The position numbers and the translations under genes are program-made. The notes beneath the pieces were generated by a model. The model searched no databases. It was not told the origin of the DNA and saw nothing but the letters and a program-made list of their open reading frames with translations. A DNA stretch of 64,000 nt. It comes from a virus. The stretch covers positions 7,798 through 71,797 of IMG/VR virus record IMGVR_UViG_3300043777_000056; one strand, given 5' to 3'. Of this stretch, positions 1 through 64,000 are shown one piece after another. Numbering within the stretch: position 1 is the first letter of the stretch; the number at the start of each line of letters is the position of its first letter.

Positions 1-999
1 AGCGAAGACTTCTCGACTGACTTCGTCAACAACCTTGACGACATCATCCAGAAGGGCGAACAGCGTTGCCTGCGCGATCTAGATCTAGACAACCTTGACT
101 TCCAGTCAACGACAACGGCCATCAGCCAGAGCACCGGGCTGGTAGCGAAGCCCGGTAACCTGATCCGCGAGCGCGACGTGGTCGTGCAAAATGCCACGCC
201 GGCAGTGATAGCGATCCTGCGCAAGCGGTCATGGGGCTTCATCCAAGAGTACGGGCTGGGAGCGCCCGTGGCTGGTGTTCCGTTGTACTACGGCGAGAAC
301 GATCCGCTTAACTGGCTGGTTACACCGCTGCCTAGCGCTGCGTATACGCTCCTGGTGCGTGGCATCTATACCCCGCCGCTACTGGGCGACAACGATCAGA
401 CGAACTCTCCTGCGGCAACTGCGGCCTCACAGCACTGTACCGCGAACACTGCTCTAACTCTCACCGCATCGCCATACATACCGCCGGCCAACGCTGACGC
501 AAGTCCAGGCGCAATCCAGGTGGCACTGACCAGTACTGGCAACATGTCGGCAAACACGTTCACGATTGTGGGTCTAGATACAGACGGTAACTCACTGACT
601 GTCGCCATTGCCGGGCCCAATGCCGGCTTCGTGCAGACGACTGACTTCTTCTCACAGGTGAATAGCATCACGCCTAGCGTGACTGACGGCGTCAATCTAG
701 TAACGGCTGGATACTACAGCCAGAACACCACATGGATGAGCACCCGCTATCCCGATCTACTGTTCGAGTCATGCCAGATAGACGCCTGCGAGTTTCTGAA
801 GCGATTCTCGGCCCGAGCGGTCGCTCAAAACGAGTACAACGCTAAACTGGCCGACGTACAGACCCAAGTCCGCCTGCTCAAGCGCAGCGACTTGGATGAC
901 TTGTTCATACAGCGTCAGCTGGCGAATGGTCCGGGTAGCAATGCACCGTTGCCGCCGGCAGCGCCAGGGGCGCAGGCACCAGTACCGGGAGCGCAGTAA
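1..999 (+). CDS. Head-tail adaptor/connector protein, 5'-truncated, with an inserted beta-rich domain
   Basis: Frame is open from base 1 (SEDFSTDFVNNLDDIIQKGEQRCLRDLDL...). The P-x-YY / TPLP..AYT / TTWMSTRYPDLL pattern is typical of phage adaptors, and it precedes the tail genes. Confidence 0.7.
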   Translation, partial: SEDFSTDFVNNLDDIIQKGEQRCLRDLDLDNLDFQSTTTAISQSTGLVAKPGNLIRERDVVVQNATPAVIAILRKRSWGFIQEYGLGAPVAGVPLYYGENDPLNWLVTPLPSAAYTLLVRGIYTPPLLGDNDQTNSPAATAASQHCTANTALTLTASPYIPPANADASPGAIQVALTSTGNMSANTFTIVGLDTDGNSLTVAIAGPNAGFVQTTDFFSQVNSITPSVTDGVNLVTAGYYSQNTTWMSTRYPDLLFESCQIDACEFLKRFSARAVAQNEYNAKLADVQTQVRLLKRSDLDDLFIQRQLANGPGSNAPLPPAAPGAQAPVPGAQ

Positions 1000-1196
1000 T
1001 GGCGACAGTAGACGAGATCAAAACACTTGCCGCGAGTGAAGCGGCATCATCGGCTGTGATACTTGGCGGTCTTACCGCAGTTGTGTCAAAGCTACCTGTA
1101 GAGCTGAATAGCGAGCAACGCCGATTGATCCGCGCCGCGCGAGAGTCATACGCCGCGTACCACGATCAGATCAGTGAGCTTGTCACGAGGTTCTAA
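999..1196 (+). CDS. Hypothetical protein (65 aa)
   Basis: TAATG stop/start coupling at both ends. Confidence 0.7.
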   Translation: MATVDEIKTLAASEAASSAVILGGLTAVVSKLPVELNSEQRRLIRAARESYAAYHDQISELVTRF

Positions 1197-2881
1197 TGCC
1201 GTCTGATCAATTCAGTACGCTGCTCCGCATCCTTGAGATGGCGGATGGCAACGATGACAATACATGGGGCGACAATACCAACACGAACCTGAATCTGTTG
1301 GAGCAGGCGATTGCCAAGCAGACCCAGCTGACTCTGTCCCAGTTCACCGGCAACCAGTACACGCTGACGACTCTAGATGGACAGGCGGACGACTCGCGTG
1401 CCATAGGCATTACACTGACGGGCGCACTTACAGCAAACGTTGAAATCATCTTCCCGAACATTGCGCGGCTGATGGTGTTCAACAACCAATGCACCAACAA
1501 CCTTTCGGCCAGTAACCCCAACGGCTTTACCGTCACGCTGCAGACATCCAGCCCGAGCGCCACTGCCATAGTGACTGCCGGCGTACAGACAATCTTCTGC
1601 GATGCCGCTGAGAACATCTACCAAATTGATCCGCCTGCCGCGCGTCTCGCGGTACTGGATGAGTACGAGCAGTTCCAAGTCAACACGGCATGGAAGCCAT
1701 TCGCTCTTACCTTCGGCAACACTATCAACATCGATCCGTCAGTAGCGCGCAAGTTCAGTCTGATCCTAACCGGCACGCCTACCAATCCGCTGACGTTCAC
1801 TGCGGGTAACTCAACATCGCTACCAAATGGTCAGGCTGGACTGTTGGACGGCACTGAGTTTGACTTGCTTCTGGTTCAGGACGCTACCGGGTCGCGCACA
1901 GTGCAGTGGCCGACAAACGTGAAGTGGCCGAACGACGTCACGCCAACATTGACCGCTGTAGGCAATGGCGCAGATCTGATCACGATGAAGTGGTTCGCCG
2001 GCAGCGCCACATGGTTCGGTTCGATACAGCAGGGATACAACCCGAGCGGAACGGCCGGAACTCAGCACACGATCAACATCATCTACAATCAGGTGGATTG
2101 GCAGTTGGCTGGCCAGATTCCGGGCCTAACCGGCACACCTACCGTCAATATCAATGTCCTTCAGGGCATCATCGTTGAAGGATCAAGCATCAACCTGTCA
2201 TCTCTCAATCTAGCGAATAGCGGGCTTCCTTCTGGCTCGATCATCAACCTATTCGTCAGCGGTAGCGTGGTCGGCAAAGGTGGAGACGGGGGAGACGGTG
2301 GTTACTTCATTGGCGATACCAATTTCGGTATAGGACTTGCTCCGCGTCCTGGTCAACATGGCGGCACTGCTATCATAGGTCCAGGCGCTGGGTACACGTT
2401 CAACCTGACGGTTCAGACCACGGGTAAAGTGCTTCCAGGCGGCGGTGGTGGTGGTGGCGGCGGCTGGACAGCTGCGGCTCCAGCTGCGGTCAATGCGGCC
2501 AGTGGTGGTGGCGGCGCGGGCGCTGGTGGCTTTGGAGGCAAGGGTGGAAAAGGCTATACGATTGGGCAATCTACGTTCGTTAGCTCCACGGACGGAGGCG
2601 ACAGTGCTCCGGGACCAAATTCGACGCCAGGGTCAGGAGGCAATGGTGCGCAAAGCGGTACGGCGAGCGCTGGCTCAGGCGGCGCGGGCGGCGCGTTCGG
2701 CGCAGCAGGAACAGTCGGCACAAGTCCAACAGGCGACACCGTAACTCAGGCTGGCGCTACATTTGGCGCTGGCGGATGGTCAGTCAACAACAACAACGTC
2801 TCGTACACTCAAAACATACTGGGCGTCAAAGACGGTTCGGACTACGCTGGTAGCGGGACGCAAAACTATCCGTTCTGGTAA
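1196..2881 (+). CDS. Tail fibre/spike protein with glycine-rich C-terminus
   Basis: N-terminal TWGDNTNTNLNLLEQAI anchor-type motif, LVQDATGSRTVQWP module, Gly-rich (polyglycine-type) C-terminal region. Confidence 0.75.
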   Translation: MPSDQFSTLLRILEMADGNDDNTWGDNTNTNLNLLEQAIAKQTQLTLSQFTGNQYTLTTLDGQADDSRAIGITLTGALTANVEIIFPNIARLMVFNNQCTNNLSASNPNGFTVTLQTSSPSATAIVTAGVQTIFCDAAENIYQIDPPAARLAVLDEYEQFQVNTAWKPFALTFGNTINIDPSVARKFSLILTGTPTNPLTFTAGNSTSLPNGQAGLLDGTEFDLLLVQDATGSRTVQWPTNVKWPNDVTPTLTAVGNGADLITMKWFAGSATWFGSIQQGYNPSGTAGTQHTINIIYNQVDWQLAGQIPGLTGTPTVNINVLQGIIVEGSSINLSSLNLANSGLPSGSIINLFVSGSVVGKGGDGGDGGYFIGDTNFGIGLAPRPGQHGGTAIIGPGAGYTFNLTVQTTGKVLPGGGGGGGGGWTAAAPAAVNAASGGGGAGAGGFGGKGGKGYTIGQSTFVSSTDGGDSAPGPNSTPGSGGNGAQSGTASAGSGGAGGAFGAAGTVGTSPTGDTVTQAGATFGAGGWSVNNNNVSYTQNILGVKDGSDYAGSGTQNYPFW

Positions 2882-2886
2882 GCGCT

Positions 2887-5109
2887 ATGCAGAACCAGCC
2901 GGAAGTCAGCCACGTCACAATCAAACCAGTTCCGGGAATGTTCACGGAACTCACAGCGCGCGGATCACTAGATCGGTGGGTATCTGGTCAGCTAGTTCGC
3001 TTCCATGACGGCCAGCCCCAGAAGATTGGCGGGTGGCAGAACACGCTGTTCACTGGCGGCCCGGTAATCGGCATCCCGCGCTCATCCCATATTTGGAACG
3101 ACCTTAACGGCCAGGAATGGATCGCATTCGGCACTGGCGCAAAGCTATACCTGATAAGCCTGAATGTCCTCTATGACATCACACCACTACGCAGGCAAGT
3201 AGGGCTAGCAGGACCATTCGCTGCCAACGGTACGAATCTGTTGACAGTCACTGATCCATCACATGGCGCTCAGAACGGCGACTGGGTGCGGTTCACTACC
3301 ACGGGCGTTGACAGTAATCCGATTCTTGGTCTGGTGTATTCGGCCAACAACAGTGTAGTCGCCAACACGCCGCTAACGTTGCGCGCTTCGCCGACAGTGT
3401 TCAGCAACACCATTGCCAGTGACTTCACGCTTGTATCGACCAGCAATCTGAGTGGTGTCAACTTCACCATCGTTGGCACTGATTGGCGCGGCAATCCTCA
3501 GGCTGTGACTATCGCAGGCCCCAACAACGGTTCTGTAATCACCAACAGCGAATGGGGCAGCATCATCAGCATTACGCCGAATGCTAGCAACTCTGGACAG
3601 GTGTCTGTAGGCGCTACGACGAATGGCCAGTTCATGGTGCAGAACTCGAATGCCCAGACGTATCAGATTGAGCTTCCTACTGGAGTAGCTGAGGGCACTG
3701 CCAATCTAGGCGGTACTGCGACAGCTCAGTACGACATCACCGCAGGACTTGACAACCAAGGTTTCTATTTCGGATGGGGAGCAGGCACATGGGGACTGGG
3801 AACATGGGGAACAGCCCGTACAGCGGCCAACGGATCTTTTTCGGATATGGTTCAGCCATTGCGGCTGTGGTCCTTAGACAACTGGGGGCAGGGATTGATA
3901 GCTGGAATCCGCAACGGCTCGACGTACTATTGGGATCGAAACACCGGCCCGAACGCGCGAGCGGTAGATATTTCGGTCAACCCTGAATTCCCGAACAATC
4001 CAGGGGCACCAGTGAACAGTCTATGGACGCTGGTGAGCAACACCAACCAGCAGCTGGTCACACTTGGAAGCTCTCATGACGGCATCAACGATGCGCTGTA
4101 CATCGCGATCAGCGATATCGATGACTTTACCGACTTCACTCCGAGCGACACCAATAGCGCCTACACAGGACGCTTGAGCGCTGGATCCAAGATCGTCTCC
4201 GCAGTCAAGACTCGCACCGGCATCCTCGTTGAGACTGATACCGCTGCATTCCTACTGCAGCCTAATGCGTCAACTGTATTCGCCAGCCAGCAAATCGCAG
4301 ATGAGACGACAATCTTGTCTCCGAATGCAGCGATAGACGTCAACGGCACTTGCTACATCATGGGACTTCGCAAGTGGTACGAGTATGACGGCGTGTACCG
4401 CGAGCTTCCTTCCGATGTCTGGTCACAGGTGTGGGGCAAGACGCCTGCCTATCCAGGCATCAACACTGCGATGTTCGACAAAGTATGGACGTGGCACAAC
4501 GACCAGTGGCCTGAAGTATGGTGGTTCTACGTGTCTGCCGGCGGCACCGAGATAGACAGCTACGTCATCCTGAACTACAAGGACAAACACTGGAGCTTCG
4601 GCCAGCTAAGCCGTACCGGCGGCACCAAGAGCAGCACCTTTACTGGATTCCCGATGGCATTCGACACCACGGGCAACATGTACTCACACGAGAATGGCGT
4701 AGATGGACAGACATTCCAGGGCTCGACCATTCCGATTACGAGCTTCGTCACCAGCTACGATATCCAGACCGTGCAGCGCTCCCCGTATGGCGCAGTGACG
4801 CCGGGTCGCGGTCTTGCGTACAACGAAGGTGCCGAGCAGATCCACATCAGCGCGGTCATTCCAGACATCATCTATCAGACCGGGCAGATGACACTGACCA
4901 TCAAGACTAAGCGCTATCCGCAAGGCGCATACGTCATCAAGGGTCCATACTCGATCAATCCAGCCCCGCAGGCGAGCGATCAGAATCAGTTCCTTAGCGT
5001 CCGCGCGCGCGGCAAGCTCGCAAACTTCACCTTTGGCAGCAGTGCGCTTGGCGCTGACTGGCGCATCGGCAACTTCACTTTTCTGACTCAGGACGACGGC
5101 GAGCGATAG
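2887..5109 (+). CDS. Tail nozzle / DNA stabilisation protein (tubular protein B- or P22 gp10-like)
   Basis: 740 aa, beta-rich. VRF...PQKIGGW, WSLDNWG, EVWWFY and RARGK motifs; C-terminal DGER; located after the adaptor. Confidence 0.7.
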   Translation: MQNQPEVSHVTIKPVPGMFTELTARGSLDRWVSGQLVRFHDGQPQKIGGWQNTLFTGGPVIGIPRSSHIWNDLNGQEWIAFGTGAKLYLISLNVLYDITPLRRQVGLAGPFAANGTNLLTVTDPSHGAQNGDWVRFTTTGVDSNPILGLVYSANNSVVANTPLTLRASPTVFSNTIASDFTLVSTSNLSGVNFTIVGTDWRGNPQAVTIAGPNNGSVITNSEWGSIISITPNASNSGQVSVGATTNGQFMVQNSNAQTYQIELPTGVAEGTANLGGTATAQYDITAGLDNQGFYFGWGAGTWGLGTWGTARTAANGSFSDMVQPLRLWSLDNWGQGLIAGIRNGSTYYWDRNTGPNARAVDISVNPEFPNNPGAPVNSLWTLVSNTNQQLVTLGSSHDGINDALYIAISDIDDFTDFTPSDTNSAYTGRLSAGSKIVSAVKTRTGILVETDTAAFLLQPNASTVFASQQIADETTILSPNAAIDVNGTCYIMGLRKWYEYDGVYRELPSDVWSQVWGKTPAYPGINTAMFDKVWTWHNDQWPEVWWFYVSAGGTEIDSYVILNYKDKHWSFGQLSRTGGTKSSTFTGFPMAFDTTGNMYSHENGVDGQTFQGSTIPITSFVTSYDIQTVQRSPYGAVTPGRGLAYNEGAEQIHISAVIPDIIYQTGQMTLTIKTKRYPQGAYVIKGPYSINPAPQASDQNQFLSVRARGKLANFTFGSSALGADWRIGNFTFLTQDDGER

Positions 5110-5130
5110 CCGGCGGGGGATACTTCCGCC

Positions 5131-6615
5131 ATGGGCGCTACGCAATCACTCAATCTGCTGTCGATACAGTTCCAGGCAACGGACATGGCCAACAATGGCC
5201 TAGGTCTGATAGCCAAGCTCAACCGTATCAATCAGGACATAGACCAGATAGCCGCTGCCGTAAATGCCAACGCAGCGGTAGCCGCAGAGGCGGCCGATAA
5301 CGCGATTGACTTTGCGGACCCAACTGGCCTAGTTGGCATCGAGGCTGTTGACGGAACTGCTACGACTGCCATGCGTAGCGATGCGGCGCCACGCATCGAT
5401 CAGAACATGCAGCCCAACTGGACTAACACGCATCTGTGGACGCAGGGCTCGCTAGGCACCAATCTACTCAACATAGTCACGTACCAAAACACCACGCTGG
5501 CAACCTCGACCACTCAGCAGTTCTCGCCGCGCATAGCTTTCATGGGACAGGGATGGACTGGCGCCGCGAGTCAGCAGCGCGGATTCTCTATGGGCGCGCG
5601 CCCCGTAGGTACTAATGATGTCCTGTGGGTGATCAGCGTGCAGGTTGGGGTGGGCCTGTTTCAGGACGTGTTCGCCATCAATTCGCAAGGCTTTATTACG
5701 CTCTCGACATGGCAGGGCAACACGATTGCTGCTCAGTATGGCGGTACTGGCAACAATGCATATGTGATCGGCGACCTTCTGTACGCAAGCGCAACTGCGG
5801 CACTGACCAGACTCGCGGCCCCAACTGATAATCAGCAGCGCGTCCTGACGTCACAAAGTGTCGGCGGACAGCCGCAACCGCCGGCATGGACTCCAACCAA
5901 CTCGCTATTGATACCGGGCGCAAACATTGTGGGTCCGCCACCTACCCCGTTCTGGGTGGATGACGTCGAGGAGCCGATAGTAATTCCAGGGCCGCCGGGG
6001 CCATCTGGAGCGCAGGGCGCTCAGGGCCCTCCAGGACCGGCTGGCGAGGACGGAGCGGACGGCGATCCAGGGCCCCCAGGGGCAGCAGGCCCTGCCGGCG
6101 CGAACGGCGCCACGGGCCCCCAAGGGCCTCCTGGACAGCAGGGCGTCCAGGGTGAAGATGGTGATGAGGGTCCGCACGGCCCTCCAGGCGCAATAGGGCC
6201 TCAAGGTCCGCAGGGCATTCAGGGCGTCTCGGGGCCGGCGGGACCGGCTGGCGAGGATGGTACCGATGGCGACCAGGGCCCTCCAGGGTTACCCGGATCC
6301 ACTGGCGCGACAGGGGCCACTGGTGCCGCAGGACCACAAGGCCCTCCAGGGCCGGCGGGTGAGGATGGGGCAGACGGTGAGCCGGGCCCGCCGGGATCCA
6401 ATGGTGCTACTGGAGCGGCTGGAGTACCGGGAGCTGCAGGGCCTCCGGGAATACAAGGCGAGGACGGCGAGGATACGACAAGTGCATACCCTCCAGGACT
6501 GACCTATGGAGCGGGGCCGCCGCAGTTCGTACTGACATCTTCCGGTCCAGGAAGCACCCCGACATGGCAGTTCAGGCAGGATAGCTTTTTCACGGGTTAT
6601 GGCGGTGGAGCATAA
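5131..6615 (+). CDS. Collagen-like tail fibre protein
   Basis: N-terminal coiled coil, beta region, then 54 uninterrupted Gly-X-Y triplets. Confidence 0.8.
5989..6474 (+). repeat. Collagen (Gly-X-Y)54 coding repeat
   Basis: Counted from the translation. GED triplets recur every 11-12 triplets. Confidence 0.95.
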
Positions 6616-7038
6616 ATGGCTAACGCAAATGCACCGATGTTCATTCAAGTCATCCAGACATGGGCATTTCAGCTTGTCAATGGCACGGGCACCACAATCA
6701 CAACTGTGGCTACCGCCGGCAATCAAGGCTCAAAGGTCGAAGACATCAACATCAGCAATAACGACAGTACCACTGCCTACACGCTTTCCATATGGATCAA
6801 TGACGGTACCACCAGTCATCTGTGGACCACTCTGACCATTCCTATCAGCGCTGGCGCGGCAGTGGGAACTCCCCCGGTGTCAGTGTTCAAGAGCACACAA
6901 TGTCCAGGTATACCGCTCGACTCGAACGGTAATCCGTACATCTACTTGAAGGCAGGATACAAGTTGCAGGTATCTGTGAGCGTGGCCGTGACATCCGGCA
7001 AAGCCGTGGACGTGGTTGCGACTGGCGGCGACTTCTAA
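6616..7038 (+). CDS. Small virion (tail-associated) beta-sandwich protein
   Basis: GGAG RBS, Thr/Val/Ile-rich beta pattern, coupled to the fibre genes. Confidence 0.65.
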   Translation: MANANAPMFIQVIQTWAFQLVNGTGTTITTVATAGNQGSKVEDINISNNDSTTAYTLSIWINDGTTSHLWTTLTIPISAGAAVGTPPVSVFKSTQCPGIPLDSNGNPYIYLKAGYKLQVSVSVAVTSGKAVDVVATGGDF

Positions 7039-8648
7039 TGAGCGATGTAGGTGCTAACCCAAAACCTGCTGGCGTGGCAAGCATTGGGTACAAGCTTGGT
7101 GCCAGCCCTGTCAACAATGTTGAGCTGGTATCAAGTCCAGGAGTGGCAACCACATTCTTGCGTAGCGATGTCACGCTTGCACTAGACCAGAGTATCAGCC
7201 CGACGATGACTGGCAACTGGACGTTTACGCCCGGTAGCGGCGTAGCAATAGTTGTTAACGAGGTAGTAGGTTCGGACGGCGTACAAATATTTGCAGGCAG
7301 CGGTAGCGCGACAGATAGATCGCTAAACGTCGTCTTTAGCGGACACTACAATCTATTGAACGTTTTTAACGACGGCCACGGCCTACTAGGCTTCAATGGC
7401 AGTGCCAACACTATAACTTGGGCAGCTACCGGAGCTGTCGCAATCGCATCACCACCTACAGCTGTTACCGCGCTTACGATCAATGGCGCTTCTAGCGCTA
7501 CCATAGCGTTACTGAACGGCGCTAATGCTGCTGGCGGGATAGTGACCTTCCAGACTGCTGGGGTCTCATACGCCGATATAGGTACGGGAGTAGCGATTGC
7601 TGCTGGCGCTCCCGCATCAGTCTTTGCGATTTCTGCGCGTGCTGGCAACACCCTGTACCTTTGCGTAGACGGTGGTAATCCAGCGATTCAAATCGCACAG
7701 GCTGGAAACATAACGGTAGTAGCGCCTAGTAGCGGCACGGCAGTTGCTATCAGCGCCAACGATAATACTTCGGCGATGCTCTTTAACGAAGCGTCAGCTA
7801 CAGATGGATACTACATAGGCTTTGAGCAGGTAGGTTCACTTAAAGGCTTGATAGGCGTTGGTCCTATATGCATCACAGGTGCTACTGTAGCATCAACTAA
7901 TTTAGTAGCCGGTATAGCTTCAGCGTCAGATTTCCTTAACTTCAGCGCCAACGGCGGCAGTAGCATACAGATGCAGCTTGCTCCTGCTGGCCTTACTATC
8001 AATACCACCGCCAGCAATAACCAAGGTTTAAGTATCTTGGGTAATTTTGCTTCAGCTCCTGTGGGGTTTAAAGTTGTAAACTCGGCTACCGGCGCAAGTA
8101 CAGCTGCAACAGGCGTCTTCGACATGGGTGACGGGATAAACTTCCTGACCCTGCAATTCCAGAACGCCGGCAACACCGCTAACCCGGAGACAGGTGGCCC
8201 AACCGGGCTTTCGGGGTTGATAGGTACGAACTTCAACGGCCCGCTAAGCCTATTCACGAACGGCGTTGAGCAGATGAGAATTCTTGGGGGTGGTGGCGTT
8301 GTTCACAACTCCATAAGTGGTGTCACTAGTCTTCAGGTTAATGGAGGCCTAGCGCGTCCCGTGACTGCTACGAAAACAGCAAACTATACGATGCTGGTTT
8401 CTGATACATATCTGATCTTCAACGGCTCTGCTTCGATCACGTTGACACTACTATCTGCTTCTAGTTTTCCAGGTCGAGAAGTTCTTGTAAAAACCATAGC
8501 AGCAGAAACAGTTGTTAGCGCCTCATCGAATGTTCGTCCTATCAGTTCTGCAACAGCTGGAACTGCCATTCTTGCGGCAACGGCCGGCGCGTGGGCGCTG
8601 CTGGTCTCGGATGGAACTGATTGGGTTATAATGGCCAATGGAACCTAA
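7038..8648 (+). CDS. Tail fibre / receptor-binding protein
   Basis: Ala/Gly/Ser/Thr-rich. C-terminal TKTANYT...ITLTL...LVSDGTDWVI fibre-tip-type domain. Visibly more A/T-ending codons than its neighbours. Confidence 0.75.
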   Translation: MSDVGANPKPAGVASIGYKLGASPVNNVELVSSPGVATTFLRSDVTLALDQSISPTMTGNWTFTPGSGVAIVVNEVVGSDGVQIFAGSGSATDRSLNVVFSGHYNLLNVFNDGHGLLGFNGSANTITWAATGAVAIASPPTAVTALTINGASSATIALLNGANAAGGIVTFQTAGVSYADIGTGVAIAAGAPASVFAISARAGNTLYLCVDGGNPAIQIAQAGNITVVAPSSGTAVAISANDNTSAMLFNEASATDGYYIGFEQVGSLKGLIGVGPICITGATVASTNLVAGIASASDFLNFSANGGSSIQMQLAPAGLTINTTASNNQGLSILGNFASAPVGFKVVNSATGASTAATGVFDMGDGINFLTLQFQNAGNTANPETGGPTGLSGLIGTNFNGPLSLFTNGVEQMRILGGGGVVHNSISGVTSLQVNGGLARPVTATKTANYTMLVSDTYLIFNGSASITLTLLSASSFPGREVLVKTIAAETVVSASSNVRPISSATAGTAILAATAGAWALLVSDGTDWVIMANGT

Positions 8649-8660
8649 CAGGAAGCGAAC

Positions 8661-8984
8661 ATGAAATACGACTTCAACGTCACACTCAAGAATCTTTCCG
8701 GCAAGTACATAACCCAGCAGCAGGATGGATCTGTGCTTACCGCCTGGGACGCAATCGTTCAAGCTCTCAGCGTTGCTGAGCAGGGCGCGTCGGTTGACAA
8801 GAAGTTCAAATCATATCGCATAGCACTCAAGGTGTACGAGGCCAGCGAGAAGAATGAGCTTGTCGAGCTGACCATCGAAGAAACGAAGCAGATCAAGGAT
8901 GCTGTCGCCGCAGGCTGGCCGCCCGTAGTCATGGGCCGGATCTTTGATCTAATCGAAAATACCGCCCCCGAATCGAAGTCGTAA
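8661..8984 (+). CDS. Hypothetical protein, possible fibre assembly chaperone
   Basis: AGGA RBS; small helical protein directly after a fibre gene. Confidence 0.6.
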   Translation: MKYDFNVTLKNLSGKYITQQQDGSVLTAWDAIVQALSVAEQGASVDKKFKSYRIALKVYEASEKNELVELTIEETKQIKDAVAAGWPPVVMGRIFDLIENTAPESKS

Positions 8985-8995
8985 CACCCTGTGCT

Positions 8996-9028
8996 TGTAG
9001 TATCCCGGTTACTAGCCGGGGTACTACA
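8996..9028 (+). promoter_or_regulatory. Stem-loop covering the RBS and abutting the start codon of 9028
   Basis: TGTAGTATCCCGG-TTACTAG-CCGGGGTACTACA; 13-bp stem with one G:U pair. Confidence 0.55.
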
Positions 9029-9402
9029 TGGCCGCGAACAAACGTCTTAACATTGAACCAGTTGCGCTGACCACGTCAGCAGCCAACCTCCTGAACACAG
9101 CGATCACTTCGCTTTCTGGTCCGATTGGGTATACCCAGACCCAGCCGTACCTTCTAGTACGGCACATTCGCGCGGTCAACAAGTCGGGCTCAGCCGCGAC
9201 CGTGAGCACTTACAAGGGTGCCACAGGCGGTAGCGCAGCCGGTACCGAGTATGCCTTCAACGCGGTTTCCGTGCCGGCGAACAGCTATGTGGACTGGTAC
9301 GGTGAAATGCGACTCGACTCTGGTGACTTCTTCACCGGACTGGCGAGCGCCAATACCGCGATCACGCTCAATTTCGACAACGCCGAGATCGGCATCGCGT
9401 AG
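9028..9402 (+). CDS. Small virion beta-sandwich protein
   Basis: Strongly G/C-ending codons; beta pattern similar to 6616-7038. Confidence 0.7.
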   Translation: MAANKRLNIEPVALTTSAANLLNTAITSLSGPIGYTQTQPYLLVRHIRAVNKSGSAATVSTYKGATGGSAAGTEYAFNAVSVPANSYVDWYGEMRLDSGDFFTGLASANTAITLNFDNAEIGIA

Positions 9403-9410
9403 TTTGAAAT

Positions 9411-9439
9411 TTGCGCCCTCGTCGTAGCCAGACTACGAT
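9411..9439 (+). promoter_or_regulatory. Sigma70-type promoter
   Basis: TTGCGC-N17-TACGAT in the intergenic gap before the GNAT gene. Confidence 0.55.
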
Positions 9440-9490
9440 TACAATCACATAATCAAACATTCCCGCGCCCGTTAGGGTCAGGAGCTGGTT

Positions 9491-10120
9491 ATGCCAAAGA
9501 TCGTCATCCGTCAAGCCAATGTACTTGACTACGTCAAGATACTACGACTGATCGTAGAAGCCAAAGACCCGCCGGGCATCCGCGCGGGCGCGCTTGACCC
9601 GACCAAGCTTCAGCAATTCCTGCTTACCATCACACAGCCTACCGCCAACTATGGCTACACAGCCGTAGCAGATCTGGGCGGCAACATCGTAGGTGTAATG
9701 GGATGCTCAGCATGGCTACCGCCATGGTCGCGGGCCCAGGTTCTCAATCTGGAGTTTTTCTACGTGCAACCGATGCACCGCAAGGGTGGTGTACCGCGAG
9801 CACTACTGGTCAACGTACAACGAGAAGCCCGCCGGGCCGGGGTCGAGCTGCGACTACAATTAAGCGCGCGCGACGTCGAGTCTATAGGCGAGCCCACACT
9901 GAAGACATCAGGATTTAGAGACGCAGGCCGCGTGTTCCTGATGGGAGGCAAAGATGCTGGACTTCCTGATACTGGCAGCACCCCGAAGCGGGACAACGTG
10001 GATGTCGAACTTTCTGACGACGAACCAGAGTTTTTGCCTCCACGACCCGACAGAGACGATGTCCCCGAAGGAGATGGACCTCCTGAAGTCGTGCCACCAG
10101 AAGAGGCTACTCGGGATTAG
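9491..10120 (+). CDS. GNAT-family acetyltransferase
   Basis: IRQA..D, IVGVMG, FYVQPMHRKGGVPRALL acetyl-CoA motif, GF; AGGAG RBS. Confidence 0.85.
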   Translation: MPKIVIRQANVLDYVKILRLIVEAKDPPGIRAGALDPTKLQQFLLTITQPTANYGYTAVADLGGNIVGVMGCSAWLPPWSRAQVLNLEFFYVQPMHRKGGVPRALLVNVQREARRAGVELRLQLSARDVESIGEPTLKTSGFRDAGRVFLMGGKDAGLPDTGSTPKRDNVDVELSDDEPEFLPPRPDRDDVPEGDGPPEVVPPEEATRD

Positions 10121-10499
10121 CGATACCGCTGCGGCGTATTCGTTCCCAGACTGGGCGCGCGAGCATCCTGGGCGAAAGGTAGTCATCCACCGCAGCTTCC
10201 GTCATATAAACGAATCTCTGGCGGCGATTGGATTCGAGCCTATAAATAAGGGGTTATGGGATGAGTCATTGTGGGCCATTAGAGGCGACAACGTCATTCA
10301 CGTCAGCTATCACGACATCTTCCTTCCCGGTCGCAAAACTGTATGCCAGATATGGGAACATATATTTGGATGTTTAAACGACTTTGATCGCGACCGCTTT
10401 GACCTTCTACGAAAGATGCACATTCAACCTGAATTCTCACTGGTACAGTGGTCTCCAGAGGTTGGCCGACGTCTCACGAAACAGGTGCGCGGCGAATGA
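9954..10499 (+). CDS. Sulfotransferase-family protein
   Basis: FLILAAPRSGTTW 5'-PSB loop, LHDP, VVIHRS...SL; GGAGG RBS. Confidence 0.75.
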   Translation: MLDFLILAAPRSGTTWMSNFLTTNQSFCLHDPTETMSPKEMDLLKSCHQKRLLGISDTAAAYSFPDWAREHPGRKVVIHRSFRHINESLAAIGFEPINKGLWDESLWAIRGDNVIHVSYHDIFLPGRKTVCQIWEHIFGCLNDFDRDRFDLLRKMHIQPEFSLVQWSPEVGRRLTKQVRGE

Positions 10500-11119
10500 T
10501 TCACATCTACCGTCCGGGAAAGCCGCAACGAATGAAGCCTCTTGTAAGCGGGTTGGATGTTTTCTCTGTGACCGAGCAGATAGACTCATGCGAAGACTTA
10601 TGGAATGAGATCGGTTTCCGTAACCTAATGCCCGGTAGTCCGCACCGCGATGCCGATGATATCTGGTTCCGCGCCCGACATATTGAGGACTTCAACCCGG
10701 ATGCTCCGCTTACAGAATTCCTTAGTGAGCATGTTCCGGTTTGGTATCCATCAGTGAAACGTTGTCCTGACGTGATCGCGTGGGCTAACTTCTTTCGTCA
10801 TGAGTATTTCAACGGTGGTGAAGTAGGAACGGTCCTGGCTACTCGCATACCCGCCGGCAAAGAAGTGTTCTGGCATATCGATGGTGGCTGGAACCAGAAG
10901 TACTACGATACCAAAGTGGCACTTATGCTGAAAAGCAATAAGGATCAAGCGTATATGTTCGAGAGGGAGGCCATGGTTGCCGAACCCGGCGAAGCCTTCT
11001 GCTTCTGGAACGAATACCCGCATCGCGTCGTGAACGCGAGCGACGATGATAGACTCAGCCTGATTTTCTCAATAAGAACAAGAGCAGAACAATGCCGGTC
11101 GGAGTTGCGGGTGGATTAG
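10496..11119 (+). CDS. 2OG-Fe(II) dioxygenase, aspartyl/asparaginyl beta-hydroxylase-like
   Basis: HxD (WHIDG), distal H (PHRVVN) and R (DDRLSLI); ATGA coupling to the upstream gene. Confidence 0.8.
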   Translation: MIHIYRPGKPQRMKPLVSGLDVFSVTEQIDSCEDLWNEIGFRNLMPGSPHRDADDIWFRARHIEDFNPDAPLTEFLSEHVPVWYPSVKRCPDVIAWANFFRHEYFNGGEVGTVLATRIPAGKEVFWHIDGGWNQKYYDTKVALMLKSNKDQAYMFEREAMVAEPGEAFCFWNEYPHRVVNASDDDRLSLIFSIRTRAEQCRSELRVD

Positions 11120-12084
11120 CGATTGCTGGGGCTGCTGCTGGCGCCTACGGTTCATACGCTTCTAACAAAGCCAATAAGGCGGCTGCAGCCGCCAACAACC
11201 TGCCATACCAGGAACTCATAGGGCAGGCGCAGGGAGTTGCTGAACAGCCCTTCCAGGCTTACAACGGCCCTCTTACTTCAGGCCCTACGGCCAACGAGAA
11301 CAACGCTGCAAGTCTCGCTGGCGTTCGCGCATCCCAGGCTACGCAAGCATTCAATCAGGCCGCAACACCATTCAACGAGGGCGCGCTCGACCAGTACGAA
11401 AGTCCGTTCACGAACGAAGTCGTCAATCAGGGATTGAAGGATCTCAACGAGAACTTTAACACCCAGAACGAAGCCGCGATCCGCAAGCAGAACATGACCG
11501 ATGCTTTCGGGTATGGACGAACCGCTGCCAACCTGCAGCCGGCGTTCAATGCGTATCAGCGCGAGGCTGGGGACTTCATAGCCAATCAGCGCGACGCGGC
11601 GTACAAGTCCGCCCTAAGTGAATTCAATCAGCAAGGGGCCTTCCAGAAGGGTCTCGGTGAGGCCGAGGGTAACGCTGCAGACAATGGCGTAGGTGCTCTC
11701 GAAAGCACCGGCAAAGACATTCGAGAGGCCAACACCGCTCAGGATCAGGCTCAGTATGGTGAATTCCTGCGTGGTCAGAACTGGTCTAGACAGCAGATTC
11801 AGCCATACATTCAAGCTGTTACAGGCGCAGCGCCGCACATACAGCAGCCCACACAGAGCAACGTTCTAACATCTGCCATCGGCGGTGCATTAGCCGGATA
11901 TGGTTTAGGAAGCGGCTTTAGTGGGGGTAACAATATTGGATCCGAGGCCAGCGCGCTCACCAACAATGTGACAGATCCGGCGCTTGAGAATTACACAACC
12001 GGCGCTCTCTCCGGTGCCGAAAAAAACCTCGAAGACGCAGGCGCTGGAGCACTTCAGGACGTCGCAGGAACAGGACCACAATAA
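11092..12084 (+). CDS. Internal virion / DNA ejection protein (small)
   Basis: Gly/Ala hydrophobic N-terminus, YESPFTNEVV motif, Gln/Ala-rich helices; first of three ejection-type genes. Confidence 0.65.
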   Translation: MPVGVAGGLAIAGAAAGAYGSYASNKANKAAAAANNLPYQELIGQAQGVAEQPFQAYNGPLTSGPTANENNAASLAGVRASQATQAFNQAATPFNEGALDQYESPFTNEVVNQGLKDLNENFNTQNEAAIRKQNMTDAFGYGRTAANLQPAFNAYQREAGDFIANQRDAAYKSALSEFNQQGAFQKGLGEAEGNAADNGVGALESTGKDIREANTAQDQAQYGEFLRGQNWSRQQIQPYIQAVTGAAPHIQQPTQSNVLTSAIGGALAGYGLGSGFSGGNNIGSEASALTNNVTDPALENYTTGALSGAEKNLEDAGAGALQDVAGTGPQ

Positions 12085-13346
12085 TGGCTGGCATGACAGA
12101 CAGTATGCAAGCTGATGACGCCTTATCCGGCGACCTAATGCAGCAGCCATCATTCGCCGCTAAGGGGGCGTTTGGAGGTAGCCTGATTGCTCCTCAGCAT
12201 CCGGGAGCAGACGATAGCTCTTACTCAGGTCAATATGGGTCTCTGCTTCGGGCGTATGACCAGAAACTTGCCAGCGAAAAAGACGCGGCACTGGCCGCTG
12301 ATCAAGCAGCTCAGCAAAAGCAGCAAGCTGCCCAAACTGCCGCACAAAGACACTCGTTGGTGATGACCGAACAACAGCGAAGAATTCAGTCCGCCAATGC
12401 GGCAGGCCAAGGAGCATTGTCGTCATCTGATACCTCGCGCCCACAAGGGGCATTACCCGGCAATCAACCGCCGATGTCATTGCAGCAGTACCTGGATAGT
12501 CACGATGACGACACCTTCAATCAAGCGATGAAGGAAGTCGAGTCGCGCCATGGCCAGCATCCGGCAGACATCTACGACAAGATGATAGCAGACAAATTCA
12601 TCTCGCCGGCAGACAAAGAATTGACGTCGCGGCAAAAGGCCGAGGCATTCACGCACATTGGCCTAGAGCTGCTGAAGCACTCTACTCACAAGGCTGGGCA
12701 GGAAGACTTGCCCGGCGCATTTGGCGCTGCCGCCGAAGCCGGCGAGCAGTCTATTGAGAAGTCCCGCCAGCAGGTCGCGGAACAAGCTCATCAAGAATAC
12801 CTGCGAGAACAGGGCCTGACTCTGGACAAGGCCAAGGATGCAGCTGCCAACGAGAAGGATGAGCGCTCAGAGATTCGCCAGCAGGCGAATGATCGCTCGC
12901 GCAATGCCGAAGACTGGCGCAAGATCCAGTTCCAGCAAGGTCAAGAGAACGCGCGCGAACAGCAGCGCATAGCGGCCGAAGATCGCAAGACCAAGTCCGA
13001 GAAAGAGGGCAAGGCCGGCGAGAAAAATGCCCAGACTATGATCGATTCCAATGGTTACCAGCTTGAACGCGATGCAAAGACGAACCGTTGGAAACCATCC
13101 CTCGATGCCGATGGCAACAAGATCAAGCCGGAGAAAGCTCAGGAATTCGACACGAAGCAGTCAGATCAATGGCAAAAGGCTCGCACGAGCTATATTGAGA
13201 ACGCCAAGAAGGACTACACAAAGTGGCATGATCCAAAGACCGGTGCCGCTCTGAGCGACGACGATATAGGCGCCCAGTGGGAGAAGGACAACCCGAAACC
13301 GGGGCAGCGCGGCGGCAAGACGGTAGACTTCTCAACCTGGAAGTAG
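12084..13346 (+). CDS. Internal virion / DNA ejection protein (middle)
   Basis: Helical, Q/A/E/K-rich; located between the small and giant ejection proteins. Confidence 0.6.
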   Translation: MAGMTDSMQADDALSGDLMQQPSFAAKGAFGGSLIAPQHPGADDSSYSGQYGSLLRAYDQKLASEKDAALAADQAAQQKQQAAQTAAQRHSLVMTEQQRRIQSANAAGQGALSSSDTSRPQGALPGNQPPMSLQQYLDSHDDDTFNQAMKEVESRHGQHPADIYDKMIADKFISPADKELTSRQKAEAFTHIGLELLKHSTHKAGQEDLPGAFGAAAEAGEQSIEKSRQQVAEQAHQEYLREQGLTLDKAKDAAANEKDERSEIRQQANDRSRNAEDWRKIQFQQGQENAREQQRIAAEDRKTKSEKEGKAGEKNAQTMIDSNGYQLERDAKTNRWKPSLDADGNKIKPEKAQEFDTKQSDQWQKARTSYIENAKKDYTKWHDPKTGAALSDDDIGAQWEKDNPKPGQRGGKTVDFSTWK

Positions 13347-13361
13347 TTTGGAAGTGGTCTG

Positions 13362-16300
13362 ATGGACGTCAACCTGCCTGACGGCACCACCGTTAAGGGT
13401 GTGCCTGATGACATGACTCGGGATCAGTTTGTGCAGAAGGCGAAAGCTAATGGCATGAACATCCCTGATGAATGGCTTGGCGCTTCACAGGTACACGCTC
13501 AACCCACGCAATCTCCGGCCGCTCCTCCGGCCCAAACGTCCAATGAACCAAGCATGGACGAAATCAACCGCCGACACCTTACCAGACAGGGCGATCAGTG
13601 GATAGATCCGACCGCGCCGCGCGATAGAACCAAGGATCCTAACAGCGAATTTGAGAACGTCGTAACCCGCGCCGGTAGCACTCTAGTTGGCATGGCGAAG
13701 GATCTGCCAAACGCTGCTGCCGCGTTGACCGATCCTGAGGCTTTGCTTCGCGGGTCCAATAAGCTCGCCGGCATAATGGGTATGGGAACAGATCCGTTTG
13801 GCGCAACTGCCCGCGCCATGAAGGCCAAGGGTATCGACTATGACCCGGTTCCGGAATGGGCCAAGCATGGCAAGGGTCTCAGCAATGCGATCATGAACAG
13901 CTCCCATGCCTATCAGGATTTCATGGGTGGAGTACAGGACAGGGTAGAGTCGGCGCTTACCCCTTCATTTCGCGATGCTGCCAATAAGCCAATGATGGAG
14001 GGCCTGAGAGACCCTGAATGGTATCTGAATGGTCTCGGAACGGCTGCAGCCTATGCGCTCCCGAGTATAGGTCCAATAGCAACGGCATCCAGACTTGGAT
14101 ATGCCACTCGCATGGCATCGCTCGCCGGGCGTACAGACATGGAGATGGCACAAAAGGTTGCCTCATCCATTGCCGCCGGCCAGAAAGCCGGGGCGGCTGT
14201 TGGTGGTGTGACCAATGCCGCAATCATGGGTGGTCAGACTGGGCAAGAAGTCCGTGACGCGCTGGGCAAGCTAGACGAAGCTACCCTGATGAACTACCCC
14301 GAGTACCGCAAGGCCCGCGAGCAAGGCAAAAGCGATGTCGAGGCTCGCCAGGAATTCATCTCCAATCGCGCTAATGAGGCCACCCTGCTGTCCGGACTCG
14401 CTGCCGAGCTTCCCACCCAGGCTCTAAACAAGTTCATCGCTCATGCCGCCGTAGGCCATGCCATAGCGCGTACGACTGCCGGCGCGGCCCTCAAGGGAAC
14501 CATCGAGGGCGGGGTAGCTGGTGCCCTGGGGATGACCGGAATGGGCACCGTGGAGCGCGCCGAAGAGGACAAGAACAAGGACTTCTATGGTGCGCTGAAG
14601 CAAGCGACCAAGGACGATTCCCTATCCGGAGCCCTATTCGGGGCTGTGATAGGTGGTGGTTTGGCCGGCGGAGCGCATGGTCGCATACCGACCACGCAGG
14701 CAGAAGATCTAGCCAGGGGGGCTGAAAAGGCCAAAACCGCATCCGATGTCCAGAAGGCAATGCAGTCTAAAGCCGACGCAGAGGCCGCTGAAGCGGCCGA
14801 GAAGCGCCAGAAGGCTGGGACAGCGTCTGACCAGGACAGCGGCGCAGCGGGCCGCGCAGAGGCCAAGGCAGAGCGTATAAGCGCCGAGCAGGCACAGGAG
14901 AACCACGAGACGCTAGTCCGTGCTCAGCAAGACTTCATAGCGGCCCATGAGCGAGTGAAAGCAATTGAGGCCCATGTTGCCGATCCTTCGGTGCCGGTCA
15001 ACTACAATGAGCTTGAACGTGCCCGTAACGAGCGGGCAAAGGCGTATGACGATTTCGCTGAGGCTGCCGATTCCGCTGGCATCCTGACAGCAAGGAAACA
15101 AAGCGGGCAGGTACAGAACAATGTCGGGCAAGCAAGCGAAAGATCTAACGAAGGAACCGTTCGACGGGCCGATCAGCGCGGAGACGGGAGCGGACGTGAG
15201 CGGAGTGTCGAACTCGAAGGGCCCAAGCTCGATGGGTCGAGCGCAGACGCGGCGTCATCCGGGAATGAGCGGGTCGGGCGGGAAGTCGAACCGCTGGCAG
15301 GGTCAGGTCGGGGCGCGACCGGAGTCGAACCCGGAGACGGACGGATATCTGGACGTCGGAATCAAGGATCGGAACATCCGCAGCCGCTAGAAGAGGTAGG
15401 CCCTCTTCCAGGCACTGAGGAACAGAAGCGCGGGCGCGTCCTCGACAATGTCGAGGAAACGAAGCTTGGCGGCCCCATGCCGCCACTTGAAGAAACCAAA
15501 AAGGCTCAAGAGACGCATGCCGGCGAGGCAAATGAGCCATCCGCCGCTTCTGAGCGTGACAAGGTCCAGAAGGCACTAGCCGAGCGTCAAGTCTCGAACA
15601 AGCAGTACGCCTCCAACTACGCCGATATCCCTGAAAGCAACCGGGCGCTAACCCCTGATCAGAAGCGGGTCGAAGACCGCATGAAGGCCATAGTGGCTGA
15701 CGTGCCGGCAGCGGAGCAGGCATACTCACAGGTCGCCGGCACCGAGGGCGGCCGGATCATCAATACCGATCTAGCGCGCAAACTCAGCCCTGATTACGAC
15801 AAGGACAATCAGTCTCGCGCGCTGCACTCAAATAGCGTTCAGGAACCATCTTCGTGGCTTGCTGACAAGCTGTATTTCCGTCGCCTAGCTGAACCACCCG
15901 GCGAGTCAAAGACGGTCCTAGCCACTGCTGGCGGTTCTGATTCGGGAAAGTCAATTTCACTGTCCAGTAAAGATGCCAAAAAGGCAGATATCGTTTACGA
16001 CGGTAACATGAACAATCTACCGAAGACCCGGCGCCGCATAAAGGCGGCCCTGGATAGCGGTCGAGATTTTCATATCCAATTCACCTTCCGCGATCCTATC
16101 GCGGCCTGGAAAGAAGGTGTGTTGCCGCGTGCAATGAAATTTGGGCGTACAGTGCCGGCGGAAGCGCATGCTGACACGCATAATGGCAGCTTCAAGACTG
16201 TGATGGCGCTTGCCAAGCAGTACGCAAATGATCCTCGCGTCAAGATCAGTGTAGTGGACGTTGACGACGCCAGCGTGAAGACGCTGCAGGATGTGGCCAA

Positions 16301-19300
16301 GAAACGGTACCACATAACACCGGATGAACTCCGAAAGATAGCGATTGAGGAATACAAGAATGGGCGAATCACAGATACGGTCCTCAGAGGGGTCGCCGGC
16401 CCAGGTGCTGAAAGACTGGCTCGTAGCGGAAAAGATAATGGACGAGTATCCGGAAAGCCAGTGGGAGAAGCAGGTAAAAGAGCAGGTTCCGCTGGCGAAG
16501 CAGGAAAGGGCAATGGAAGAGATTCGTCAGGAGAAGGCGGAGATCGAGCAAAGTCACAAGAAGAAGCTCGACTGGGAGAAGGTGTACCCGGACAGGTACA
16601 AGTAGAACCACTCAAGGGGATGCCGACATCAGTCGATGTCCCCGGCAAAGGCAAGATAGCCTTTGGACCAGAGACACGCGCACAGGCTGCTGCAGCTGAC
16701 TATGCTAAGCGCGCCGGCATCAAGTACGACCCTCCGCGCGACTACAAGAAAGTCAACGTCGATACCGCCAAGCAGATCGCTAAAGCATACGACGAGATGA
16801 AGAATGATCCGACTGATCCAAAGGTCAAGGCATCATACGATGCCCTTATCAAGGAGACACTGGATCAGTTCCAGTCAATCAAGGCCACCGGTCTCAAGAT
16901 TGAATTCATCGAACCTGGGCAGAAGGATCCATACGCTGCGAGCCCGCGTCTTGCGATTATGGATGCCCGCGATAACAATCATCTATGGGTGTATCCGACA
17001 GAGTCAGGCTTTGGCGGAAACGTAGTCAACATAGGTCTTAAAGTCGGAGAAAACGACAAAATCACTCGTGGCGAGGCTGAGGCTGCACTTCGTGCAAAAG
17101 GGGTGGACATAGTCTCCTCTAACGTTCACGAGTCTAACACTGAACCTACGCTGGTTGCGCGTCTCTCGCGACCACTCACTACCAGCGAGGCTCATGATGT
17201 CAGTACCAAGCTTAAACAGGAAAGTATCGCTCAACTTGTAGGCCAAAAGGGCGAGTTGCATGGCCCTAATGCCGAGCAATGGAGGCCATTCAATCCTGAC
17301 TACTTCCTGACCGAGAGCGGAGATGTGCTGTCCAAGGTTCAGCAGAATCCGATGCTTCGCGAGACGGATGAACTGATCGGGGGGCGCCGGCTGCTCGCAA
17401 ATGACGTTTTCCGGATCGTGCATGATTACTTCGGCCACATCAAGGAAGGAATTGGGTTCCGAGCCGATGGCGAAGAGAATGCGTGGCGACAACATGCTGC
17501 TATGTACTCCGATCTAGCGCGCGGCGCGATGACCACTGAAACGCGCGGACAGAACTCTTGGTTGAACTATGGTCCTCACGGCGAAAATAATCGCACCGCG
17601 AAGGCATCAGAGACCATCTATGCCGAACAGAAAGCCGGCCTCCTCCCTGACAGATTCACTGTAGATAGCCCAGAGCCTATCAAGACTGGGGAGAGCGTCG
17701 CTGAGGTATTGCCAGTGTTTCGCGTGGGGTCTGAAGGGACCGAGCGTGAACGCCAGCTCATCTGGGGTGGCAATCCAAAAGATATCCCCTACGCGAATGA
17801 AAAAGACCGTTCTGTCATTGCCGGTGGCGGTATCGATGCCAAAACCAGCGAGGCCATCAAGAGTCACATTCGACAAGAATTTGGGTTTGATGTCCAGATC
17901 GTTAACCATCCTGAAGATGTCCCTTACATTGATCGTTGGGCCGCAGAGAATCTACCAATATCTGCAGTATTCACCGACAACGTAGACGGTGGAACCGTCC
18001 ACTTAATCGCCGGCAACCTGGGCAGCTTCGAGCACGGAGTTACCGCAGCTACCCATGAACTAGTTGGTCACTACGGTACCCGCGCCGTTCTTGGCGGCCG
18101 AGGCAGTGACAACTATAACATCATGATGGATGCCATCACAAGGGCATTCCCTGGTCGCGTTCGCGAGATGGCCATCAAGAACGGCATCAGCATGTCTCAC
18201 CCTGACAAGTCTATACGAGAGATGCGCCGCCGAAGCGCCGCCGAAGAACTGGTTGCATACGCTGCCGAGAAGTCAATCGATGGCAAGCGCTTGCGTCCCG
18301 GCATGTTCCAGCAGATCGTCGATATGTTCCGGAGCTTTCTGCGCAACATCGGCGTTCTGAAGACCGCCAACGAATCAGATATCGCGAGTTTGATTGATCG
18401 CAGTGCCGATTACGTACGCCGGGGCGGTGCGGAAAGAATGCGGACCCGCGACCAGATCTCTCTTGATATAAGCGGCCAGCCGCGCGAATACGCCTTCCAG
18501 ACGAACGACAAGACCAGTTACCGCGTCAACCTTCCATCTGTAGAGCACTCATTCGATGAGACCGGGGAACACCGGCTATCGACTTCTGCCGGCGAGATGC
18601 TGGCGCAGGAGAGCGGGAAATACCTGAATGTGAAGCGCTCAGATGTCGAGAGCGCGGCACGCGGGCAAGGCCACGGCGTGGCGATGCTTGAGAAAGCGGC
18701 TAGCGTTGCCTTTGAGCGCGGACTTAAGCTTGGATCGGACATAAGCGTATCACCGTCTGCGGCTCGCCTTTACGATGCTCTTGAGAGACGTGGCTACGAG
18801 GTTACCCGCAATCCCGCAGACATCAGCGAGACTACCGGAAACTACGTGAGCCGCGATCATCGTGTACCGGTGTTCGAGGTAGCGCCACAGCAGAGCTACA
18901 AGGTAGGCAGGGAGAAGACGGCGCGCGATATCCTGGGCGAGGTAGCAAGTCATCTTACCAAGGAAGAAAAGGCCAAGCTCACGCGAGTATCGGCTGAAAA
19001 GGTACTTGATGTATTCAAAAACCTGCCAGATGCCAAGGAGTTTGCTTCCGCTGCGCTTGCTGGCAAAGCTAAGCGCGGCTGGTATCGAGAGAGCGCCAAA
19101 GCCATAGCCAACGTATTCGGTCCAGATGGACCGCGCTTTACCGCCTTACTATCAGCCATGAGTCCGCGGGTTAGCGTCGAGATGAACCTGCACAATGCCT
19201 TGCATACCTTCATCAACTGGGACAAGGCCGGACGTCCTCAGAAGCGCGGCGAGATCGTCAAGATAATGGGCGACTCAGTGTTGGGTGACCAGGGGAAGAA

Positions 19301-22300
19301 CAGCGTTCTAGGCGCTTGGATACCAAACGCAGTTCGCGCACTTACTCACGCCGAGCCAGAGAACCTTAACCTTAGCGGGCCAAAGGTCAATTCCTTCATG
19401 CGTAACCTACAGGGACACGTTCACGAAGTGACTCTGGATGCCTGGATGGCAAACTTCGCCAAGATAGATCAACGACTATTCGCCGGTAGTTTGAAAGCTA
19501 ACGGCGTGGATCCTGGCAAGCGCCCAGGGTACCTTGGTTACTCCGCCCGCGTGCGCGAAGCCGCCAAGATGGTATCCAGGATAACTGGTGAGAAGTGGAC
19601 GCCGGCCGAGATCCAGGAGACAATATGGTCATGGGCCAAGACAGCATACGAAACTGCAGACTCATACGGCGGCTTAGGAAGCGTGCCGGAGCTTGTGCGC
19701 AACAAGGAAATTACCGATGAACTCATCCGAAGCACTCCAGACTTTAAGACCCTCTTCCACTCCGAAGCCTACGAGCCAGTCCTCCGTGGGGCGGGATACG
19801 GTGACCGCCTTGACGAACTACGCGCAGCGAACGAAGCAGACGAGCAACGAGCTGCAAGCAAAGCGGAGCCGCCTGTTAGCCGCGCTCTCCAAAAGCACCT
19901 TGAAGCAGCCGCAGAGCGGCTAGAGTCTCTTCGTCAGGAAGTCAACGAGTCGCGCATCTCGACTCGACGCGCGCGCCAAACAGAGCGCCGACGCAATCCA
20001 AATCAGCAGCAAATGTTCAGCGTGTCAAAACCTGACTCGCCGGAACAGGCCGCGTTTCTTGCAAAGATCAATCCCGAGTCTCACGACACTAGACCACTAA
20101 AGGAAAAGATCGGAGAATTCCTCCATGGCGTCCAGCAAGGGGTATTCAACGAGTTTCATGGCATAGAAAGTTCGTTTAAACAATACGGCGGTGAAGGCCC
20201 CAACCTAGGATTCATGAAGGCCGAGCTGACCCGTAACGCCGGTCAACTACTGTCATCCGCCATCAAAGATGGTGTCCCTATTTGGCGCCAGGGTGAGGTT
20301 GGTCTAGATACCTCTGCCGGGGGCTACCAGGATATTCTAGCGCCACTTGGCAGTAAGGTCGAGGACTGGTACAACGCTCGCGTTGCGCGACGTGCCGCAC
20401 GTCTATACGAAGAAGGTCGAGAGCACAACTTCACTCCCGAAGAGATTGCGGCCGGCAATCGTTTGTGGGATCAGCATCCTGAGTTTGAAAAGGCCTTCCA
20501 GAAGCGCGCTGAATTCTCGCGTCGCATACTAGACTTCGCGGAGCAGGCCGGCATTATCGATGGCGAGGGTAGAAAAACCTGGGAGAACGCCGACCACGTT
20601 CCATTCTATCGATTGATGGGGGATACGGGAGACATCACTGGCGCGACCGCAGGCCGCAGTATAGGTCGCCAGAAAGAACAGATCAAGCGCCTCAAGGGCG
20701 GTGCCGCGCCAATTGCCGATCCTATGACCAGCGAACTCCAGAACTGGGGCTCGCTCATGAAAGCGTCATTGCACAACATGGCTGTGACCCGCGTTATAGA
20801 TGATATGCGGCATCTACAGATGGAAGATGGGCGCCCAGTGATAGAGGCTGGCCGTGCCTCTACCGACATCAAGATCTCGAAAGAAGAATACAAGCAGCGC
20901 CTACTTGATACCGGCGTTGATCCAAAGAGCCTGGACCACAATACTTTCGAGCATCTATACAGCCTGCAGCACGGACAACCCGAAGAACCTAACACCATAT
21001 GGCAGATGGTGAACGGAAAGAAGGTCTACTGGAAAGTGAATGACGAGATGCTTTTCCAGTCTCTGGCGAATCTGAACAATGGCGGCCAGTCTGAATTCAT
21101 GAAGTTCTGGTCCAAGTGGGTAGGCGCTCCCGCGCGCCTACTGCGCAAGACCATTGTCAACACTCCGGTATTCGCGGCCAAGATTGCAGTGCGCCATACC
21201 CAATACCTATGGGTAACCGGCCGGTATGGCTCGAAGTCTATCTCGCCTGAATTCGTGCCTCTACTGAATTCTGTTCAGGGCTTCTGGTCAATCATGCGCA
21301 ATAGCGAGGAAGCCAAACAGTGGAAGGCTGCTGGAGGCCTCTTCAGTGACGCTATGAGCTACGGAGAGCCGGTCAACGCGGCGCGTAGGCTCAAGATGCG
21401 TCTAGCCGCCAAGAGCGTCCCTGGGACCGTCCTAAGCAGCCTGACAGCGGTTGCTGACTTCTACCATCGCTTTCTGAACGCCGCTGAGGGCATGAACCGT
21501 ATCGCGATTGCCAACTCCTCGCTTAAAGCCGGAGCATCCAGAACGCAGGCGGCCCACGCGGCACGCAAGGTTCTGGACTACACCCAGAAGGGAAACCACT
21601 GGGCAATCAAGATGGCGATCACTTCCATTCCATTCACAACTGGACACTTAGCCGGTCTCGACGCCCTCAAGAAGTCCATGATGACGAATCCAACCGGGTT
21701 CCTATTCCGTGGCGGACTGCTCGCCGCTGGAGCCGTGGCTTACGCCGCGATGAACCAGAAGAACCCGGACTATTTAGCCCTGACTGATGACCAGAAGACG
21801 AACTACTTCCACTTCTTCAATGTCTTCAAGCAGGGCGACCATTGGCAGATCCCGAAGTCCTTCGAGGACGGCGCGATCTTCGTGACCATCCCAGAGGCCA
21901 TTACCAACTACGCCCTGTCGAGCGATAATGACCGCCTGCGTCAGGCCGCAAATCTGGCTGGTCACTCTCTCAAACAAGCGTTCGAGTACGATTACATGCC
22001 GACCGAGATCAGGCCGATCTACGATCTGGCAACCAACACCCAGCACTATAGCGGGGCGCCAGTACTGAGCCAACAGGATCTTGACGTGGCCCCTCAGCAG
22101 CAGGATGCGCCATACGTCAGTCCTACATTGCGCATGTTCGCGCAGAACATGCCTGATGCAGCTCCGGACTGGCTAAAGTCTCCCAAACAGGTTCAGTTTT
22201 TGGCGAGCAGTTATATCGGCACCATGGGTCAATACGTCACCGCTATAACAGATGCGATGATTCGTCAGGCCCAGGGTGTGACCGCGCCCGCGCGCCCGAA

Positions 22301-22784
22301 CGCTGTCGCCGGCCTACCGTCTGTCAACCAGATCTACAAGGTTGGGCCGTCATTGCGCACCAAGTACACGGACAGCATGTACACGGTGGCCAAAAACATT
22401 GCACAGATTTCCGCGACCGAGAAGAAGATGGAAGCCGGCGATGAGGGTAAGAAGGTCATGGACTACAATCGCGAACATGCGTTCGAGCTTGGCGTGAAGT
22501 CGAGCTATGACGCCGCTACCAAGCAAGTGGCCCAGATCCGTCACTACATCCTCCAGGTCCAGCAAGATAAGAACTTGAATCCACAGGATAAAGAGGATCG
22601 CATCGAGAAGGCGCAAGAGTCGATTAACAAGATCGCTGAACAGCTCTACAAGCTACGCCCAGGCGGTCCCCTCGACAAGACATCTCACAAATTGATAGGC
22701 GCTACCCTACCTCAGAAGGTAGGCGTGCTACAGTCTGCCGGACTCCCTGCGACGGCTTCTTTGATACGAGACATGGCGGCATAG
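13362..22784 (+). CDS. Giant polyvalent ejection protein (3140 aa): zeta-toxin-like P-loop kinase, LPD-type domain, zincin-like metallopeptidase, GNAT, HhH-glycosylase-like domain, LPD38-like C-terminus
   Basis: GGSDSGKS Walker A plus RAMKFGRTVP; FRIVHDYFGH; HELVGHYG; ARGQGHG...SPSAARLY; GWY...SAMSP...GPKVNSF...TLDAWM...IQETIW; WQIPKSFEDG. Confidence 0.85.
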   Translation: MDVNLPDGTTVKGVPDDMTRDQFVQKAKANGMNIPDEWLGASQVHAQPTQSPAAPPAQTSNEPSMDEINRRHLTRQGDQWIDPTAPRDRTKDPNSEFENVVTRAGSTLVGMAKDLPNAAAALTDPEALLRGSNKLAGIMGMGTDPFGATARAMKAKGIDYDPVPEWAKHGKGLSNAIMNSSHAYQDFMGGVQDRVESALTPSFRDAANKPMMEGLRDPEWYLNGLGTAAAYALPSIGPIATASRLGYATRMASLAGRTDMEMAQKVASSIAAGQKAGAAVGGVTNAAIMGGQTGQEVRDALGKLDEATLMNYPEYRKAREQGKSDVEARQEFISNRANEATLLSGLAAELPTQALNKFIAHAAVGHAIARTTAGAALKGTIEGGVAGALGMTGMGTVERAEEDKNKDFYGALKQATKDDSLSGALFGAVIGGGLAGGAHGRIPTTQAEDLARGAEKAKTASDVQKAMQSKADAEAAEAAEKRQKAGTASDQDSGAAGRAEAKAERISAEQAQENHETLVRAQQDFIAAHERVKAIEAHVADPSVPVNYNELERARNERAKAYDDFAEAADSAGILTARKQSGQVQNNVGQASERSNEGTVRRADQRGDGSGRERSVELEGPKLDGSSADAASSGNERVGREVEPLAGSGRGATGVEPGDGRISGRRNQGSEHPQPLEEVGPLPGTEEQKRGRVLDNVEETKLGGPMPPLEETKKAQETHAGEANEPSAASERDKVQKALAERQVSNKQYASNYADIPESNRALTPDQKRVEDRMKAIVADVPAAEQAYSQVAGTEGGRIINTDLARKLSPDYDKDNQSRALHSNSVQEPSSWLADKLYFRRLAEPPGESKTVLATAGGSDSGKSISLSSKDAKKADIVYDGNMNNLPKTRRRIKAALDSGRDFHIQFTFRDPIAAWKEGVLPRAMKFGRTVPAEAHADTHNGSFKTVMALAKQYANDPRVKISVVDVDDASVKTLQDVAKKRYHITPDELRKIAIEEYKNGRITDTVLRGVAGPGAERLARSGKDNGRVSGKPVGEAGKRAGSAGEAGKGNGRDSSGEGGDRAKSQEEARLGEGVPGQVQVEPLKGMPTSVDVPGKGKIAFGPETRAQAAAADYAKRAGIKYDPPRDYKKVNVDTAKQIAKAYDEMKNDPTDPKVKASYDALIKETLDQFQSIKATGLKIEFIEPGQKDPYAASPRLAIMDARDNNHLWVYPTESGFGGNVVNIGLKVGENDKITRGEAEAALRAKGVDIVSSNVHESNTEPTLVARLSRPLTTSEAHDVSTKLKQESIAQLVGQKGELHGPNAEQWRPFNPDYFLTESGDVLSKVQQNPMLRETDELIGGRRLLANDVFRIVHDYFGHIKEGIGFRADGEENAWRQHAAMYSDLARGAMTTETRGQNSWLNYGPHGENNRTAKASETIYAEQKAGLLPDRFTVDSPEPIKTGESVAEVLPVFRVGSEGTERERQLIWGGNPKDIPYANEKDRSVIAGGGIDAKTSEAIKSHIRQEFGFDVQIVNHPEDVPYIDRWAAENLPISAVFTDNVDGGTVHLIAGNLGSFEHGVTAATHELVGHYGTRAVLGGRGSDNYNIMMDAITRAFPGRVREMAIKNGISMSHPDKSIREMRRRSAAEELVAYAAEKSIDGKRLRPGMFQQIVDMFRSFLRNIGVLKTANESDIASLIDRSADYVRRGGAERMRTRDQISLDISGQPREYAFQTNDKTSYRVNLPSVEHSFDETGEHRLSTSAGEMLAQESGKYLNVKRSDVESAARGQGHGVAMLEKAASVAFERGLKLGSDISVSPSAARLYDALERRGYEVTRNPADISETTGNYVSRDHRVPVFEVAPQQSYKVGREKTARDILGEVASHLTKEEKAKLTRVSAEKVLDVFKNLPDAKEFASAALAGKAKRGWYRESAKAIANVFGPDGPRFTALLSAMSPRVSVEMNLHNALHTFINWDKAGRPQKRGEIVKIMGDSVLGDQGKNSVLGAWIPNAVRALTHAEPENLNLSGPKVNSFMRNLQGHVHEVTLDAWMANFAKIDQRLFAGSLKANGVDPGKRPGYLGYSARVREAAKMVSRITGEKWTPAEIQETIWSWAKTAYETADSYGGLGSVPELVRNKEITDELIRSTPDFKTLFHSEAYEPVLRGAGYGDRLDELRAANEADEQRAASKAEPPVSRALQKHLEAAAERLESLRQEVNESRISTRRARQTERRRNPNQQQMFSVSKPDSPEQAAFLAKINPESHDTRPLKEKIGEFLHGVQQGVFNEFHGIESSFKQYGGEGPNLGFMKAELTRNAGQLLSSAIKDGVPIWRQGEVGLDTSAGGYQDILAPLGSKVEDWYNARVARRAARLYEEGREHNFTPEEIAAGNRLWDQHPEFEKAFQKRAEFSRRILDFAEQAGIIDGEGRKTWENADHVPFYRLMGDTGDITGATAGRSIGRQKEQIKRLKGGAAPIADPMTSELQNWGSLMKASLHNMAVTRVIDDMRHLQMEDGRPVIEAGRASTDIKISKEEYKQRLLDTGVDPKSLDHNTFEHLYSLQHGQPEEPNTIWQMVNGKKVYWKVNDEMLFQSLANLNNGGQSEFMKFWSKWVGAPARLLRKTIVNTPVFAAKIAVRHTQYLWVTGRYGSKSISPEFVPLLNSVQGFWSIMRNSEEAKQWKAAGGLFSDAMSYGEPVNAARRLKMRLAAKSVPGTVLSSLTAVADFYHRFLNAAEGMNRIAIANSSLKAGASRTQAAHAARKVLDYTQKGNHWAIKMAITSIPFTTGHLAGLDALKKSMMTNPTGFLFRGGLLAAGAVAYAAMNQKNPDYLALTDDQKTNYFHFFNVFKQGDHWQIPKSFEDGAIFVTIPEAITNYALSSDNDRLRQAANLAGHSLKQAFEYDYMPTEIRPIYDLATNTQHYSGAPVLSQQDLDVAPQQQDAPYVSPTLRMFAQNMPDAAPDWLKSPKQVQFLASSYIGTMGQYVTAITDAMIRQAQGVTAPARPNAVAGLPSVNQIYKVGPSLRTKYTDSMYTVAKNIAQISATEKKMEAGDEGKKVMDYNREHAFELGVKSSYDAATKQVAQIRHYILQVQQDKNLNPQDKEDRIEKAQESINKIAEQLYKLRPGGPLDKTSHKLIGATLPQKVGVLQSAGLPATASLIRDMAA
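15121..15390 (+). CDS. Candidate nested ORF (+1 frame) upstream of the zeta-like domain
   Basis: ATG-to-TAG 89 aa with mostly G/C-ending codons. The host frame here is G/R-rich with CGA/GGA/AGA codons. Weak RBS. Confidence 0.4.
   Translation: MSGKQAKDLTKEPFDGPISAETGADVSGVSNSKGPSSMGRAQTRRHPGMSGSGGKSNRWQGQVGARPESNPETDGYLDVGIKDRNIRSR
16360..16605 (+). CDS. Nested ORF (+1 frame, 81 aa) directly after the zeta-like domain; candidate antitoxin
   Basis: GAGGA RBS before the ATG. Charged helical product with GAG/AAG/CAG/CTG codons, while the host frame becomes an A-ending GGA/GAA/AGA linker. Confidence 0.6.
   Translation: MGESQIRSSEGSPAQVLKDWLVAEKIMDEYPESQWEKQVKEQVPLAKQERAMEEIRQEKAEIEQSHKKKLDWEKVYPDRYK
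19717..19923 (+). CDS. Candidate nested ORF (+1 frame, 68 aa) after the HhH-like domain
   Basis: AAGGA RBS upstream of the ATG; helical basic C-terminal half. Confidence 0.35.
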   Translation: MNSSEALQTLRPSSTPKPTSQSSVGRDTVTALTNYAQRTKQTSNELQAKRSRLLAALSKSTLKQPQSG

Positions 22785-22787
22785 ATC

Positions 22788-23054
22788 ATGAGTGACGAAT
22801 CACCACTTCTGCTCCAGACACTGCTTGAGATCAAGGGCGACATAGGCTCTCTCAAGTCTATGACTCAAACTACGCTCGAAACTTTGAGCAAGCACATCCT
22901 TGAGGACAAGGAAATTAAGCAAGACGTGGAAAAACTCAAGCTGGCCGCCGCGCAGAATACCGGAGCGCGCAAGGCGCTGAAGATCGCTGGCAACGTAGTG
23001 GGAACAGTACTTGGAGTAGTTGGCGGCTATCTGGGCGCCAAGCACAACCTTTAG
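22788..23054 (+). CDS. Small membrane-anchored protein (holin/antiholin-like)
   Basis: Coiled coil plus one C-terminal hydrophobic helix; directly before the endolysin. Confidence 0.55.
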   Translation: MSDESPLLLQTLLEIKGDIGSLKSMTQTTLETLSKHILEDKEIKQDVEKLKLAAAQNTGARKALKIAGNVVGTVLGVVGGYLGAKHNL

Positions 23055-23056
23055 CC

Positions 23057-23506
23057 ATGGAACTCGGTACCGCCGGCACAAAACTAATTCAGTCCTTCGA
23101 GCAGTGCAGACTGACTGCTTACCAGGATCAGCGCGGTATCTGGACCGTGGGCTGGGGGCACACTGGGCACGAGGTAGTGCCGGGTCTAGTATGGACCCAG
23201 GAACAGGCTGACTCCACCTTCAAGCTGGACACCGTTATCGCAGTTGCCTGCGTGAATCATTCGGTAACCGCCCCGGTGAATCAAGCGGAATTCGACGCCA
23301 TGGTATCTCTGTGTTTCAACATCGGCATCGGAAATTTTCATAACTCAAGCTTTGTCAAAGCCATGAACTCTGGCGCCGGGCCCCAGGCCGAGCACGATAC
23401 CTTCGTGGAATGGGATCACACAAACTCACGAGTCAATCCAGGTCTTGACATGCGCCGGCAGCAGGAGTGGCGACTGTTCAGCACCGGAAAATCGGTGTTC
23501 GGATGA
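23057..23506 (+). CDS. Endolysin, GH24 lysozyme
   Basis: FEQCRLTAYQDQRGIWTVGWGHT (E-x8-D-x5-T triad), FDAMVSLCFNIG, GLDMRRQQE. Confidence 0.95.
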   Translation: MELGTAGTKLIQSFEQCRLTAYQDQRGIWTVGWGHTGHEVVPGLVWTQEQADSTFKLDTVIAVACVNHSVTAPVNQAEFDAMVSLCFNIGIGNFHNSSFVKAMNSGAGPQAEHDTFVEWDHTNSRVNPGLDMRRQQEWRLFSTGKSVFG

Positions 23507-23742
23507 AGTTCGGTGACTACACAGAGACCCGCGCGGCGCTCGCCGTCACCGGACTAGCCATCATAACCACTCTCGTGGCCACACACCGCATCGGTGACGT
23601 GGTCTTCGGTTCCTGTTTCTGTGCTATATTGGCGATGTACACGGCCCATTGCATTATGGACGACAAGTGGCCAGACGCTCCTCTGAGAGAAGAAAAAAAT
23701 ATCAGCGAGAATATCGCAGAAGGGTCTACAAAGACCCAGTAA
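23503..23742 (+). CDS. Putative holin (2 TM)
   Basis: ATGA overlap with the lysozyme stop; two hydrophobic segments and a charged tail. Confidence 0.6.
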   Translation: MKFGDYTETRAALAVTGLAIITTLVATHRIGDVVFGSCFCAILAMYTAHCIMDDKWPDAPLREEKNISENIAEGSTKTQ

Positions 23743-24062
23743 AGAAGGCTGAGATAATTAAGCAGTCTATACAGTGGGTAAGGGATAACAAGGAAAGAAG
23801 ACGCGCATACATGCGTCGATACAAAGGATTACCTGAACCTACGCGCCCCGAGCCTGATAATTGTGAATGTTGTGGGCAACCAGAGATAAGAAAAAGAGCA
23901 CTAGCCCTAGATCATGATCACCGTACCGGAGCTTTTCGTGGATGGTTATGCACAAGATGTAACCATGCGCTTGGCAATCTCGGCGACGATATTCATGGTG
24001 TGTTAAGATTGCTATCGTACATGGAAAGATCCAGGAATCCACCAGATGAGTCTAGTAAGTGA
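23667..24062 (+). CDS. Endonuclease VII-family homing endonuclease
   Basis: CECCG...LALDHDHRTGAFRGWLCTRCNHALG; AT-rich. Start codon uncertain (GTG chosen). Confidence 0.85.
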   Translation: MARRSSERRKKYQREYRRRVYKDPVKKAEIIKQSIQWVRDNKERRRAYMRRYKGLPEPTRPEPDNCECCGQPEIRKRALALDHDHRTGAFRGWLCTRCNHALGNLGDDIHGVLRLLSYMERSRNPPDESSK

Positions 24063-24501
24063 TGCAGTTTCTGCGGTAGCTACCCCGATCAAGCCATACC
24101 TGCTCGCGATCAAGATCGCGGCAATCGTCGGCGCGGTGTCCCTCATAGGATTCCTTAGCTGGCGCGTCCATGTGGACGGACAGCAGATCGGGGCTCTGAA
24201 AGTCACAGTGGCACAGGCCCAGGCCGATAACAAGGCCGACATGAACACCATCAACCAGCTGCGAGACGCGAACGCCGAATGGGTCGCGCAGGATGCAGCC
24301 AACAAGGCGAAGATCGATGAACTCACCACGGCACTATCTGACCAGCAACACAGCCTGGATGCTTCCAGACTATCCGTACAAAATGCACAGAGCGCCGAGA
24401 CGGCTCCGTCTCAGGTTAGCCTGCGTAGCACTCGGATTGATGGGGCTGACGATCAGCTCGCTCAGCGGTTGCGCAACGAGTCCGCCGCTAACTCGCACTG
24501 A
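24046..24501 (+). CDS. Inner-membrane spanin (Rz-like)
   Basis: N-terminal TM helix then coiled coil; in the lysis cassette. Confidence 0.75.
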   Translation: MSLVSDAVSAVATPIKPYLLAIKIAAIVGAVSLIGFLSWRVHVDGQQIGALKVTVAQAQADNKADMNTINQLRDANAEWVAQDAANKAKIDELTTALSDQQHSLDASRLSVQNAQSAETAPSQVSLRSTRIDGADDQLAQRLRNESAANSH

Positions 24502-24721
24502 GACCGTCACGGTCCAGGTGCCGGTAGCTATTCAGCTCCCCGCTGGCGCCCTCGATCACTGTACGACGAAGGTGCAGCTCCCACAATCAGGATCTCTGAC
24601 AGTTGGGGATCTTGCGAATTGGGCTGAGGATCTTTCGCTGACTCTGACTGCGTGCAACCAGAAGATTGACTCGATTGCGGAGGCGCTGGCTCCGGATATG
24701 GCGTCTGTTTCAGCAAAATAG
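24383..24721 (+). CDS. Outer-membrane lipoprotein spanin (Rz1-like)
   Basis: Basic N-terminus, hydrophobic stretch, lipobox LSGC, Pro-rich part, ACNQKI; overlaps the i-spanin in the +1 frame. Confidence 0.8.
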   Translation: MHRAPRRLRLRLACVALGLMGLTISSLSGCATSPPLTRTETVTVQVPVAIQLPAGALDHCTTKVQLPQSGSLTVGDLANWAEDLSLTLTACNQKIDSIAEALAPDMASVSAK

Positions 24722-24780
24722 TCAAGAAGAAGGCGAACATAACCGCAGATACGGCTACCAGTACTCTGATAGCCCATACC

Positions 24781-25344
24781 TCAAGAAGATCCTTCTCGTA
24801 TTTCTTGTTCACGTTTCTTCCTCGCCTGTTTGGCCCGGTAACGTTTGATAGCCGCCGGCAACGCTTCTAGCGGTACCAGCATCGAATTGAATATCTCCCA
24901 CTCAGCTGGCGGCACTTCAGGCGCGTGCGACACACCAACCATCTCGCGCTCACCATTCCATACTCGGGACTCAAAGCGCACGTTTGAGAACTGACACTTG
25001 CCAGCAGCCAGCGCCTGGGCGCGGAACTCCGGCGTACAGTCGATACAGAAGTTGGCATCACCCGGCTGATCATTACGGTATGGGATGTCATCCGTATCGG
25101 CCGCCAGCGCGAGCCATGCGTGCCATTCCTTCAGCGCAATATCAAGATCGCCAAAGCGGAAAACAAAACAAGCTGGTGGCACATCCAGACTAGATTGCTT
25201 TGGAAGACGTTCCCAATTGACTCCATGTCTCTCAAGCTTCGCCCGTAGCGCGTCGAGAAATCCTGACGGTCCCTTAGATCCACGCGCCGGAACACGAGAT
25301 GGTGATTCTGGAGCCTCGATTTCCCCGTCTTCATCCTCGATCAC
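24781..25344 (-). CDS. Hypothetical protein
   Basis: 187-aa ORF coupled within the leftward operon; FCIDC motif. Confidence 0.65.
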   Translation of the reverse strand: MIEDEDGEIEAPESPSRVPARGSKGPSGFLDALRAKLERHGVNWERLPKQSSLDVPPACFVFRFGDLDIALKEWHAWLALAADTDDIPYRNDQPGDANFCIDCTPEFRAQALAAGKCQFSNVRFESRVWNGEREMVGVSHAPEVPPAEWEIFNSMLVPLEALPAAIKRYRAKQARKKREQEIREGSS

Positions 25345-25772
25345 TTCAAGGATTCATTCGTGAAAAGCGGTCCCAGGGGCACGTATACGCCCGCTGGGCC
25401 GACGTACGGCATCCAGGTACTCATGGCCTCAACCAGATCGTTTCGGTCCACAGTGGCCTTCCTGTTGCCTATAATGATGACCAGATTGGTACCACACCGC
25501 AATGCCCACTCGGCCGCGTGATACAGCTTTGTGGCCTTGACCGATGGCCCATTGTCCTTTGAGGCCACCAGGACACCCACTACCTTGATCTTGCCGTCAT
25601 CGGTGTAGAACGCCCAGGTCGAGCCCTCTACGAGCTGCGCCTTGACCTTCCACTTCTTTGCCCAGGTTTCGGCAAGCTCAGTGGTCTCCTGGAAGTCTTT
25701 TAGGACAGCCAAGAGACCACTTTCGACTTCGGCAGGGCTTCGGTTATTGGTCACGCTGGACTCCTTTTCCAC
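25341..25772 (-). CDS. Hypothetical protein
   Basis: 143-aa ORF with G/C-ending codons; GTGA coupling to the downstream gene. Confidence 0.65.
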   Translation of the reverse strand: MEKESSVTNNRSPAEVESGLLAVLKDFQETTELAETWAKKWKVKAQLVEGSTWAFYTDDGKIKVVGVLVASKDNGPSVKATKLYHAAEWALRCGTNLVIIIGNRKATVDRNDLVEAMSTWMPYVGPAGVYVPLGPLFTNESLK

Positions 25773-26098
25773 TCTTGACGGTCGTATGTGCGGCGTTTAT
25801 GGCATATGGCACAAACTACATCGCACTTGATCAACTCCGCCATGAGACGTACGAGGCTGGTGCCTTTGGTGATCAAATCAGAGATGCGTACTTGCGCCTT
25901 TGCGCCAACGTTTTCTCGATGATCGAATTCATGGGGCGTATCGTCATCCGGCGGCGCCCAGCAGTCAACACATGGACGAGAAGACAGGTACAGTCGGCGG
26001 AATCTTATATTTAGAGACCTATACCTACCAGAGCGAACGCGGGCCTTTTCGCGCTGCTCAACTTGATTTTTCTCGTACCATTCACTCGAATAGGCCAC
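25751..26098 (-). CDS. HNH endonuclease-like protein
   Basis: CVDC...EFDH...KCDVVCAICHKRRT; AAGGA RBS. Confidence 0.75.
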   Translation of the reverse strand: MAYSSEWYEKNQVEQREKARVRSGRYRSLNIRFRRLYLSSRPCVDCWAPPDDDTPHEFDHRENVGAKAQVRISDLITKGTSLVRLMAELIKCDVVCAICHKRRTYDRQEWKRSPA

Positions 26099-26112
26099 AA
26101 TAAGTCCTTATT

Positions 26113-26616
26113 TCAGAAAGGAACATCGTCGTCGAACTCTTCCGACGAGTCATCCTGCTCCTCGGCTGGCGGCGCCGGTCGTCGCTGCTGCGGCTTTGTA
26201 GCCTGCTTGGGGGCAGGCTTGGCAGGGCGGCGCGGTGGTGGCGTAGGAGCCTCTTCCTCTTCTTCCTCGGCAGCTTCCTGACGGTCGCTGACCTTACTGG
26301 GCGGGAAGTCGATGGCATCGACAATAGCAACGGTCTTGTACTTTTTCTCGCCGGTTTCTTTGTCGTTCCACTTCTCCGTCTGGATGCGGCCCTGTACGAA
26401 AATGCCGTCACCCTTCTTGAAGTACTGATCGATCACTTCCGCGCGGGCACCGAAGGCCTTGCACGAGAAGAACTCCACCGGGCGCTCATCGCTATCCTTC
26501 GGCTTGTAGCCATCGACAGCGACCGTGAACGAAGCAATGGTGGTGCCACCGCCGGTCGTTCGCAGCTCCGGATCTTTGGTCAATCGACCTTGAATAACCA
26601 ATAACTGATATGACAT
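26113..26616 (-). CDS. ssb: Single-stranded DNA-binding protein
   Basis: GRLTKDPELRTT, KKGDGIFVQGRIQTEKW, acidic tail ending FDDDVPF; GGAG RBS. Confidence 0.95.
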   Translation of the reverse strand: MSYQLLVIQGRLTKDPELRTTGGGTTIASFTVAVDGYKPKDSDERPVEFFSCKAFGARAEVIDQYFKKGDGIFVQGRIQTEKWNDKETGEKKYKTVAIVDAIDFPPSKVSDRQEAAEEEEEEAPTPPPRRPAKPAPKQATKPQQRRPAPPAEEQDDSSEEFDDDVPF

Positions 26617-26618
26617 GT

Positions 26619-26897
26619 TCACTCCAAAGTTGCTTGCCAGACACCACGCCCGTAGACGTGCTTGTACCTTCCAATCATCACATACGACCCAGGAGATGTC
26701 AACTGTTTCCACAGCGACGCAAGCGCTTCATCCAGCGTTGCACCCGAAGCCCGTATTTCCTTGTGATCAGAATCCTTGCCGCCCTTGATCCAAACAATGA
26801 TCTGCGGCCCATCGCCCTCGTTTATGATCTGCGAATAGATCTGTCCCAGTGGTCGCAAATCCCAAGCTATTTTTTCCTTCTGGTTTAAGCGCGGCAT
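26619..26897 (-). CDS. Hypothetical protein
   Basis: TAATG coupling to the upstream gene. Confidence 0.6.
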   Translation of the reverse strand: MPRLNQKEKIAWDLRPLGQIYSQIINEGDGPQIIVWIKGGKDSDHKEIRASGATLDEALASLWKQLTSPGSYVMIGRYKHVYGRGVWQATLE

Positions 26898-27667
26898 TAA
26901 GCAACACGAGCTTGCTCGCCCTTGACTACTTCAAGGCCGGGAATTTTTCCGGCGTGCGGGCCCTTGGCAAGACGGTTCAAGAGTCTCTGGCCTATCTTGA
27001 TCTCGGCCAAATCTTCTGGCGGAAGAGTAACCGCAGCCCATTTCAGGAATTCGCGCTTCGTATCCCCATCATCAACCTTTCCAGTAACCTTGGTTACTAG
27101 GCCGGCGCCTCCGTCGATGGTACCGAGTACGCGAGTCTTGGTGGGGCCCTCGGACACAATCATATCGGTCATGCGCTCCAGTTCTTCCGCATCAGCCTCT
27201 TCGCCGGCCGCGCGCAGTGCGTTGGCTAGCTTCTCTGACTGTTCTTTCTGAGCTGCAACCTCGGCGGCCTTTTCCTTCGCAACACGGGCCTCTTCTGCCT
27301 TTAGCCAAGCGGTGAGTCGTGGCTCGACCACGGCCTTGACGGCCTCAAGCCTTTCTATCTCTGTGTCGAACTTCCCCTTGATCAGACCCTTCATCTCATC
27401 CAATGGACGAGTAAAGGTCAGCCGTACTTCATCCGCTTCGGCAATTTGAGTAACGAGTGCCTTGATGAAGGTGGTAGCGTCCTCGGCATTCTTCCGAGAA
27501 GCCAAAATCTCTGGGACGCGCTCAAGGACGTCCTCAGCCTTGTTAGCATGGATACGAAAGCGCTCGACTTGCCCTCGTATGTTTCCTGCGGTGTTGACGA
27601 GACTTTGGCATTTGCTGACGATTGCATTCAGTGATTCCGTGTCTATATTGATCAGATCCTTGGCCAT
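26897..27667 (-). CDS. Coiled-coil protein of the recombination module
   Basis: AGGAG RBS; FTRPLDE...IPGLEV pattern resembling proteins found beside phage annealing genes. Confidence 0.65.
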   Translation of the reverse strand: MAKDLINIDTESLNAIVSKCQSLVNTAGNIRGQVERFRIHANKAEDVLERVPEILASRKNAEDATTFIKALVTQIAEADEVRLTFTRPLDEMKGLIKGKFDTEIERLEAVKAVVEPRLTAWLKAEEARVAKEKAAEVAAQKEQSEKLANALRAAGEEADAEELERMTDMIVSEGPTKTRVLGTIDGGAGLVTKVTGKVDDGDTKREFLKWAAVTLPPEDLAEIKIGQRLLNRLAKGPHAGKIPGLEVVKGEQARVA

Positions 27668-27675
27668 AACGTCTC

Positions 27676-28368
27676 CTAATGGAACACATCCGGGATACCG
27701 GAATGGACGACCAGCTTACCCGGTGTTGAGAACTTCTGCAACTCAAACATCGTCTTGAAGCGCGCCAGATTGATCTCGAAGGTCTTGTGCATATCTTCGT
27801 CCAGGGGGACATCTATCATACACAGCCGCATATCCGCCGGAACGCGCGGATCATAGCTGGCATAGATGATCTTCTTCTTCCCCGAGATCCAGGCTTCCCA
27901 TTGAACCTGCGCATAGTAGGTAGCAGACATCTGGCTATCCAGAATTGTCTTCATGTGATTCTTGCTGAGGAATGGACACTTCACTTGGATGGTGACGTCA
28001 TCCACTATATAGCCATCTGGGGTGGCGCCGGCATAGTCGTATTCTGGATGAAGGACCAGCCCAGGCTCTATTAGGCGGCAGCCGAATGTACGGCTGATCG
28101 CATCAAGTGCTTCAGCTTCGTGATCATTCCCCCATTGCATCGCCATGTTCTTGAATGGCTTATGTTGCCACTCAGGACTGATCTCGTAACGCAACTCATC
28201 GTTCAAAGAGAGCCACGCCCTGGGACTGGCTTCCTCGATAATCTGCGCGCGCGTGCTTGCGGTGATGCGCCCGCGCCGGGCCTTAAACCATTCCGGCGTT
28301 AGTGCTTTTGGCGGAGACTTACGCACTACAATGCCGGGTACCGGGAGAGATGATACCCAATCAATCAT
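27676..28368 (-). CDS. YqaJ / lambda-exonuclease-family recombination nuclease
   Basis: EWFKARRGRITAS, AMQWGNDHEAEA, GATPDG, QVKCP, YYAQVQW, SYDPR. Confidence 0.9.
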   Translation of the reverse strand: MIDWVSSLPVPGIVVRKSPPKALTPEWFKARRGRITASTRAQIIEEASPRAWLSLNDELRYEISPEWQHKPFKNMAMQWGNDHEAEALDAISRTFGCRLIEPGLVLHPEYDYAGATPDGYIVDDVTIQVKCPFLSKNHMKTILDSQMSATYYAQVQWEAWISGKKKIIYASYDPRVPADMRLCMIDVPLDEDMHKTFEINLARFKTMFELQKFSTPGKLVVHSGIPDVFH

Positions 28369-28568
28369 GGATATATGCCTCCCCAAATGGAGGGAGCGTG
28401 CGGATCTGGCCTCTCTTCCGTCAGCTTGTCCAGGAGACAATGGACATGGAAAACCTCTGATCTGTATTCAACCAAACCAGCGCCGCTATCGGTTCGCAGA
28501 CGATTCAAGCACTGTGGGCACTGGGTAGCTTTAGTGTCATGCAGGGTTACCCACTTCCACTTGCTCAC
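28365..28568 (-). CDS. Small zinc-finger protein
   Basis: CPQC...HVHC; GTGA and ATGA couplings. Confidence 0.55.
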   Translation of the reverse strand: MSKWKWVTLHDTKATQCPQCLNRLRTDSGAGLVEYRSEVFHVHCLLDKLTEERPDPHAPSIWGGIYP

Positions 28569-28804
28569 TTGTACCCCATCTTTTCGAGCCCGAGCTTCAG
28601 AAGCTCGAATACCGGGCGTGAGTTTCGTGGCCAATTCTCTATCAAGGCTTCCCTTATAGGTTTGCCGTCGCGACCGAACGCGCGCACGATGTAGTCTCCG
28701 CGAGATTTACTACCGCGCCCGTTATTAGTGATGGTCACTCGACCCAGGTTATACGTTTCCATGTGGTCCCCATGAACCCACATGTCAATGCTTACGTTTA
28801 TCAC
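28565..28804 (-). CDS. Hypothetical protein
   Basis: Coupled ORF with LGRVTITNNG...GDY...WPR pattern. Confidence 0.65.
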   Translation of the reverse strand: MINVSIDMWVHGDHMETYNLGRVTITNNGRGSKSRGDYIVRAFGRDGKPIREALIENWPRNSRPVFELLKLGLEKMGYK

Positions 28805-29082
28805 GCCCCATGATCCTCTGGTCTATTTTGCTTGAAGCGCAGAACCCAATATATCCAGGTAGCGTTCGCAACGGTTATAAACAGGCCTCCAGAGAAGGAT
28901 AGCCACTGCTGTAGATGTGGGTACCAAATACAGTTCCATCCGCCCCACGCCGTGAAGACAGCGGTGGCTGGCCAATACACACCGCGCACAACCTTGTGCT
29001 TCAAAAGGATCTTCACATTCATCCAGGTGAGGATACCTGCCGATACCTCAAACCCGGCGCTTACTGCATCGAACCAGTTCAC
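28801..29082 (-). CDS. Three-helix membrane protein, PQ-loop/SemiSWEET-like
   Basis: Three hydrophobic helices; K-x-VRGV-x-W loop. Confidence 0.55.
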   Translation of the reverse strand: MNWFDAVSAGFEVSAGILTWMNVKILLKHKVVRGVYWPATAVFTAWGGWNCIWYPHLQQWLSFSGGLFITVANATWIYWVLRFKQNRPEDHGA

Positions 29083-29849
29083 TTACGAACGCCCTTAAAC
29101 CCCTTTACCTTCTCGTTTGCCTGTGTCAGCTTGATGACTTTCTTGGTCAATGCGGACGTTATCGCCTCAAAGTCTGATACCTTGAGATCTGCAACGCTCG
29201 TCGCCTCGTAGTACTTTAGGAAGGCATCGGTGTCGGCCTTCGAGCGCTCAAGTAACAGCGTGACTTCAGACTGCTGAACTGCGTTTAAACGCTCCGATTT
29301 GACCGCTTCTTTTACCGGTTCTGATTCCGGACTTTCCTGTTGCTGATCAACATCTTCAGAACGCTCGCGGCGATTTCGTGCCGGTCTTGGTGCCGGTTCT
29401 GCGACCGTATCCTCCGGTGAGTCTGCGTCGGCATCTGGTACGCCCTTGACGGGGATACAGAACGCCTGGATAACGGCGTACTTGTACGCGGCGGAGCTTG
29501 CCTTATTGGTGGCTTTGTCCGCGCTGTCTTGCGCTTCACCGAATGCTCGCACGAGATGATGGGAGCCGTCTTCCGTGCTGACGATATCGAACTCGACTTC
29601 AAGAACGACGTTGAACATCAACGTCCCACTCTTGGTGGGTCGGCTGGTCTCGACACGCCCCACAGCTCGTGGCAATATCAATAGGTTGTGATCCACGAGC
29701 GCTGAACAGAGCGCTTCATACACCTGATCGATGCCACGGAAATTGTAGCCTTGCTGCTGATTGCGGCCGGACTTTCCGATTCCCTCTTGTTTGAGGGCAC
29801 GCATCACATTGAGAATGGCCGGATAAACTTTAGGTGCGGTATCTGACAT
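29079..29849 (-). CDS. erf: ERF-family ssDNA annealing protein
   Basis: YNFRGIDQV, GEAQDSADKATNKASSAAYKYAVIQAFCIP...DAD; AGGAG RBS. Confidence 0.9.
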   Translation of the reverse strand: MSDTAPKVYPAILNVMRALKQEGIGKSGRNQQQGYNFRGIDQVYEALCSALVDHNLLILPRAVGRVETSRPTKSGTLMFNVVLEVEFDIVSTEDGSHHLVRAFGEAQDSADKATNKASSAAYKYAVIQAFCIPVKGVPDADADSPEDTVAEPAPRPARNRRERSEDVDQQQESPESEPVKEAVKSERLNAVQQSEVTLLLERSKADTDAFLKYYEATSVADLKVSDFEAITSALTKKVIKLTQANEKVKGFKGVRK

Positions 29850-29883
29850 GATTACTCCTATTGAAGTTTGGAGCCTATCACTG

Positions 29884-29912
29884 TTGCTCGAAGTTCGCAA
29901 CTAGTGTACAGT
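29884..29912 (+). promoter_or_regulatory. Sigma70-type promoter of the primase-helicase
   Basis: TTGCTC-N17-TACAGT in the divergent intergenic region. Confidence 0.6.
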
Positions 29913-29935
29913 CCGCGCCTTCATTCGGAGTGTGC

Positions 29936-31795
29936 ATGTCACAACTGAAAGCGTCGGAGATAGCAGATCGGTTAGCGGCTCAAGCTGAGAGCGTGGTCCG
30001 AGAACTGCTCCCCGGCGGCAAGGTCCATGGTCACGAATGGTGCGTCGGCTCAATCAACGGTGAGGCCGGCGAATCACTGAAAGTGCAGCTCCAGGGAGAC
30101 CGCGTTGGCAAGTGGAAAGACTTCGCCAGCAGCGAGAAGGGCGGGGATCTATTAGACCTTTGGGCCGCATCTCGCGGCTGCGACATTGGTACAGCCATCC
30201 GCCAAGCCAAGGACTTTCTCGGGATCCGAGATCCTGTTGTCGAAGAAGCTGGTATACGCAAGAGCTACAAGAAGGTCGAGCGCGACAAGAGTATTCGCAG
30301 CGTCTCCAAACATCCGGTTGTGTTGACGTGGCTAACAAAACACCGGCTCACTGACAAGTCCATCAAGGCATACAAGATAGCGGCCAAGGATTCGGACACG
30401 CTGGCCTTCCCCTTCATGCGCTGTGGCGACGATACAGAAGTCGTCCATATGCAGTACAGAACCCTTAAAAAGAAGGGGTTTTGGGCATCAGAAGGGACTG
30501 AGATGATTCTATTCGGATGGCAGGCAATGCCGCCCATGGCGCGCGAAGTGATCATATGCGAGGGAATGAAAGATGCAATGTCGTGGTACGAATACGGCTA
30601 CAATGCCCTATCTGTTCCAGCTGGCGGTGGCGGTAACGGAAAACAGAATGGATGGCTGGCGAGCGAGTACGATAACCTTGCTCGCTTCGACAAAATCTAT
30701 CTGTCTATGGATGCCGACAAGGCTGGGCAAGAAGCGCTTGCAACCATTGTTGAGCGACTTGGACGCCATCGCTGCTTCATTATCAGACTGCCGGAAGGCA
30801 AGAACGACATCAACGACTGCCTGAAGGATCAGGTAGCGCCAGAGATCATCCATATGCGCGTAAAGAACGCGCGCACCCTGGACCCATCCAGTCTGGTCAA
30901 CATCGGTGACTTCACCAAGGAAATCATTGAACAGTTCCATCCGCCGGGCGGAAAGACGCAGGGCATCCTCAGTCCATTCGAGGATCACGTAGGGTGCTTC
31001 GAGTTTCCGCTTGGCGCCACGACCATACTGGTCGGACGCAACGGCGGGGGCAAGTCAACACTCGCCGGCCAGATCATTCTGGATGCCTGCAACCAGAACT
31101 TCAACTGCTGCGTAGCCAGTCTCGAATTTCGTGTTGCCAAGTACGCTAGCTGGATCATCCGCCAAGGTACGTGTGCCAACACACCAAGCCCGAGCCGTAT
31201 TCAGCAGGCCAACGAGAAACTGGCTGAGCATCTATGGGCGTTCAGTCCGGATAGTAAGTCCGGTCACGGCTCCGCTAAGGTGGAGAAGATCATTGAGACC
31301 TTCGAGTACGCTGCTGCGCGCTATGGCTGCAAGCTATTCGTGTTGGACAACTTCTCCAAGCTAGTGTTCAGCGGCAAGGACGAACTAAAGGATCAAAAGG
31401 ATGCGATCACTCTGATCACAGAGTTTGCCGTCCAGTCCAATGTACATGTTCTTGTCGTGGCTCACCCTCGCAAGTCGTCCAGTAGCGACTCAGGAGATGT
31501 CAGCTCCATGGATGTACGCGGGCACGGCGCACTTACAGATCTCCCGGACAGTGTACTGATCCATACGCGCAACAAGCGCAAGGAACTGATGTTCAAGGAT
31601 CGCGCTACATGGAATGAGTTGCCGGCGGATGAGCAGCAGCGTATAAGGAATCAACCGGATGCGTGGCTCAAGTGTGAGAAACAGCGGCACTACAACGGCA
31701 CCGGGGACGGTGAGCCGTTGATACAGCTATACTTTGATCACGAGTCGCGTCAATTCACCAAGCTGATGAACGGAATGCCGAAGGAATACTTGTAA
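29936..31795 (+). CDS. Primase-helicase (TOPRIM + SF4 helicase, T7 gp4/Twinkle-like)
   Basis: IICEGMKDAMS, MDADKAG, KNDIND; Walker A GRNGGGKS; VLDN; VVAHPRK; GGAG RBS. Confidence 0.92.
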   Translation: MSQLKASEIADRLAAQAESVVRELLPGGKVHGHEWCVGSINGEAGESLKVQLQGDRVGKWKDFASSEKGGDLLDLWAASRGCDIGTAIRQAKDFLGIRDPVVEEAGIRKSYKKVERDKSIRSVSKHPVVLTWLTKHRLTDKSIKAYKIAAKDSDTLAFPFMRCGDDTEVVHMQYRTLKKKGFWASEGTEMILFGWQAMPPMAREVIICEGMKDAMSWYEYGYNALSVPAGGGGNGKQNGWLASEYDNLARFDKIYLSMDADKAGQEALATIVERLGRHRCFIIRLPEGKNDINDCLKDQVAPEIIHMRVKNARTLDPSSLVNIGDFTKEIIEQFHPPGGKTQGILSPFEDHVGCFEFPLGATTILVGRNGGGKSTLAGQIILDACNQNFNCCVASLEFRVAKYASWIIRQGTCANTPSPSRIQQANEKLAEHLWAFSPDSKSGHGSAKVEKIIETFEYAAARYGCKLFVLDNFSKLVFSGKDELKDQKDAITLITEFAVQSNVHVLVVAHPRKSSSSDSGDVSSMDVRGHGALTDLPDSVLIHTRNKRKELMFKDRATWNELPADEQQRIRNQPDAWLKCEKQRHYNGTGDGEPLIQLYFDHESRQFTKLMNGMPKEYL

Positions 31796-32502
31796 TGCCT
31801 AACTGGATTGATGAAGTCGTCAACGAAGACAGCCGCGTGTTCCACGCTGGCGAGCTGGAATTCAGTAGCGCGCGGGAGACCGATAGCGGCGGGCGCACTG
31901 TGGTGTTCAATCTAATTCTGACATCGGCGCAGCAGCGTATGGCAAATCCTTTCAGTGTAGCCACCCGGCGGCGAGCCAAGAAAGCCGGTACAAGATTTCG
32001 TCTTTCATTAGTAGCCTCAAATGGTCCATTCAAACAGGGGGAGCAAGACTGGATGGATGAGGTAATGCTATTAGCCTGGGCTGACAGCCCCACCAGAAGC
32101 ACGGTGACGTTCCTGCTTCCTGATGATACCTCTTTGCCACATCCATTCATGCATTGCTCGAAGACGGATCGCTGGATGGCAATCTTCGTAGAGTTGGCAG
32201 ACGACGATACGGTAGTGGATCAGAAGGCCGTCGCTGCGGCAGAGAGCCGCAAGGGAAAGCAAAGCCTGTCCCAGGCTGCCCATGTGCTTCTTGGCAACAA
32301 AGAATTCCAAAACTGGCTGATCGAGCATTATGGCGATCTACCCGATGCCGCTGAGCAGAAGATGGGCACCATCACACCTGAGAAAGTACTGAAGTACCGC
32401 TGCGGAATCGAGTCGAAGTCAGAGCTGGATACCAGTGAGACGGCTGCATACACCTTCCGAAACATACGGGCCAAGTTTAACGAAAGAAACAAGGCCAGAT
32501 AA
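31795..32502 (+). CDS. Hypothetical protein
   Basis: Coupled to the primase-helicase; C-terminal FQNWL...CGIESKSELD motif. Confidence 0.75.
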   Translation: MPNWIDEVVNEDSRVFHAGELEFSSARETDSGGRTVVFNLILTSAQQRMANPFSVATRRRAKKAGTRFRLSLVASNGPFKQGEQDWMDEVMLLAWADSPTRSTVTFLLPDDTSLPHPFMHCSKTDRWMAIFVELADDDTVVDQKAVAAAESRKGKQSLSQAAHVLLGNKEFQNWLIEHYGDLPDAAEQKMGTITPEKVLKYRCGIESKSELDTSETAAYTFRNIRAKFNERNKAR

Positions 32503-32544
32503 TTTTTGAATTCGCGGCGGATCGGTCATGTGTACAGTGGCGCC

Positions 32545-32755
32545 GCGTCTTAGTTGAAAGTCCGCAACCACGGGGTTGTCAGTATGGCGGACACCGGCGT
32601 ATAGCCCAGCAGGGAACTGACCGGATAGTAACCACGGTTACTACCGTTAAGGAGTGGGCACCAGAGCAGGCTCCATCAGCTTGTAATGGGGGCGAACATC
32701 CGGATTGAGTTCCGGGGTTCCCTCCGTCCAGAGACTCACCATCGCTTGTAATTAA
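32545..32755 (+). ncRNA. Candidate structured non-coding RNA or replication origin region
   Basis: No credible ORF. Upstream TACAGT -10 box; stems GTCCGC/GCGGAC and TAGTAACC/GGTTACTA; followed by an AT-rich patch. Confidence 0.35.
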
Positions 32756-32781
32756 TCTAGAGTATGTTCTATAGATACTAT

Positions 32782-32811
32782 TTGACATCTATGCCATTGA
32801 GAGCATATTGT
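32782..32811 (+). promoter_or_regulatory. Sigma70-type promoter
   Basis: TTGACA followed by CATATT (16 nt spacer) or TATTGT (18 nt spacer). Confidence 0.55.
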
Positions 32812-32887
32812 CCTAGCCGGGTGTAACCCGGCGATCATCGTCAGTTAGTTTGAAGTTCAAAGGCACCAGGGGTGCCGGAGTCATACG

Positions 32888-33811
32888 ATGGATGAAGATG
32901 AACAGTATGAGCTGGATTCCGCCTGGGGTCATCAGCAGGAGCTTGAATGCATGTCTCTAGAGACGTGCGAAGGTTGTGGCTGCGAGATAGATCCAAACTT
33001 CTGTCATTGCGGCGAAGCTATCCAGTCGCACAACGCTTACTGGTCTGGTCATAGCCCGGTACCTGCGGGTTGCCAGTGTGGAAGGGAACCTGTAGACTCG
33101 CCGGATGAATCACAGGAGACATCCATGACCTTTCACGATGACATCGACAATATGATTCATGCGCCGGGCATCAAACCGGAAGAATATGCTGCAGCAGCAT
33201 ACCGTCAAGCATTCGACGATCCTCAAGAGTTCGATGAGTTCGATGAAGAAATAGAATCTGATAAGCAGCGCGCTGCCGCATCTTTCCGCGCCAGCGAGGA
33301 TGCCAAGATCACGGCTGTTCTGACGCATCCGGATGACGTCGTGTTGCTAGACTGGGTCTCCATGGGTGTACCAGTGATCCTCAAGCTACCGAAGGATCAT
33401 TGGTTGGCCGAAGGGGTTGACCCCAGTCCTCTGGCGCCATATAGCCTATACGATGACAACGCCGGCCTCGAATGCATTTATTGCGGCGAGCTTGGGTGTA
33501 AGCGCGTAGACCTACATGGTCCAGAGTACGATGCACAACAGGAAGTCGAAGAGTATGAGGAAGCCGCACGAAAAGTGCGATGGCAAACAGGCCGTTTAAA
33601 CGCTGATGAGCGTAATAGCGAGATCACAAGGATAATGCAGTACTACATCGAGGAGGAGCAACGTGTGGTAGCGGCAGATTTCGAGGCTACTAGGGATATC
33701 ATGCAAGATCTGGCAGAGCATCAGGTGAATCAAGGTATCCTGTCGGCAGTGACATTTATCTTCTCACTGGTTGCTACAGTATTCGCAGTCATATCTTGGT
33801 GGCACCGATGA
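32888..33811 (+). CDS. Acidic hypothetical protein with Cys clusters and a C-terminal TM helix
   Basis: GGAG RBS; second in-frame AGGAG+ATG at 33125. Confidence 0.65.
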   Translation: MDEDEQYELDSAWGHQQELECMSLETCEGCGCEIDPNFCHCGEAIQSHNAYWSGHSPVPAGCQCGREPVDSPDESQETSMTFHDDIDNMIHAPGIKPEEYAAAAYRQAFDDPQEFDEFDEEIESDKQRAAASFRASEDAKITAVLTHPDDVVLLDWVSMGVPVILKLPKDHWLAEGVDPSPLAPYSLYDDNAGLECIYCGELGCKRVDLHGPEYDAQQEVEEYEEAARKVRWQTGRLNADERNSEITRIMQYYIEEEQRVVAADFEATRDIMQDLAEHQVNQGILSAVTFIFSLVATVFAVISWWHR

Positions 33812-34272
33812 GCGCTCTTCCAGCAAAGTCCTTCCTTGCGGTACTAGTTACCGGCGGACGTCACTACGATGACGGTACAGCACGCGCCGTCATCTTCCAG
33901 GCGCTGGATAAGATCCATAGCGTCAAACCTATCAACCTGATCATTCACGGGGCTTGCAAGGATCCAAAGACCGGCAAGCTATGCGGAGCCGATTCCATAG
34001 CCCAAGACTGGGCTCTGGCAAACGAGGTTGACTACCAAGGGTGGCCCGCCAAATGGACCCGCTTCGGCAATTCAGCCGGCCCGCGTCGCAATGCTGTGAT
34101 GGCCGTAGCGCTGGCGAGCACGCCGGGCGCCAAGGTGTGCATTGCCTTTCCAGGTAATCGTGGCACTGAAGACATGGTTGACCGCGCTATGAATCTGGAG
34201 GCACGAGGCATCGCGGTGGAGATCTTGCGTATCGAGCCGGATGGTACCGGCAAGGAAGAGGTATCGCTATGA
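33808..34272 (+). CDS. SLOG/YspA-like (DUF2493-type) protein
   Basis: VLVTGGRHY, IIHGA...GADSIA, AGPRRNAVM, AFPGNRGTEDM. Confidence 0.85.
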   Translation: MSALPAKSFLAVLVTGGRHYDDGTARAVIFQALDKIHSVKPINLIIHGACKDPKTGKLCGADSIAQDWALANEVDYQGWPAKWTRFGNSAGPRRNAVMAVALASTPGAKVCIAFPGNRGTEDMVDRAMNLEARGIAVEILRIEPDGTGKEEVSL

Positions 34273-34685
34273 GCTTCGAGATAATCAAGGCGAAAGAGGG
34301 TTTCATTCAGCGCTGGATTCCAATAGAGCATGCTGCTGATGATCCAGAGTGGTCGCCTCGCGTTGTCGATGGTGTTGAGCACGCCATGGATAATGGCTAT
34401 CCGGTAACATTCCAGGGTATGGTCCTATGTGAGAAACGTCAGGTAGAATCAGACGTTGATTCCTACTACAAGCAAGCATTCGAGCGTATCGAGGAGCGTA
34501 AGGAAAATAGGATCATAAACTGGATGAGATATGTGGATAAAGAGCTGGATCTAATCAGCAAATCCATTCGAGTAGAAGTGGTAGAGGGTGTAAAAATTAT
34601 CACGAATGGTCTGTGGGCCATTGGCTTCCTGATAGTTGCCGTCACCGGCTGGTTGACCGCGCTTCTGTATCACATGTCTAAATGA
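34269..34685 (+). CDS. Hypothetical protein with C-terminal TM helix
   Basis: ATGA coupling; hydrophobic C-terminus. Confidence 0.65.
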   Translation: MSFEIIKAKEGFIQRWIPIEHAADDPEWSPRVVDGVEHAMDNGYPVTFQGMVLCEKRQVESDVDSYYKQAFERIEERKENRIINWMRYVDKELDLISKSIRVEVVEGVKIITNGLWAIGFLIVAVTGWLTALLYHMSK

Positions 34686-34957
34686 AGCTACGTGAATACG
34701 CTCGCGGACAGGACTGCCAAATTCGTCTTCCGGGAATATGCAACGGCAATCCCGAGACCACCGTCCTGGCCCACTTTCGCATGGCTGGTATTTCTGGCAT
34801 GGGTATCAAATCCCCTGACGTTCTGGGCGCGCATGCGTGCAGCGATTGCCACGGATACGTTGATACGCACCACGATATCGAGACGCGCCTCAGCTTCCTT
34901 GAGGGAGTCATACGAACGATCAGTCTGCTCATCAGTCGGAGAATACTGAAATGGTGA
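34682..34957 (+). CDS. DUF1364/YbcO-like zinc-binding nuclease
   Basis: ARGQDCQIRLPGICNGNPETTVLAH...GMGIK...ACSDCH. Confidence 0.9.
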   Translation: MKLREYARGQDCQIRLPGICNGNPETTVLAHFRMAGISGMGIKSPDVLGAHACSDCHGYVDTHHDIETRLSFLEGVIRTISLLISRRILKW

Positions 34958-35403
34958 CCCGAGTGCTATCTCCTGGAGCGCTACGCAAGCCGCTTGAGTC
35001 CAAGATACAGGAGCAAGTTTTCGAGTGGTCAAACTATTACTACGTGGCCGGCGTGGAAGGCAAGTTGCGAGACTACATGTTTGCCAACATGAATGGTACG
35101 CAGGTAGCTGGCAATTCAGCTCAACGCGCTCGATACATCAACGCCCTCAAGAAGCGAGGGCTCACGCCGGGTGTCTCTGATATCACGGTGGCATTGCCTC
35201 GCGGCAAGTATCACGGAATGTACCTGGAATTGAAGCGCGACAATAGCTGTGACACTACTGAGGATCAGGATGATTTTCTTGCTCGTATGCGCAAAGTAGG
35301 TTACTATGCCGAAGTTGCGCACAGCTTCAATCAAGCGATTGAAATGATCGCTGGCTATATCTCACTCGGGGAGTTCTATGCGAAAGCTTGTAACCGTCCG
35401 TGA
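34951..35403 (+). CDS. VRR-NUC domain nuclease
   Basis: ESKIQ, GLTPGVSD, GMYLELK, Q..FL..M...GY. Confidence 0.85.
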   Translation: MVTRVLSPGALRKPLESKIQEQVFEWSNYYYVAGVEGKLRDYMFANMNGTQVAGNSAQRARYINALKKRGLTPGVSDITVALPRGKYHGMYLELKRDNSCDTTEDQDDFLARMRKVGYYAEVAHSFNQAIEMIAGYISLGEFYAKACNRP

Positions 35404-36451
35404 AGTCAACGAGGTTCTGCCGATTGAAGGCAAAGACCGTATCGAGCTGGTGAAAGTAGATGGCTGGCAGGCCATCACTCAGAAAGGCCAGTTCACTCCC
35501 GGCCAGCATGCGGTATACATCGAGATCGACGCGCTGCTTCCGCTGGAAAATCCAGCGTTCTCTTTCCTGCGCAAGAAGCCAGATCAGACGCATCACCGAC
35601 TGAAGACCATGAAGATGGGCGGGGTGCTCAGTCAGGGTCTCCTGGTGCGTCTGGATGCGTCGGGCATGGAGCGTGTGTACGAAGAGGTAATGCTTGGTAC
35701 TACCGAGACATTCGATCTGGATACCTTACTAGGTATCAACAAGTACGAACCGCCTGAGACTCCAGAGGAGCGGCGCGGCCTGGGTCGGGTGATCACCTTC
35801 CCGTCGTTCATTCCGCGCTCAGATCAGGAGCGCTGCCAGAACCTTCGCTGCGAGATCATGAAGGCCATCGAGGAGCAGGATGTCTTCGAGGTAACCGAGA
35901 AACTCGACGGCAAGAGAATCACGGTCTACACATTCCCCACGGACGTGAAGTTTGAGCAGATCAAGATCGGTGTGTGTAGTCGCAACCAGGAGATTGACTA
36001 CAATGCCGAATCGCCGGGAGAGTACTGGAAGACAGCTCTCGATGCCAAGCTGGATGAGGTTGCGGTCTATCTGACGCACATCATCGGTGGCCCCGTGGCC
36101 TTACAGGGTGAACTGGTCGGTCCTGGAATACAGAGCAACCGTCAAAAGTTCAACGAGAAGAAGGTCTTCGTGTACGACATCTATTCGGTGCCGCACGCGC
36201 GCTTCCTGAAGCCGCACGAGCGCCATATGCTGTTCGCGCTGGTGAGGTTCAAGCTTGGCCTGGAAGTGCCGGTGGTGCCGGTCATTGTGCTACAGTCATT
36301 CCTGAAGCCGGTAGAGGAATTGCTGGCCGACGTGGAGACCATTGGGCGGCAGGTAGACCATCCTTTTGAGGGTGTTGTCTTCAAGTCGCAGCACACGGAT
36401 CTGTGCTTCAAGGTCATCAACAATTCGTACCTACTTGAACACGGCGAATGA
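35378..36451 (+). CDS. ATP-dependent RNA ligase, DRB0094/Rnl5-like
   Basis: N-terminal OB domain (RKLVTVR...DRIE...VYIEID...LSQGL); motif I TEKLDG; QGELVGPGIQ; EGVVFK; FKVINNSYLL. Confidence 0.92.
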   Translation: MRKLVTVREVNEVLPIEGKDRIELVKVDGWQAITQKGQFTPGQHAVYIEIDALLPLENPAFSFLRKKPDQTHHRLKTMKMGGVLSQGLLVRLDASGMERVYEEVMLGTTETFDLDTLLGINKYEPPETPEERRGLGRVITFPSFIPRSDQERCQNLRCEIMKAIEEQDVFEVTEKLDGKRITVYTFPTDVKFEQIKIGVCSRNQEIDYNAESPGEYWKTALDAKLDEVAVYLTHIIGGPVALQGELVGPGIQSNRQKFNEKKVFVYDIYSVPHARFLKPHERHMLFALVRFKLGLEVPVVPVIVLQSFLKPVEELLADVETIGRQVDHPFEGVVFKSQHTDLCFKVINNSYLLEHGE

Positions 36452-37113
36452 CGACTGATTTGTCGAGAACACCGTCCTTAGACGCCCTGACGTCGAGGGA
36501 GAGGGCCTTCGTCACGAACCCTAATGTTCTGGCGGATCCAGTGTTGGCTGCCATACAGAGCGGCTTTACGCCGACGTACGCGAAGCGCCGGGCCAACGCC
36601 CTCAGAAGGGAGCTGCATTACTACATCATTGCCGGCGAGCTAGCGCAGACGGCGCGTCGGGACATAGACGCCAAGACCGTGCTTGCTGAGTTGAGCAATC
36701 TAGCCTTCAGCGATGTCTTGGACTTCTTTGAGGCCGTGGATGATATCGACGAGGCAACCGGACTCTCCAACGGGACCATCATGGTTCCTAAGCAAAATCT
36801 CAAGGCCCTGCCGGCGCATCTACGCAGGCTGATTAAGCGCATCAAGTTCGACCGAATAGTCCTTGGTGACGGCAAGAGAGAGATGTTCTACGTCTCAGAT
36901 ATCGAGCTGCACGGAAAGGACTGGGCGCTCAAGGACATGATCGAGATCATGCGTCTCAAGCAATCCGGTGCTCCCAAGGATGAAACATCCCAGCTTCTTG
37001 AAAAGATGTCCGCCAACGAACTTGAAGAGATCGAACAGGTATTCTCCAAGGCCCGCGCGCGCCTGCGCCGAACCATTGACAAGAAAAGGGACGATGATGC
37101 CATTGACGTCTAA
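36448..37113 (+). CDS. terS: Terminase small subunit
   Basis: LTSRERAFV...AAIQSGF HTH; VLAELSNLAFSDVLDFF; IELHGKDWAL. Confidence 0.75.
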   Translation: MTTDLSRTPSLDALTSRERAFVTNPNVLADPVLAAIQSGFTPTYAKRRANALRRELHYYIIAGELAQTARRDIDAKTVLAELSNLAFSDVLDFFEAVDDIDEATGLSNGTIMVPKQNLKALPAHLRRLIKRIKFDRIVLGDGKREMFYVSDIELHGKDWALKDMIEIMRLKQSGAPKDETSQLLEKMSANELEEIEQVFSKARARLRRTIDKKRDDDAIDV

Positions 37114-38650
37114 ACCAGAAGAGTGTCCTAAATGTCGTTCTGATAAGTTGGTCTCGGCTGGCAAGTCAGGATCAAAACAGCAGCGGTGGCTGTGTAAGTC
37201 ATGTAAGTGGCATGGCACTGGTCGTGCTAACGGCAATCGCGGTCACGTCGAGTTCGAGATCCTGAAGGGGATCAATGCTGATCTACCTAAGTCCAATGTC
37301 TATCTGATCACCTATGCTCAGAATGACACTGGGGTACACAAGGGGTTCCTTGAGAACCTGGAGGCATATGCGAAATTCCGCCGGGCAAGTATTGTTGTCA
37401 TACCAGGATTGTATCGAAATCCTAGCCTTCCAATCCCTCCTCGATACGAACCAAGCTGGGATGCGAGCGTGCGCAAGTACCTCTTCGCAGGAAGATCAGA
37501 TCTCGGACCAGTTGCGGTCTTGGGAGACCTACGAATCCAACCTACTGCGGTTACACCGCTTGTCGGGCATGAGAGCATCAGCGGCCATCGCTCCGCGATT
37601 ATCGCGCACCCAAAACTGGCGCTCAAGACAATTGCCGAGCCGCAGAGCCGGCTACCAAAGATCCTCACCACAACTGGGGCCGTCACGAAGCAGAACTATT
37701 CCCACACGCGGGCCGGGAAGATTGGTGAGTTCCACCACACTATCGGGGCGTGCCTCCTGGAAGTGGAAGGTGATGAGTACCACATACGGCAGATCAATGC
37801 GATTCGTGATGGTTCCTTCATCGACCTTGAATGGCAGGTTTCACAGGGAGAGATTAAGGCAGCGCCGCCGGCTGAACTACTGCATCTAGGTGATGTGCAT
37901 GCTTGGTTCGTGGACCAAGCGGTGAAGCAGGCAACATTCGGCAAGCGCGGCATTGTTGAGACGCTGGCGCCGAAGCGCATTGTGTTTAACGACACTTTCG
38001 ATGCCTTCAGTATCAGTCACCATCACCGCAAGGATCCGTTCTTGCGCGCACTGAAGTCGGACACCGGGCTCAATCTGGTAGCGCGAGAGATGAAGGACAC
38101 GATTGACTTCGTGTTCGAGGTTACCCCGCCGGGCGTTGAAGCCGTGATCGTGCCCAGCAATCACGACGAACATCTGATGCGCTGGCTCAAGGAAAATGAC
38201 TGGCGCGAGGATCCGGATAACTCCGAGTTCTACTTGGAGACTGCGCTGTACGTTCGCCGGAATGTCAAGATGGTGGGCGGGGTACCGGAGTTGCCGGATC
38301 CTTTCCAGTACTGGTTCCGAAAAGATCCACGTTGCCGAAAGAACTTCGTCCTGCTCAATCGTGGCGAGGAATACACGGTCAAGAACGTGGACGTGTCCAA
38401 TCATGGCGACCTGGGGGCGAACGGCTCCAGGGGCTCCATACGTCAGTACGCACGCATGGGATCTAAGACCATCAGCGGGCATACCCATACCTTCGGGATC
38501 GATGAGGGCGCCTACTCTTCCGGCACCAGCTCGAACCGCAAGCGCGGCTTCAATCAGGGCTTGTCAACCTGGATGAACGGGCATACAATCCTCTACGCAA
38601 ATGGTAAGCGTTCCTTGCTGATCATCATCAACGGGAAGTACAGACTATGA
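37094..38650 (+). CDS. Calcineurin-like metallophosphoesterase with N-terminal zinc ribbon
   Basis: CPKC...GKQRWLCKSC; LGDVH, D-x-FD, SNHD, HGD, GHTH. Confidence 0.85.
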   Translation: MMPLTSKPEECPKCRSDKLVSAGKSGSKQQRWLCKSCKWHGTGRANGNRGHVEFEILKGINADLPKSNVYLITYAQNDTGVHKGFLENLEAYAKFRRASIVVIPGLYRNPSLPIPPRYEPSWDASVRKYLFAGRSDLGPVAVLGDLRIQPTAVTPLVGHESISGHRSAIIAHPKLALKTIAEPQSRLPKILTTTGAVTKQNYSHTRAGKIGEFHHTIGACLLEVEGDEYHIRQINAIRDGSFIDLEWQVSQGEIKAAPPAELLHLGDVHAWFVDQAVKQATFGKRGIVETLAPKRIVFNDTFDAFSISHHHRKDPFLRALKSDTGLNLVAREMKDTIDFVFEVTPPGVEAVIVPSNHDEHLMRWLKENDWREDPDNSEFYLETALYVRRNVKMVGGVPELPDPFQYWFRKDPRCRKNFVLLNRGEEYTVKNVDVSNHGDLGANGSRGSIRQYARMGSKTISGHTHTFGIDEGAYSSGTSSNRKRGFNQGLSTWMNGHTILYANGKRSLLIIINGKYRL

Positions 38651-39249
38651 ATTTGACGTTGCCGGTGGACTCTCAGGTGCGCAAAGACATTCCTATCTAC
38701 AGCGGTTTTCTGAAGTACTTCCCGGCAGCCATTGCTGGCGCGGCACGTCACTCGAAGCGCGGTAACGATAAGCACAATCCAGGACAGGAGCTGCATCACG
38801 CGCGCGGCAAGTCCATGGATCATGCTGATTGTATACAGCGTCATCTGGTGGATATGGCCGATCTAGAAGCCATCATAGAGCGTGGTGGTTTTGATGATAA
38901 GCGAGATCAGGAAGTAGTCATGGTGCTTCTTGAAGAAGCCGATGCTCTTGTGTGGCGCTCTGCGGCTCTTTCACAGAAACTGTACGAGACGTATGCGGGG
39001 AAGCCTTTGGCGCCCGCCGCTCGCGAGCCCAAGTCTGATGCTAGGATCAGTAAGCTTCAAAATGGTGACCGGGTAAAAGTAATAGCTGGTGGTTCATACA
39101 TTGGCCGACGTGGAAAGATCATAGGTTTGCAGCCATCCAGCAGTCAGGGTGTTCCGATATTTGTTGTCGAGTTCGATGCCGATTTTGAGCATAGTCGCGG
39201 GATCTTGGCCGCGCCATTCTATGCAAGTGAGTTGATCATATGCGAGTAG
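38647..39249 (+). CDS. dATP/dGTP diphosphohydrolase-like (DUF5664-type) domain plus KOW-like C-terminus
   Basis: RKDIPIYSGFLKYFP...GNDKHN...DHADCIQRHL...WRSAA; GDRVKVIAGGSYIGRRGKI. Confidence 0.7.
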   Translation: MNLTLPVDSQVRKDIPIYSGFLKYFPAAIAGAARHSKRGNDKHNPGQELHHARGKSMDHADCIQRHLVDMADLEAIIERGGFDDKRDQEVVMVLLEEADALVWRSAALSQKLYETYAGKPLAPAAREPKSDARISKLQNGDRVKVIAGGSYIGRRGKIIGLQPSSSQGVPIFVVEFDADFEHSRGILAAPFYASELIICE

Positions 39250-39665
39250 CAGCGAATGATGTCGAGCGTGTTCTTCAACAGGCCGAGGCCGAAGAGAAGC
39301 ATGCGCGGGCTGATGTCGGTGTCAAGCGTTCATCCGATTTCGACAACCTTGTGGCCGCATTCAATCGGGCCCGAGAGCTGAGGGACAAGCCATTCCGCAC
39401 CACTATCCTGCGCGGGCGAAAGAGTCGCCAGCCACAGGATGTGATCGTTACCAACGAGGAGCGCAGTGAAGCTGGCTTTCTCTATGTTCTGTGTCTGGTA
39501 CCGTATACCAAGCAGCAGCTCGATGCCGCCGGCACATACAAGTACGTCACTGACGTAGTGTCGCCTGAAGGAAAGGTTATCAAGCAGTTGTGGCATGATA
39601 GCGGTCTGACACCTTCATATCACCAGCAATGGATTCGAGCTGATCGACTACGCGAAGCCGCGTAA
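39240..39665 (+). CDS. Hypothetical protein
   Basis: 141-aa ORF within the operon. Confidence 0.65.
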   Translation: MRVAANDVERVLQQAEAEEKHARADVGVKRSSDFDNLVAAFNRARELRDKPFRTTILRGRKSRQPQDVIVTNEERSEAGFLYVLCLVPYTKQQLDAAGTYKYVTDVVSPEGKVIKQLWHDSGLTPSYHQQWIRADRLREAA

Positions 39666-39674
39666 GAAGGGAGT

Positions 39675-40328
39675 ATGAGTCAAGAGATAATGACGACCGG
39701 GTTTGGTCTTCCGCCAACTAAGGCGGAGCTTGTTATTCCTCCTGAGATGCACTACAAGGCCAAGGACGAAAAGGCCACTCGCGGATCTATCCGCTGTTAC
39801 CCAAGCCTGCATCTGATGAACCCCTTTGACGCGAAGCCGGAGGACATTCACATCGAGGATATTGCGCATCACCTTTCTATCATGAATAGGTACGCTGGCG
39901 CATCTCCTGAGCCGTTGAGCGTAGCCGAGCATAGTGTGCGCGTGTGTCGCCGGGTGAGTTTGTCTGGCATAGCAATACACCCCAACCATGTTGGTGTTTG
40001 TGCTGATATCAAGCTCGCAGCACTCCTGCATGATTCTGAGGAGGCCTATTTGCTGGATATGCCTTCGCCTATCAAGCGCAATCCTCACATGCATGAGTAC
40101 AAGGTGGCCGCCAGCGCTCTGCGCGTTGTGATATTCAAGCGCTTCGACTTGGATCCAGGCCTAGTGGAAGTCATCAAGTGGGCCGACGAGGAAGAGTACT
40201 ACCGCGAGCGCCGGGAGATGTGGCCTGTAAAGTCGATAGACTACGTGGCTCCATGGGGCTGGCGCGAAGCCGAGAGAAAGTTCCTTGCTCTGTTCGAGAT
40301 CATTCAGGACCAAAGGGGAAAGCTGTGA
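39675..40328 (+). CDS. HD-domain 5'-deoxynucleotidase-like phosphohydrolase (YfbR/YfdR-like)
   Basis: IEDIAHHLS..NRYAG, SVAEHS, ALLHDSEEAYLLDMPSPIK, IKWAD. Confidence 0.9.
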   Translation: MSQEIMTTGFGLPPTKAELVIPPEMHYKAKDEKATRGSIRCYPSLHLMNPFDAKPEDIHIEDIAHHLSIMNRYAGASPEPLSVAEHSVRVCRRVSLSGIAIHPNHVGVCADIKLAALLHDSEEAYLLDMPSPIKRNPHMHEYKVAASALRVVIFKRFDLDPGLVEVIKWADEEEYYRERREMWPVKSIDYVAPWGWREAERKFLALFEIIQDQRGKL

Positions 40329-40915
40329 CAACTATTGCATTCCGCGACAACATTCTGGCGGCCGACCAGTGTCATACCGTCATGGAAAACGGAGAGGATC
40401 CGTCGTCGCGGTGCTATGCCAACAAGATTCGTCTTGTGAGCATCGGCGCGTATCACAGATTTGCAATTGCCACGAAGGGCGATTCCATTGATGGGGTTCT
40501 GGTTGAACGGGCGGTAAAATCTCACATTGAGAAAGCCTTGGAGGCCGGCATCGAGCCGCACCTAGATGAGTCATTCGATGACTGGGGCGTGGACATGACC
40601 AAGACAAAATGGAACGATCCGGATGCCGGTACTGATGGCATCATACTGTATAGAGATCTACGCCACGAAAGGACCATTACCGCTTGGCTTATAGATGCCG
40701 ATCCGCGAGTCATACGTCGAATCAAGAAGGGTGACTTCGTCTCTGTCGGTTGCGATTCCCCGCTTGCATTGGCCGCTATGGAGGCCAAGGCCGGCGCCGC
40801 GTTCGCGGTGTGGGTTGCTGCCAAATATGGCGTTGCAACTGCGGGCCCCGTGAACACCGTTAACGCTGCTACAATGGTGCTGAGTACTTCAAAGGTCAGC
40901 CCATTGGATCAGTAA
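40325..40915 (+). CDS. Ntn-hydrolase (proteasome-beta/HslV-like) protein
   Basis: N-terminal (M)TTIAF...LAAD; SVGC...ALAAM...AV..AAKY pattern; GTGA coupling. Confidence 0.7.
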   Translation: MTTIAFRDNILAADQCHTVMENGEDPSSRCYANKIRLVSIGAYHRFAIATKGDSIDGVLVERAVKSHIEKALEAGIEPHLDESFDDWGVDMTKTKWNDPDAGTDGIILYRDLRHERTITAWLIDADPRVIRRIKKGDFVSVGCDSPLALAAMEAKAGAAFAVWVAAKYGVATAGPVNTVNAATMVLSTSKVSPLDQ

Positions 40916-41421
40916 TGCACATAGCCGTAAGCCATAACTCAACAGCAAAAACAATCGGCGCCATAGCTTTCGACTTCGAGAGCGTACTTGAGCCACATGA
41001 ACATCTGCAGCGCAGCATGCTGGTATTCGCCGGCTGGTACAAGGATGCTCCGCTATTCGCGGACTGGGCTGGCCGCAACATAGGCAAGCGTCACTACGTT
41101 TGGACTCGCGAGCCGTTCGATGACATGAAGAAGATCAACAACGTCCTGGGCAACAATGGAGTGCTTGTTCAGAATTGGCCATGGAGAACCGGCGGTAGTC
41201 AGACCGCATCGGTGCATACCCTAGTATGGGCCGCTAGTCACGTGCTTGGATCTGAGTTCCACGTTCCCAGTATCGCCACAGCCGGCCTGGAGGCCGCTGC
41301 GCCGCTGCATGACGCAGCCCTTATGGCGACCATGACTCAGGCCGCCCTGCGCGCCCTGGTGCTCCACGAGCGGCGCTATGGCAAGGGAAAGATGACCTAC
41401 CCCAAAGACGGGGTAAAGTAA
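40915..41421 (+). CDS. Hypothetical protein, possibly a degenerate 3'-5' exonuclease fold
   Basis: PFD...PWR...TL...HDA resembles phage DEDDh-like proteins, but the first acidic motif is not evident. Confidence 0.45.
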   Translation: MHIAVSHNSTAKTIGAIAFDFESVLEPHEHLQRSMLVFAGWYKDAPLFADWAGRNIGKRHYVWTREPFDDMKKINNVLGNNGVLVQNWPWRTGGSQTASVHTLVWAASHVLGSEFHVPSIATAGLEAAAPLHDAALMATMTQAALRALVLHERRYGKGKMTYPKDGVK

Positions 41422-41434
41422 GCCATTGATATAA

Positions 41435-41464
41435 GCTGGTCCTTACACACGTAGGGAGTCCAGC
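41435..41464 (+). promoter_or_regulatory. Hairpin sequestering the terL ribosome-binding site
   Basis: GCTGG-TCCTTAC-ACAC-GTAGGGA-GT-CCAGC, followed by one base and the ATG. Confidence 0.55.
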
Positions 41465-41465
41465 G

Positions 41466-43079
41466 ATGCCCGTTATCGGGTCACTACCAAGAGACGTTAG
41501 TCTCACTGAAATTCAAGCCGCGCGCATGAGGCTTGATTTACGCGCCTTCGCCAAGGAAGCGTGGTCGCTGGTAGATCCGACTCCGCTGGTCTGGGGGTGG
41601 CACCTGGATGCCATATGCGACCATCTTACCTATATTTCGCTTGGTGATATAAGATTCTTTCTTTGTAACCTACCTCCGCGCTCATCAAAATCTCTTATAA
41701 GCGCTGTAATTTGGCCTGTTTTTGACTGGATCATGACGCCCACGCGCGCATGGCTGACGGCCAGTTACTCGCTACAGCTGTCAAAGCGAGACTGCCTTAA
41801 GTCCCGCCGACTACTTGAGTCCCGCTGGTTTCAGGAACGCTGGCCCATACCATTCACCTTCGACGAGAAGTTGAAGCAGCAGTACTCGAATGTGTACGGC
41901 GGCCGGCGCGTATCCATCTCTACCGAATCGACCGCAACCGGAGAAGGCGGCAACATCATCCTGCTGGATGACCCGCACAATGCCCAGGAGGCTGAATCTC
42001 CAGTGGTGCGCGAGCGCACTTGTAAGTGGTGGGACGCAACACTGGCATCACGTTTAAACAACCAGAATATAGACCGCTGGGCGGTGATGGGGCAGCTTAC
42101 CAATCCCGAGGATCTTTTTCACCACATTCGCAATACCTTCGACATGTCAGATGTGGTGCAGCTCATATTGCCGAATGAGTTCGACCGCAAGCGTCGCTGC
42201 GTGACCCGCATACCTGCTAGTCGCGTAAAGATCTTCCGTGATCCGCGCACTAAGCAGGGTGAGCTGCTGATGCCCCAGCGCCTCAACGAAGAAGCCTCGA
42301 AGCGCTTGAAGCGCTCGATGAAGACGAAGTACAACCTGCAGTATCAGCAGAGCACTGATGGCGGCGACGGCAACTTGATATCCAAGGATCACTGGATTCC
42401 ATGGGAAGGTGACCCGCCAGAGGTTGACCACATCATTACGGCATGGGATACCGCGTACGGGCAGAAGCAGAAGAACGACTATAGTGCCCGAACCGATTGG
42501 GGGATCTTCAAGCACTCCGCGATCAAGGAAGTTCCGGTCCTTGACCGAGAGGGCAATCAGCTGATGGACGATGAGGGCAATCCACGTACCCGCCGGCAGA
42601 AGATGCCGGAGCGCTGGTGCGTCATACTGCTTGGTGGGTGGAAGGGGCGTCCTAAGCCGCATGAGTTGCGCCGTAAGGCCAAGGAGCATTACTTCCGGGT
42701 CAGACCGGATTACACGTTGATCGAAAAGAAGGTCAGCGGTATAGACGTCATCAACAGCTTTAGGCTTCTCGGCATCCAGAGCGTTCGACCGATCAATATA
42801 GATCACGGCGGCCGGGTTCAGATGGACATGACCCAGCGCATGAACATGATCTCGGAGATGTTCGAGGACGGCTGTGTCTACTACCTGCCCCGTATAAGCA
42901 CTCAGGAGGTCATACAGGAGGTTTGCGCTTGGCCCGAGGTTGCGCACGATGACTACTGCTCGACCGTCTCCATGGCCCTGCAGTGGGCTCGTAGGCGTGG
43001 TGAGATGAAGCTATGGGAAGACGAGGAAGAGGACGGCACGGTTCGTTTGTTCAAACAAAGGAAGTCGATCTACGGGTGA
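41466..43079 (+). CDS. terL: Terminase large subunit
   Basis: WGWHLDAICDHL, PPRSSKS, TGEGG..ILLDDP, LQYQQ, WDTAY..DYSA, IEKK.SG, HDDY. Confidence 0.95.
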   Translation: MPVIGSLPRDVSLTEIQAARMRLDLRAFAKEAWSLVDPTPLVWGWHLDAICDHLTYISLGDIRFFLCNLPPRSSKSLISAVIWPVFDWIMTPTRAWLTASYSLQLSKRDCLKSRRLLESRWFQERWPIPFTFDEKLKQQYSNVYGGRRVSISTESTATGEGGNIILLDDPHNAQEAESPVVRERTCKWWDATLASRLNNQNIDRWAVMGQLTNPEDLFHHIRNTFDMSDVVQLILPNEFDRKRRCVTRIPASRVKIFRDPRTKQGELLMPQRLNEEASKRLKRSMKTKYNLQYQQSTDGGDGNLISKDHWIPWEGDPPEVDHIITAWDTAYGQKQKNDYSARTDWGIFKHSAIKEVPVLDREGNQLMDDEGNPRTRRQKMPERWCVILLGGWKGRPKPHELRRKAKEHYFRVRPDYTLIEKKVSGIDVINSFRLLGIQSVRPINIDHGGRVQMDMTQRMNMISEMFEDGCVYYLPRISTQEVIQEVCAWPEVAHDDYCSTVSMALQWARRRGEMKLWEDEEEDGTVRLFKQRKSIYG

Positions 43080-43146
43080 TGCGCGCCGCCGCTTATCGAC
43101 ATAATGGTACGCTATCTGAGATCGCCAATAGAACAAGAGGTTGCAC

Positions 43147-43467
43147 ATGAAGACGTGGCATAAGGTAATACTGCACGACGGATTGGTGGCCGAGGTTGAC
43201 GACAAGACACTCAACGTAATCAATGCGTTGCGCGGACTTGAGCGTGAGTTGGCGATTGGCGTCATCGGTTCTGTGTACGCCGGCCGGGTGCTCAGCGCTG
43301 GGTCGGATGCCCCCGGTGACATTGCGTCGCTGCTGGCCGTGTTCGAGCCCGATGGATTGAACAATCTGGCAAGTGACATGTTCAAGGAACATAAGCGTTG
43401 CCAGGGTCTTGCGAGTCTTTGGCAGGGTAATGCCCCCGGCGTGAGTCGGAGTTTCAGGAACCAGTAA
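43147..43467 (+). CDS. Hypothetical protein
   Basis: GAGG RBS; fills the terL-portal gap. Confidence 0.55.
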   Translation: MKTWHKVILHDGLVAEVDDKTLNVINALRGLERELAIGVIGSVYAGRVLSAGSDAPGDIASLLAVFEPDGLNNLASDMFKEHKRCQGLASLWQGNAPGVSRSFRNQ

Positions 43468-43468
43468 A

Positions 43469-45814
43469 ATGGCCATCAAAGGTCTGATGCAGAGCACGGT
43501 CGAAGAGATGCCGGATGACGACAGTCAGCTGTTGTCCAATGAAGGCTTCAGCATGTTCCGTGACGAGGGTGGCGTTGAGGTTCAGCTGGAAGACGGCGAG
43601 CAGCCCATTGATGAGCAGGAAGATGACCCCCAGTTCGACGAAGACTTGACCTACAACCTCAGCGACAGCGAGCGCGAGGGCCTGGGTTCATTCATGCGCG
43701 AGCTGGTAGAGATCGATTTGCAGTCTCGCGAGCAGTGGGAGCAGCGACTAATTGACGGCCTTGAGATCGTAGGTCTAAAGGACGTTCCAGAAGATCGCAC
43801 TGCATTCATGGGTGCTGCTCAGGTAACGCACCCGGCGGTGGCGGAAGCCATTGTGCAGTTTCAGGCCCGCGCCATGGAAGAACTTCTTCCTCCAGCCGGC
43901 CCGGTCAAGGTTGGCGTACTGGGAAGTAATGCCACCGACGAGGATGACAAGCGCGCGTCTCGTGTCGAAGACTACATGAACTATCAGTTGACCGACGAGG
44001 ACGACGAGTACTACTCGGACACCGACTCGATGCTGTTCTACCTGCCATACGCCGGTAGTGCTTTCAAGAAGGTGGCAATCGATCCGATCATCGGGCGTAC
44101 CCGTAGCCGCTACATTACTGCCGACGATTTCATTGTTCCGTACTTCGCAAAGAGCCTGACCACCGCCCCGCGATATACGCATCGTTACACGATGCCGCTG
44201 AACGCATTCAAGCGCGCCGTGGACAATGGCTGGTTCACTGACTACGAGTTCCAGCACACCAACGTGACCCAGATGTCCGGAGACCGCCGGCAGCTGCAGG
44301 ATACATCGGACTACCGTCAAGAGAGCTATCACCCTGACGACACGGTGCTGACTCTGTGCGAGACCCATATCGAGATGAACTTCGAGTGGGAGACCATCGG
44401 AACCGACCGCAAGTTCAAGAAGCCATACGTCATCACCTGGGAGTGGGAGACTGGCGTGGTGGTCGGTATTCGTCGGCTGTGGGCCGAGGACGATGAGAAG
44501 TGCCGCAAGCAGGTTTGGTTCATTCACTACAAGTACTTGCCGGGCTTCGGGTTCTACGGGCTTGGTCTTTTGCATATGATTGGGGGCCTGGGTAAGGCCG
44601 CCAGCGGCGCCCTGCGCGCGGTGCTAGACGGATCCACGACCGCATCACTCCAGGGCGGCTTCAAATCCAAGGATGCCAAGATCGCGGGTGACATGGTGTT
44701 CTCGCCGGGCACATGGATAGACGTGGACATGACGGCGGAGGAGATGCAGAAGTCGTTTTACACCCCGCCATTCAAGGAACCGTCCGAGGCTCTGTTCAAG
44801 ACTCTGGATCTGCTTATCAACGGTATCCAGCGGTTTGCCAGCACGACAGAGGCCATGGTAGGGGAAGCCTCCAATACCGGCCCTGTGGGCACTACAGTGG
44901 CTTTGATCGAACAGGGATCCAAGATCTTCAGCGGCATTCACAAGCGAATGCACAAGGCCGCGCGCACCGAGTTCAAGCTGATCGCCTACTGCAACTGGCG
45001 ATACATGCACGAAGAGGAGTATCCGTATGGAGTTGGTAAGGCCCAGCGATCTGTATTCAGAGCTGATTTTGCTCCAGACATCGATATCAACCCAGTAAGC
45101 GATCCGAACATATATTCGAGCGTTCAGCGTATCGCATTGGCCCAGGCAGTCATGCAGGCCGTCAAAGACAACCCAAGTGACTTCCAGCCGGCGGCCCGCC
45201 GCAAGGCCCTACTGAACATGTTCAAAGCCATGAAGGTTCCGCAGGCCGAAGAGTACTTGCCGGATACCATGGATCAGCATCTGGATCCAGTGAGCGAGAA
45301 TGAGATGATGTCCATCACCGGGCTCGCTAAGGCGTTCCCAGAGCAAGATCATCAGGCCCATATGGCGGTCCACTCCGCGTATATGCAGGAGATCATTGCG
45401 ACCGGGGACCAAGAGACTATCCAGAAGATTGTCCCGATCCTCAAGGCGCATATCACGGCGCATTTCGCTCTCATGTATAGGCAGAGGGTGGAGCAGGAGT
45501 TGATGGCTAAGGGTGGCATGCCCCTTCCGGCTTTTGATCCAAATAAACCAGAGGAAGCAGAGCAGCTTTCAATGGAGATTGAAAATATGGTTGCTCGCGC
45601 AGTAGCTGCCTCTATATCTCCTCCAGCTCAACCACAACCCCAGCAAGATCCTAAAGAAGCCCAAAAGCAGGCGGCCTTTCAAGCTGAGCAACAGAGAAAG
45701 CAGATTGCCTTTCAGGCCGATCAACAAAGAAAGTCTCAAGCTCAGAAGTTAATGTTGCAGCGCAAGGGATTGATTCCATCTGAGCCTAAAGGTGCCTTCT
45801 CTCAAGCAGCATAA
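43469..45814 (+). CDS. Portal protein
   Basis: 781 aa after terL. DLQSREQWE, HPAVAEAIVQFQA, GSAFKKV, YLPGFGFYGLGL, PVGTTVALIEQG. Confidence 0.9.
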   Translation: MAIKGLMQSTVEEMPDDDSQLLSNEGFSMFRDEGGVEVQLEDGEQPIDEQEDDPQFDEDLTYNLSDSEREGLGSFMRELVEIDLQSREQWEQRLIDGLEIVGLKDVPEDRTAFMGAAQVTHPAVAEAIVQFQARAMEELLPPAGPVKVGVLGSNATDEDDKRASRVEDYMNYQLTDEDDEYYSDTDSMLFYLPYAGSAFKKVAIDPIIGRTRSRYITADDFIVPYFAKSLTTAPRYTHRYTMPLNAFKRAVDNGWFTDYEFQHTNVTQMSGDRRQLQDTSDYRQESYHPDDTVLTLCETHIEMNFEWETIGTDRKFKKPYVITWEWETGVVVGIRRLWAEDDEKCRKQVWFIHYKYLPGFGFYGLGLLHMIGGLGKAASGALRAVLDGSTTASLQGGFKSKDAKIAGDMVFSPGTWIDVDMTAEEMQKSFYTPPFKEPSEALFKTLDLLINGIQRFASTTEAMVGEASNTGPVGTTVALIEQGSKIFSGIHKRMHKAARTEFKLIAYCNWRYMHEEEYPYGVGKAQRSVFRADFAPDIDINPVSDPNIYSSVQRIALAQAVMQAVKDNPSDFQPAARRKALLNMFKAMKVPQAEEYLPDTMDQHLDPVSENEMMSITGLAKAFPEQDHQAHMAVHSAYMQEIIATGDQETIQKIVPILKAHITAHFALMYRQRVEQELMAKGGMPLPAFDPNKPEEAEQLSMEIENMVARAVAASISPPAQPQPQQDPKEAQKQAAFQAEQQRKQIAFQADQQRKSQAQKLMLQRKGLIPSEPKGAFSQAA

Positions 45815-45831
45815 GATGTATACTATGATGT

Positions 45832-46236
45832 ATGAGGGTATGCAAAGAATCTGGATGTGGAAAAAAGCATTACGCCAGAGATCTCTGTCGCGATCACTAC
45901 CATAAACTTCCCGAGCATGTTGAGTATCGCAAGCGTTGGCGTAAATCTGAAGTAGGTAAAGCTTCTATGAGGGCGGCCGACCGGCGCGCCCGTGGCATTC
46001 CAGATCCCACAAGACCATGTCCGGATAAGTGTGAAAATCAAGGTTGCGAGGTTAGCGCTAAGCTTGTTCCGGATCATAACCACGAAACCGGAAAATTTCG
46101 CGGATGGATATGCGGATCCTGCAATAGAGCGGCAGGATTACTTAAGTCTGATGCAACATTGAAAGTTATGCGCGGTCTGTTGCTGTATCATCAAAAGAAT
46201 GATAGTGTTCACATACTAACGGTGAGCGAAGACTAG
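45832..46236 (+). CDS. Endonuclease VII-family homing endonuclease
   Basis: N-terminal C/H finger; DHNHETGKFRGWICGSCNRAAG; AT-rich. Confidence 0.85.
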   Translation: MRVCKESGCGKKHYARDLCRDHYHKLPEHVEYRKRWRKSEVGKASMRAADRRARGIPDPTRPCPDKCENQGCEVSAKLVPDHNHETGKFRGWICGSCNRAAGLLKSDATLKVMRGLLLYHQKNDSVHILTVSED

Positions 46237-46345
46237 CGGGGGCATGCCCCGCACCGTGAGAGTGGTCAGGTATACTGGCCTTAAGCAAGAACGGCACCAA
46301 GGGCCTAGTTAACCCTGGAAAGTGCTCCGGAAGGCGTAACCGGGA
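46236..46345 (+). ncRNA. Candidate structured RNA / leader (four consecutive stem-loops)
   Basis: GCGGGG/CCCCGC; CCGT..GGTCAG/CTGGCC..ACGG; GCAC..AGGG/CCCT..GTGC; TCCGG/CCGGG. Confidence 0.4.
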
Positions 46346-46362
46346 TTTATTTAGGAGGCGCT

Positions 46363-46638
46363 GTGTTCATTCCCTACAATTCTCCGGCCGGCAACTACAT
46401 GCTGAAACTGGTGGCTCGCTTTCCGGGAAAGCCCCCGCAGATCATGGCTCGTAGGTTCAGCAGTATGACTGAGCTGAAGACGTCTGTGAACAACATCATC
46501 GACAAGGCGAGAAACGTCAAGGTCATAGATGCCGGCAGGATTACTGGGTACGAGGCCTGCGTTATCGATGCGCGAGAGCGGTTTAAACAGTGTGGTGAAA
46601 TATCCCTGTTCAGGCGTCTCACTAGCTGGAAGCCATGA
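46363..46638 (+). CDS. Hypothetical protein
   Basis: AGGAGG RBS + GTG; ATGA coupling to dnaQ. Confidence 0.65.
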   Translation: MFIPYNSPAGNYMLKLVARFPGKPPQIMARRFSSMTELKTSVNNIIDKARNVKVIDAGRITGYEACVIDARERFKQCGEISLFRRLTSWKP

Positions 46639-47306
46639 CACGCAGATGCGTCCTGGACACAGAGACAACCGGGCTGCATGTAGGTAAACCTGACAGACTT
46701 GTCGAGATCGCCGTAGTCGAGATGCGCGATACTCAGGTTACCGGCAATGAGTATCAGACGTACATCAACCCTCGCGTCCGCGTCAATCCTGACGCATACA
46801 AGATCCATGGTTTGAGCGACGCCTTCCTATCGGATAAACCGGAGTTCGAGGACGTAGTGTCTGAGTTCCTGGACTTCATAGGTGAGGATGAGCTGATCAT
46901 TCACCATGAAGAATTCGATATGGGGTTCGTCAACTACGAGCTATCTCAGCTACAGATGGCCCCGCTCTCTAACAAGGTTTTCTGCACCCTGAAGTATGCC
47001 CGGCGTGTGCGCCCAGGGCGCCGCAACACTCTCGATGCCTTGGTGAGTGAGTACAAGATCAAGACGCATCGGGTGGATGGTATTCATGGGGCGCTGGCCG
47101 ACTGTCGCGACCTGGGGCGCGTGTATGCGGCGATGATCCAGGCGCAGGGATCGCAGCCTTTGGATTTTGACGTTCACGACCTTAAGCAAGATATGCCACA
47201 ATTGGCTCCAGGTGAATTGAAGATTGCATACGCATCGTCGGCAGAGATAGCCGCGCACGCGGCAATGTGCAAGTCACTTGGCATCAAGGTTTGGCAAGGA
47301 GTATGA
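46635..47306 (+). CDS. dnaQ: DNA polymerase III epsilon-like proofreading exonuclease
   Basis: VLDTETTG, FD, HGALAD; QPLDF clamp-binding-like motif and a C-terminal helix like cellular epsilon. Confidence 0.92.
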   Translation: MTRRCVLDTETTGLHVGKPDRLVEIAVVEMRDTQVTGNEYQTYINPRVRVNPDAYKIHGLSDAFLSDKPEFEDVVSEFLDFIGEDELIIHHEEFDMGFVNYELSQLQMAPLSNKVFCTLKYARRVRPGRRNTLDALVSEYKIKTHRVDGIHGALADCRDLGRVYAAMIQAQGSQPLDFDVHDLKQDMPQLAPGELKIAYASSAEIAAHAAMCKSLGIKVWQGV

Positions 47307-47533
47307 GAATGGATGGCAAAGACATCTCGAACGAAATTTGGCGTGAGTACGACTATGTCGATCTGAATGATCGGCGCCACATCTACCGCATCACCGCGCC
47401 GGCCACTCTGTATCTGGGTACCACGACACATCGTGTTGTTGACCGCTCTGGTGTGGCGCATGTCGTGCCGGGCGTGGGCCAACTTGGATGCGTACTGCGC
47501 TTCCAGCAGTTCTATGGTGGCGTGAGCTTCTGA
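47303..47533 (+). CDS. Hypothetical protein
   Basis: AAGGAG RBS; DISNEIWREY...THRVVD motif. Confidence 0.65.
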   Translation: MRMDGKDISNEIWREYDYVDLNDRRHIYRITAPATLYLGTTTHRVVDRSGVAHVVPGVGQLGCVLRFQQFYGGVSF

Positions 47534-47751
47534 TGGCGGCCACTCCTGCCGAGGTAGAGGCGGCTCGTCAGTACCTAACCACGAATGGTCTGAAGCTGTC
47601 GCCGCACAAGTTCGCTAATAGCCATAAAGAGCTTGGCCACAAGAGTTTTGACGAGACGCTTGCTACCCTGCGCTCTCTGGCGCGCGGTGCCAGTGATCAG
47701 GAGCAGGAATTGAAAGAAAGAGTAGATCAAGCCGTAAGGACTGAGAAGTGA
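47533..47751 (+). CDS. Hypothetical protein
   Basis: TGATG coupling. Confidence 0.6.
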   Translation: MAATPAEVEAARQYLTTNGLKLSPHKFANSHKELGHKSFDETLATLRSLARGASDQEQELKERVDQAVRTEK

Positions 47752-48053
47752 CACAGATTGAATGGCTTAGAAAACAGAAGAAGCGCATCGAGGAAGTAGC
47801 CGATAAGCTCGCGCGTACAACCATGTCCTCAGCTCACTCACAGGAACAGTACCTTCAGAACGTCGGTGCCTATCGCGCGTACAAGATTCTCATACAGAAT
47901 TTCCAGACCCTGATTGAGAAGACTCAGGGTGATCCAGGAGACTATGAACCGCTTGAGGTCTCCGACGAGGATGATGATTTCGAGCCGCCCGTACCACGCG
48001 GAAGGTCCGCGCCGGTATCGCGCCAGCGGCGACCGCGTGAATGGGGTGGATGA
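47748..48053 (+). CDS. Hypothetical protein (head module)
   Basis: GTGA coupling; EQYLQNVG helix of the type that often precedes phage GroES-like genes. Confidence 0.65.
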   Translation: MTQIEWLRKQKKRIEEVADKLARTTMSSAHSQEQYLQNVGAYRAYKILIQNFQTLIEKTQGDPGDYEPLEVSDEDDDFEPPVPRGRSAPVSRQRRPREWGG

Positions 48054-48550
48054 TGCCTAACTATCCAGGTAGCAGTGAAGAATTTCTGAAGCGTAATGTC
48101 GGACGTACTCCGTCAGGCCATGCAGCCTCGCGTGAACCCGCGCCCCGCGTGTTTCGCATGCCGAAGGGTAAGATTGCTCTCGATTCAATCATCGTGGTGC
48201 CAAAGATTCCCGCGCGCAAGTCGAAGGGTGGTATTGAGTACCCCGGACGATCTCGCGCGGCAGAGTTGGCCAACACCACTGTTGGTCAGGTGATTGACAT
48301 CGGGCCGCTCGCGTATACCACCGTGACTCGCGATGGCCTCGACTTTACCAAGGCCGCCCGCGCCGCCGTAGGCGACTGGATCATATACACCCGCAACGCC
48401 GGTCAGACCACCCTATTGCGAGAAGAGGGCGTGGAATTCAATAAGGACATGACGGACTGCCCGCGCTTTCTGATCCTGTCTGATGCCGATATCAAGTACA
48501 TCTTCGAGTCCAAGGAAGAGGCTGATCTGGTGTGGAGCTGGGTAAGGTAA
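48050..48550 (+). CDS. groES: GroES-like co-chaperonin
   Basis: KSKGGIEYP mobile loop, VGQVIDIGPLAY, VGDWIIY..NAG, ILSDADI. Confidence 0.8.
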   Translation: MMPNYPGSSEEFLKRNVGRTPSGHAASREPAPRVFRMPKGKIALDSIIVVPKIPARKSKGGIEYPGRSRAAELANTTVGQVIDIGPLAYTTVTRDGLDFTKAARAAVGDWIIYTRNAGQTTLLREEGVEFNKDMTDCPRFLILSDADIKYIFESKEEADLVWSWVR

Positions 48551-48898
48551 ATGAGCAAACCAAAGAAGCTTGCACAGAGCATTATCGTTGATGGTACCAG
48601 CGTCAGCGCCGCGCTCGCAGAGATCGATCCAAAGGCCGGTCAGGCCAAGAAGGATGCTGAGGCTCTGTTGAACAATGGGGGCGCAACCGATCAGGCTGAT
48701 CTTAAAATCCAGCTGGCCAAGAAGGCACTGGACGCGATCATGCAGGCCGGCAATGGACTGGTGGCTGCGGCGAACGATTGCGAGGCCAATACGCCCACAC
48801 CAAAGACTCAGTACGTCCTGGTGATGGTCCAGGGATACATCAACGATGCGCTGGCCGCATTGATAGAGCGCGAGAATTCCGGCATACTTGGCCTATAA
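48551..48898 (+). CDS. Hypothetical helical protein
   Basis: 115-aa ORF, G/C-ending codons. Confidence 0.7.
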   Translation: MSKPKKLAQSIIVDGTSVSAALAEIDPKAGQAKKDAEALLNNGGATDQADLKIQLAKKALDAIMQAGNGLVAAANDCEANTPTPKTQYVLVMVQGYINDALAALIERENSGILGL

Positions 48899-48909
48899 AA
48901 TTTTGAACC

Positions 48910-49344
48910 GTGCTGAGTGACTGCATATATCTCCCCTTGCCGATCCCTGTAAGGAAACCGTCACTAAGGGATCAATCTAAGGTATATAAGCATTCTGCAT
49001 ATAGAAAAAAGAATCTTGATAAGTGGCGCGCTTATGCTTCCAAATACAGGAAGAAGCATCCAGAGGCTAGAGCCGCTAGTCGTAGAAAGTGGAAACGTGC
49101 TAATAAGGCAAGATGCAGAAAGCAAACCCCTCCATGGGCTGATCGCAAGGCTATATCTGAGTTGTATAGGATAAGAGCTATACTCGGTCCAGCGTGGAGC
49201 GTAGATCATGAGATACCGCTTCGCGGAAAAATGGTTAGTGGATTGCATGTTGAAACCAATCTTAGGATTATTAGACATGCTGAAAATCTAAGTAAATATA
49301 ATTCTTACCCCCTATCTACCACTCCTAGTAACCAAAGTTGCTAG
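48910..49344 (+). CDS. HNH homing endonuclease
   Basis: TPPWAD...VDHEIPLRGKMVSGLHVETNLRII...NLSKYN; strongly AT-rich. Start uncertain. Confidence 0.85.
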   Translation: MLSDCIYLPLPIPVRKPSLRDQSKVYKHSAYRKKNLDKWRAYASKYRKKHPEARAASRRKWKRANKARCRKQTPPWADRKAISELYRIRAILGPAWSVDHEIPLRGKMVSGLHVETNLRIIRHAENLSKYNSYPLSTTPSNQSC

Positions 49345-49403
49345 AGTGCGATCTTCACGGTCTGGTAGCCGCCAGATCGGGGTTCACGCTCTGGGAGCGG
49401 TGT

Positions 49404-50519
49404 ATGGCAAAGCGAAAACAAGAAGCGCAGTATGAAGTGGTCGATGACGATTCGGCCGATCTTGATAGCGACATGGAAGACGGGGACGGTCTCGAAGCAG
49501 ACGTAGACCCGGAACGCGCACAAGCTCATTCGAGCAAAAAGTCGGACAAGGAACTGTTCGACGATCTCCCAAATGGAATCAAATTCAAAGATGAGCCAGC
49601 CGACGAGTCCGATGATGAGGACGACGAGGATGAGGACGAAGACTTTGAGCGTGACGATGAGGATGAAGACGAGGACGAAGACGAGGAAGATGAGCCCGTC
49701 CAGCGTCGCGGCGAGTCCAAGGATAAGTTTCAGCGCCGCCTGATGCGCGAGCGCCGCCTGCGCAATGAGGCTGAAGAAGACGCCCGAGCCAGCAATGAGA
49801 ACTACCGCCGCCTCGAAGGCGAGCTGTCAGAGATCAAGTCCCTGCTGGTACAGAACAATACTTCAGCCGAGCTGCAGGTAAAGATCGATGGTCTGAAGCA
49901 GAAAGAGGCCCAGCTACGCAAGGAGCTGAAGGAAGCCATCGAGGCCGGCGAGACCGACAAGCAGTTCGATATCAACGAGAAGCTCTCGGATGTCAAGGCC
50001 GATATCCGTAACACTGAAGCTTCCAAGGAAGCTGCTCTCAAGAACACGGAAGCTCTACAGAAGGCCGAGAAGGCTAAGCGAGAGGCGTTACCAGAGAATC
50101 GACATCTGCAGCGCTGGATGCGTCAGCATGGCACGCTGTATCGAAAGGATCCTGTTTTCAAGGCAGCCGCAGAAGCCGCCGACAAGGAGCTTGCTCGCAC
50201 TGGTTCCGTTCCAAACTCAGAGGAACATTTCGAGAAGCTGAACCGCATTCTTGCGCGGCGCTTCCCCGAGGAGTTTCCCAACGTCAAGATCAAGAAGAAA
50301 GAGCTGAATAGGCGCCGGCCGCCAGTGGGCGGTGGTGACGAGGATTCTGCGCCGACATCCAAGACGCGCCGGAAGTATACTGGTGACATCGAGGTCAAAG
50401 GAAAGACGGCTCGCTTGAGCGCGCGGCATCTGAAGATCATGAAGGATTTCGGGATGGACCCGGATGATCCGAAGGACGTGCAGAACTTCATTCGTGACAA
50501 TCTGCCACGCAAGCGATAG
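49404..50519 (+). CDS. Capsid scaffolding protein (putative)
   Basis: Very acidic N-terminus, FQRRL, long coiled coil; located between portal and capsid; GGGAG RBS. Confidence 0.7.
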   Translation: MAKRKQEAQYEVVDDDSADLDSDMEDGDGLEADVDPERAQAHSSKKSDKELFDDLPNGIKFKDEPADESDDEDDEDEDEDFERDDEDEDEDEDEEDEPVQRRGESKDKFQRRLMRERRLRNEAEEDARASNENYRRLEGELSEIKSLLVQNNTSAELQVKIDGLKQKEAQLRKELKEAIEAGETDKQFDINEKLSDVKADIRNTEASKEAALKNTEALQKAEKAKREALPENRHLQRWMRQHGTLYRKDPVFKAAAEAADKELARTGSVPNSEEHFEKLNRILARRFPEEFPNVKIKKKELNRRRPPVGGGDEDSAPTSKTRRKYTGDIEVKGKTARLSARHLKIMKDFGMDPDDPKDVQNFIRDNLPRKR

Positions 50520-50529
50520 GACTTAGACC

Positions 50530-51246
50530 ATGTCAAGACGAAAAATCAACAACAAGCTGCTGCAGGCCGACGAGGTTCTGGATGAGGAGCCGCTGTTTGC
50601 CGAGCGCGAGTCCGAGAAGGAGCGCGTTGCGAATGAGGCGTTTGACGACAACGATGAGGAAGTCGAAGAGACCCTTATCGCTGGCGACGAAGACGAGATG
50701 TACGAGTCCATCAAGCAGGAGCGTGATGAACGTTCCGCCGCCGAGCGCCGCCGCGTAGCCGCTGGAGAGAAATCCAGTAAGGGTAAGACCACCAAGGTCG
50801 CTGACAAGGTCCACGACAAAGACGATGAGTGGCAACCTGCCAATACCCTGCAAGCTCCGCCGCGCCGTCAGGGCATGGTGCAGCGCTGGATCCGGTTCGC
50901 TCTGGGCAATGACAACGATCCACGCAACTGGACCCGCGCGATCCGCGAGGGCTGGAAGCCGCGTCCGGTGGAATCTGTTCCCGAGGGGTTCGATACCCCA
51001 ACAATCAAGCACGGCTCTACCGGCACAGTTATCGCCGTTGGCGATTTGATCTTGTGCGAGATGCCGGTCAACCGCTTCAAGTCTCGCCGGAAGTACTTCC
51101 GTGAGAAGCTGGCGCGTCAGCTACAGGCTATCGAGCGCAAGCCGCTCGCCGCAGCCGAGCGTATGGGCGGCCCAGGCATCAGGGTAACAAACAAGAAGAC
51201 CTCGTCATATGGGCGTGGTCGGCGCAGTCAAGCGACTGAGGAGTAA
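50530..51246 (+). CDS. Conserved head-module protein
   Basis: WQPANTLQAPP..G...RWIR...REGWKP...GDLILCEMP pattern; directly after the scaffold gene. Confidence 0.7.
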   Translation: MSRRKINNKLLQADEVLDEEPLFAERESEKERVANEAFDDNDEEVEETLIAGDEDEMYESIKQERDERSAAERRRVAAGEKSSKGKTTKVADKVHDKDDEWQPANTLQAPPRRQGMVQRWIRFALGNDNDPRNWTRAIREGWKPRPVESVPEGFDTPTIKHGSTGTVIAVGDLILCEMPVNRFKSRRKYFREKLARQLQAIERKPLAAAERMGGPGIRVTNKKTSSYGRGRRSQATEE

Positions 51247-51249
51247 GGC

Positions 51250-51639
51250 ATGAGACGGATTACCGCAGCTTTCATTGGGGCCCTGCTGTTCGCGGCAGGC
51301 ATTGTTTCTGTCTCGGTAGCAGAGGGATGGCACCGCGCGCATGTAACGGGCTATCTGTCTGAGGTTACCGTCTCCGATCCGGCCGGCAAGGTTCGTGTCG
51401 GTCATACGATAGCGGTAGATCCTACTGTGGCTGAGTGCAAGCAGGCCATCGCTGAATTTATTACTGATCCAGAGCATATTGATGCTACAGAGAATTTTCT
51501 GGAGCGCGGCGGCACGATTCGCGGTTACTGCTTCCCGGTTGAGAATCCAGTCGTTACCCTGACTCCAGGCAGTCTGAAGCATGTCCCTGACCAGGATCCG
51601 CCGGCCGAAGAAAACGTCCCAGGCGAGCACCGCACCTAA
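51250..51639 (+). CDS. Exported hypothetical protein
   Basis: GAGGAG RBS; N-terminal signal peptide; two Cys. Confidence 0.65.
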   Translation: MRRITAAFIGALLFAAGIVSVSVAEGWHRAHVTGYLSEVTVSDPAGKVRVGHTIAVDPTVAECKQAIAEFITDPEHIDATENFLERGGTIRGYCFPVENPVVTLTPGSLKHVPDQDPPAEENVPGEHRT

Positions 51640-51680
51640 TCCGTAGCGCTATACTGTAGCCACCAATTGAGGATACAAAC

Positions 51681-52001
51681 ATGACCGATCCAGTAATCCA
51701 GACCGCAGAGATCGCTGCCAGCTCCGCCGCGAGTGACGTTGTGACCGCAGTGAAGACCGAGGCCGAGAAGGTCGAGGCTCCCGTGGCCGCCGATGTCGCC
51801 AAGGTCGAGGCCGTGGCCGATACCGCCGCGACGGACGTTAAGGCCGCAGTGGCAGAGACCAAGTCGTTCGTCGAGAAGGCGAAAGAGGACTTGGAGAATG
51901 ACGGGCACGTCGTGTCGCAGTTTATTCTGCATGTCGAGCAGCGTCTGAAAGCGCTCGAACAGGCCATCGAGAAGCGTCTCGGGATCAAGGCCAGTGCGTA
52001 A
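51681..52001 (+). CDS. Ala/Val/Glu-rich hypothetical protein
   Basis: GAGGA RBS; strongly biased codons. Confidence 0.75.
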   Translation: MTDPVIQTAEIAASSAASDVVTAVKTEAEKVEAPVAADVAKVEAVADTAATDVKAAVAETKSFVEKAKEDLENDGHVVSQFILHVEQRLKALEQAIEKRLGIKASA

Positions 52002-52068
52002 CGGCGGTTCCACTGGGTGGGGCCAAGAGTACGGCGAGAAGATCGCAGACGATTACGAGGGTCTGTAA

Positions 52069-52407
52069 ATGCCCAAACCACGTCAAGTAGGCCAGACAGG
52101 CCCCAAGCCGGAAGGCCCAAAGCAGAATCAGATGCCGATCAACCACGCGCGGAACCCAAAGGCTCCCGGCGTGCAGAATCGTGCCGGCGGGGCTCACCCC
52201 GCTGCCAGACGCGCCCTGGCGCCCAAGGCAAGCTCACACGCCCAACGCCGGGCCAGTGCCTCCAGCACGCCGGGCGCCGCTGTATCAGGCCCTGGAGCGG
52301 GCCCAGTGGGTGGTCTTAACCAAGACAGTCTACTGAATCAGTCGAACGCTATGGACCAGGATGCTGGTCCCGGACTGTCTTCCAACAGTGATTTCGGCGG
52401 GTACTAA
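52069..52407 (+). CDS. Low-complexity Pro/Gly/Ala-rich protein
   Basis: GAGG RBS + ATG. Confidence 0.55.
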   Translation: MPKPRQVGQTGPKPEGPKQNQMPINHARNPKAPGVQNRAGGAHPAARRALAPKASSHAQRRASASSTPGAAVSGPGAGPVGGLNQDSLLNQSNAMDQDAGPGLSSNSDFGGY

Positions 52408-52572
52408 ATTGTTCCACTGGCGCGCCGAGTGCGAGAAAATACGTTTTGGCTTCAACTGGTATCACCCGAGTGATCCAGCGAGCTGGGGCTTTATCTTCAG
52501 TATCTGGCTATGGAAGCTTAGGGTTCGCTACTCTCGTAGGATCAACCGCTGGTTCATCAGTCACGCTTTTCG

Positions 52573-52866
52573 GTGGGCCTGAGCTTAGCCAATATGACTT
52601 CACTGACTGAGGCAGAGAGAAAGCTTGAGGACGCAGCCGTAGCGGTGATGCGGGCTACCGATCATCGTGGTTTGAGGGTTCGACTTGTAAACCCCCTTCA
52701 TGTTGGGCAGGTTTTTGAGACTTTGTATCTGGTGTCTTGCCGCCTTGCGTTTGCGCCAATCGATGAGCAAAAGTCTCTTGCCACCAACGTGAAGTTGCTT
52801 GCCGAGCTTTTAATTGCTCATCTGGACTACGATCAAGTAGCGGATCATCAATCAGCAGCACTTTAA
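52573..52866 (+). CDS. Hypothetical protein
   Basis: 97-aa ORF; start uncertain. Confidence 0.45.
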   Translation: MGLSLANMTSLTEAERKLEDAAVAVMRATDHRGLRVRLVNPLHVGQVFETLYLVSCRLAFAPIDEQKSLATNVKLLAELLIAHLDYDQVADHQSAAL

Positions 52867-53150
52867 TACCTTATCGGGTTAGAGAAGTCCCAAGCGGCTC
52901 TTAGCTGGTGGCACGAAAACTGGTCTGTATCTGGCGAAGTAGCTTTCCAGATCGAGCCGTCTTCCCGCTTGTAGATCCGGCTGAGCCATTTACGCTCTCC
53001 GTCATGCCTGAAGAATAGGCTGACAGCTCCCCCGAAAAGCGTAACGAAATTGGTCGCTATGTTCTCCATGAATTCGCTACCGAAATGCTCTGCGCGCTCC
53101 TGGATGGTGTATCCATCCGTGCCTTCGCGTACCAGTTGATAGGTGCTCAT
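52863..53150 (-). CDS. Hypothetical protein
   Basis: GGAGG RBS before MSTYQLVR; convergent with the upstream genes. Confidence 0.6.
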   Translation of the reverse strand: MSTYQLVREGTDGYTIQERAEHFGSEFMENIATNFVTLFGGAVSLFFRHDGERKWLSRIYKREDGSIWKATSPDTDQFSCHQLRAAWDFSNPIRY

Positions 53151-53290
53151 AAGTACCTCCCGGCCGAATATACCACGCCGGCATACGATTAACACCCCCC
53201 TCCCAGCCCGGTGCCGGCTGGTTCACATATCATTCGCTACATCGCTTCCTTTGGAAGCAAGAACAAGAACAGCTCACGGAGCACTCGCAC

Positions 53291-53908
53291 ATGGCGAATC
53301 CAAATGCACCTTTCGGTCTTCGAGCAGTCCGCCGATTCGATGGCGGGGTCGTGGGCCGCACCAACGGCAAGTACACCATTGCCAATGCCTATGCAAACGC
53401 CATCGGTTATGGCGACATCGTCAAGACCGTTGACACGTACCAGTCGCTCCAGGCCAACGGCGGTTCTCAGCCGGTTGCTGGTCCGAACATCAACATCGCA
53501 ACGACCGGCGGGCATCCCATCGGTGTTTTCGAGGGCTGCAAGTACCAGGACACCCTGGGTAACTACATTTGGTCCAAGAACTGGGTAGCGTCCACCGCGA
53601 CCCTGAACGGCGCTGGCGCCCAGGCCATCGTGTGCGATGACCCGAACACGGTTTTCCAGGTGCAGAGTGACGGTACTGTTGCCAACACCGACGTGGGCAA
53701 GTTCGCGACCTTCGTGAACAACGGCGTACCGAATGCGCTTGGTATCTCGACTCTTGCTCTGCATGAGGCGGGTGTCACCACGACCATCACCGATTTCAAG
53801 ATCCTTGGCCTTGTCCAGCGTCCGGGTTACTCCGTCGCGGGCGCGTTCGGGATCGTCGAAGTGCTGCTGGCCCTGCATGAACTGGCAACCCCAGTGAGCA
53901 ACGGCTAA
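53291..53908 (+). CDS. Capsid decoration / minor capsid protein
   Basis: MANPNAPFGLR...IGYGDIV...GVFEGCKY...DDPNTVFQVQ; directly before the major capsid gene. Confidence 0.75.
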   Translation: MANPNAPFGLRAVRRFDGGVVGRTNGKYTIANAYANAIGYGDIVKTVDTYQSLQANGGSQPVAGPNINIATTGGHPIGVFEGCKYQDTLGNYIWSKNWVASTATLNGAGAQAIVCDDPNTVFQVQSDGTVANTDVGKFATFVNNGVPNALGISTLALHEAGVTTTITDFKILGLVQRPGYSVAGAFGIVEVLLALHELATPVSNG

Positions 53909-53936
53909 TCGGCCCTGAACTAGAAGAGAGTCAAGT

Positions 53937-54848
53937 ATGGCTACCATGAATCGCAGTCTGTTCTACAAAGAGCTTCAGCTTGGTCTGAACGCCATCTTTG
54001 GCAAGAGCTATCGTCGACATCCCGAGCTGTGGCGCAAGTTCGTCCAGGTCGATACGTCGGTCAAGGCTTTTGAAGAGGAAGTGATGAGCGTCGGCTTCGG
54101 CTTGGCCCCGGTCAAGTACGAAGGCGAGGTTGTGTCCTACGACCAGGGCTCTGACACCTACATCGCGCGATACGAGAACCAGACCTACGCTCTGGCTTTC
54201 GCGATCACCGAAGAGGCTGAGGAAGACGGTCTGTACGGCTCACTCGGCGCGCGCTACTCGCGCTCGCTGGCGACGGCCATGCAGGAAACGAAGGAAGTCA
54301 ACGGCCACGCGCTGCTCAACAACGGCTTCAGCTCCGGTGTTCTGGGCGGTGACGGTGTGTCGCTGTTCAACACGGCGCATCCGCTGTTCTCCGGCGGCAC
54401 CCTGAGCAACACGCTGGCAACGCCGGCCGACCTTGCTGAGGCCTCGCTGGAAGACGCACTGAACCAGATCGGTCTGTGGACCGACGACCGTGGTCTGTTC
54501 ATCAACGTGGGCATCAAGAAGCTGGTAGTCCCGACCGCCCTGCGGTTCGTGGCGCACCGCCTGCTTGAGAGTCCGTACCGCCCAGGCACGACCGACAACG
54601 ACGCCAACGCCATCAAGGACATGGACATGTTCCCAGAGGGCGTGGTGGTCACCCCGTATCTCACCGATACGGCGCAGTGGACCATCATCACGGACGTCGA
54701 AGACGGCCTGAAGCACTTTGTCCGCGTGAAGATACAGCGCGGCATGGAAGGCGACTTTGAGACCGGGAACGTTCGGTACAAGGCTCGCGAGCGATACAGC
54801 TTCGGCTGGTCGGACTTCCGTGGTGCCTTCAGCTCGCCCGGCGGCTAA
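53937..54848 (+). CDS. Major capsid protein
   Basis: KELQLGLNAIFG, AFEEEV..GFG.APVK.EG, ALAFAITEEA.ED, DFETGNVRYKARERYSFGWSD; extreme codon bias; followed by a terminator. Confidence 0.92.
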   Translation: MATMNRSLFYKELQLGLNAIFGKSYRRHPELWRKFVQVDTSVKAFEEEVMSVGFGLAPVKYEGEVVSYDQGSDTYIARYENQTYALAFAITEEAEEDGLYGSLGARYSRSLATAMQETKEVNGHALLNNGFSSGVLGGDGVSLFNTAHPLFSGGTLSNTLATPADLAEASLEDALNQIGLWTDDRGLFINVGIKKLVVPTALRFVAHRLLESPYRPGTTDNDANAIKDMDMFPEGVVVTPYLTDTAQWTIITDVEDGLKHFVRVKIQRGMEGDFETGNVRYKARERYSFGWSDFRGAFSSPGG

Positions 54849-54869
54849 GGCCAATTGAAGCCAAGCAAG

Positions 54870-54897
54870 AGCCCGGCCTTGCGCCGGGCTTTTTGTT
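54870..54897 (+). terminator. Rho-independent terminator
   Basis: AGCCCGGC-CTTGC-GCCGGGCT-TTTTGTT after the capsid stop. Confidence 0.9.
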
Positions 54898-54907
54898 ATG
54901 GTAGGCT
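54879..54907 (+). promoter_or_regulatory. Promoter overlapping the capsid terminator
   Basis: TTGCGC-N17-TAGGCT with an extended TGn; same -35 hexamer as the 9411 promoter. Confidence 0.5.
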
Positions 54908-54913
54908 GGTTTT

Positions 54914-55015
54914 GACTCGAAAAGGACACTTAGCGGAACGCAAGTAGTCCCTGTTAGACCCCCGCAGCACTGCGCATAAGCCGGATCGCCGAAAGGCAGC
55001 GGGTCACCTAGAGTC
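54914..55015 (+). ncRNA. Candidate structured RNA (~100 nt) or cis-regulatory leader
   Basis: Closing GACTC/GAGTC helix; GGACACTT..AAGTAGTCC hairpin; GACCC/GGGTC enclosing CGCAG/CTGCG and GCC-GAAA-GGC. Confidence 0.5.
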
Positions 55016-55041
55016 TAGATTTCTTGACACAGGAGAATGTC

Positions 55042-55296
55042 ATGCGGAGACCAGTTGGATTGCTGAGTGGATTTTCGGTCGTACTGGCCGCAGCGCTCGT
55101 AGCGCTGATCGGTACGCAGGCCACCGGAGCGGAGTTGGCGCCATACCAGGGTAAACTGGTGTCTGTGAACCCACTCCACGAGGAATGGTACCGTTGCACG
55201 TACCAGATCTTCGATCCGGATACGCGCGAGTTGGTTGGGTTTCGCGAGAAGGCGGTACGCAAGGCGTGCCCGGCCACCGCGATATTCAATCGGTAG
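55042..55296 (+). CDS. Small exported protein
   Basis: AGGAG RBS; signal peptide; two Cys. Confidence 0.65.
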   Translation: MRRPVGLLSGFSVVLAAALVALIGTQATGAELAPYQGKLVSVNPLHEEWYRCTYQIFDPDTRELVGFREKAVRKACPATAIFNR

Positions 55297-55395
55297 GATG
55301 TTGGACTGGCAGGTCTTTAAGAGGAAGGTGGGGTAGGACCGCGTGCCGTTTACCATGCGACCGAAGCCGGCGGGACGTACCGGTTCATCTGAACA

Positions 55396-55481
55396 GTGGG
55401 TGATGGTAAGCGGCCCCGAATACTCAGCTTCCCTCAAGCGCAAGCAAGGGAGTGCAGGTTCGAGCCCTGTCACACGTTACC
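55396..55481 (+). ncRNA. tRNA-like element without an anticodon loop
   Basis: T-arm GCAGG-TTCGAGC-CCTGT; imperfect acceptor GTGGGTG/CACACGT; anticodon arm replaced by a TTCCCT/AGGGAG stem capped by GC-GCAA-GC. Confidence 0.45.
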
Positions 55482-55483
55482 GA

Positions 55484-55562
55484 CTGAGTAAGCGCCATGA
55501 GGCAGGCGACCCGGCCTGGAACCGGGAATATCGTGCAGGTTCGAACCCTGCTACTCAGACCA
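55484..55562 (+). tRNA. Atypical tRNA-Pro(UGG)
   Basis: Acceptor CTGAGTA/TACTCAG, A73, encoded CCA; D stem CGCC/GGCG; anticodon arm CCCGG-CCTGGAA-CCGGG; T-arm GCAGG-TTCGAAC-CCTGC. Non-canonical A8, C33 and A37. Confidence 0.7.
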
Positions 55563-55668
55563 TTTGCCGCATGCGGCAAGCCGAAAGCGGCGTCTCGCCA
55601 AGCCCTGGGCGGGAGCCAAGCACCGTTAGGTGTGAAACGTCGCCGTAAACATAGCCGGCACCGGGGCC

Positions 55669-55697
55669 TTGATTCCACGCCGGCAATAGACTACGAT
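55669..55697 (+). promoter_or_regulatory. Sigma70-type promoter, probably leaderless transcript
   Basis: TTGATT-N17-TACGAT; ATG follows after 6 nt. Confidence 0.6.
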
Positions 55698-55703
55698 GCG
55701 CGC

Positions 55704-55949
55704 ATGAAGCAGTGGATAGTCACCAAGCTTGATACCGACGAGCTTCCCAGCATCAGGAAATTCGCGCCCCCATCCAGGCGTATACTTTTTGGCCCATGCG
55801 GACATCCTGGTTGTGGTATTCCGCAACGTGTCAAGGGGTACTGTATGAAGCACTACCTGCGCATTAAAAGACATGGATCTGCCGATGTTATTTTGAAGTC
55901 TGGTCCGAAGCTTGGTAGTCATCACAAGAAGAGACGAGTTAACTCATAA
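55704..55949 (+). CDS. Small zinc-finger protein (HNH N-terminal-like finger)
   Basis: CGHPGC...KGYCMKHY.R..RHG. Confidence 0.6.
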   Translation: MKQWIVTKLDTDELPSIRKFAPPSRRILFGPCGHPGCGIPQRVKGYCMKHYLRIKRHGSADVILKSGPKLGSHHKKRRVNS

Positions 55950-56314
55950 TGCGCCAGGATCCAAGGACAAATGTTGCTGCTCGCGTTGGCCAGTATGTAC
56001 TTACGAAGCAAGGTCATTGGGTAACGCGAAGTAAGCATGTGCGCGGTGGAAAGGATAAGGGTCGCGTGTCGGTCTGCATCGAGTGTCAGAAAGAGTACCC
56101 ATACGTTCGTGGCCGCAAGCTGTGCAGCTCAGAGTGCTACAGTGCATGGAGGAAGAAATATGTGTTTAAACGCAAGAATCTTCTTTTCAGCGGCAATGAT
56201 CTGTTCAGCAAGCCATTGCGGCGCGTAACCAGAGCTGCTACTCTTTCCCATCTTTCTCCCGAGCAGATCGAGATCCGCCGGGTAATGCGTGAGTTGAACT
56301 GGAGATCAACATGA
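55949..56314 (+). CDS. Zinc-finger hypothetical protein
   Basis: CIECQKEY...LCSSEC; coupled at both ends. Confidence 0.6.
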   Translation: MRQDPRTNVAARVGQYVLTKQGHWVTRSKHVRGGKDKGRVSVCIECQKEYPYVRGRKLCSSECYSAWRKKYVFKRKNLLFSGNDLFSKPLRRVTRAATLSHLSPEQIEIRRVMRELNWRST

Positions 56315-56661
56315 ATTCACTAGCCGATGCCGCAAAGTCTCGCGCCAAGGCTCTGGCCGATCAGCTCAAGGGCGCCAAGAAAAGCTTTCTGGAGCGCATA
56401 CGTCGCGCCAAGGAGCGACGCGGTGCCGGCGATATCGATCACCCGCGAGACATCATCTGGCTGTGGATCAGTAAGGCTCCCAGGTTCGAGCGCGTTTCCA
56501 TCACCGATCCGGTGACCGGGAAGGAGCGCATGGTGACCAAGGTCAGCTGGCCAAAGGGTGTTACCTACGACAAGGGACGCAATCAGATGAAGCGCCAGCG
56601 TCGTGAGTACGAGCAAAGCCTTAAGGGCCCGAGCAGCACCTACAAGGGAGTACATCCGTGA
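56311..56661 (+). CDS. Basic hypothetical protein
   Basis: GGAG RBS; ATGA coupling. Confidence 0.7.
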   Translation: MNSLADAAKSRAKALADQLKGAKKSFLERIRRAKERRGAGDIDHPRDIIWLWISKAPRFERVSITDPVTGKERMVTKVSWPKGVTYDKGRNQMKRQRREYEQSLKGPSSTYKGVHP

Positions 56662-56789
56662 GCACACTATTGCCGAACTGCCGACAAGATGATCGGAGCC
56701 GGGAGAAAAGCAACCGGAAGTCCTCGGCGCGTCACTCGGGAAGGGCGCGCCGTGGCATTCGCATCACTTATGGAAGGAAATCACAATGA
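56658..56789 (+). CDS. Arg-rich bridging micro-ORF (43 aa)
   Basis: AGGGAG RBS; GTGA overlap with the upstream stop and ATGA overlap with the downstream start. Confidence 0.4.
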   Translation: MSTLLPNCRQDDRSREKSNRKSSARHSGRARRGIRITYGRKSQ

Positions 56790-57697
56790 GCTTTCAGATC
56801 AAGAACCGCTTCACCGAAGCAGTGTTATTCGAGTGCGAACTGCCTGCTGAGATCGCAGAAAAGTCGCCTGGCCGACAGCTCGGATACGCCGTCATGCAGG
56901 CTCTTAAAGCGCGCGCCAACCTCGCGGGCGCCGACCTCGCGGACGTCTACCTCGCGGGCGCCGACCTCGCGCGCGCCGACCTCGCGGGCGCCTACCTCGC
57001 GCGCGCCGACCTCGCGGGCGCCGACCTCGCGCGCGCCAACCTCGCGCGCGCCTACCTCGCGCGCGCCAACCTCGCGCGCGCCTACCTCGCGGGCGCCGAC
57101 CTCGCGGGCGCCGACCTCGCGGGCGCCTACCTCGCGGGCGCCGACCTCGCGGACGTCTACCTCGCGGGCGCCAACCTCGCGCGCGCCTACCTCGCGGGCG
57201 CCGACCTCGCGGGCGCCTACCTCGCGGGCGCCGACCTCGCGGGCGCCAACCTCGCGGGCGCCTACCTCGCGGGCGCCTACCTCGCGGGCGCCAAGAACAT
57301 ACCTGAAACTAACGGATCGGAATCCATTCAGTCGGCGCAACCGTATGTTCGACCAACAGCGCAGAACCGCCAGGAGCGCATGCTGGCCTTTCGCGAGCGG
57401 CATCCTGAAGCGCCAGTTATCGAAGGGCTAGATGCGAAGATCCTGGAAGTCGTGACTGCCGGTAAAGGAAAGCTTGATATGTCGCAATGGCATACCTGCG
57501 AGACGACCCACTGCCGCGCCGGCTGGGCCATCACATTGGCCGGCGATGCTGGCAAGAAGCTTGAGAAAGAACACGGGCCATATCGCGCCGGTGCCATGAT
57601 CTACCGCGCAAGCACCGGCCGAGTTCCGCACTTCTATGCGAGCAATGAGAGGGCGCTGGAAGACATGCGCGAACAGGCCGCGTTGGCTGCGTCTTAG
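56786..57697 (+). CDS. Pentapeptide-repeat protein with C-terminal His/Cys domain
   Basis: 25 A-[GRD]-[AV]-[NDY]-L repeats; LDMSQWHTCETTHCRAGWA domain. Confidence 0.92.
   Translation: MSFQIKNRFTEAVLFECELPAEIAEKSPGRQLGYAVMQALKARANLAGADLADVYLAGADLARADLAGAYLARADLAGADLARANLARAYLARANLARAYLAGADLAGADLAGAYLAGADLADVYLAGANLARAYLAGADLAGAYLAGADLAGANLAGAYLAGAYLAGAKNIPETNGSESIQSAQPYVRPTAQNRQERMLAFRERHPEAPVIEGLDAKILEVVTAGKGKLDMSQWHTCETTHCRAGWAITLAGDAGKKLEKEHGPYRAGAMIYRASTGRVPHFYASNERALEDMREQAALAAS
56909..57292 (+). repeat. 15-bp tandem repeat, 25 full copies plus a partial one
   Basis: Unit GCG-(G/C)GC-GCC-(G/A/T)AC-CTC; two copies read GCG-GAC-GTC-TAC-CTC. Confidence 0.95.
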
Positions 57698-57738
57698 TTC
57701 GACGGGAACGATGGTGATACGAGCGGAGGTAGATGACT

Positions 57739-57840
57739 ATGGCCGACGAACCTGTAACCGTATTTCAGTGTCCGTCAGAAGCTGCTAAGGGAACGTGCGA
57801 GAGTCCCTTCGGGCTGCCTGGCGGAGGCCGCAGCCTATGA
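57739..57840 (+). CDS. Micro-ORF (33 aa)
   Basis: GGAGGT RBS; ends in an ATGA overlap with the next gene. Confidence 0.45.
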   Translation: MADEPVTVFQCPSEAAKGTCESPFGLPGGGRSL

Positions 57841-58163
57841 ACGCGGTCGCCTCAGATGTCCGCCGATCACTGCGCACCGACGTACGCAACCCGCTGCTGG
57901 GATTGCCCTCAATGCAGCGCGCTATGCGCATGGGAAAGCTTGAGCGCCTGATCCTGCGCGACCTGTGCCGCGAGATAGCCGCCGACGCACGGGACCGCGC
58001 TGAGACCTGCTGGAAGCGCCACAAGGCACCGATGGCAGCCTATTGGAAGGCGGTCGCGGTGTACGCCGGGCACACGGCTAGGGCGCTATCGTCTTCTCTC
58101 AAACGTAACAAGGCGCAAGATGATTGCATCGCTCTGAAGCGCAAGCTTGTGGTATCGGTATGA
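57837..58163 (+). CDS. Hypothetical protein
   Basis: GGAGG RBS; VRNPLLGLP...WKRHKAPMAAYWKAVAVYAGH. Confidence 0.75.
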   Translation: MNAVASDVRRSLRTDVRNPLLGLPSMQRAMRMGKLERLILRDLCREIAADARDRAETCWKRHKAPMAAYWKAVAVYAGHTARALSSSLKRNKAQDDCIALKRKLVVSV

Positions 58164-58182
58164 TCACCAGGAGACTGCGGTA

Positions 58183-59412
58183 ATGCCAGTTCGTCAAATA
58201 ATCGAGCGAGATAACGGCGTTCATGTCAAGATCTGGACCAATGACGTCGAGCCAGACGCTATTGAGCAGTTGAAGCAGACCGCCGCGCTTCCTTTCGTCC
58301 ATCACCACATTGCAGCCATGGCTGACTGTCACTGGGGCATGGGGTCCACTGTTGGATCAGTGATCGCTACCGAGAGGGCAATCATACCGGCTGCCGTGGG
58401 TGTGGACATTGGCTGCGGCATGATCGCTCAGAAGCTCACCCTGCGCGCCGAACACCTACCAGACAACCTTCATGCCTTGCGTAGTGACATCGAGTCCCGT
58501 ATTCCCCATGGGCGTACAGATGACGGTGGCGCGAATGATCGTGGCGCCTGGGGAGAGCTACCGGAAGAAGTTTCTGATGCGTGGTACCGACTTAGCTACG
58601 ACGATCCGCGCTGGCTGCGATTGTCTGGTCGCCACGAAAGTATTTTTGCCCGGCGTACCAATACAGGGCGGCATCTCGGAACACTCGGCACTGGTAATCA
58701 CTTCATCGAGCTTTGTCTTGACAGGGAAGGCTGGTGCTGGCTAATGCTACACTCGGGTTCGCGCGGCGTCGGTAACCGCATTGGTTCGTATTTCATCTCG
58801 CTGGCGAAGAAACAGATGGAGAAGTACTTCATCCACCTTCCGAACCAGGATCTGGCGTATCTGGTGGACGATACGGATGAGTACCGAGACTATCTGGAGG
58901 CCGTCAGCTGGGCGCAGGACTTCGCCAAAGCAAATCGCGAGATCATGATGGCGCGCGCCATGGAGTCCGTGTCAGTAGTTTTGGGTCGAGAATTCACGAT
59001 CAGTGCCGCAGCAGTCAATTGTCACCACAACTACGTGGCGCGCGAGAAGCACTTCGGCAAGACCGTGAATGTGACGCGGAAGGGAGCCGTGAGGGCAGGC
59101 ATAGGGGATTTGGGCATTATCCCTGGGAGCATGGGGGCCAGAAGCTTCATCGTACGTGGCCTCGGCAATCCCGAGTCCTTCTGTTCTTGCTCTCACGGCG
59201 CCGGACGCAAGATGGGCCGCAACGCGGCGAAGAAGCTGTTCACGGTGGCAGACCTTGAGGCTCAGACTGCGGGCGTCGAGTGCCGTAAGGATGCTGATGT
59301 GATCGATGAGATACCGGCGGCTTACAAGGACATTCAGACCGTCATGGACAACCAGAGCGATCTGGTTGAAATTGTGGCGGAACTCAAACAGGTTGTGTGT
59401 ATCAAAGGATGA
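58183..59412 (+). CDS. rtcB: RtcB RNA ligase (3'-P or 2',3'-cyclic-P to 5'-OH)
   Basis: MADCHWG, VGVDIGCG, LGTLGTGNHFIE, LHSGSRG, HHNY, RKGA, PGSMG, SHGAGR, DEIPAAYK, final KG. Confidence 0.97.
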   Translation: MPVRQIIERDNGVHVKIWTNDVEPDAIEQLKQTAALPFVHHHIAAMADCHWGMGSTVGSVIATERAIIPAAVGVDIGCGMIAQKLTLRAEHLPDNLHALRSDIESRIPHGRTDDGGANDRGAWGELPEEVSDAWYRLSYDDPRWLRLSGRHESIFARRTNTGRHLGTLGTGNHFIELCLDREGWCWLMLHSGSRGVGNRIGSYFISLAKKQMEKYFIHLPNQDLAYLVDDTDEYRDYLEAVSWAQDFAKANREIMMARAMESVSVVLGREFTISAAAVNCHHNYVAREKHFGKTVNVTRKGAVRAGIGDLGIIPGSMGARSFIVRGLGNPESFCSCSHGAGRKMGRNAAKKLFTVADLEAQTAGVECRKDADVIDEIPAAYKDIQTVMDNQSDLVEIVAELKQVVCIKG

Positions 59413-59735
59413 AGAACGGAGACTGGCGGATAAATAGATCACCATCCCTGCTTCCAGCGGCGCGCAAGGCTCTACATTATCGCTTGAGAGAGGCCATCTT
59501 TGCGGCTCTAGGAAATATTTGCTGTCGTTGTGGGTTTAGTGATGTAAGGGCACTACAGATAGATCACGTCCACGGTGGCGGAACACAAGAGTTTAAGAAG
59601 AAGAAAGGCACTTCTTACCTGTATCATGTGCTGAAAAATCTTGCTAATGGCAACTATCAGTTGCTATGCGCTAATTGTAACTGGATCAAGCGCTTTGAGA
59701 ATAAGCGTGAGCGAGGCGGATATGTCAAGGGGTAA
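59409..59735 (+). CDS. HNH endonuclease
   Basis: CCRCG...LQIDHVHGGG...YQLLCANCNWIK; AT-rich. Confidence 0.85.
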   Translation: MKNGDWRINRSPSLLPAARKALHYRLREAIFAALGNICCRCGFSDVRALQIDHVHGGGTQEFKKKKGTSYLYHVLKNLANGNYQLLCANCNWIKRFENKRERGGYVKG

Positions 59736-60120
59736 TCCAGGCTTCGAGGGTGGCCATATCCTCGTTGACTTCGACGGCACGCTGGCCAAGTACGACAGCG
59801 GTGGCTACCGTACTGGACATTGCGGGGAACCAATCCCTGAAATGGTGGAGCGCGTTAAGAAATGGCTCAATGAGGGTCGAGATGTCCGCATATTCACCGC
59901 TCGACGGTATACCGGCGGAAGCCTACGCAAGCTCCAGGAGTCAGCCAAGGATGTGGCGGCGATAGAGGTATGGTGCGGCATGGTGTTCGGTCGTGTGCTA
60001 CCCATAGTCAATCAGAAAAACATGAGCACGGACGCCATATTCGATGACATAGCATCAAGCGTGGAGCATAATGTGGGCTCCTGGAGTAATCTTAACTGGC
60101 GCTATGGGATACCCCTTTAG
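59722..60120 (+). CDS. HAD-family phosphatase (PNK 3'-phosphatase-like)
   Basis: VDFDGTLA, IFTAR, K, FDD; GAGG RBS. Confidence 0.85.
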   Translation: MSRGNPGFEGGHILVDFDGTLAKYDSGGYRTGHCGEPIPEMVERVKKWLNEGRDVRIFTARRYTGGSLRKLQESAKDVAAIEVWCGMVFGRVLPIVNQKNMSTDAIFDDIASSVEHNVGSWSNLNWRYGIPL

Positions 60121-60171
60121 GCCCCCTATGAGGCCCCTGGCGGCCTGTATCGGGTACCATTTGGATTGCTT

Positions 60172-60212
60172 GAGCCGCCTAGACAGACAACTACAAGTGG
60201 CGGCTCCGTTTT
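60172..60212 (+). terminator. Stem-loop, terminator or leader element
   Basis: GAGCCGCC-N19-GGCGGCTC followed by CGTTTT. Confidence 0.45.
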
Positions 60213-60227
60213 AAGGCAGGAAAGCAC

Positions 60228-61064
60228 ATGGCAGCCAATCAGTTTTACCCGCAGAACATTCCGAATTCGAGCACGAGCGGCACCCGCGAGCATCTGACGC
60301 GCGGCTCGTACCTGTTTATCGGACCAGACAGCCCGGCCAATCGTCGGTACCCGCTGAACGATGCCCAGGGTCTCGACTCAAGCGGTCCTGATGTAGGCGC
60401 CCAGTGGCAGCCGTTCTGTCTCGCTTATATTGGCAATCTGCCGACCGGCGGCCCGGCCGCAGTTTCAACGACCTACGTTGTGAACGTGCAGGGCGCTGGT
60501 GTCACTCCCGGTAACCCGGTAACGCTGAACTCAGCGAACTCGGAAGTCATTACTGGCCTCAATGGTAACAATGCGGTAGTGGTCACAGACTTCCCGCGTG
60601 CCTTCACTTACGTGTCTTCAAGCGCGTCTGATACCGGCACAATCCTTCTGTCGGGCTACGACATGTACAAGAGTCCGCAGACCGAACAGATCACCCTGAA
60701 CGGCACTACGCCTGTTGCCGGTAAGAAAGCTTTCGTCTACGTGGCTTCGGTGACTCCGGTTAGCGCGACTCTCGTCGGCAACCTGTCTATCGGTACCTCG
60801 CAGGTATTCGGCCTACCAATGGCTGCGGATCCAGGTTCATTCGATGCATCGTTCAAGGTCATCGCGGGCGCGCAGACGGCGGACGCCGGCACTCTAGTGT
60901 TTGCTGATCGCACGAGCCCGGCTACTTCAGTCACTGGTGATGTACGCGGTACGTACTCTCCGGCGGCTGCTCCGAACGGCTCCACGATCTATGTGGTGAA
61001 CTACGCCCCGTCACTGGGTGCGCACTTCAAGACGAACTCAACGTACGGCGTACAGCCGGCCTAA
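60228..61064 (+). CDS. Virion structural protein
   Basis: AGGA RBS; S/T/G/A-rich; SGYDMY..PQTEQI..GKKAF and TGDVRGTY motifs. Confidence 0.7.
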   Translation: MAANQFYPQNIPNSSTSGTREHLTRGSYLFIGPDSPANRRYPLNDAQGLDSSGPDVGAQWQPFCLAYIGNLPTGGPAAVSTTYVVNVQGAGVTPGNPVTLNSANSEVITGLNGNNAVVVTDFPRAFTYVSSSASDTGTILLSGYDMYKSPQTEQITLNGTTPVAGKKAFVYVASVTPVSATLVGNLSIGTSQVFGLPMAADPGSFDASFKVIAGAQTADAGTLVFADRTSPATSVTGDVRGTYSPAAAPNGSTIYVVNYAPSLGAHFKTNSTYGVQPA

Positions 61065-61078
61065 AGGAATAGGCCGCC

Positions 61079-61828
61079 ATGCGGACCAAGACGTATCAGC
61101 TGACAGGGCAGAACGCAGCGGCAGCGAGTGTCGCGGCGGCGCAGCTCCCTACCGCCGGTACGCCTTTGACGTTGGCCGCCAGTCCGGTTGTGTTCGGCAG
61201 TCAGAAGACCCTAACAGGATTCCTGTCTGGAGTGGCACAAGGAACTCCATCCGAGCTTACGATCACGACCTTGTCTGGCTCGCCTGCCGGTCAGGTGTTC
61301 ACGGTAATTGGACGCGACCGCTGGGGTATCAATCTCATCACTGAGACGATCACGAATTCTGCCGGCGGTGCGGCGACTCTGCAGTCCAAGTGTGTTTACA
61401 GTACCATCGTCTCGATCACGCCAAGCATCACTGATGGCACTAACAACGTGTCAGCGGGTGTACCACAGCGTGTGACCACCCCGTGGGTACCGTTCAATAA
61501 CACTCGCGGCTTCGACCAGACCAATATCGGATACGTTTCAGTGGACAATGCGACCGGTAGCCCGGCGTACACACTGGAGCTTTCCAGTGTCGATGCGAAT
61601 GCCCAGGGTGTAGGTCAGTACCCGACTCTTGTGGGCTCAGGCTTGGGCTCAGGTAGCGCGAACCAGCCGACCTACTACGGCGATAACTTCCCGATTGACG
61701 GCAGCTCGAACCCGACTTTCACGACTCAGCCGGCACAGATTCCCCAGGGCGCCCAGTGGGCCCGGCTGGTGAACACCAGCGGCGCCGGCACCAGCTCCAT
61801 CGCACGCTTCGTGCGCCCAGGCTACTAA
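61079..61828 (+). CDS. Virion structural protein
   Basis: Shares a beta domain with the adaptor and nozzle proteins. Confidence 0.7.
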   Translation: MRTKTYQLTGQNAAAASVAAAQLPTAGTPLTLAASPVVFGSQKTLTGFLSGVAQGTPSELTITTLSGSPAGQVFTVIGRDRWGINLITETITNSAGGAATLQSKCVYSTIVSITPSITDGTNNVSAGVPQRVTTPWVPFNNTRGFDQTNIGYVSVDNATGSPAYTLELSSVDANAQGVGQYPTLVGSGLGSGSANQPTYYGDNFPIDGSSNPTFTTQPAQIPQGAQWARLVNTSGAGTSSIARFVRPGY

Positions 61829-62127
61829 TGCTGAAGCCTGACAGCATAGTCAGGATAGTGAACGTCAACAACCCTAAGTTCGAGGGTCAGTACGCCATGG
61901 TACTGAAGGTCAAGCGTCTGGCAGAGGCACCCGGTCTAATCTACGAAGCTCAGACAGCGGACCAAGGCGTCGTGACACTGCGGTATGATCAAGCAATGCC
62001 TGTGCCACGGCCAGAATCTTTGCTCCCCCAGCCATGGAGTGGCGTTTCACCTTTTGTTTTGCAGCTCTCTCGCGACGTTGTGTGGCGGCCTTCTCCCGAG
62101 CCGCCATTAAAGCCGCAGTCTGCTTGA
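61828..62127 (+). CDS. Hypothetical protein (KOW/SH3-like)
   Basis: TAATG coupling; DSIVRI..PKFEGQYAMV. Confidence 0.5.
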   Translation: MLKPDSIVRIVNVNNPKFEGQYAMVLKVKRLAEAPGLIYEAQTADQGVVTLRYDQAMPVPRPESLLPQPWSGVSPFVLQLSRDVVWRPSPEPPLKPQSA

Positions 62128-62293
62128 GCGCCTTCCAGCGTCTCGGGCTTAGCGCACGTATACCCTGCTCGTATCTTCTCCACGACCGCGAAGAGACGCC
62201 GGCTAGCTTGGCGGCCTGGGCCTGGGTGTAGCAGTAGAACTCGCGGAAATTACGCAGTAGCTGCGGGCTTGGGCTGGAATAGTCCAGGGGCAT
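61910..62293 (-). CDS. XRE-family HTH regulator
   Basis: LRNFRE...TQAQAAKLAGVSSRSWRRYEQG; GGAG RBS. The C-terminal tail overlaps a convergent ORF. Confidence 0.75.
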   Translation of the reverse strand: MPLDYSSPSPQLLRNFREFYCYTQAQAAKLAGVSSRSWRRYEQGIRALSPRRWKALKQTAALMAAREKAATQRRERAAKQKVKRHSMAGGAKILAVAQALLDHTAVSRRLGPLSELRRLDRVPLPDA

Positions 62294-62534
62294 TGATCTT
62301 GCTCCATAGAGGGGTTCTGGTGTTGCGTAGGGCAGCCACGGCCGCGTCCTCGGCCCATGGCCATGGACCGAAACGTCGAGACGCCTGTAGGATCTGCCCG
62401 CCCCATATGCCGTATCCGCACGCTTTACGCGCGGCCTTCTCGGTACCAGCCATCACGTAGATCGCAGGGGTGCAGATGGTGCCGGGCTCTACGCCCCACC
62501 AGACGTAGACATCCACTGCAGTTAGGCGGCGCAT
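62250..62534 (-). CDS. Hypothetical protein
   Basis: GGAG RBS; within the leftward operon. Confidence 0.55.
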   Translation of the reverse strand: MRRLTAVDVYVWWGVEPGTICTPAIYVMAGTEKAARKACGYGIWGGQILQASRRFGPWPWAEDAAVAALRNTRTPLWSKINAPGLFQPKPAATA

Positions 62535-62860
62535 GCTGCTCTCCGTGCCGCGTTCTTTGCGTGCATGTTATAGACCGACAGACGGCTATTCTCTACCGCC
62601 GGGATCCATTGACAGTTGTTGGGACCGTACCCCTCGGAAGTACGTTTACGATCCAGGCTGTTGTTGATTCGGCTGAAGCCGTTGGCCAGGGACCACGCGC
62701 GGAACTCTTCCCAGGACTTCCACTCTACTGGCAAGCCTTTCCATATGGCATTGCCGGATCCGTCCTTGATGACGCCGGCCACTATCCAGGCCTTGTATAA
62801 CCGAATACGACGGCGTACGCCCCGAGCATCCTTCCACTCGGTGGTACGTACCCTAGCCAT
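62522..62860 (-). CDS. HNH-like endonuclease (possibly degenerate)
   Basis: RLYKAW, EWKSWEEFRAW..ANG, SLDRK...GYGPNNCQWI...EN. Confidence 0.65.
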   Translation of the reverse strand: MARVRTTEWKDARGVRRRIRLYKAWIVAGVIKDGSGNAIWKGLPVEWKSWEEFRAWSLANGFSRINNSLDRKRTSEGYGPNNCQWIPAVENSRLSVYNMHAKNAARRAACAA

Positions 62861-63140
62861 TGGGGCGCCTCTGGGCGCGCTCCAGGGCGCGTCTGGCAAT
62901 GACTGCAGAGGCTACCGGCCGACCGTCCTTATTCTTGATGCCGGCAATGAACTGCAAAGCTTGTTTAAACGCATTATTAGTCTCGACCATGCGCACGACC
63001 GCCAAAGCAATGTCTGTTGCAGTGCGGGGGTCGGGACCATAGATGATTCCGAAAGGACGACCATCCATCTCAAGGGTGGTCTGCGATAGATCCTGGGTGT
63101 CTGCTGAATTAGGAGCGCCGGGACGCGCGGTAATTTCCAT
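62853..63140 (-). CDS. Hypothetical protein
   Basis: GGAG RBS before MEITARPG. Confidence 0.6.
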   Translation of the reverse strand: MEITARPGAPNSADTQDLSQTTLEMDGRPFGIIYGPDPRTATDIALAVVRMVETNNAFKQALQFIAGIKNKDGRPVASAVIARRALERAQRRPNG

Positions 63141-63161
63141 TCTGTTCTCCAACCCATCCCA

Positions 63162-63184
63162 GGACGCCCCCTACCGGGGCGTCC
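63162..63184. other. Intergenic perfect hairpin
   Basis: GGACGCCCC-CTACC-GGGGCGTCC; no clear U-tract. Confidence 0.6.
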
Positions 63185-63194
63185 CAGGCTTGGC

Positions 63195-63527
63195 TTATTT
63201 GGCCTTTGACTGCATTGTGCCACTGTTAAAGGTGGCCACGTCGGTGCCGTCGTTGCCAGGGCTCACAGTGAACGTGGTATTGCCAGTGATAGTGTACGAG
63301 TTACCGTTGCTATCGGTGGCGGTGCCTTGATACGTTGCGCTGTACTGGCCGGGCCCAAGGGTGTTGTCGCCGACGTAATCAGAGATCGCCGCTTGCCACG
63401 CGTCGAGATCCGCTCCGCCCGGTACTCCACCGCCTACTGTTACTTCGTCACCGTCTAAGTCATCGGTGATGAAGGTGTTACCACTTACCGTGGTTTCAGA
63501 TCCAATTGGACGATTGACATCAACCAT
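63195..63527 (-). CDS. Acidic Thr/Gly/Asp-rich hypothetical protein
   Basis: AAGGA RBS; 110 aa. Confidence 0.7.
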   Translation of the reverse strand: MVDVNRPIGSETTVSGNTFITDDLDGDEVTVGGGVPGGADLDAWQAAISDYVGDNTLGPGQYSATYQGTATDSNGNSYTITGNTTFTVSPGNDGTDVATFNSGTMQSKAK

Positions 63528-63806
63528 TTTGAATATCCTTTCAGTTGTTTACTGATCACGCTCAAGACGCGGATCCGGAAGGATAGCGCCCTGATGCATT
63601 AGGATAACAGCCACCAAAGCAAACGGCAATGCCAGCCAGCTGATTAGCGTGTCCAGATGGCTGCGACCGCTATGGCTACAGATACGATGATCAATGTCAG
63701 CTTCAGGTTTGGGCTTGGGTTCCACATCAGGCCTCCTTGGTGTGTCTGATGTTGTGGGCTCGTAACAACTGATATTTTATACAGGATCAGAGAAACATGT
63801 AGCCCT

Positions 63807-64000
63807 CTATGTCATAGAAGGCATGGCTATGACCTCCGTCATCTGTATGGTGTACAACTCTTCCATGGCGCGCGTGGTGGCAACGTAACGCAGATTGTCC
63901 TCCTGCACTTTCTGCCAATCCATACGGGCCCACTTGATTGACTGCTCGCTGTCGAGCCAGAACACGCGGCGAGACTCCAGGCCTTTGGCCTTGTGGATCG
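63807..64000 (-). CDS. UvrD/Rep-like SF1 helicase, C-terminal end (gene continues beyond the window)
   Basis: Hand translation: IHKAKGLESRRVFWLD...EDNLRYVATTRAMEEL (motifs V and VI). Confidence 0.85.
   Translation of the reverse strand, partial: IHKAKGLESRRVFWLDSEQSIKWARMDWQKVQEDNLRYVATTRAMEELYTIQMTEVIAMPSMT

Follow-up and report, generated by a model that had tools for sequence, protein, structure and literature searches.

The lambda gene Rz1 is a small gene lying wholly within the larger phage gene Rz, in the +1 frame and with its own start. Both products are functional, and Rz1 is a lipoprotein that acts with Rz in lysis. A small out-of-frame gene is also known from a very large multi-domain gene of Bacillus subtilis, namely comS inside srfA-B; the comS product regulates competence and has no relation to the host enzyme. 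Further, mok overlaps the toxin gene hok and couples hok translation. Within classical epsilon/zeta operons, the antitoxin gene is located upstream of the toxin gene, and an antitoxin of this type binds the kinase, obstructs its ATP site and rescues toxicity. The available part of PMC5923241 describes streptococcal epsilon as a three-helix bundle and K115 and D56 as the P-loop lysine and the catalytic aspartate of ng_zeta1. The accessible text of Iyer et al. 2017 (PMC5512222) lists LPD38 as phage-specific and notes a zeta-toxin-like kinase in polyvalent proteins.

The locus studied here lies on a stretch of viral DNA of 64,000 nucleotides (the window) and shares features with each of these systems. 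As in Rz/Rz1, a small +1 gene with its own start is found inside a larger phage gene; however, the gene around it is a multi-domain virion gene of 9.4 kb, and several unrelated small genes lie in its spacers, where the host frame is unconstrained. An embedded out-of-frame gene is the likeness to comS, and an overlapping frame in a toxin gene the likeness to mok/hok, but neither is a domain-linked partner recurring across mosaic relatives. With epsilon/zeta and ng_epsilon1/ng_zeta1 the locus shares a P-loop kinase with the conserved Asp and Lys beside a small protein of 60–90 aa, which here is predicted to be helical. It differs in that this protein (ORF B) is without sequence match to epsilon, PezA or ng_epsilon1, its inhibitory role is putative, and its gene follows the kinase, out of frame within the same ORF, instead of being a separate upstream gene. 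The giant multi-domain protein with LPD38 and a zeta-toxin-like kinase resembles the polyvalent proteins of Iyer et al., but hidden linker genes are not described in the accessible text of PMC5512222, which has 0 occurrences of "overlapping" or "frameshift". Literature searches found no published description of such nested genes in the linkers of polyvalent proteins, which agrees with the first-pass annotation of this DNA, whose author knew of none. Phage collection searches found no cultured relative and no cultured phage with an ORF B- or C-type gene, and no RNA sequencing run containing this stretch was found.

The main-frame features of the host gene are as follows.

13362–22784, + strand: giant polyvalent virion-protein gene (main frame, f0), ORF of 3140 aa with Pfam LPD38, DUF7178 and Zeta_toxin
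15675–16400, + strand: zeta-toxin-like P-loop kinase domain, f0 residues about 772–1013
18054–18071, + strand: HELVGH (HExxH) motif in f0
18636–18797, + strand: f0 stretch weakly resembling GNAT (E 0.005 for Pfam Acetyltransf_7 and Acetyltransf_1, below cutoff)
19065–19628, + strand: DUF7178 domain in f0 (Pfam E 5.4e-8)
21765–22280, + strand: LPD38 domain in f0 (Pfam E 1e-25)

The 3140-aa gene was confirmed as an ORF at the position first reported. Its product has 460 homologues of 1727–5495 aa; P0002 and P0003 are its closest protein relatives. With many unrelated domains, an LPD domain and a place in a phage virion module, it is a polyvalent protein, and its delivery with the DNA is putative. 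The domain reading of the first-pass annotation was borne out for the zeta-like kinase and LPD38. The proposed zincin is visible as the HELVGH motif, but no zincin family was matched in Pfam, and the GNAT domain was recovered as a sub-threshold acetyltransferase match only. A domain does exist where an HhH-like one had been suggested, but Pfam identifies it as DUF7178. The stretch at ~16600–17660, called LPD-type, matched nothing in Pfam. Pfam Zeta_toxin (PF06414) was found on f0 residues 873–967 with E 4.4e-6 and 26.7 bits against a cutoff of 22.3, and ng_zeta1 (PDB 6EPH) is the closest solved relative (E 2.3e-8). The NTD Asp and the GKS Lys align with D56 and K115 of ng_zeta1 and are invariant in 5/5 sequences. 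By the curated threshold and its catalytic residues the domain belongs to the Zeta toxin kinase family; the phosphorylation of UDP-sugar cell-wall precursors that marks this family, and toxicity, are putative for it.

Three ATG-started ORFs in the +1 frame had been proposed as partner genes hidden in the linkers, and the ORF listing contains all three. They are given here with the sites belonging to them.

15121–15390, + strand: candidate ORF A of 89 aa, +1 frame, in the linker that precedes the zeta-like domain
16347–16351, + strand: Shine-Dalgarno-like GAGGA, 8 nt upstream of the ORF B start
16360–16605, + strand: ORF B, overprinted +1 gene, 81 aa, three helices predicted
19704–19708, + strand: Shine-Dalgarno-like AAGGA, 8 nt upstream of the ORF C start
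19717–19923, + strand: ORF C, overprinted gene of 68 aa in the +1 frame, from a widespread +1 family
19852–19887, + strand: ORF C +1-frame helix motif L-[AQ]-A-K-[QR]-x-R-L-[LIM]-x-x-L, residues 46–57

Three more ATG ORFs of 62–76 aa, unlisted before, occur in the same frame with starts at 18130, 16804 and 17797. A and B flank the zeta-like domain as had been claimed, but C follows DUF7178, which is not evidently toxic. Clear ribosome-binding sites had been ascribed to two of the three ORFs, and these are GAGGA-N8-ATG for B and AAGGA-N8-ATG for C; no core Shine-Dalgarno site was found before ORF A. As background, such a core site precedes 8/101 alternative-frame ATGs in the giant gene and 13/30 real starts.

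Among 2000 codon shuffles and 2000 synonymous shuffles of the giant gene, the longest +1 ORF measured 106–108 aa on average, with P(longest ≥ 89 aa) of 0.71–0.74 and P(five ORFs ≥ 68 aa) of 0.11. ORF length was discarded as evidence of coding because shuffled genes yield longer ORFs. Codon usage was scored as log-odds per codon. On this scale real genes in frame average 0.384, whereas the 6774 shadow +1 windows average −0.51 (sd 0.18) and none of them exceeds 0.116. ORF A reached 0.23–0.27, and ORF B (16360–16602) had the highest +1 coding score in the giant gene with 0.348. In a codon test that takes the f0 protein as given, ORF A gave z 4.5. Three windows of ORF A favour +1. With the f0 protein and an open frame given, ORF B gave z 7.2, and 0/1500 nulls reached the observed score. 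Control ORFs D and E, of similar length, showed no signal in the codon tests. The control ORF at 17797 reached z 3.1, so that modest z values in this test are not decisive. The GC3 frame plot of the window gave no information, since codon positions 1 and 3 have about equal GC. It was informative in the relatives L001 and L002: there, f0 GC3 fell below 0.55 in linkers A and B, and L002 had two further marginal windows below this value, one of them in region C.

Codon usage and conservation set B and C above chance; for A, the support comes from codon usage only. That all three ORFs are chance products of the purine-rich, T-poor linker composition would agree with their unremarkable lengths and with the silent ORFs D and E. 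However, it is contradicted by all comparative results for B and C and is regarded as practically negligible for the set, while it may still hold for ORF A alone. Homologues of ORF A were not found by tblastx in all frames, and a word search of 5.8 billion proteins gave no candidate. The relatives L001 and L002 have a different, selected +1 ORF in linker A, to which ORF A showed no similarity by BLASTP (L001). No contig over ORF A was seen in the sequencing runs searched. ORF A is possibly a third gene that evolves fast, and its translation is considered somewhat doubtful.

For ORF B, 4 DNA copies and 8 protein variants were available; searches of phages, viral contigs, genome contigs and metagenome contigs gave L001, L002 and L003 as the only DNA relatives. 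The +1 frame is open in 4/4 DNA copies (the window and these three). The start column, ATG or GTG, and the stop column are common to 4/4, and GAGGA(A/G) stands 8 nt 5' of the start in 4/4. The start codon exists only because f0 uses AAT (33–41% of Asn codons) or AGT (7–9% of Ser codons) at this place. Over ORF B, tblastx favoured the +1/+1 pairing with 115 vs 92 bits and 112 vs 104 bits.

L001 and L002 differ by 28 nucleotides in the ORF B region. These lead to 9 amino-acid changes in +1, where 19.6 are expected and 0/5000 random placements were as low, and to 19 changes in f0, where 18.9 are expected. The gene of these two relatives was scanned in 109 windows, and a constrained +1 frame with a free f0 frame was found in linkers A and B only. 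Comparison of the window with L003, L001 and L002 gave z(+1) of −2.4, −2.5 and −1.8 for ORF B with f0 at about 0; the zeta domain, as control for this pairwise test, gave f0 z −10. Synonymous sites of f0 are suppressed in the linkers, which the first-pass annotation had named as a check on dual coding. The same suppression would also be expected if the DNA were conserved at the nucleotide level, as RNA structure, packaging or regulatory signal, with +1 frames open by accident; long minus-strand ORFs over the same regions, which make stops scarce in several frames, fit this too. However, the L001/L002 differences follow a three-base period in phase with +1 (7, 6 and 15 at codon positions 1, 2 and 3), and of the three frames +1 alone has a deficit of amino-acid changes; +2 and f0 show none. 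The conserved start and stop columns likewise speak against conservation of the bare DNA. The minus-strand ORF over B, judged from its coordinates, places its third codon position on the base that is most conserved. Promoter-like sites were as frequent as expected (2 found vs 2.1), none of them before A, B or C. Nucleotide-level conservation is therefore held to be a very remote explanation.

Gene callers did annotate the ORF B protein, 80–81 aa or 56 aa long, on 5 short contigs. Inside the intact giant gene B and C are missed, as had been foreseen. Sequencing run X1 is probably the sample of origin, and run X2 contained identical fragments only. Run X3 gave one 151-base contig (depth 2) across 16391–16541 with 5 listed differences, which are three silent changes and K to R in +1 and four amino-acid changes in f0; this contig is too thin to be counted as evidence. 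Judged by sequence comparison, ORF B is a real overprinted gene kept by selection, and it is almost certainly translated as a protein.

ORF C is predicted to have a disordered head and one long helix. Loci for its analysis were chosen for DUF7178 alone: the window was added to the best 80 of 222 confirmed loci, 10 entries with identical DNA were removed, and 3 of the remaining 71 distinct sequences lacked the motif column, so that 68 were used. The +1 family was thus present in 68/71 distinct viral metagenome loci from the best 80 of 222 plus the window. In this same sample, +1 was more conserved than f0 in columns 190–219 only (0.44–0.47 vs 0.24–0.30), the motif K and L were each found in 67/71, and f0 third positions at the motif were up to 0.97 identical. 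K49 and L53 were invariant in 31/31. Again among the best 80 of 222 loci plus the window, the open stretch had a median of 75 codons (control median 11, maximum 89) and held an ATG in 68/68 vs 226/426 control windows. A core Shine-Dalgarno site accompanied 47/68 of these ATGs vs 26/237 control ATGs (11%), and the +1 stop came from CTA or TTA in 40/68 vs 17% background use. The stop column of ORF C itself holds a stop in only 42/71 of this set.

Pair tests were carried out on 21–23 greedily chosen independent pairs of 4–30% divergence. With 21 pairs, ORF C gave z(+1) −6.9 and z(f0) −4.1, and the domain core +8.6 and −37. Selection was clear on the last ~30 codons only; the N-terminal part gave z(+1) −1.2. 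ORF C matched nothing related among PDB profiles (best E 0.053), and its motif is absent from the polyvalent gene of Planktothrix phage Pag-Yong1. Interruption of the +1 frames in close relatives had been proposed as a sign against the genes. ORF B passes this comparison, but the ORF C frame stops 6 codons early in L001 and L002 and shows no constraint there. Conserved +1 ORFs with ribosome sites beside the same domains were seen for B and C, but not for A. Overall, the comparisons indicate that ORF C is a real +1 gene kept by selection, and its translation is very probable.

It was also considered whether ribosomes enter the +1 segments by programmed +1 frameshifting and so add alternative C-terminal tails, giving truncated isoforms that end after the zeta domain (B) or DUF7178 (C). 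In prfB, +1 frameshifting is stimulated by an internal Shine-Dalgarno site. The conserved stop that closes every selected +1 segment is found shortly after a domain. The restriction of clear selection on ORF C to its last codons would fit such tails, as would the +1 stops that many region-C loci (best 80 of 222 plus the window) have near the upstream ATG column. Against this, the ATG or GTG of ORF B and its GAGGA at initiation spacing are conserved in all copies, and a +1 stop lies 5 codons 5' of ORF B in the window and L003. The ATGs and core sites of the C family likewise speak for initiation, and inspection by eye revealed no f0 stop and no rare-codon pause. Frameshifting is hence judged improbable, and B and C probably started independently.

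The f0 footprint of ORF B was found in 5/14 homologues with the zeta P-loop and in 0/106 without it; it is absent in 9/14 of the zeta-bearing homologues. Homology among relatives stops at the ORF B stop, and the domain after it varies. In zeta subfamily 2 (L007/L008), an unrelated +1 ORF of 103–111 aa occupies the position of ORF B, where z(+1) reaches values as low as −4.8 and f0 gives 0.1, and subfamily 3 (L009) has a 58-aa +1 ORF there. The distribution supports the reading that ORF B and the zeta-like kinase domain travel as one evolutionary module. ORF B starts at the 3' end of the part encoding the kinase and extends downstream of it, and thus does not have the antitoxin-first gene order.

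An AlphaFold2 model of ORF B has helices at 13–29, 32–42 and 45–67 with a mean pLDDT of 63.9 (low confidence), and Foldseek gave 0 matches for it. Pfam had no match at E ≤ 10 save EOS1 (E 0.11) and PHROGs had none; among PDB profiles the best match was unrelated (E 0.59), and no similarity to epsilon, PezA or ng_epsilon1 was seen. Complex prediction for the zeta-like domain (residues 1–240) with ORF B gave a score of 0.00 and a mark of 0.32, which is no answer either way. The ESM Atlas, applied to the small proteins, returned "hypothetical" with 0.90 and a BamD/YfiO lead at 0.88. One weak TPR-like match (P0123, E 1.2e-4) was obtained in the small-protein searches.

The small +1 proteins could be real without being antidotes, serving the giant protein instead as chaperones, partners in assembly or packaging, processing cofactors or regulators, with linkers being simply where a second frame is tolerated. 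This would suit the presence of ORF C in 68/71 of the analysed loci chosen for DUF7178, with no known toxic domain adjoining it, and the mutual dissimilarity of B, C, the L001/L002 linker-A ORF and the L007/L008 ORF. It would also suit that none of the small products matches an antitoxin family and that f0 is free of constraint exactly where +1 is under selection. It does not account for the +1 ORF that starts from the kinase-domain end in each of the three zeta subfamilies with DNA, nor for the B footprint never being seen without a zeta domain. Moreover, the kinase retains its catalytic residues, and some kinases related to it are lytic toxins needing an antitoxin, according to the available part of PMC5923241. 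For the set as a whole, a non-antidote role is considered rather unlikely. The antidote role suggested for ORF B is plausible from these sequence patterns, and that its product inhibits the zeta-like domain is a nearly balanced question. For ORF C the matter is different: since it is kept in loci chosen for DUF7178 alone, immunity next to a toxic domain, as first proposed, is no general explanation, and an antidote role does not explain it.

The best overall explanation, which we consider reasonably likely, is that linkers of the giant gene are dual-coded with small +1 genes and that B probably silences the kinase. Some inter-domain linkers would be read in two frames. There, f0 would need only to stay open and would yield a low-complexity spacer. 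The small proteins encoded in the +1 frame would each have a start codon and ribosome site of their own, and would most likely be translated from the late mRNA that also yields the giant protein. The ORF B product would most likely bind and silence the zeta-like kinase during synthesis of the giant protein, which would make ORF B in effect an antidote gene taken up into the giant gene by fusion. ORF C would be a second hidden gene, located after DUF7178 and far more widespread. Of the three small ORFs, at least two are real genes kept by selection, one of them tied to the kinase, so the linkers would hide a second gene layer.

More tentatively, and with some scepticism, this layer may be systematic in giant polyvalent genes, each mobile module bringing a +1 partner that lies over the following spacer. 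The linkers would then be by-products of fusing genes across a small gene rather than designed spacers, and the zeta partner would be a built-in antidote that is made in the producing cell, is absent from the virion and is left behind at injection. The recurrence of unrelated +1 genes after three zeta subfamilies would then mean repeated origin or replacement of the arrangement. Where standard annotation gives one giant gene, at least two more protein genes are invisible to it. If B is an antidote, it is a kinase inhibitor without known relatives and a new small-protein family. A built-in antidote would explain how the phage makes many copies of a lytic kinase late without killing its factory early. 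The "disordered linkers" of polyvalent proteins may need re-reading as imprints of hidden genes, and such a reading alters how linker conservation is interpreted.

The giant gene, part of a virus record, is surrounded by tail-fibre, virion and endolysin genes. A collagen-like tail-fibre gene with many PHROG tail-fibre matches lies upstream at 5131-6615, and an endolysin gene is found just 3' of it at 23057-23506. Polyvalent proteins have been described, with zeta-like kinases mentioned among their domains (Iyer et al. 2017, PMC5512222). The domain list of the first-pass annotation stood in part: Zeta_toxin and LPD38 were recovered with Pfam and the HELVGH motif is present, while GNAT was matched only below the Pfam cutoff (E 0.005) and no Pfam family matched the stretches called "LPD-type" and zincin. 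The 460 homologues from a word-index search measure 1727-5495 aa and have the mosaic domain make-up typical of polyvalent proteins. Three ATG-started ORFs had been proposed in the +1 frame relative to the main frame (f0), and all were found exactly where they had been placed. Two were said to have clear ribosome binding sites, which holds for ORF B (GAGGA) and ORF C (AAGGA-N8); ORF A has no core Shine-Dalgarno (SD) site before it in the window sequence.

Features of the giant gene in the window
13362-22784 (+), giant gene, ORF of 3140 aa
f0 residues 873-967, Zeta_toxin (Pfam, 26.7 bits; cutoff 22.3)
f0 residues 1902-2089, DUF7178 (Pfam)
f0 residues 2802-2973, LPD38 (Pfam)
18054-18071, HELVGH sequence motif
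15121-15390, +1 frame, ORF A (89 aa), before the zeta-like domain
16360-16605, +1 frame, ORF B (81 aa), after the zeta-like domain
19717-19923, +1 frame, ORF C (68 aa)

ORF length was rejected as evidence for genes, as shuffled versions of the giant gene (2000 codon and 2000 synonymous shuffles) yielded longer +1 ORFs, with a mean longest ORF of 106-108 aa and P = 0.71-0.74 for a longest ORF of at least 89 aa. Codon usage, unlike length, separates the nested ORFs. With codon tables trained on 18 other window genes, the highest +1 "coding against shadow" score of the whole giant gene was located exactly at 16360-16602 on ORF B (0.348 per codon), followed by 15127-15369 on ORF A (0.272). Shadow windows of other genes reached a mean of -0.51 and a maximum of 0.116 (n = 6774), and real in-frame genes a mean of 0.384. 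ORF C scored -0.04, and three more +1 ATG ORFs (62-76 aa), absent from the first-pass annotation, -0.18 to -0.49. With the f0 protein fixed and the frame required to be open, the codon test gave z = 7.2 for ORF B, 4.5 for ORF A and 2.9 for ORF C; the unlisted ORFs had 3.1, -0.2 and -0.6. The value of 3.1, similar to that of ORF C, belongs to a 62-aa ORF at 17797-17985 (+). The +1 frame was favoured as coding frame in four of 103 windows along the giant gene, three on ORF A and one on ORF B, with a near tie over ORF C.

Homologous DNA for ORF B was available from the giant-gene loci L001 (IMG/VR), L002 and L003 (both metagenome), giving four copies together with the window. The proposed conservation of a +1 ORF with ribosome site next to the zeta-like domain was borne out here: in all four the frame is open, the start column is shared (ATG in the window and L003, GTG in L001 and L002), GAGGA(A/G) precedes it by 8 nt, and the stop column is identical after a common end (...YP(D/E)RYK). 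The start depends on the f0 codon being AAT, which makes up 33-41% of Asn codons, or AGT, with 7-9% of Ser codons. In f0, the region is a Gly/Glu/Arg-rich spacer, yet it has zero indels across five proteins; the +1 translation is protein-like (LKDWLxAEKIMDxFPESxW...), and the +1/+1 pairing scored highest in tblastx.

L001 and L002 differ at 7, 6 and 15 sites in +1 codon positions 1, 2 and 3 of ORF B, with a peak at the third. These 28 differences cause 9 amino-acid changes in +1 against 19.6 expected (0/5000 random placements as low), but 19 against 18.9 expected in f0. Among 109 windows of this gene pair, only the linkers before and after the zeta-like domain showed such a +1-depleted, f0-drifting pattern. 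Synonymous variation, proposed as a check, is suppressed, the f0 third-position divergence in the linkers, including over ORF B, dropping to 0.08-0.15 from 0.38. A constraint at the nucleotide level is a very improbable cause, since the substitutions follow a three-base period and their depletion is specific to one frame. Comparisons of the window with L003, L001 and L002 gave z(+1) of -2.4, -2.5 and -1.8 with f0 near 0, while the zeta-domain control had an f0 z of -10. Judged by its conservation, ORF B is a real gene. A minus-strand 194-aa ORF over the same linker (16070-16654, -) seems unselected because the most conserved base is its third codon position; another of 194 aa lies at 15145-15729 (-) over the ORF A linker.

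An exhaustive profile search with ORF B (1.84 billion proteins) gave three matches, two being the same protein called by itself and the third weak and TPR-like. A word search found five stand-alone calls on contigs of 666-2446 bases (P0121, P0122, P0124-P0126), where gene callers chose the +1 ORF over the giant-frame fragment, and thus the hidden gene is already present, unnamed, in protein databases. In total, eight distinct variants were found. The low-confidence AlphaFold2 model (pLDDT 63.9) shows three helices.

The nearest solved relative of the zeta-like domain is ng_zeta1 (6EPH, E 2.3e-8), for which D56 and the P-loop lysine K115 are given as catalytic residues in PMC5923241; the Asp and P-loop Lys are invariant in 5/5 sequences. 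The zeta P-loop motif occurs in 14 of 120 long homologues. The f0 footprint of ORF B was present in five of these and in none of the remaining 106, always 214-215 residues past the P-loop, and ORF B evidently belongs with the zeta-like domain. Homology among the relatives stops at the ORF B stop codon, and the following domain varies: an LPD-type stretch in the window, GGDEF in the homologues P0002 and P0003, others in P0004 and P0005. GGDEF (PF00990) is inserted immediately past the footprint, which indicates a module boundary at the ORF B stop. Two other zeta subfamilies show the same layout, a +1 ORF behind the kinase, with different genes:

L007 4707-5018 and L008 4683-5018, unrelated +1 ORF of 103-111 aa, linker after the kinase domain of a second zeta subfamily
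L009 4686-4862, helical-looking 58-aa +1 ORF preceded by GAGG, directly behind the kinase domain of a third zeta subfamily

The L007/L008 ORFs end at one common stop column and have z(+1) of -3.0 to -4.8 while z(f0) climbs to 0.1. The L009 subfamily (30% identity) is represented by a single locus. In one further window of the comparison with L008, L007 1883-2080, the +1 frame is mildly constrained (z -1.9), and selection on f0 remains strong (z -4.7).

For ORF A, a search in every frame found no homologue. Its linker carries large deletions in P0002, the closest protein relative. Another ORF occupies this linker in two loci:

L001 6441-6635 and L002 6254-6448, 64-aa +1 ORF in the linker that precedes the zeta-like domain, with GGAG some 9 nt upstream

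It is dissimilar to ORF A. With 8 amino-acid changes in +1 against 14.3 expected (P 0.0014) and 15 against 13.8 in f0, it is under +1 selection while f0 drifts. ORF A is a candidate gene; that nested ORFs are chance products is extremely improbable overall, and may still hold for ORF A.

The ORF C family was studied with an IMG/VR scan using the DUF7178 end region, which confirmed 222 loci; the best 80 of 222 plus the window gave 71 distinct sequences. Along nearly the entire alignment, conservation in f0 is roughly double that in +1; in the poorly aligned columns 250-259 the values, 0.12 against 0.10, differ trivially. Only columns 190-219 depart clearly from this, +1 being the more conserved frame there (0.44-0.47 against 0.24-0.30 in columns 200-219). 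Columns 190-219 encode the +1 motif L-[AQ]-A-K-[QR]-x-R-L-[LIM]-x-x-L (K and L each in 67/71), at which f0 third positions are up to 0.97 identical and first positions variable. Among the 68 sequences with the motif column, all have an ATG within the open +1 stretch (226/426 control windows), and 47 have a core SD before it (26/237 control ATGs). Open stretches run to a median of 75 codons (controls: median 11, 95th percentile 48, maximum 89). A stop follows 20 codons past the motif K in 39/68, and the +1 stop is formed by f0 CTA or TTA in 40/68 against a background use of 17%; the stop column is a stop in only 42/71 sequences.

For the conserved part, 21 independent pairs gave z(+1) -6.9 and z(f0) -4.1, compared to +8.6 and -37 in the domain core and +0.6 and -12.4 past the stop; there is no clear sign of selection on the N-terminal part (z -1.2). 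The ATG, the motif (residues 46-57) and the common stop column of the family all recur in the window ORF C, which is preceded by AAGGA-N8. The AlphaFold2 model built from 31 sequences has a single helix (residues 24-62) behind a disordered head (pLDDT 66.6). Against ORF C as a gene stand L001 and L002, where its frame ends 6 codons early and is free of +1 constraint. On these alignments, ORF C is a real and widespread gene. That the +1 segments are tails reached by a +1 frameshift is unlikely in view of the conserved starts and SD sites.

The substitution patterns show the DNA to be dual-coding, with selection on +1 and f0 merely held open. A promoter scan found no promoter-like site before ORFs A, B and C, and the small proteins would initiate at internal ribosome sites on late mRNA. 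Both embedded +1 genes, as in Rz/Rz1, and epsilon/zeta pairs are already known. A literature search over partially available texts found no description of hidden genes in polyvalent-protein linkers, and "overlapping" and "frameshift" have zero occurrences in the available text of PMC5512222.

According to PMC5923241, relatives of the zeta-like kinase drain cell-wall precursors and require an antitoxin. Since ORF B is linked to an apparently active zeta-type kinase, an inhibitor of this kinase is the best guess for its product, albeit a tentative one; that the small +1 proteins serve other partner roles is a less probable alternative of some weight. A likely history of the arrangement is that adjacent genes fused across a small gene, whose alternative frame then became the "linker". 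By inhibiting the kinase, the ORF B product could allow the phage to stockpile it without premature lysis.

Follow-up and report, generated by a model that had tools for sequence, protein, structure and literature searches.

A nested open reading frame within a giant polyvalent-protein gene

The window analyzed here, a 64,000-nucleotide stretch of a virus record, carries a phage gene of 3140 codons (13362..22784; its frame is taken as frame 0), recognized from the open reading frame (ORF) list and its translation as encoding a large polyvalent protein (P0001). This and all features described below lie on the + strand. The 3140-aa protein combines the Pfam domains Zeta_toxin, DUF7178 (residues 1902-2089), and LPD38 (residues 2802-2973), an accumulation of unrelated conflict domains that places it among the large polyvalent proteins, and its relatives carry GGDEF, PF18760, PF18834, and other modules instead.

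Directly behind the zeta-type kinase domain, a second ORF of 81 codons occupies the +1 frame of the giant gene (16360..16605), with an ATG at 16360, a TAG at 16603-16605, and a Shine–Dalgarno (SD)-like GAGGA (16347..16351) located 8 nt 5′ of the ATG. The ORF listing gives it as 16345(TTG)..16605, or 86 aa, which becomes 81 aa when counted from the ATG; the peptide reads MGESQ...YPDRYK, confirming the ORF and the GAGGA-N8-ATG arrangement recorded in the initial annotation. Being wholly inside another gene, in another frame, and provided with its own start and ribosome-binding site, it has the layout of an embedded gene. Sites of the form GAGGA-N5-9-ATG/GTG occur only twice in the whole 9.4-kb gene, and the other one opens an ORF of 9 codons. 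Strong SD motifs are absent from most other genes of the phage, so that SD-led initiation may not be the main mode used by the host.

The nested ORF falls into 2 parts: its first 16 codons (16360..16407) overlap the last helix of the kinase domain, and frame 0 dominates selection there, whereas in the core, comprising codons 17-81 (16408..16602), selection follows the +1 frame. Across the core, the codon score is 0.257 bits per codon in the +1 frame and 0.057 in frame 0, and GC3 is 0.75 and 0.23, respectively, the gene mean being 0.61. Windows read in the real frame elsewhere in the giant gene score 0.291 ± 0.104 bits per codon, and the +1 frame elsewhere scores −0.665 ± 0.230, none of its 293 windows exceeding 0.017. 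The nested core is thus within the real-frame range, as expected from the earlier remark that its codons fit the genome. Over the same DNA, frame 0 reads GPGAERLARSGKDNGRVSGKPVGEAGKRAGSAGEAGKGNGRDSSGEGGDRAKSQEE, which agrees with its description as a low-complexity linker. In the AF2 model, this G/E/A/R-rich linker (residues 1024-1085; 16431..16616) is predicted to be disordered, with pLDDT below 50 and no secondary structure at residues 245-306 of alignment A1, and with block mean pLDDT of 28-32 from A1 residue 251 on.

The zeta-type kinase domain

The domain preceding the linker (15699..16424; P0001 residues 780-1021) resembles zeta-toxin-type P-loop kinases by several lines of comparison. 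The Pfam family Zeta_toxin matches residues 873-967 with 26.7 bits (cutoff 22.3; E 4.4e-6), and a profile search against PDB sequences recovered ng_zeta1 at E 3e-8. When the AF2 model of the domain was compared using Foldseek, the top 6 matches were ng_zeta1 chains from 6EPH/6EPG/6EPI (E 6e-12 to 4e-11; TMq 0.60-0.64, TM about 0.62), followed by zeta (3Q8X, 1GVN), PezT (2P5T), and AvrRxo1 (4Z8T). The catalytic Asp56 and the P-loop Lys115 of ng_zeta1, whose roles are described in PMC5923241 (partial text), align with D24 (residue 803) and K84 (residue 863) of A1, both invariant in 5/5 sequences of that alignment; as in ng_zeta1, the closest relative by both profile and fold, the catalytic Asp precedes the P-loop Lys. 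By Pfam match, catalytic residues, and predicted fold, the host domain is a zeta-type kinase of the ng_zeta1 subclass.

The AF2 model of A1 shows a folded region at residues 1-242, with the mean pLDDT of ten-residue blocks mostly between 78 and 96 and dips to 48-60 at A1 residues 31-50 and to 65 at 231-240; the last helix of the kinase domain in frame 0 spans A1 residues 226-242. The domain is basic (pI 8.7-9.5). A tblastn search of phages with the kinase domain found one distant record, MW202577.1 (30% identity), whose small downstream +1 ORF is unlike the 81-aa peptide and has no clear SD.

Conservation of the nested ORF among relatives

Searching viral contigs with a single protein yielded no related locus. 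Using alignment A1, we obtained 1 locus from 96 pattern matches in viral contigs and 2 loci from 120 pattern matches in metagenome contigs, and 0 loci from 52 pattern matches in genome contigs. The related loci with DNA (L001, L002, and L003) and the window make 4 DNA sequences in all, of which L001 and L002 are close (87-96% nucleotide identity in this region). Screening with a degenerate DNA pattern of the conserved C-terminus recovered no viral contig other than that of L001 and no genome contig, and a blastn search of phages for distant matches hit only a downstream domain of the giant gene.

The +1 frame is open in 4/4 sequences and stops at the same place in each, every peptide ending in ...YP[DE]RYK*; homologs lacking an open +1 frame, which had been named at the outset as evidence against the ORF, were not encountered among the 3 loci with DNA. 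The nested start likewise occupies one position, as ATG in the window and L003 and as GTG in L001 and L002, and GAGGA(G) is kept 7-8 nt 5′ of it in all 3 loci. This conservation of the start is weaker evidence than it looks, because the ATG-to-GTG change follows automatically from a single-step frame-0 replacement of Asn (AAT) by Ser (AGT), and the GAGGA is partly forced by a conserved frame-0 Glu-Glu. The +1 peptides of L001, L002, and L003 are 51-57% identical to that of the window, with conservative substitutions. As far as these 4 sequences go, the start position, SD, and stop of the nested ORF are conserved. The same peptide has also been called as a stand-alone gene on 2 short contigs: for P0094, the gene caller picked the same start on a 666-bp contig, and for P0095, the JGI gene call starts at Met27 instead of codon 1. 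A start at Met27 only was rejected, since selection on the +1 frame already begins at codon 17.

For relatives known from protein only, we asked whether the frame-0 sequence is compatible with the same +1 peptide and stop at the correct spacing, and this was the case for P0003, P0004, and P0006 (compatibility scores of 96-104 and 113-124 vs 99.99th percentiles of 58 and 67). Such compatibility was not seen in other proteins among the 20 best listed, and more distant zeta-bearing relatives, such as P0007, had no such peptide in this test. BLASTP homology of P0001 to P0003, P0004, P0005, and P0006 breaks at residue 1081-1083, which coincides with the nested stop (16603..16605) and marks a module boundary of the giant protein; past this point, each of the 4 relatives carries a different module. 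Because homology to all 4 ends at the nested stop, the kinase and the small gene travel together and, judged from these alignments, are inherited as one cassette that ends there.

Selection on the two reading frames

In the core, the pooled differences at frame-0 codon positions 1, 2, and 3 are 126/387, 103/387, and 57/387, position 1 being the most variable (0.33) and position 3 the least (0.15). In the upstream kinase domain, the corresponding counts are 186/682, 132/682, and 377/682, with position 3 the most variable (0.55). The fractions for nested codons 1-8 are 0.06/0.08/0.54 and for codons 9-16 are 0.31/0.19/0.42, so that the change of codon phase falls at +1 codon 17, before the invariant Met27 is reached. 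The phase pattern agrees in 6/6 pairs, with Fisher p values (position 3 vs 1) of 0.003-0.098 that exceed 0.05 in 3/6 pairs and that, given the closeness of L001 and L002, overstate the support, since the sequences are not independent. Along the giant gene, the normal phase pattern is missing in 7/150 evaluable 30-codon windows, and 4 of these 7 lie within residues 1008-1085, as does the sole window showing its lowest variability at position 3.

Protein-level comparisons gave the same picture. In the core, 6/6 pairs score best by BLOSUM when read in the +1 frame, and the codons changed between L001 and L002 comprise 10 synonymous and 8 non-synonymous changes in the +1 frame and 3 and 18, respectively, in frame 0; across pairs, the changed frame-0 codons of the core include 1-3 synonymous vs 18-38 non-synonymous. 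Nucleotide identity in the 5 more distant pairs is 0.69-0.77 in the core vs 0.58-0.66 in the kinase domain. Substitutions, codon score, and GC3 all follow the +1 frame in the core, and the proposed switch of the coding signal between frames is upheld.

We then compared the openness of each frame with expectation. The chance of an open +1 frame given the frame-0 protein is 0.03-0.22, and the chance of an open frame 0 given the +1 peptide is 0.0007-0.0076 (20,000 resamplings each). Openness of the +1 frame alone is therefore not rare, and what sets the ORF apart from chance is conservation of the start position, the stop, and the phase switch in 3/3 loci. As judged by substitution patterns, purifying selection acts on the +1 frame between codon 17 and the stop, and frame 0 is kept open with the identity of its residues nearly free. 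Both frames are thus selected, the one through its codon phase and the other through having stayed open against odds of less than 1% while reading as a disordered linker. Antisense coding and an RNA element were also considered and rejected, there being no antisense frame open in all 4 sequences and no Rfam match.

The 81-aa peptide

Searches with the peptide revealed few relatives. Pfam searches at E ≤ 10 with 6 peptide members returned no family, apart from EOS1 at chance level in 1/6; there was no PHROG match, no tblastn match at E ≤ 1 among 50,697 phage records, and no candidate relative among proteins of near length in a word-indexed search. When 1.84 billion representatives were searched with a HMMER profile, the hits were confined to P0094, P0095, and P0096, the last a weak repeat-protein match; neither an in-frame fusion nor a stand-alone family beyond the clade was among them. 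The profile search against PDB sequences (E ≤ 10) matched 4 unrelated chains, none of them from epsilon, PezA, or ng_epsilon1, the antitoxin chains of 1GVN, 2P5T, 3Q8X, and 6EPG being absent from the matches. In the ESM Atlas, unnamed clusters scored 0.89-0.90, with recognition below the stated mark, and these serve as a lead only.

The peptide is mildly acidic (pI 5.2-5.9), hydrophilic, and helical, with helices at residues 13-29, 32-42, and 45-75 in a weak AF2 model (pLDDT 68, pTM 0.30); Foldseek comparison of this low-confidence model with the PDB gave no match at E ≤ 0.001. The initial annotation had seen in this ORF an epsilon-like antitoxin nested in the toxin gene. What stands of that proposal is that a nested coding frame, equipped with an SD and a start codon of its own, lies directly behind a zeta-type domain; the epsilon-like character is not supported, given that no Pfam, PHROG, PDB-profile, or Foldseek match to such antitoxins was obtained and that the gene order differs. 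Prediction of a complex between the kinase (A1 residues 1-225) and the peptide scored 0.00 against a mark of 0.32, a value that, without controls, counts neither for nor against binding.

A segment of the form [FY]-P-E-S-x-W shows a weak, recurring likeness to BamD/YbgF-type helical repeats that stays below the level of evidence. The likeness to P0096 (E 1.2e-4) runs through 5 repeat stretches, and the other leads of this type are PDB 9hiv at E 1 and a BamD-family cluster in the ESM Atlas at 0.88.

Probable separate initiation and a possible role

We consider it probable, from the conservation and selection described above, that the nested ORF is a separately initiated gene. On the late mRNA of the giant gene, the 81-codon gene would be translated in the +1 frame from its own GAGGA and start codon, initiation being independent rather than dependent on frameshifting, and ribosomes in frame 0 would read the same bases as a disordered spacer leading from the zeta-type kinase to the next module. 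Since the +1 frame, unlike frame 0, has fitting codon usage and GC3, the small gene may well predate the linker; a kinase gene followed by its small partner gene could have been joined to downstream modules when translation came to read through the partner. The acidic helical product may act on the basic kinase domain, most likely serving as an antidote that would hold the kinase inactive in the virion-building cell. On balance, dual-coding DNA at 16360-16605, holding such a gene and a frame-0 spacer, with an antidote as the most likely role, is the account we favor. Its functional step, the action of the small protein as an antidote on the adjoining kinase, is put forward tentatively, and it is more speculative still that the small gene was the original immunity gene of a mobile zeta-kinase cassette and the linker a by-product of the swallowed gene.

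The evidence for a real gene would apply equally to a product unrelated to kinase inhibition, such as a helper in folding, packaging, or ejection, or a factor acting on the host. The peptide is without likeness to any antitoxin, and the BamD/YbgF-type likeness came up 3 times, each time below the level of evidence. Against this, the peptide has turned up solely alongside this clade of kinases, and the cassette ends at the peptide's own stop codon, an association that links it with the kinase module and not with the giant protein as a whole; we regard a role of this kind as somewhat unlikely, though worth keeping in mind.

The peptide could also be reached, as the initial annotation offered by way of alternative, by a programmed +1 frameshift between about 16342 and 16407, with termination at 16605, which would produce a short isoform consisting of the N-terminal approximately 1010 residues, including the kinase, and a conserved helical tail of approximately 65 residues, other ribosomes continuing to the 3140-aa product. 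On the 5′ side of the nested start, the +1 frame stays open for no more than 6 codons in the window and L003 and 21 codons in L001 and L002, and this short upstream opening, together with selection from codon 17, would be explained equally well by a shift within that short interval. Furthermore, a rare AGA/AGG Arg codon followed by a GGGG run lies at nested codons 9-11 in 4/4 sequences (CTC AGA GGG G, TTC AGG GGA, or TTC AGG GGC); AGA and AGG account for 5% and 4% of the Arg codons of the giant gene, and rare AGR codons can promote +1 shifts. Yet a frameshift needs neither a start codon nor an SD, and both are kept at one position in 4/4 sequences. No canonical shift heptamer is conserved, and the P-site codon varies between CTC and TTC and would not re-pair in +1, judging from the sequences and from known shift sites; +1 frameshifts are also rare in phages compared with embedded genes. 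The missing fused form and outside family in the HMMER search are neutral between the two. On this evidence, frameshifting is an unlikely source of the peptide.

That the +1 ORF is no gene at all and merely a by-product of the purine-rich linker, its conservation stemming from frame 0 or an RNA element, is highly improbable: an open +1 frame is not rare given the frame-0 protein, and several further alternative-frame ORFs of 60-90 codons occur inside the giant gene, but frame-0 third positions are the most conserved sites of the core, frame-0 residues change freely, codon usage fits the +1 frame, start and stop are conserved, and neither an Rfam family nor a conserved antisense frame accounts for the pattern.

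Gene callers disallow a gene lying fully inside another on the same strand, and the protein has been annotated only on 2 short contig fragments. If separate initiation of the nested gene, the reading preferred here, is right, a featureless-looking linker of a giant protein can mirror a gene that is under selection in a different frame, and the reading of such linkers and of domain boundaries in polyvalent proteins changes accordingly. The cassette boundary at the nested stop offers a concrete model for how a toxin module and its partner move between polyvalent proteins. Should the product prove to inhibit an ng_zeta1-type kinase, zeta kinases would have a third kind of antitoxin, unrelated to the other two, and the product could serve as a tool for studying them. 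If immunity genes have been swallowed in this way generally, many low-complexity linkers in polyvalent proteins of phages and plasmids would hide partner genes, and a toxin with a nested antidote would be an unrecognized form of toxin–antitoxin packaging, invisible to annotation pipelines.

Relationship to known systems

The polyvalent proteins of phages and conjugative elements include zeta-toxin-like kinases and the phage-only LPD38 (Iyer et al. 2017, PMC5512222, partial text), and the protein described here, which bears a zeta-type kinase and LPD38, resembles their giant, multidomain, virion-delivered type. The main text of that paper contains the words "frameshift" and "overlapping" 0 times and describes no nested linker genes. 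In the MuF polymorphic toxins of temperate phages, the toxin gene has already ended where the small immunity ORF comes (Jamet et al. 2017, PMC5576092, partial text); the locus is similar in that a toxin domain on a phage structural-type protein has a small ORF immediately after it, and differs in that the toxin-bearing frame runs on through the small ORF and continues for 2,000 codons more. The word "zeta" is absent from the main text of PMC5576092. Among main texts, we found no paper joining polyvalent protein, zeta toxin, and phage, and among the overlapping-gene papers listed, none deals with polyvalent proteins or zeta kinases.

In Neisseria gonorrhoeae, ng_epsilon1 and ng_zeta1 (6EPG/6EPH/6EPI) are 2 genes of a bicistronic operon, and the epsilon fold is shown not to be a requirement for a zeta-kinase antitoxin (PMC5923241, partial text). 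Here, in contrast, the small gene is nested within the toxin-bearing gene and its product has no detectable sequence likeness to ng_epsilon1 or epsilon chains; unlike in epsilon/zeta operons, in which the antitoxin gene is upstream, it follows the kinase domain, nested at the 3′ end of the latter. EzeT of Escherichia coli is reportedly a zeta toxin with a cis-acting, in-frame antitoxin domain. As in EzeT, the putative antidote and the zeta kinase are encoded within the span of one gene, but the putative antidote would be a separate polypeptide read in another frame rather than part of the same polypeptide.

A close parallel in gene layout is Rz/Rz1 of phage lambda, where Rz1 is embedded in Rz in the +1 frame of the same strand with its own start, both products are made, and Rz1 is a lipoprotein with a signal sequence that works with Rz in lysis. 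The present locus shares the arrangement of a small gene wholly inside a larger same-strand gene, in the +1 frame and with its own start, as deduced here from sequence. Unlike in Rz/Rz1, the host is a 9.4-kb gene for a polyvalent virion protein, the product is predicted to be soluble, charged, and helical, and the host frame over the nested gene is predicted to be a disordered spacer. As for the genes beyond the 3′ end of the giant gene, the window carries an endolysin gene at 23057 and a spanin-like gene at 24046.

A nested reading frame behind a zeta-type kinase domain

The giant ORF of this viral record (13362-22784, + strand; 3140 codons in the ORF list and its translation) encodes a protein, P0001, with three Pfam families: Zeta_toxin (residues 873-967; scoring 26.7 bits where the cutoff is 22.3), DUF7178 (residues 1902-2089), and LPD38 (residues 2802-2973). 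This domain content matches the phage "large polyvalent proteins" set out by Iyer et al. 2017 (PMC5512222), and endolysin and spanin-like genes come downstream. The Zeta_toxin region is a predicted zeta-type kinase of the ng_zeta1 subclass, named after a toxin kinase of Neisseria gonorrhoeae: its profile matches ng_zeta1 at E 3e-8, ng_zeta1 chains take the first six Foldseek places (E 6e-12 to 4e-11), ahead of zeta, PezT, and AvrRxo1, and the residues aligned with ng_zeta1 Asp56 and Lys115, whose functional roles are described in PMC5923241, are invariant.

Behind this domain, in the +1 frame relative to P0001 (frame 0), an 81-codon ORF runs on the + strand from ATG 16360 to TAG 16603-16605, with GAGGA (16347-16351, +) placed 8 nt before the ATG, just as the initial annotation had reported. 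The low complexity that it had ascribed to the main frame is also evident, frame 0 here being a run rich in G, E, A, R, and K. Openness of the +1 frame alone is no more than chance, and the case depends on comparison with relatives; when the frame-0 protein was back-translated at the codon frequencies of the gene itself, +1 stayed open in 3-22% of 20,000 trials, and the giant gene holds several other alternative-frame ORFs of 60-90 codons.

Conservation and selection in the +1 frame

A region-restricted protein search scored 8000 candidates, 92 of which passed E<=0.001, and four relatives (P0003-P0006) share 53-67% identity with P0001 over the kinase module. DNA comparison covered four sequences, two of them close: the window and three related loci, L001 (IMG/VR; encoding the P0005 sequence) and the metagenome contigs L002 and L003; P0003, P0004, P0006, and the more distant zeta-bearing P0007 are known as protein only. 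The three related loci all have +1 open, the peptide being 51-57% identical to that of the window with conservative changes, and all four peptides end at the identical place (...YP[DE]RYK-stop). A profile of the four, searched against 1.84 billion representative proteins, recovered only two further copies, P0094 (81 aa, same start, 666-bp contig) and P0095 (56 aa, starting at Met27, 2446-bp contig), and one weak repeat protein.

Codon-position differences pooled across the six pairs show the usual pattern in the kinase domain upstream (186/682, 132/682, and 377/682 at frame-0 positions 1, 2, and 3) and are reversed in the core of the nested ORF (codons 17-81, 16408-16602; 126/387, 103/387, and 57/387), where variation is lowest at the frame-0 wobble base and highest at frame-0 position 1, which is the wobble base of +1. 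The reversal is seen in all six pairs (Fisher p per pair 0.003-0.098, above 0.05 in three of the six), and +1 is the frame of highest amino-acid similarity in every pair. In frame 0, changed core codons divide into 1-3 synonymous and 18-38 non-synonymous, and in +1 into 6-10 and 8-28. As double constraint predicts, the five pairs that are further apart have higher nucleotide identity over the core (0.69-0.77) than over the kinase domain (0.58-0.66). The proposed frame switch of the coding signal is borne out: the codon phase changes at nested codon 17, codons 1-8 retaining the frame-0 pattern (0.06/0.08/0.54 at positions 1/2/3) and codons 17-26 displaying that of +1 (0.32/0.10/0.08 at the same frame-0 positions), and codon usage fits +1 (0.257 bits per codon, GC3 0.75; real genes here, 0.291 +/- 0.104) rather than frame 0 (0.057 bits, GC3 0.23). 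Elsewhere in the giant gene the +1 score never exceeds 0.017 across 293 windows.

In sliding windows over the whole gene against L001 and L002 (150 of 392 evaluable), the normal pattern is missing from seven, four of which fall within residues 1008-1085 and three in stretches of 35-41% amino-acid identity; position 3 is least variable only in the window at residue 1055. Every antisense frame is interrupted in at least one of the four DNA sequences. A 194-codon antisense ORF at 16070-16654 (- strand), which covers the nested gene and the last part of the kinase domain, is not conserved, since its frame carries stops in L001 and L002. An Rfam search of the nested region gave no match.

Frame 0 appears to be in use as well as +1. 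Under random synonymous re-encoding given each +1 peptide, it stays open in only 0.07-0.76% of trials, and it is open nonetheless in all four DNA sequences and in the protein-only relatives P0003, P0004, and P0006. AF2 folds residues 1-242 of the frame-0 product into the kinase domain (block pLDDT mostly 78-96), and its model has no secondary structure over residues 245-306 (P0001 1024-1085), where pLDDT is below 50 and the blocks from residue 251 on average 28-32. The low odds of an open frame 0 together with this low-pLDDT stretch lead us to read frame 0 here as a predicted disordered spacer, nearly free in residue identity.

Translation start

The nested gene probably initiates independently, at a putative start of its own. 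All four sequences place a start codon at one and the same position, ATG in L003 as in the window and GTG in L001 and L002, with GAGGA or GAGGAG 7-8 nt before it. GAGGA-N5-9-ATG/GTG occurs at only two sites in the 9.4-kb gene, the other of which opens 9 codons. Three points weaken this reading: the ATG/GTG pairing is partly automatic, because AAT to AGT is the sole one-step path from Asn to Ser; GAGGA owes part of its conservation to the frame-0 Glu-Glu, which is also conserved; and strong Shine-Dalgarno motifs are missing from most other genes of this phage. A rather unlikely alternative is that ribosomes shift into +1 within the interval bounded by the upstream +1 stop and codon 17: all four sequences have kept a rare AGR codon there (AGA being 5% and AGG 4% of Arg codons) with a GGGG run behind it, but the interval holds no canonical shift site, and the fixed start codon and GAGGA favor independent initiation. 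Met27 as the only start is ruled out, because +1 selection begins at codon 17, upstream of this invariant residue.

A kinase-peptide cassette and its possible function

In whole-protein BLASTP, homology to P0003-P0006 breaks off at residues 1081-1083, where the nested stop codon falls, after which each relative carries a different module; the inserts of P0003 (residues 933-1089) and P0004 (1021-1214) include a GGDEF domain (PF00990). From 16606 onward the window is without the relatives' inserts, so modules are shuffled at a fixed junction. For 92 long proteins, dynamic programming through the synonymous codons scored whether the frame-0 sequence could also yield the +1 peptide, a test that speaks to compatibility alone; only P0001 and P0003-P0006 scored high (96-104 and 113-130, at the right spacing; 99.99th percentiles, 58 and 67). 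Among the 20 best listed of the 92, no other protein had both blocks at the right spacing, and P0007 and similarly distant zeta-bearing relatives were absent. Given the break at the nested stop and this clade-limited compatibility, the peptide travels with this kinase clade as one cassette.

The nested peptide is hydrophilic and mildly acidic (pI 5.2-5.9) versus a basic kinase domain (pI 8.7-9.5), and is predicted, at low confidence (pLDDT 68), to be helical. Searches of PHROG, Pfam, PDB profiles, and the ESM Atlas, and Foldseek on the model, gave no homology clue to its function, and the "epsilon-like" label of the initial annotation is not supported. The missing likeness is no bar to an antidote role, because antitoxins of zeta kinases may differ in fold altogether, according to the paper on ng_epsilon1/ng_zeta1 (PMC5923241).

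Since codon usage matches +1 rather than frame 0, we infer that the small gene is probably the older reading and the linker the newer, which would have been born when the kinase frame read through the small gene into downstream modules. The small gene would supply the kinase with a partner that is translated on its own and would most likely inhibit it in the virion-producing cell, a candidate function that we advance tentatively. Embedded same-strand genes exist in phages, Rz1 inside Rz being an arrangement like that seen here. Small immunity ORFs after phage-borne toxin domains have already been described (PMC5576092); within the article texts that it covered, a literature search found no nested gene in a polyvalent-protein linker behind a zeta domain.

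Other observations

The segment I-M-D-x-[FY]-P-E-S-x-W (16432-16470, nested codons 25-37) resembles the helix-turn motif of BamD/YbgF-type repeats, every match being below the level of evidence (P0096, matched by the peptide profile, five repeat stretches, E 1.2e-4; PDB 9hiv, E 1; a BamD-family Atlas cluster, 0.88). In the distant siphovirus MW202577.1 (GenBank), a zeta-like domain ends an 878-aa protein annotated "thymidylate kinase", and an unannotated 40-codon ATG ORF in +1 (L005 3677-3799, about 29900-30022) shares 20 nt with the end of that gene; no clear Shine-Dalgarno motif precedes it, and its product is basic, unlike the nested peptide. For the gene starts at 7038, 8661, 9028, 10448, 13362, 22788, and 23057, the preceding 25 nt mostly hold no clear Shine-Dalgarno motif, and that of the nested ORF is among the best compared with the genes around the giant gene. 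A second +1-frame ORF with an ATG (15121-15390, + strand; 89 codons) lies upstream of the kinase domain over another low-complexity linker (residues about 587-676); its codon scores are near zero in frame 0 and +1 alike, its GC3 is 0.77-0.82 in +1 versus 0.58-0.63 in frame 0, and its translation is of low complexity too.
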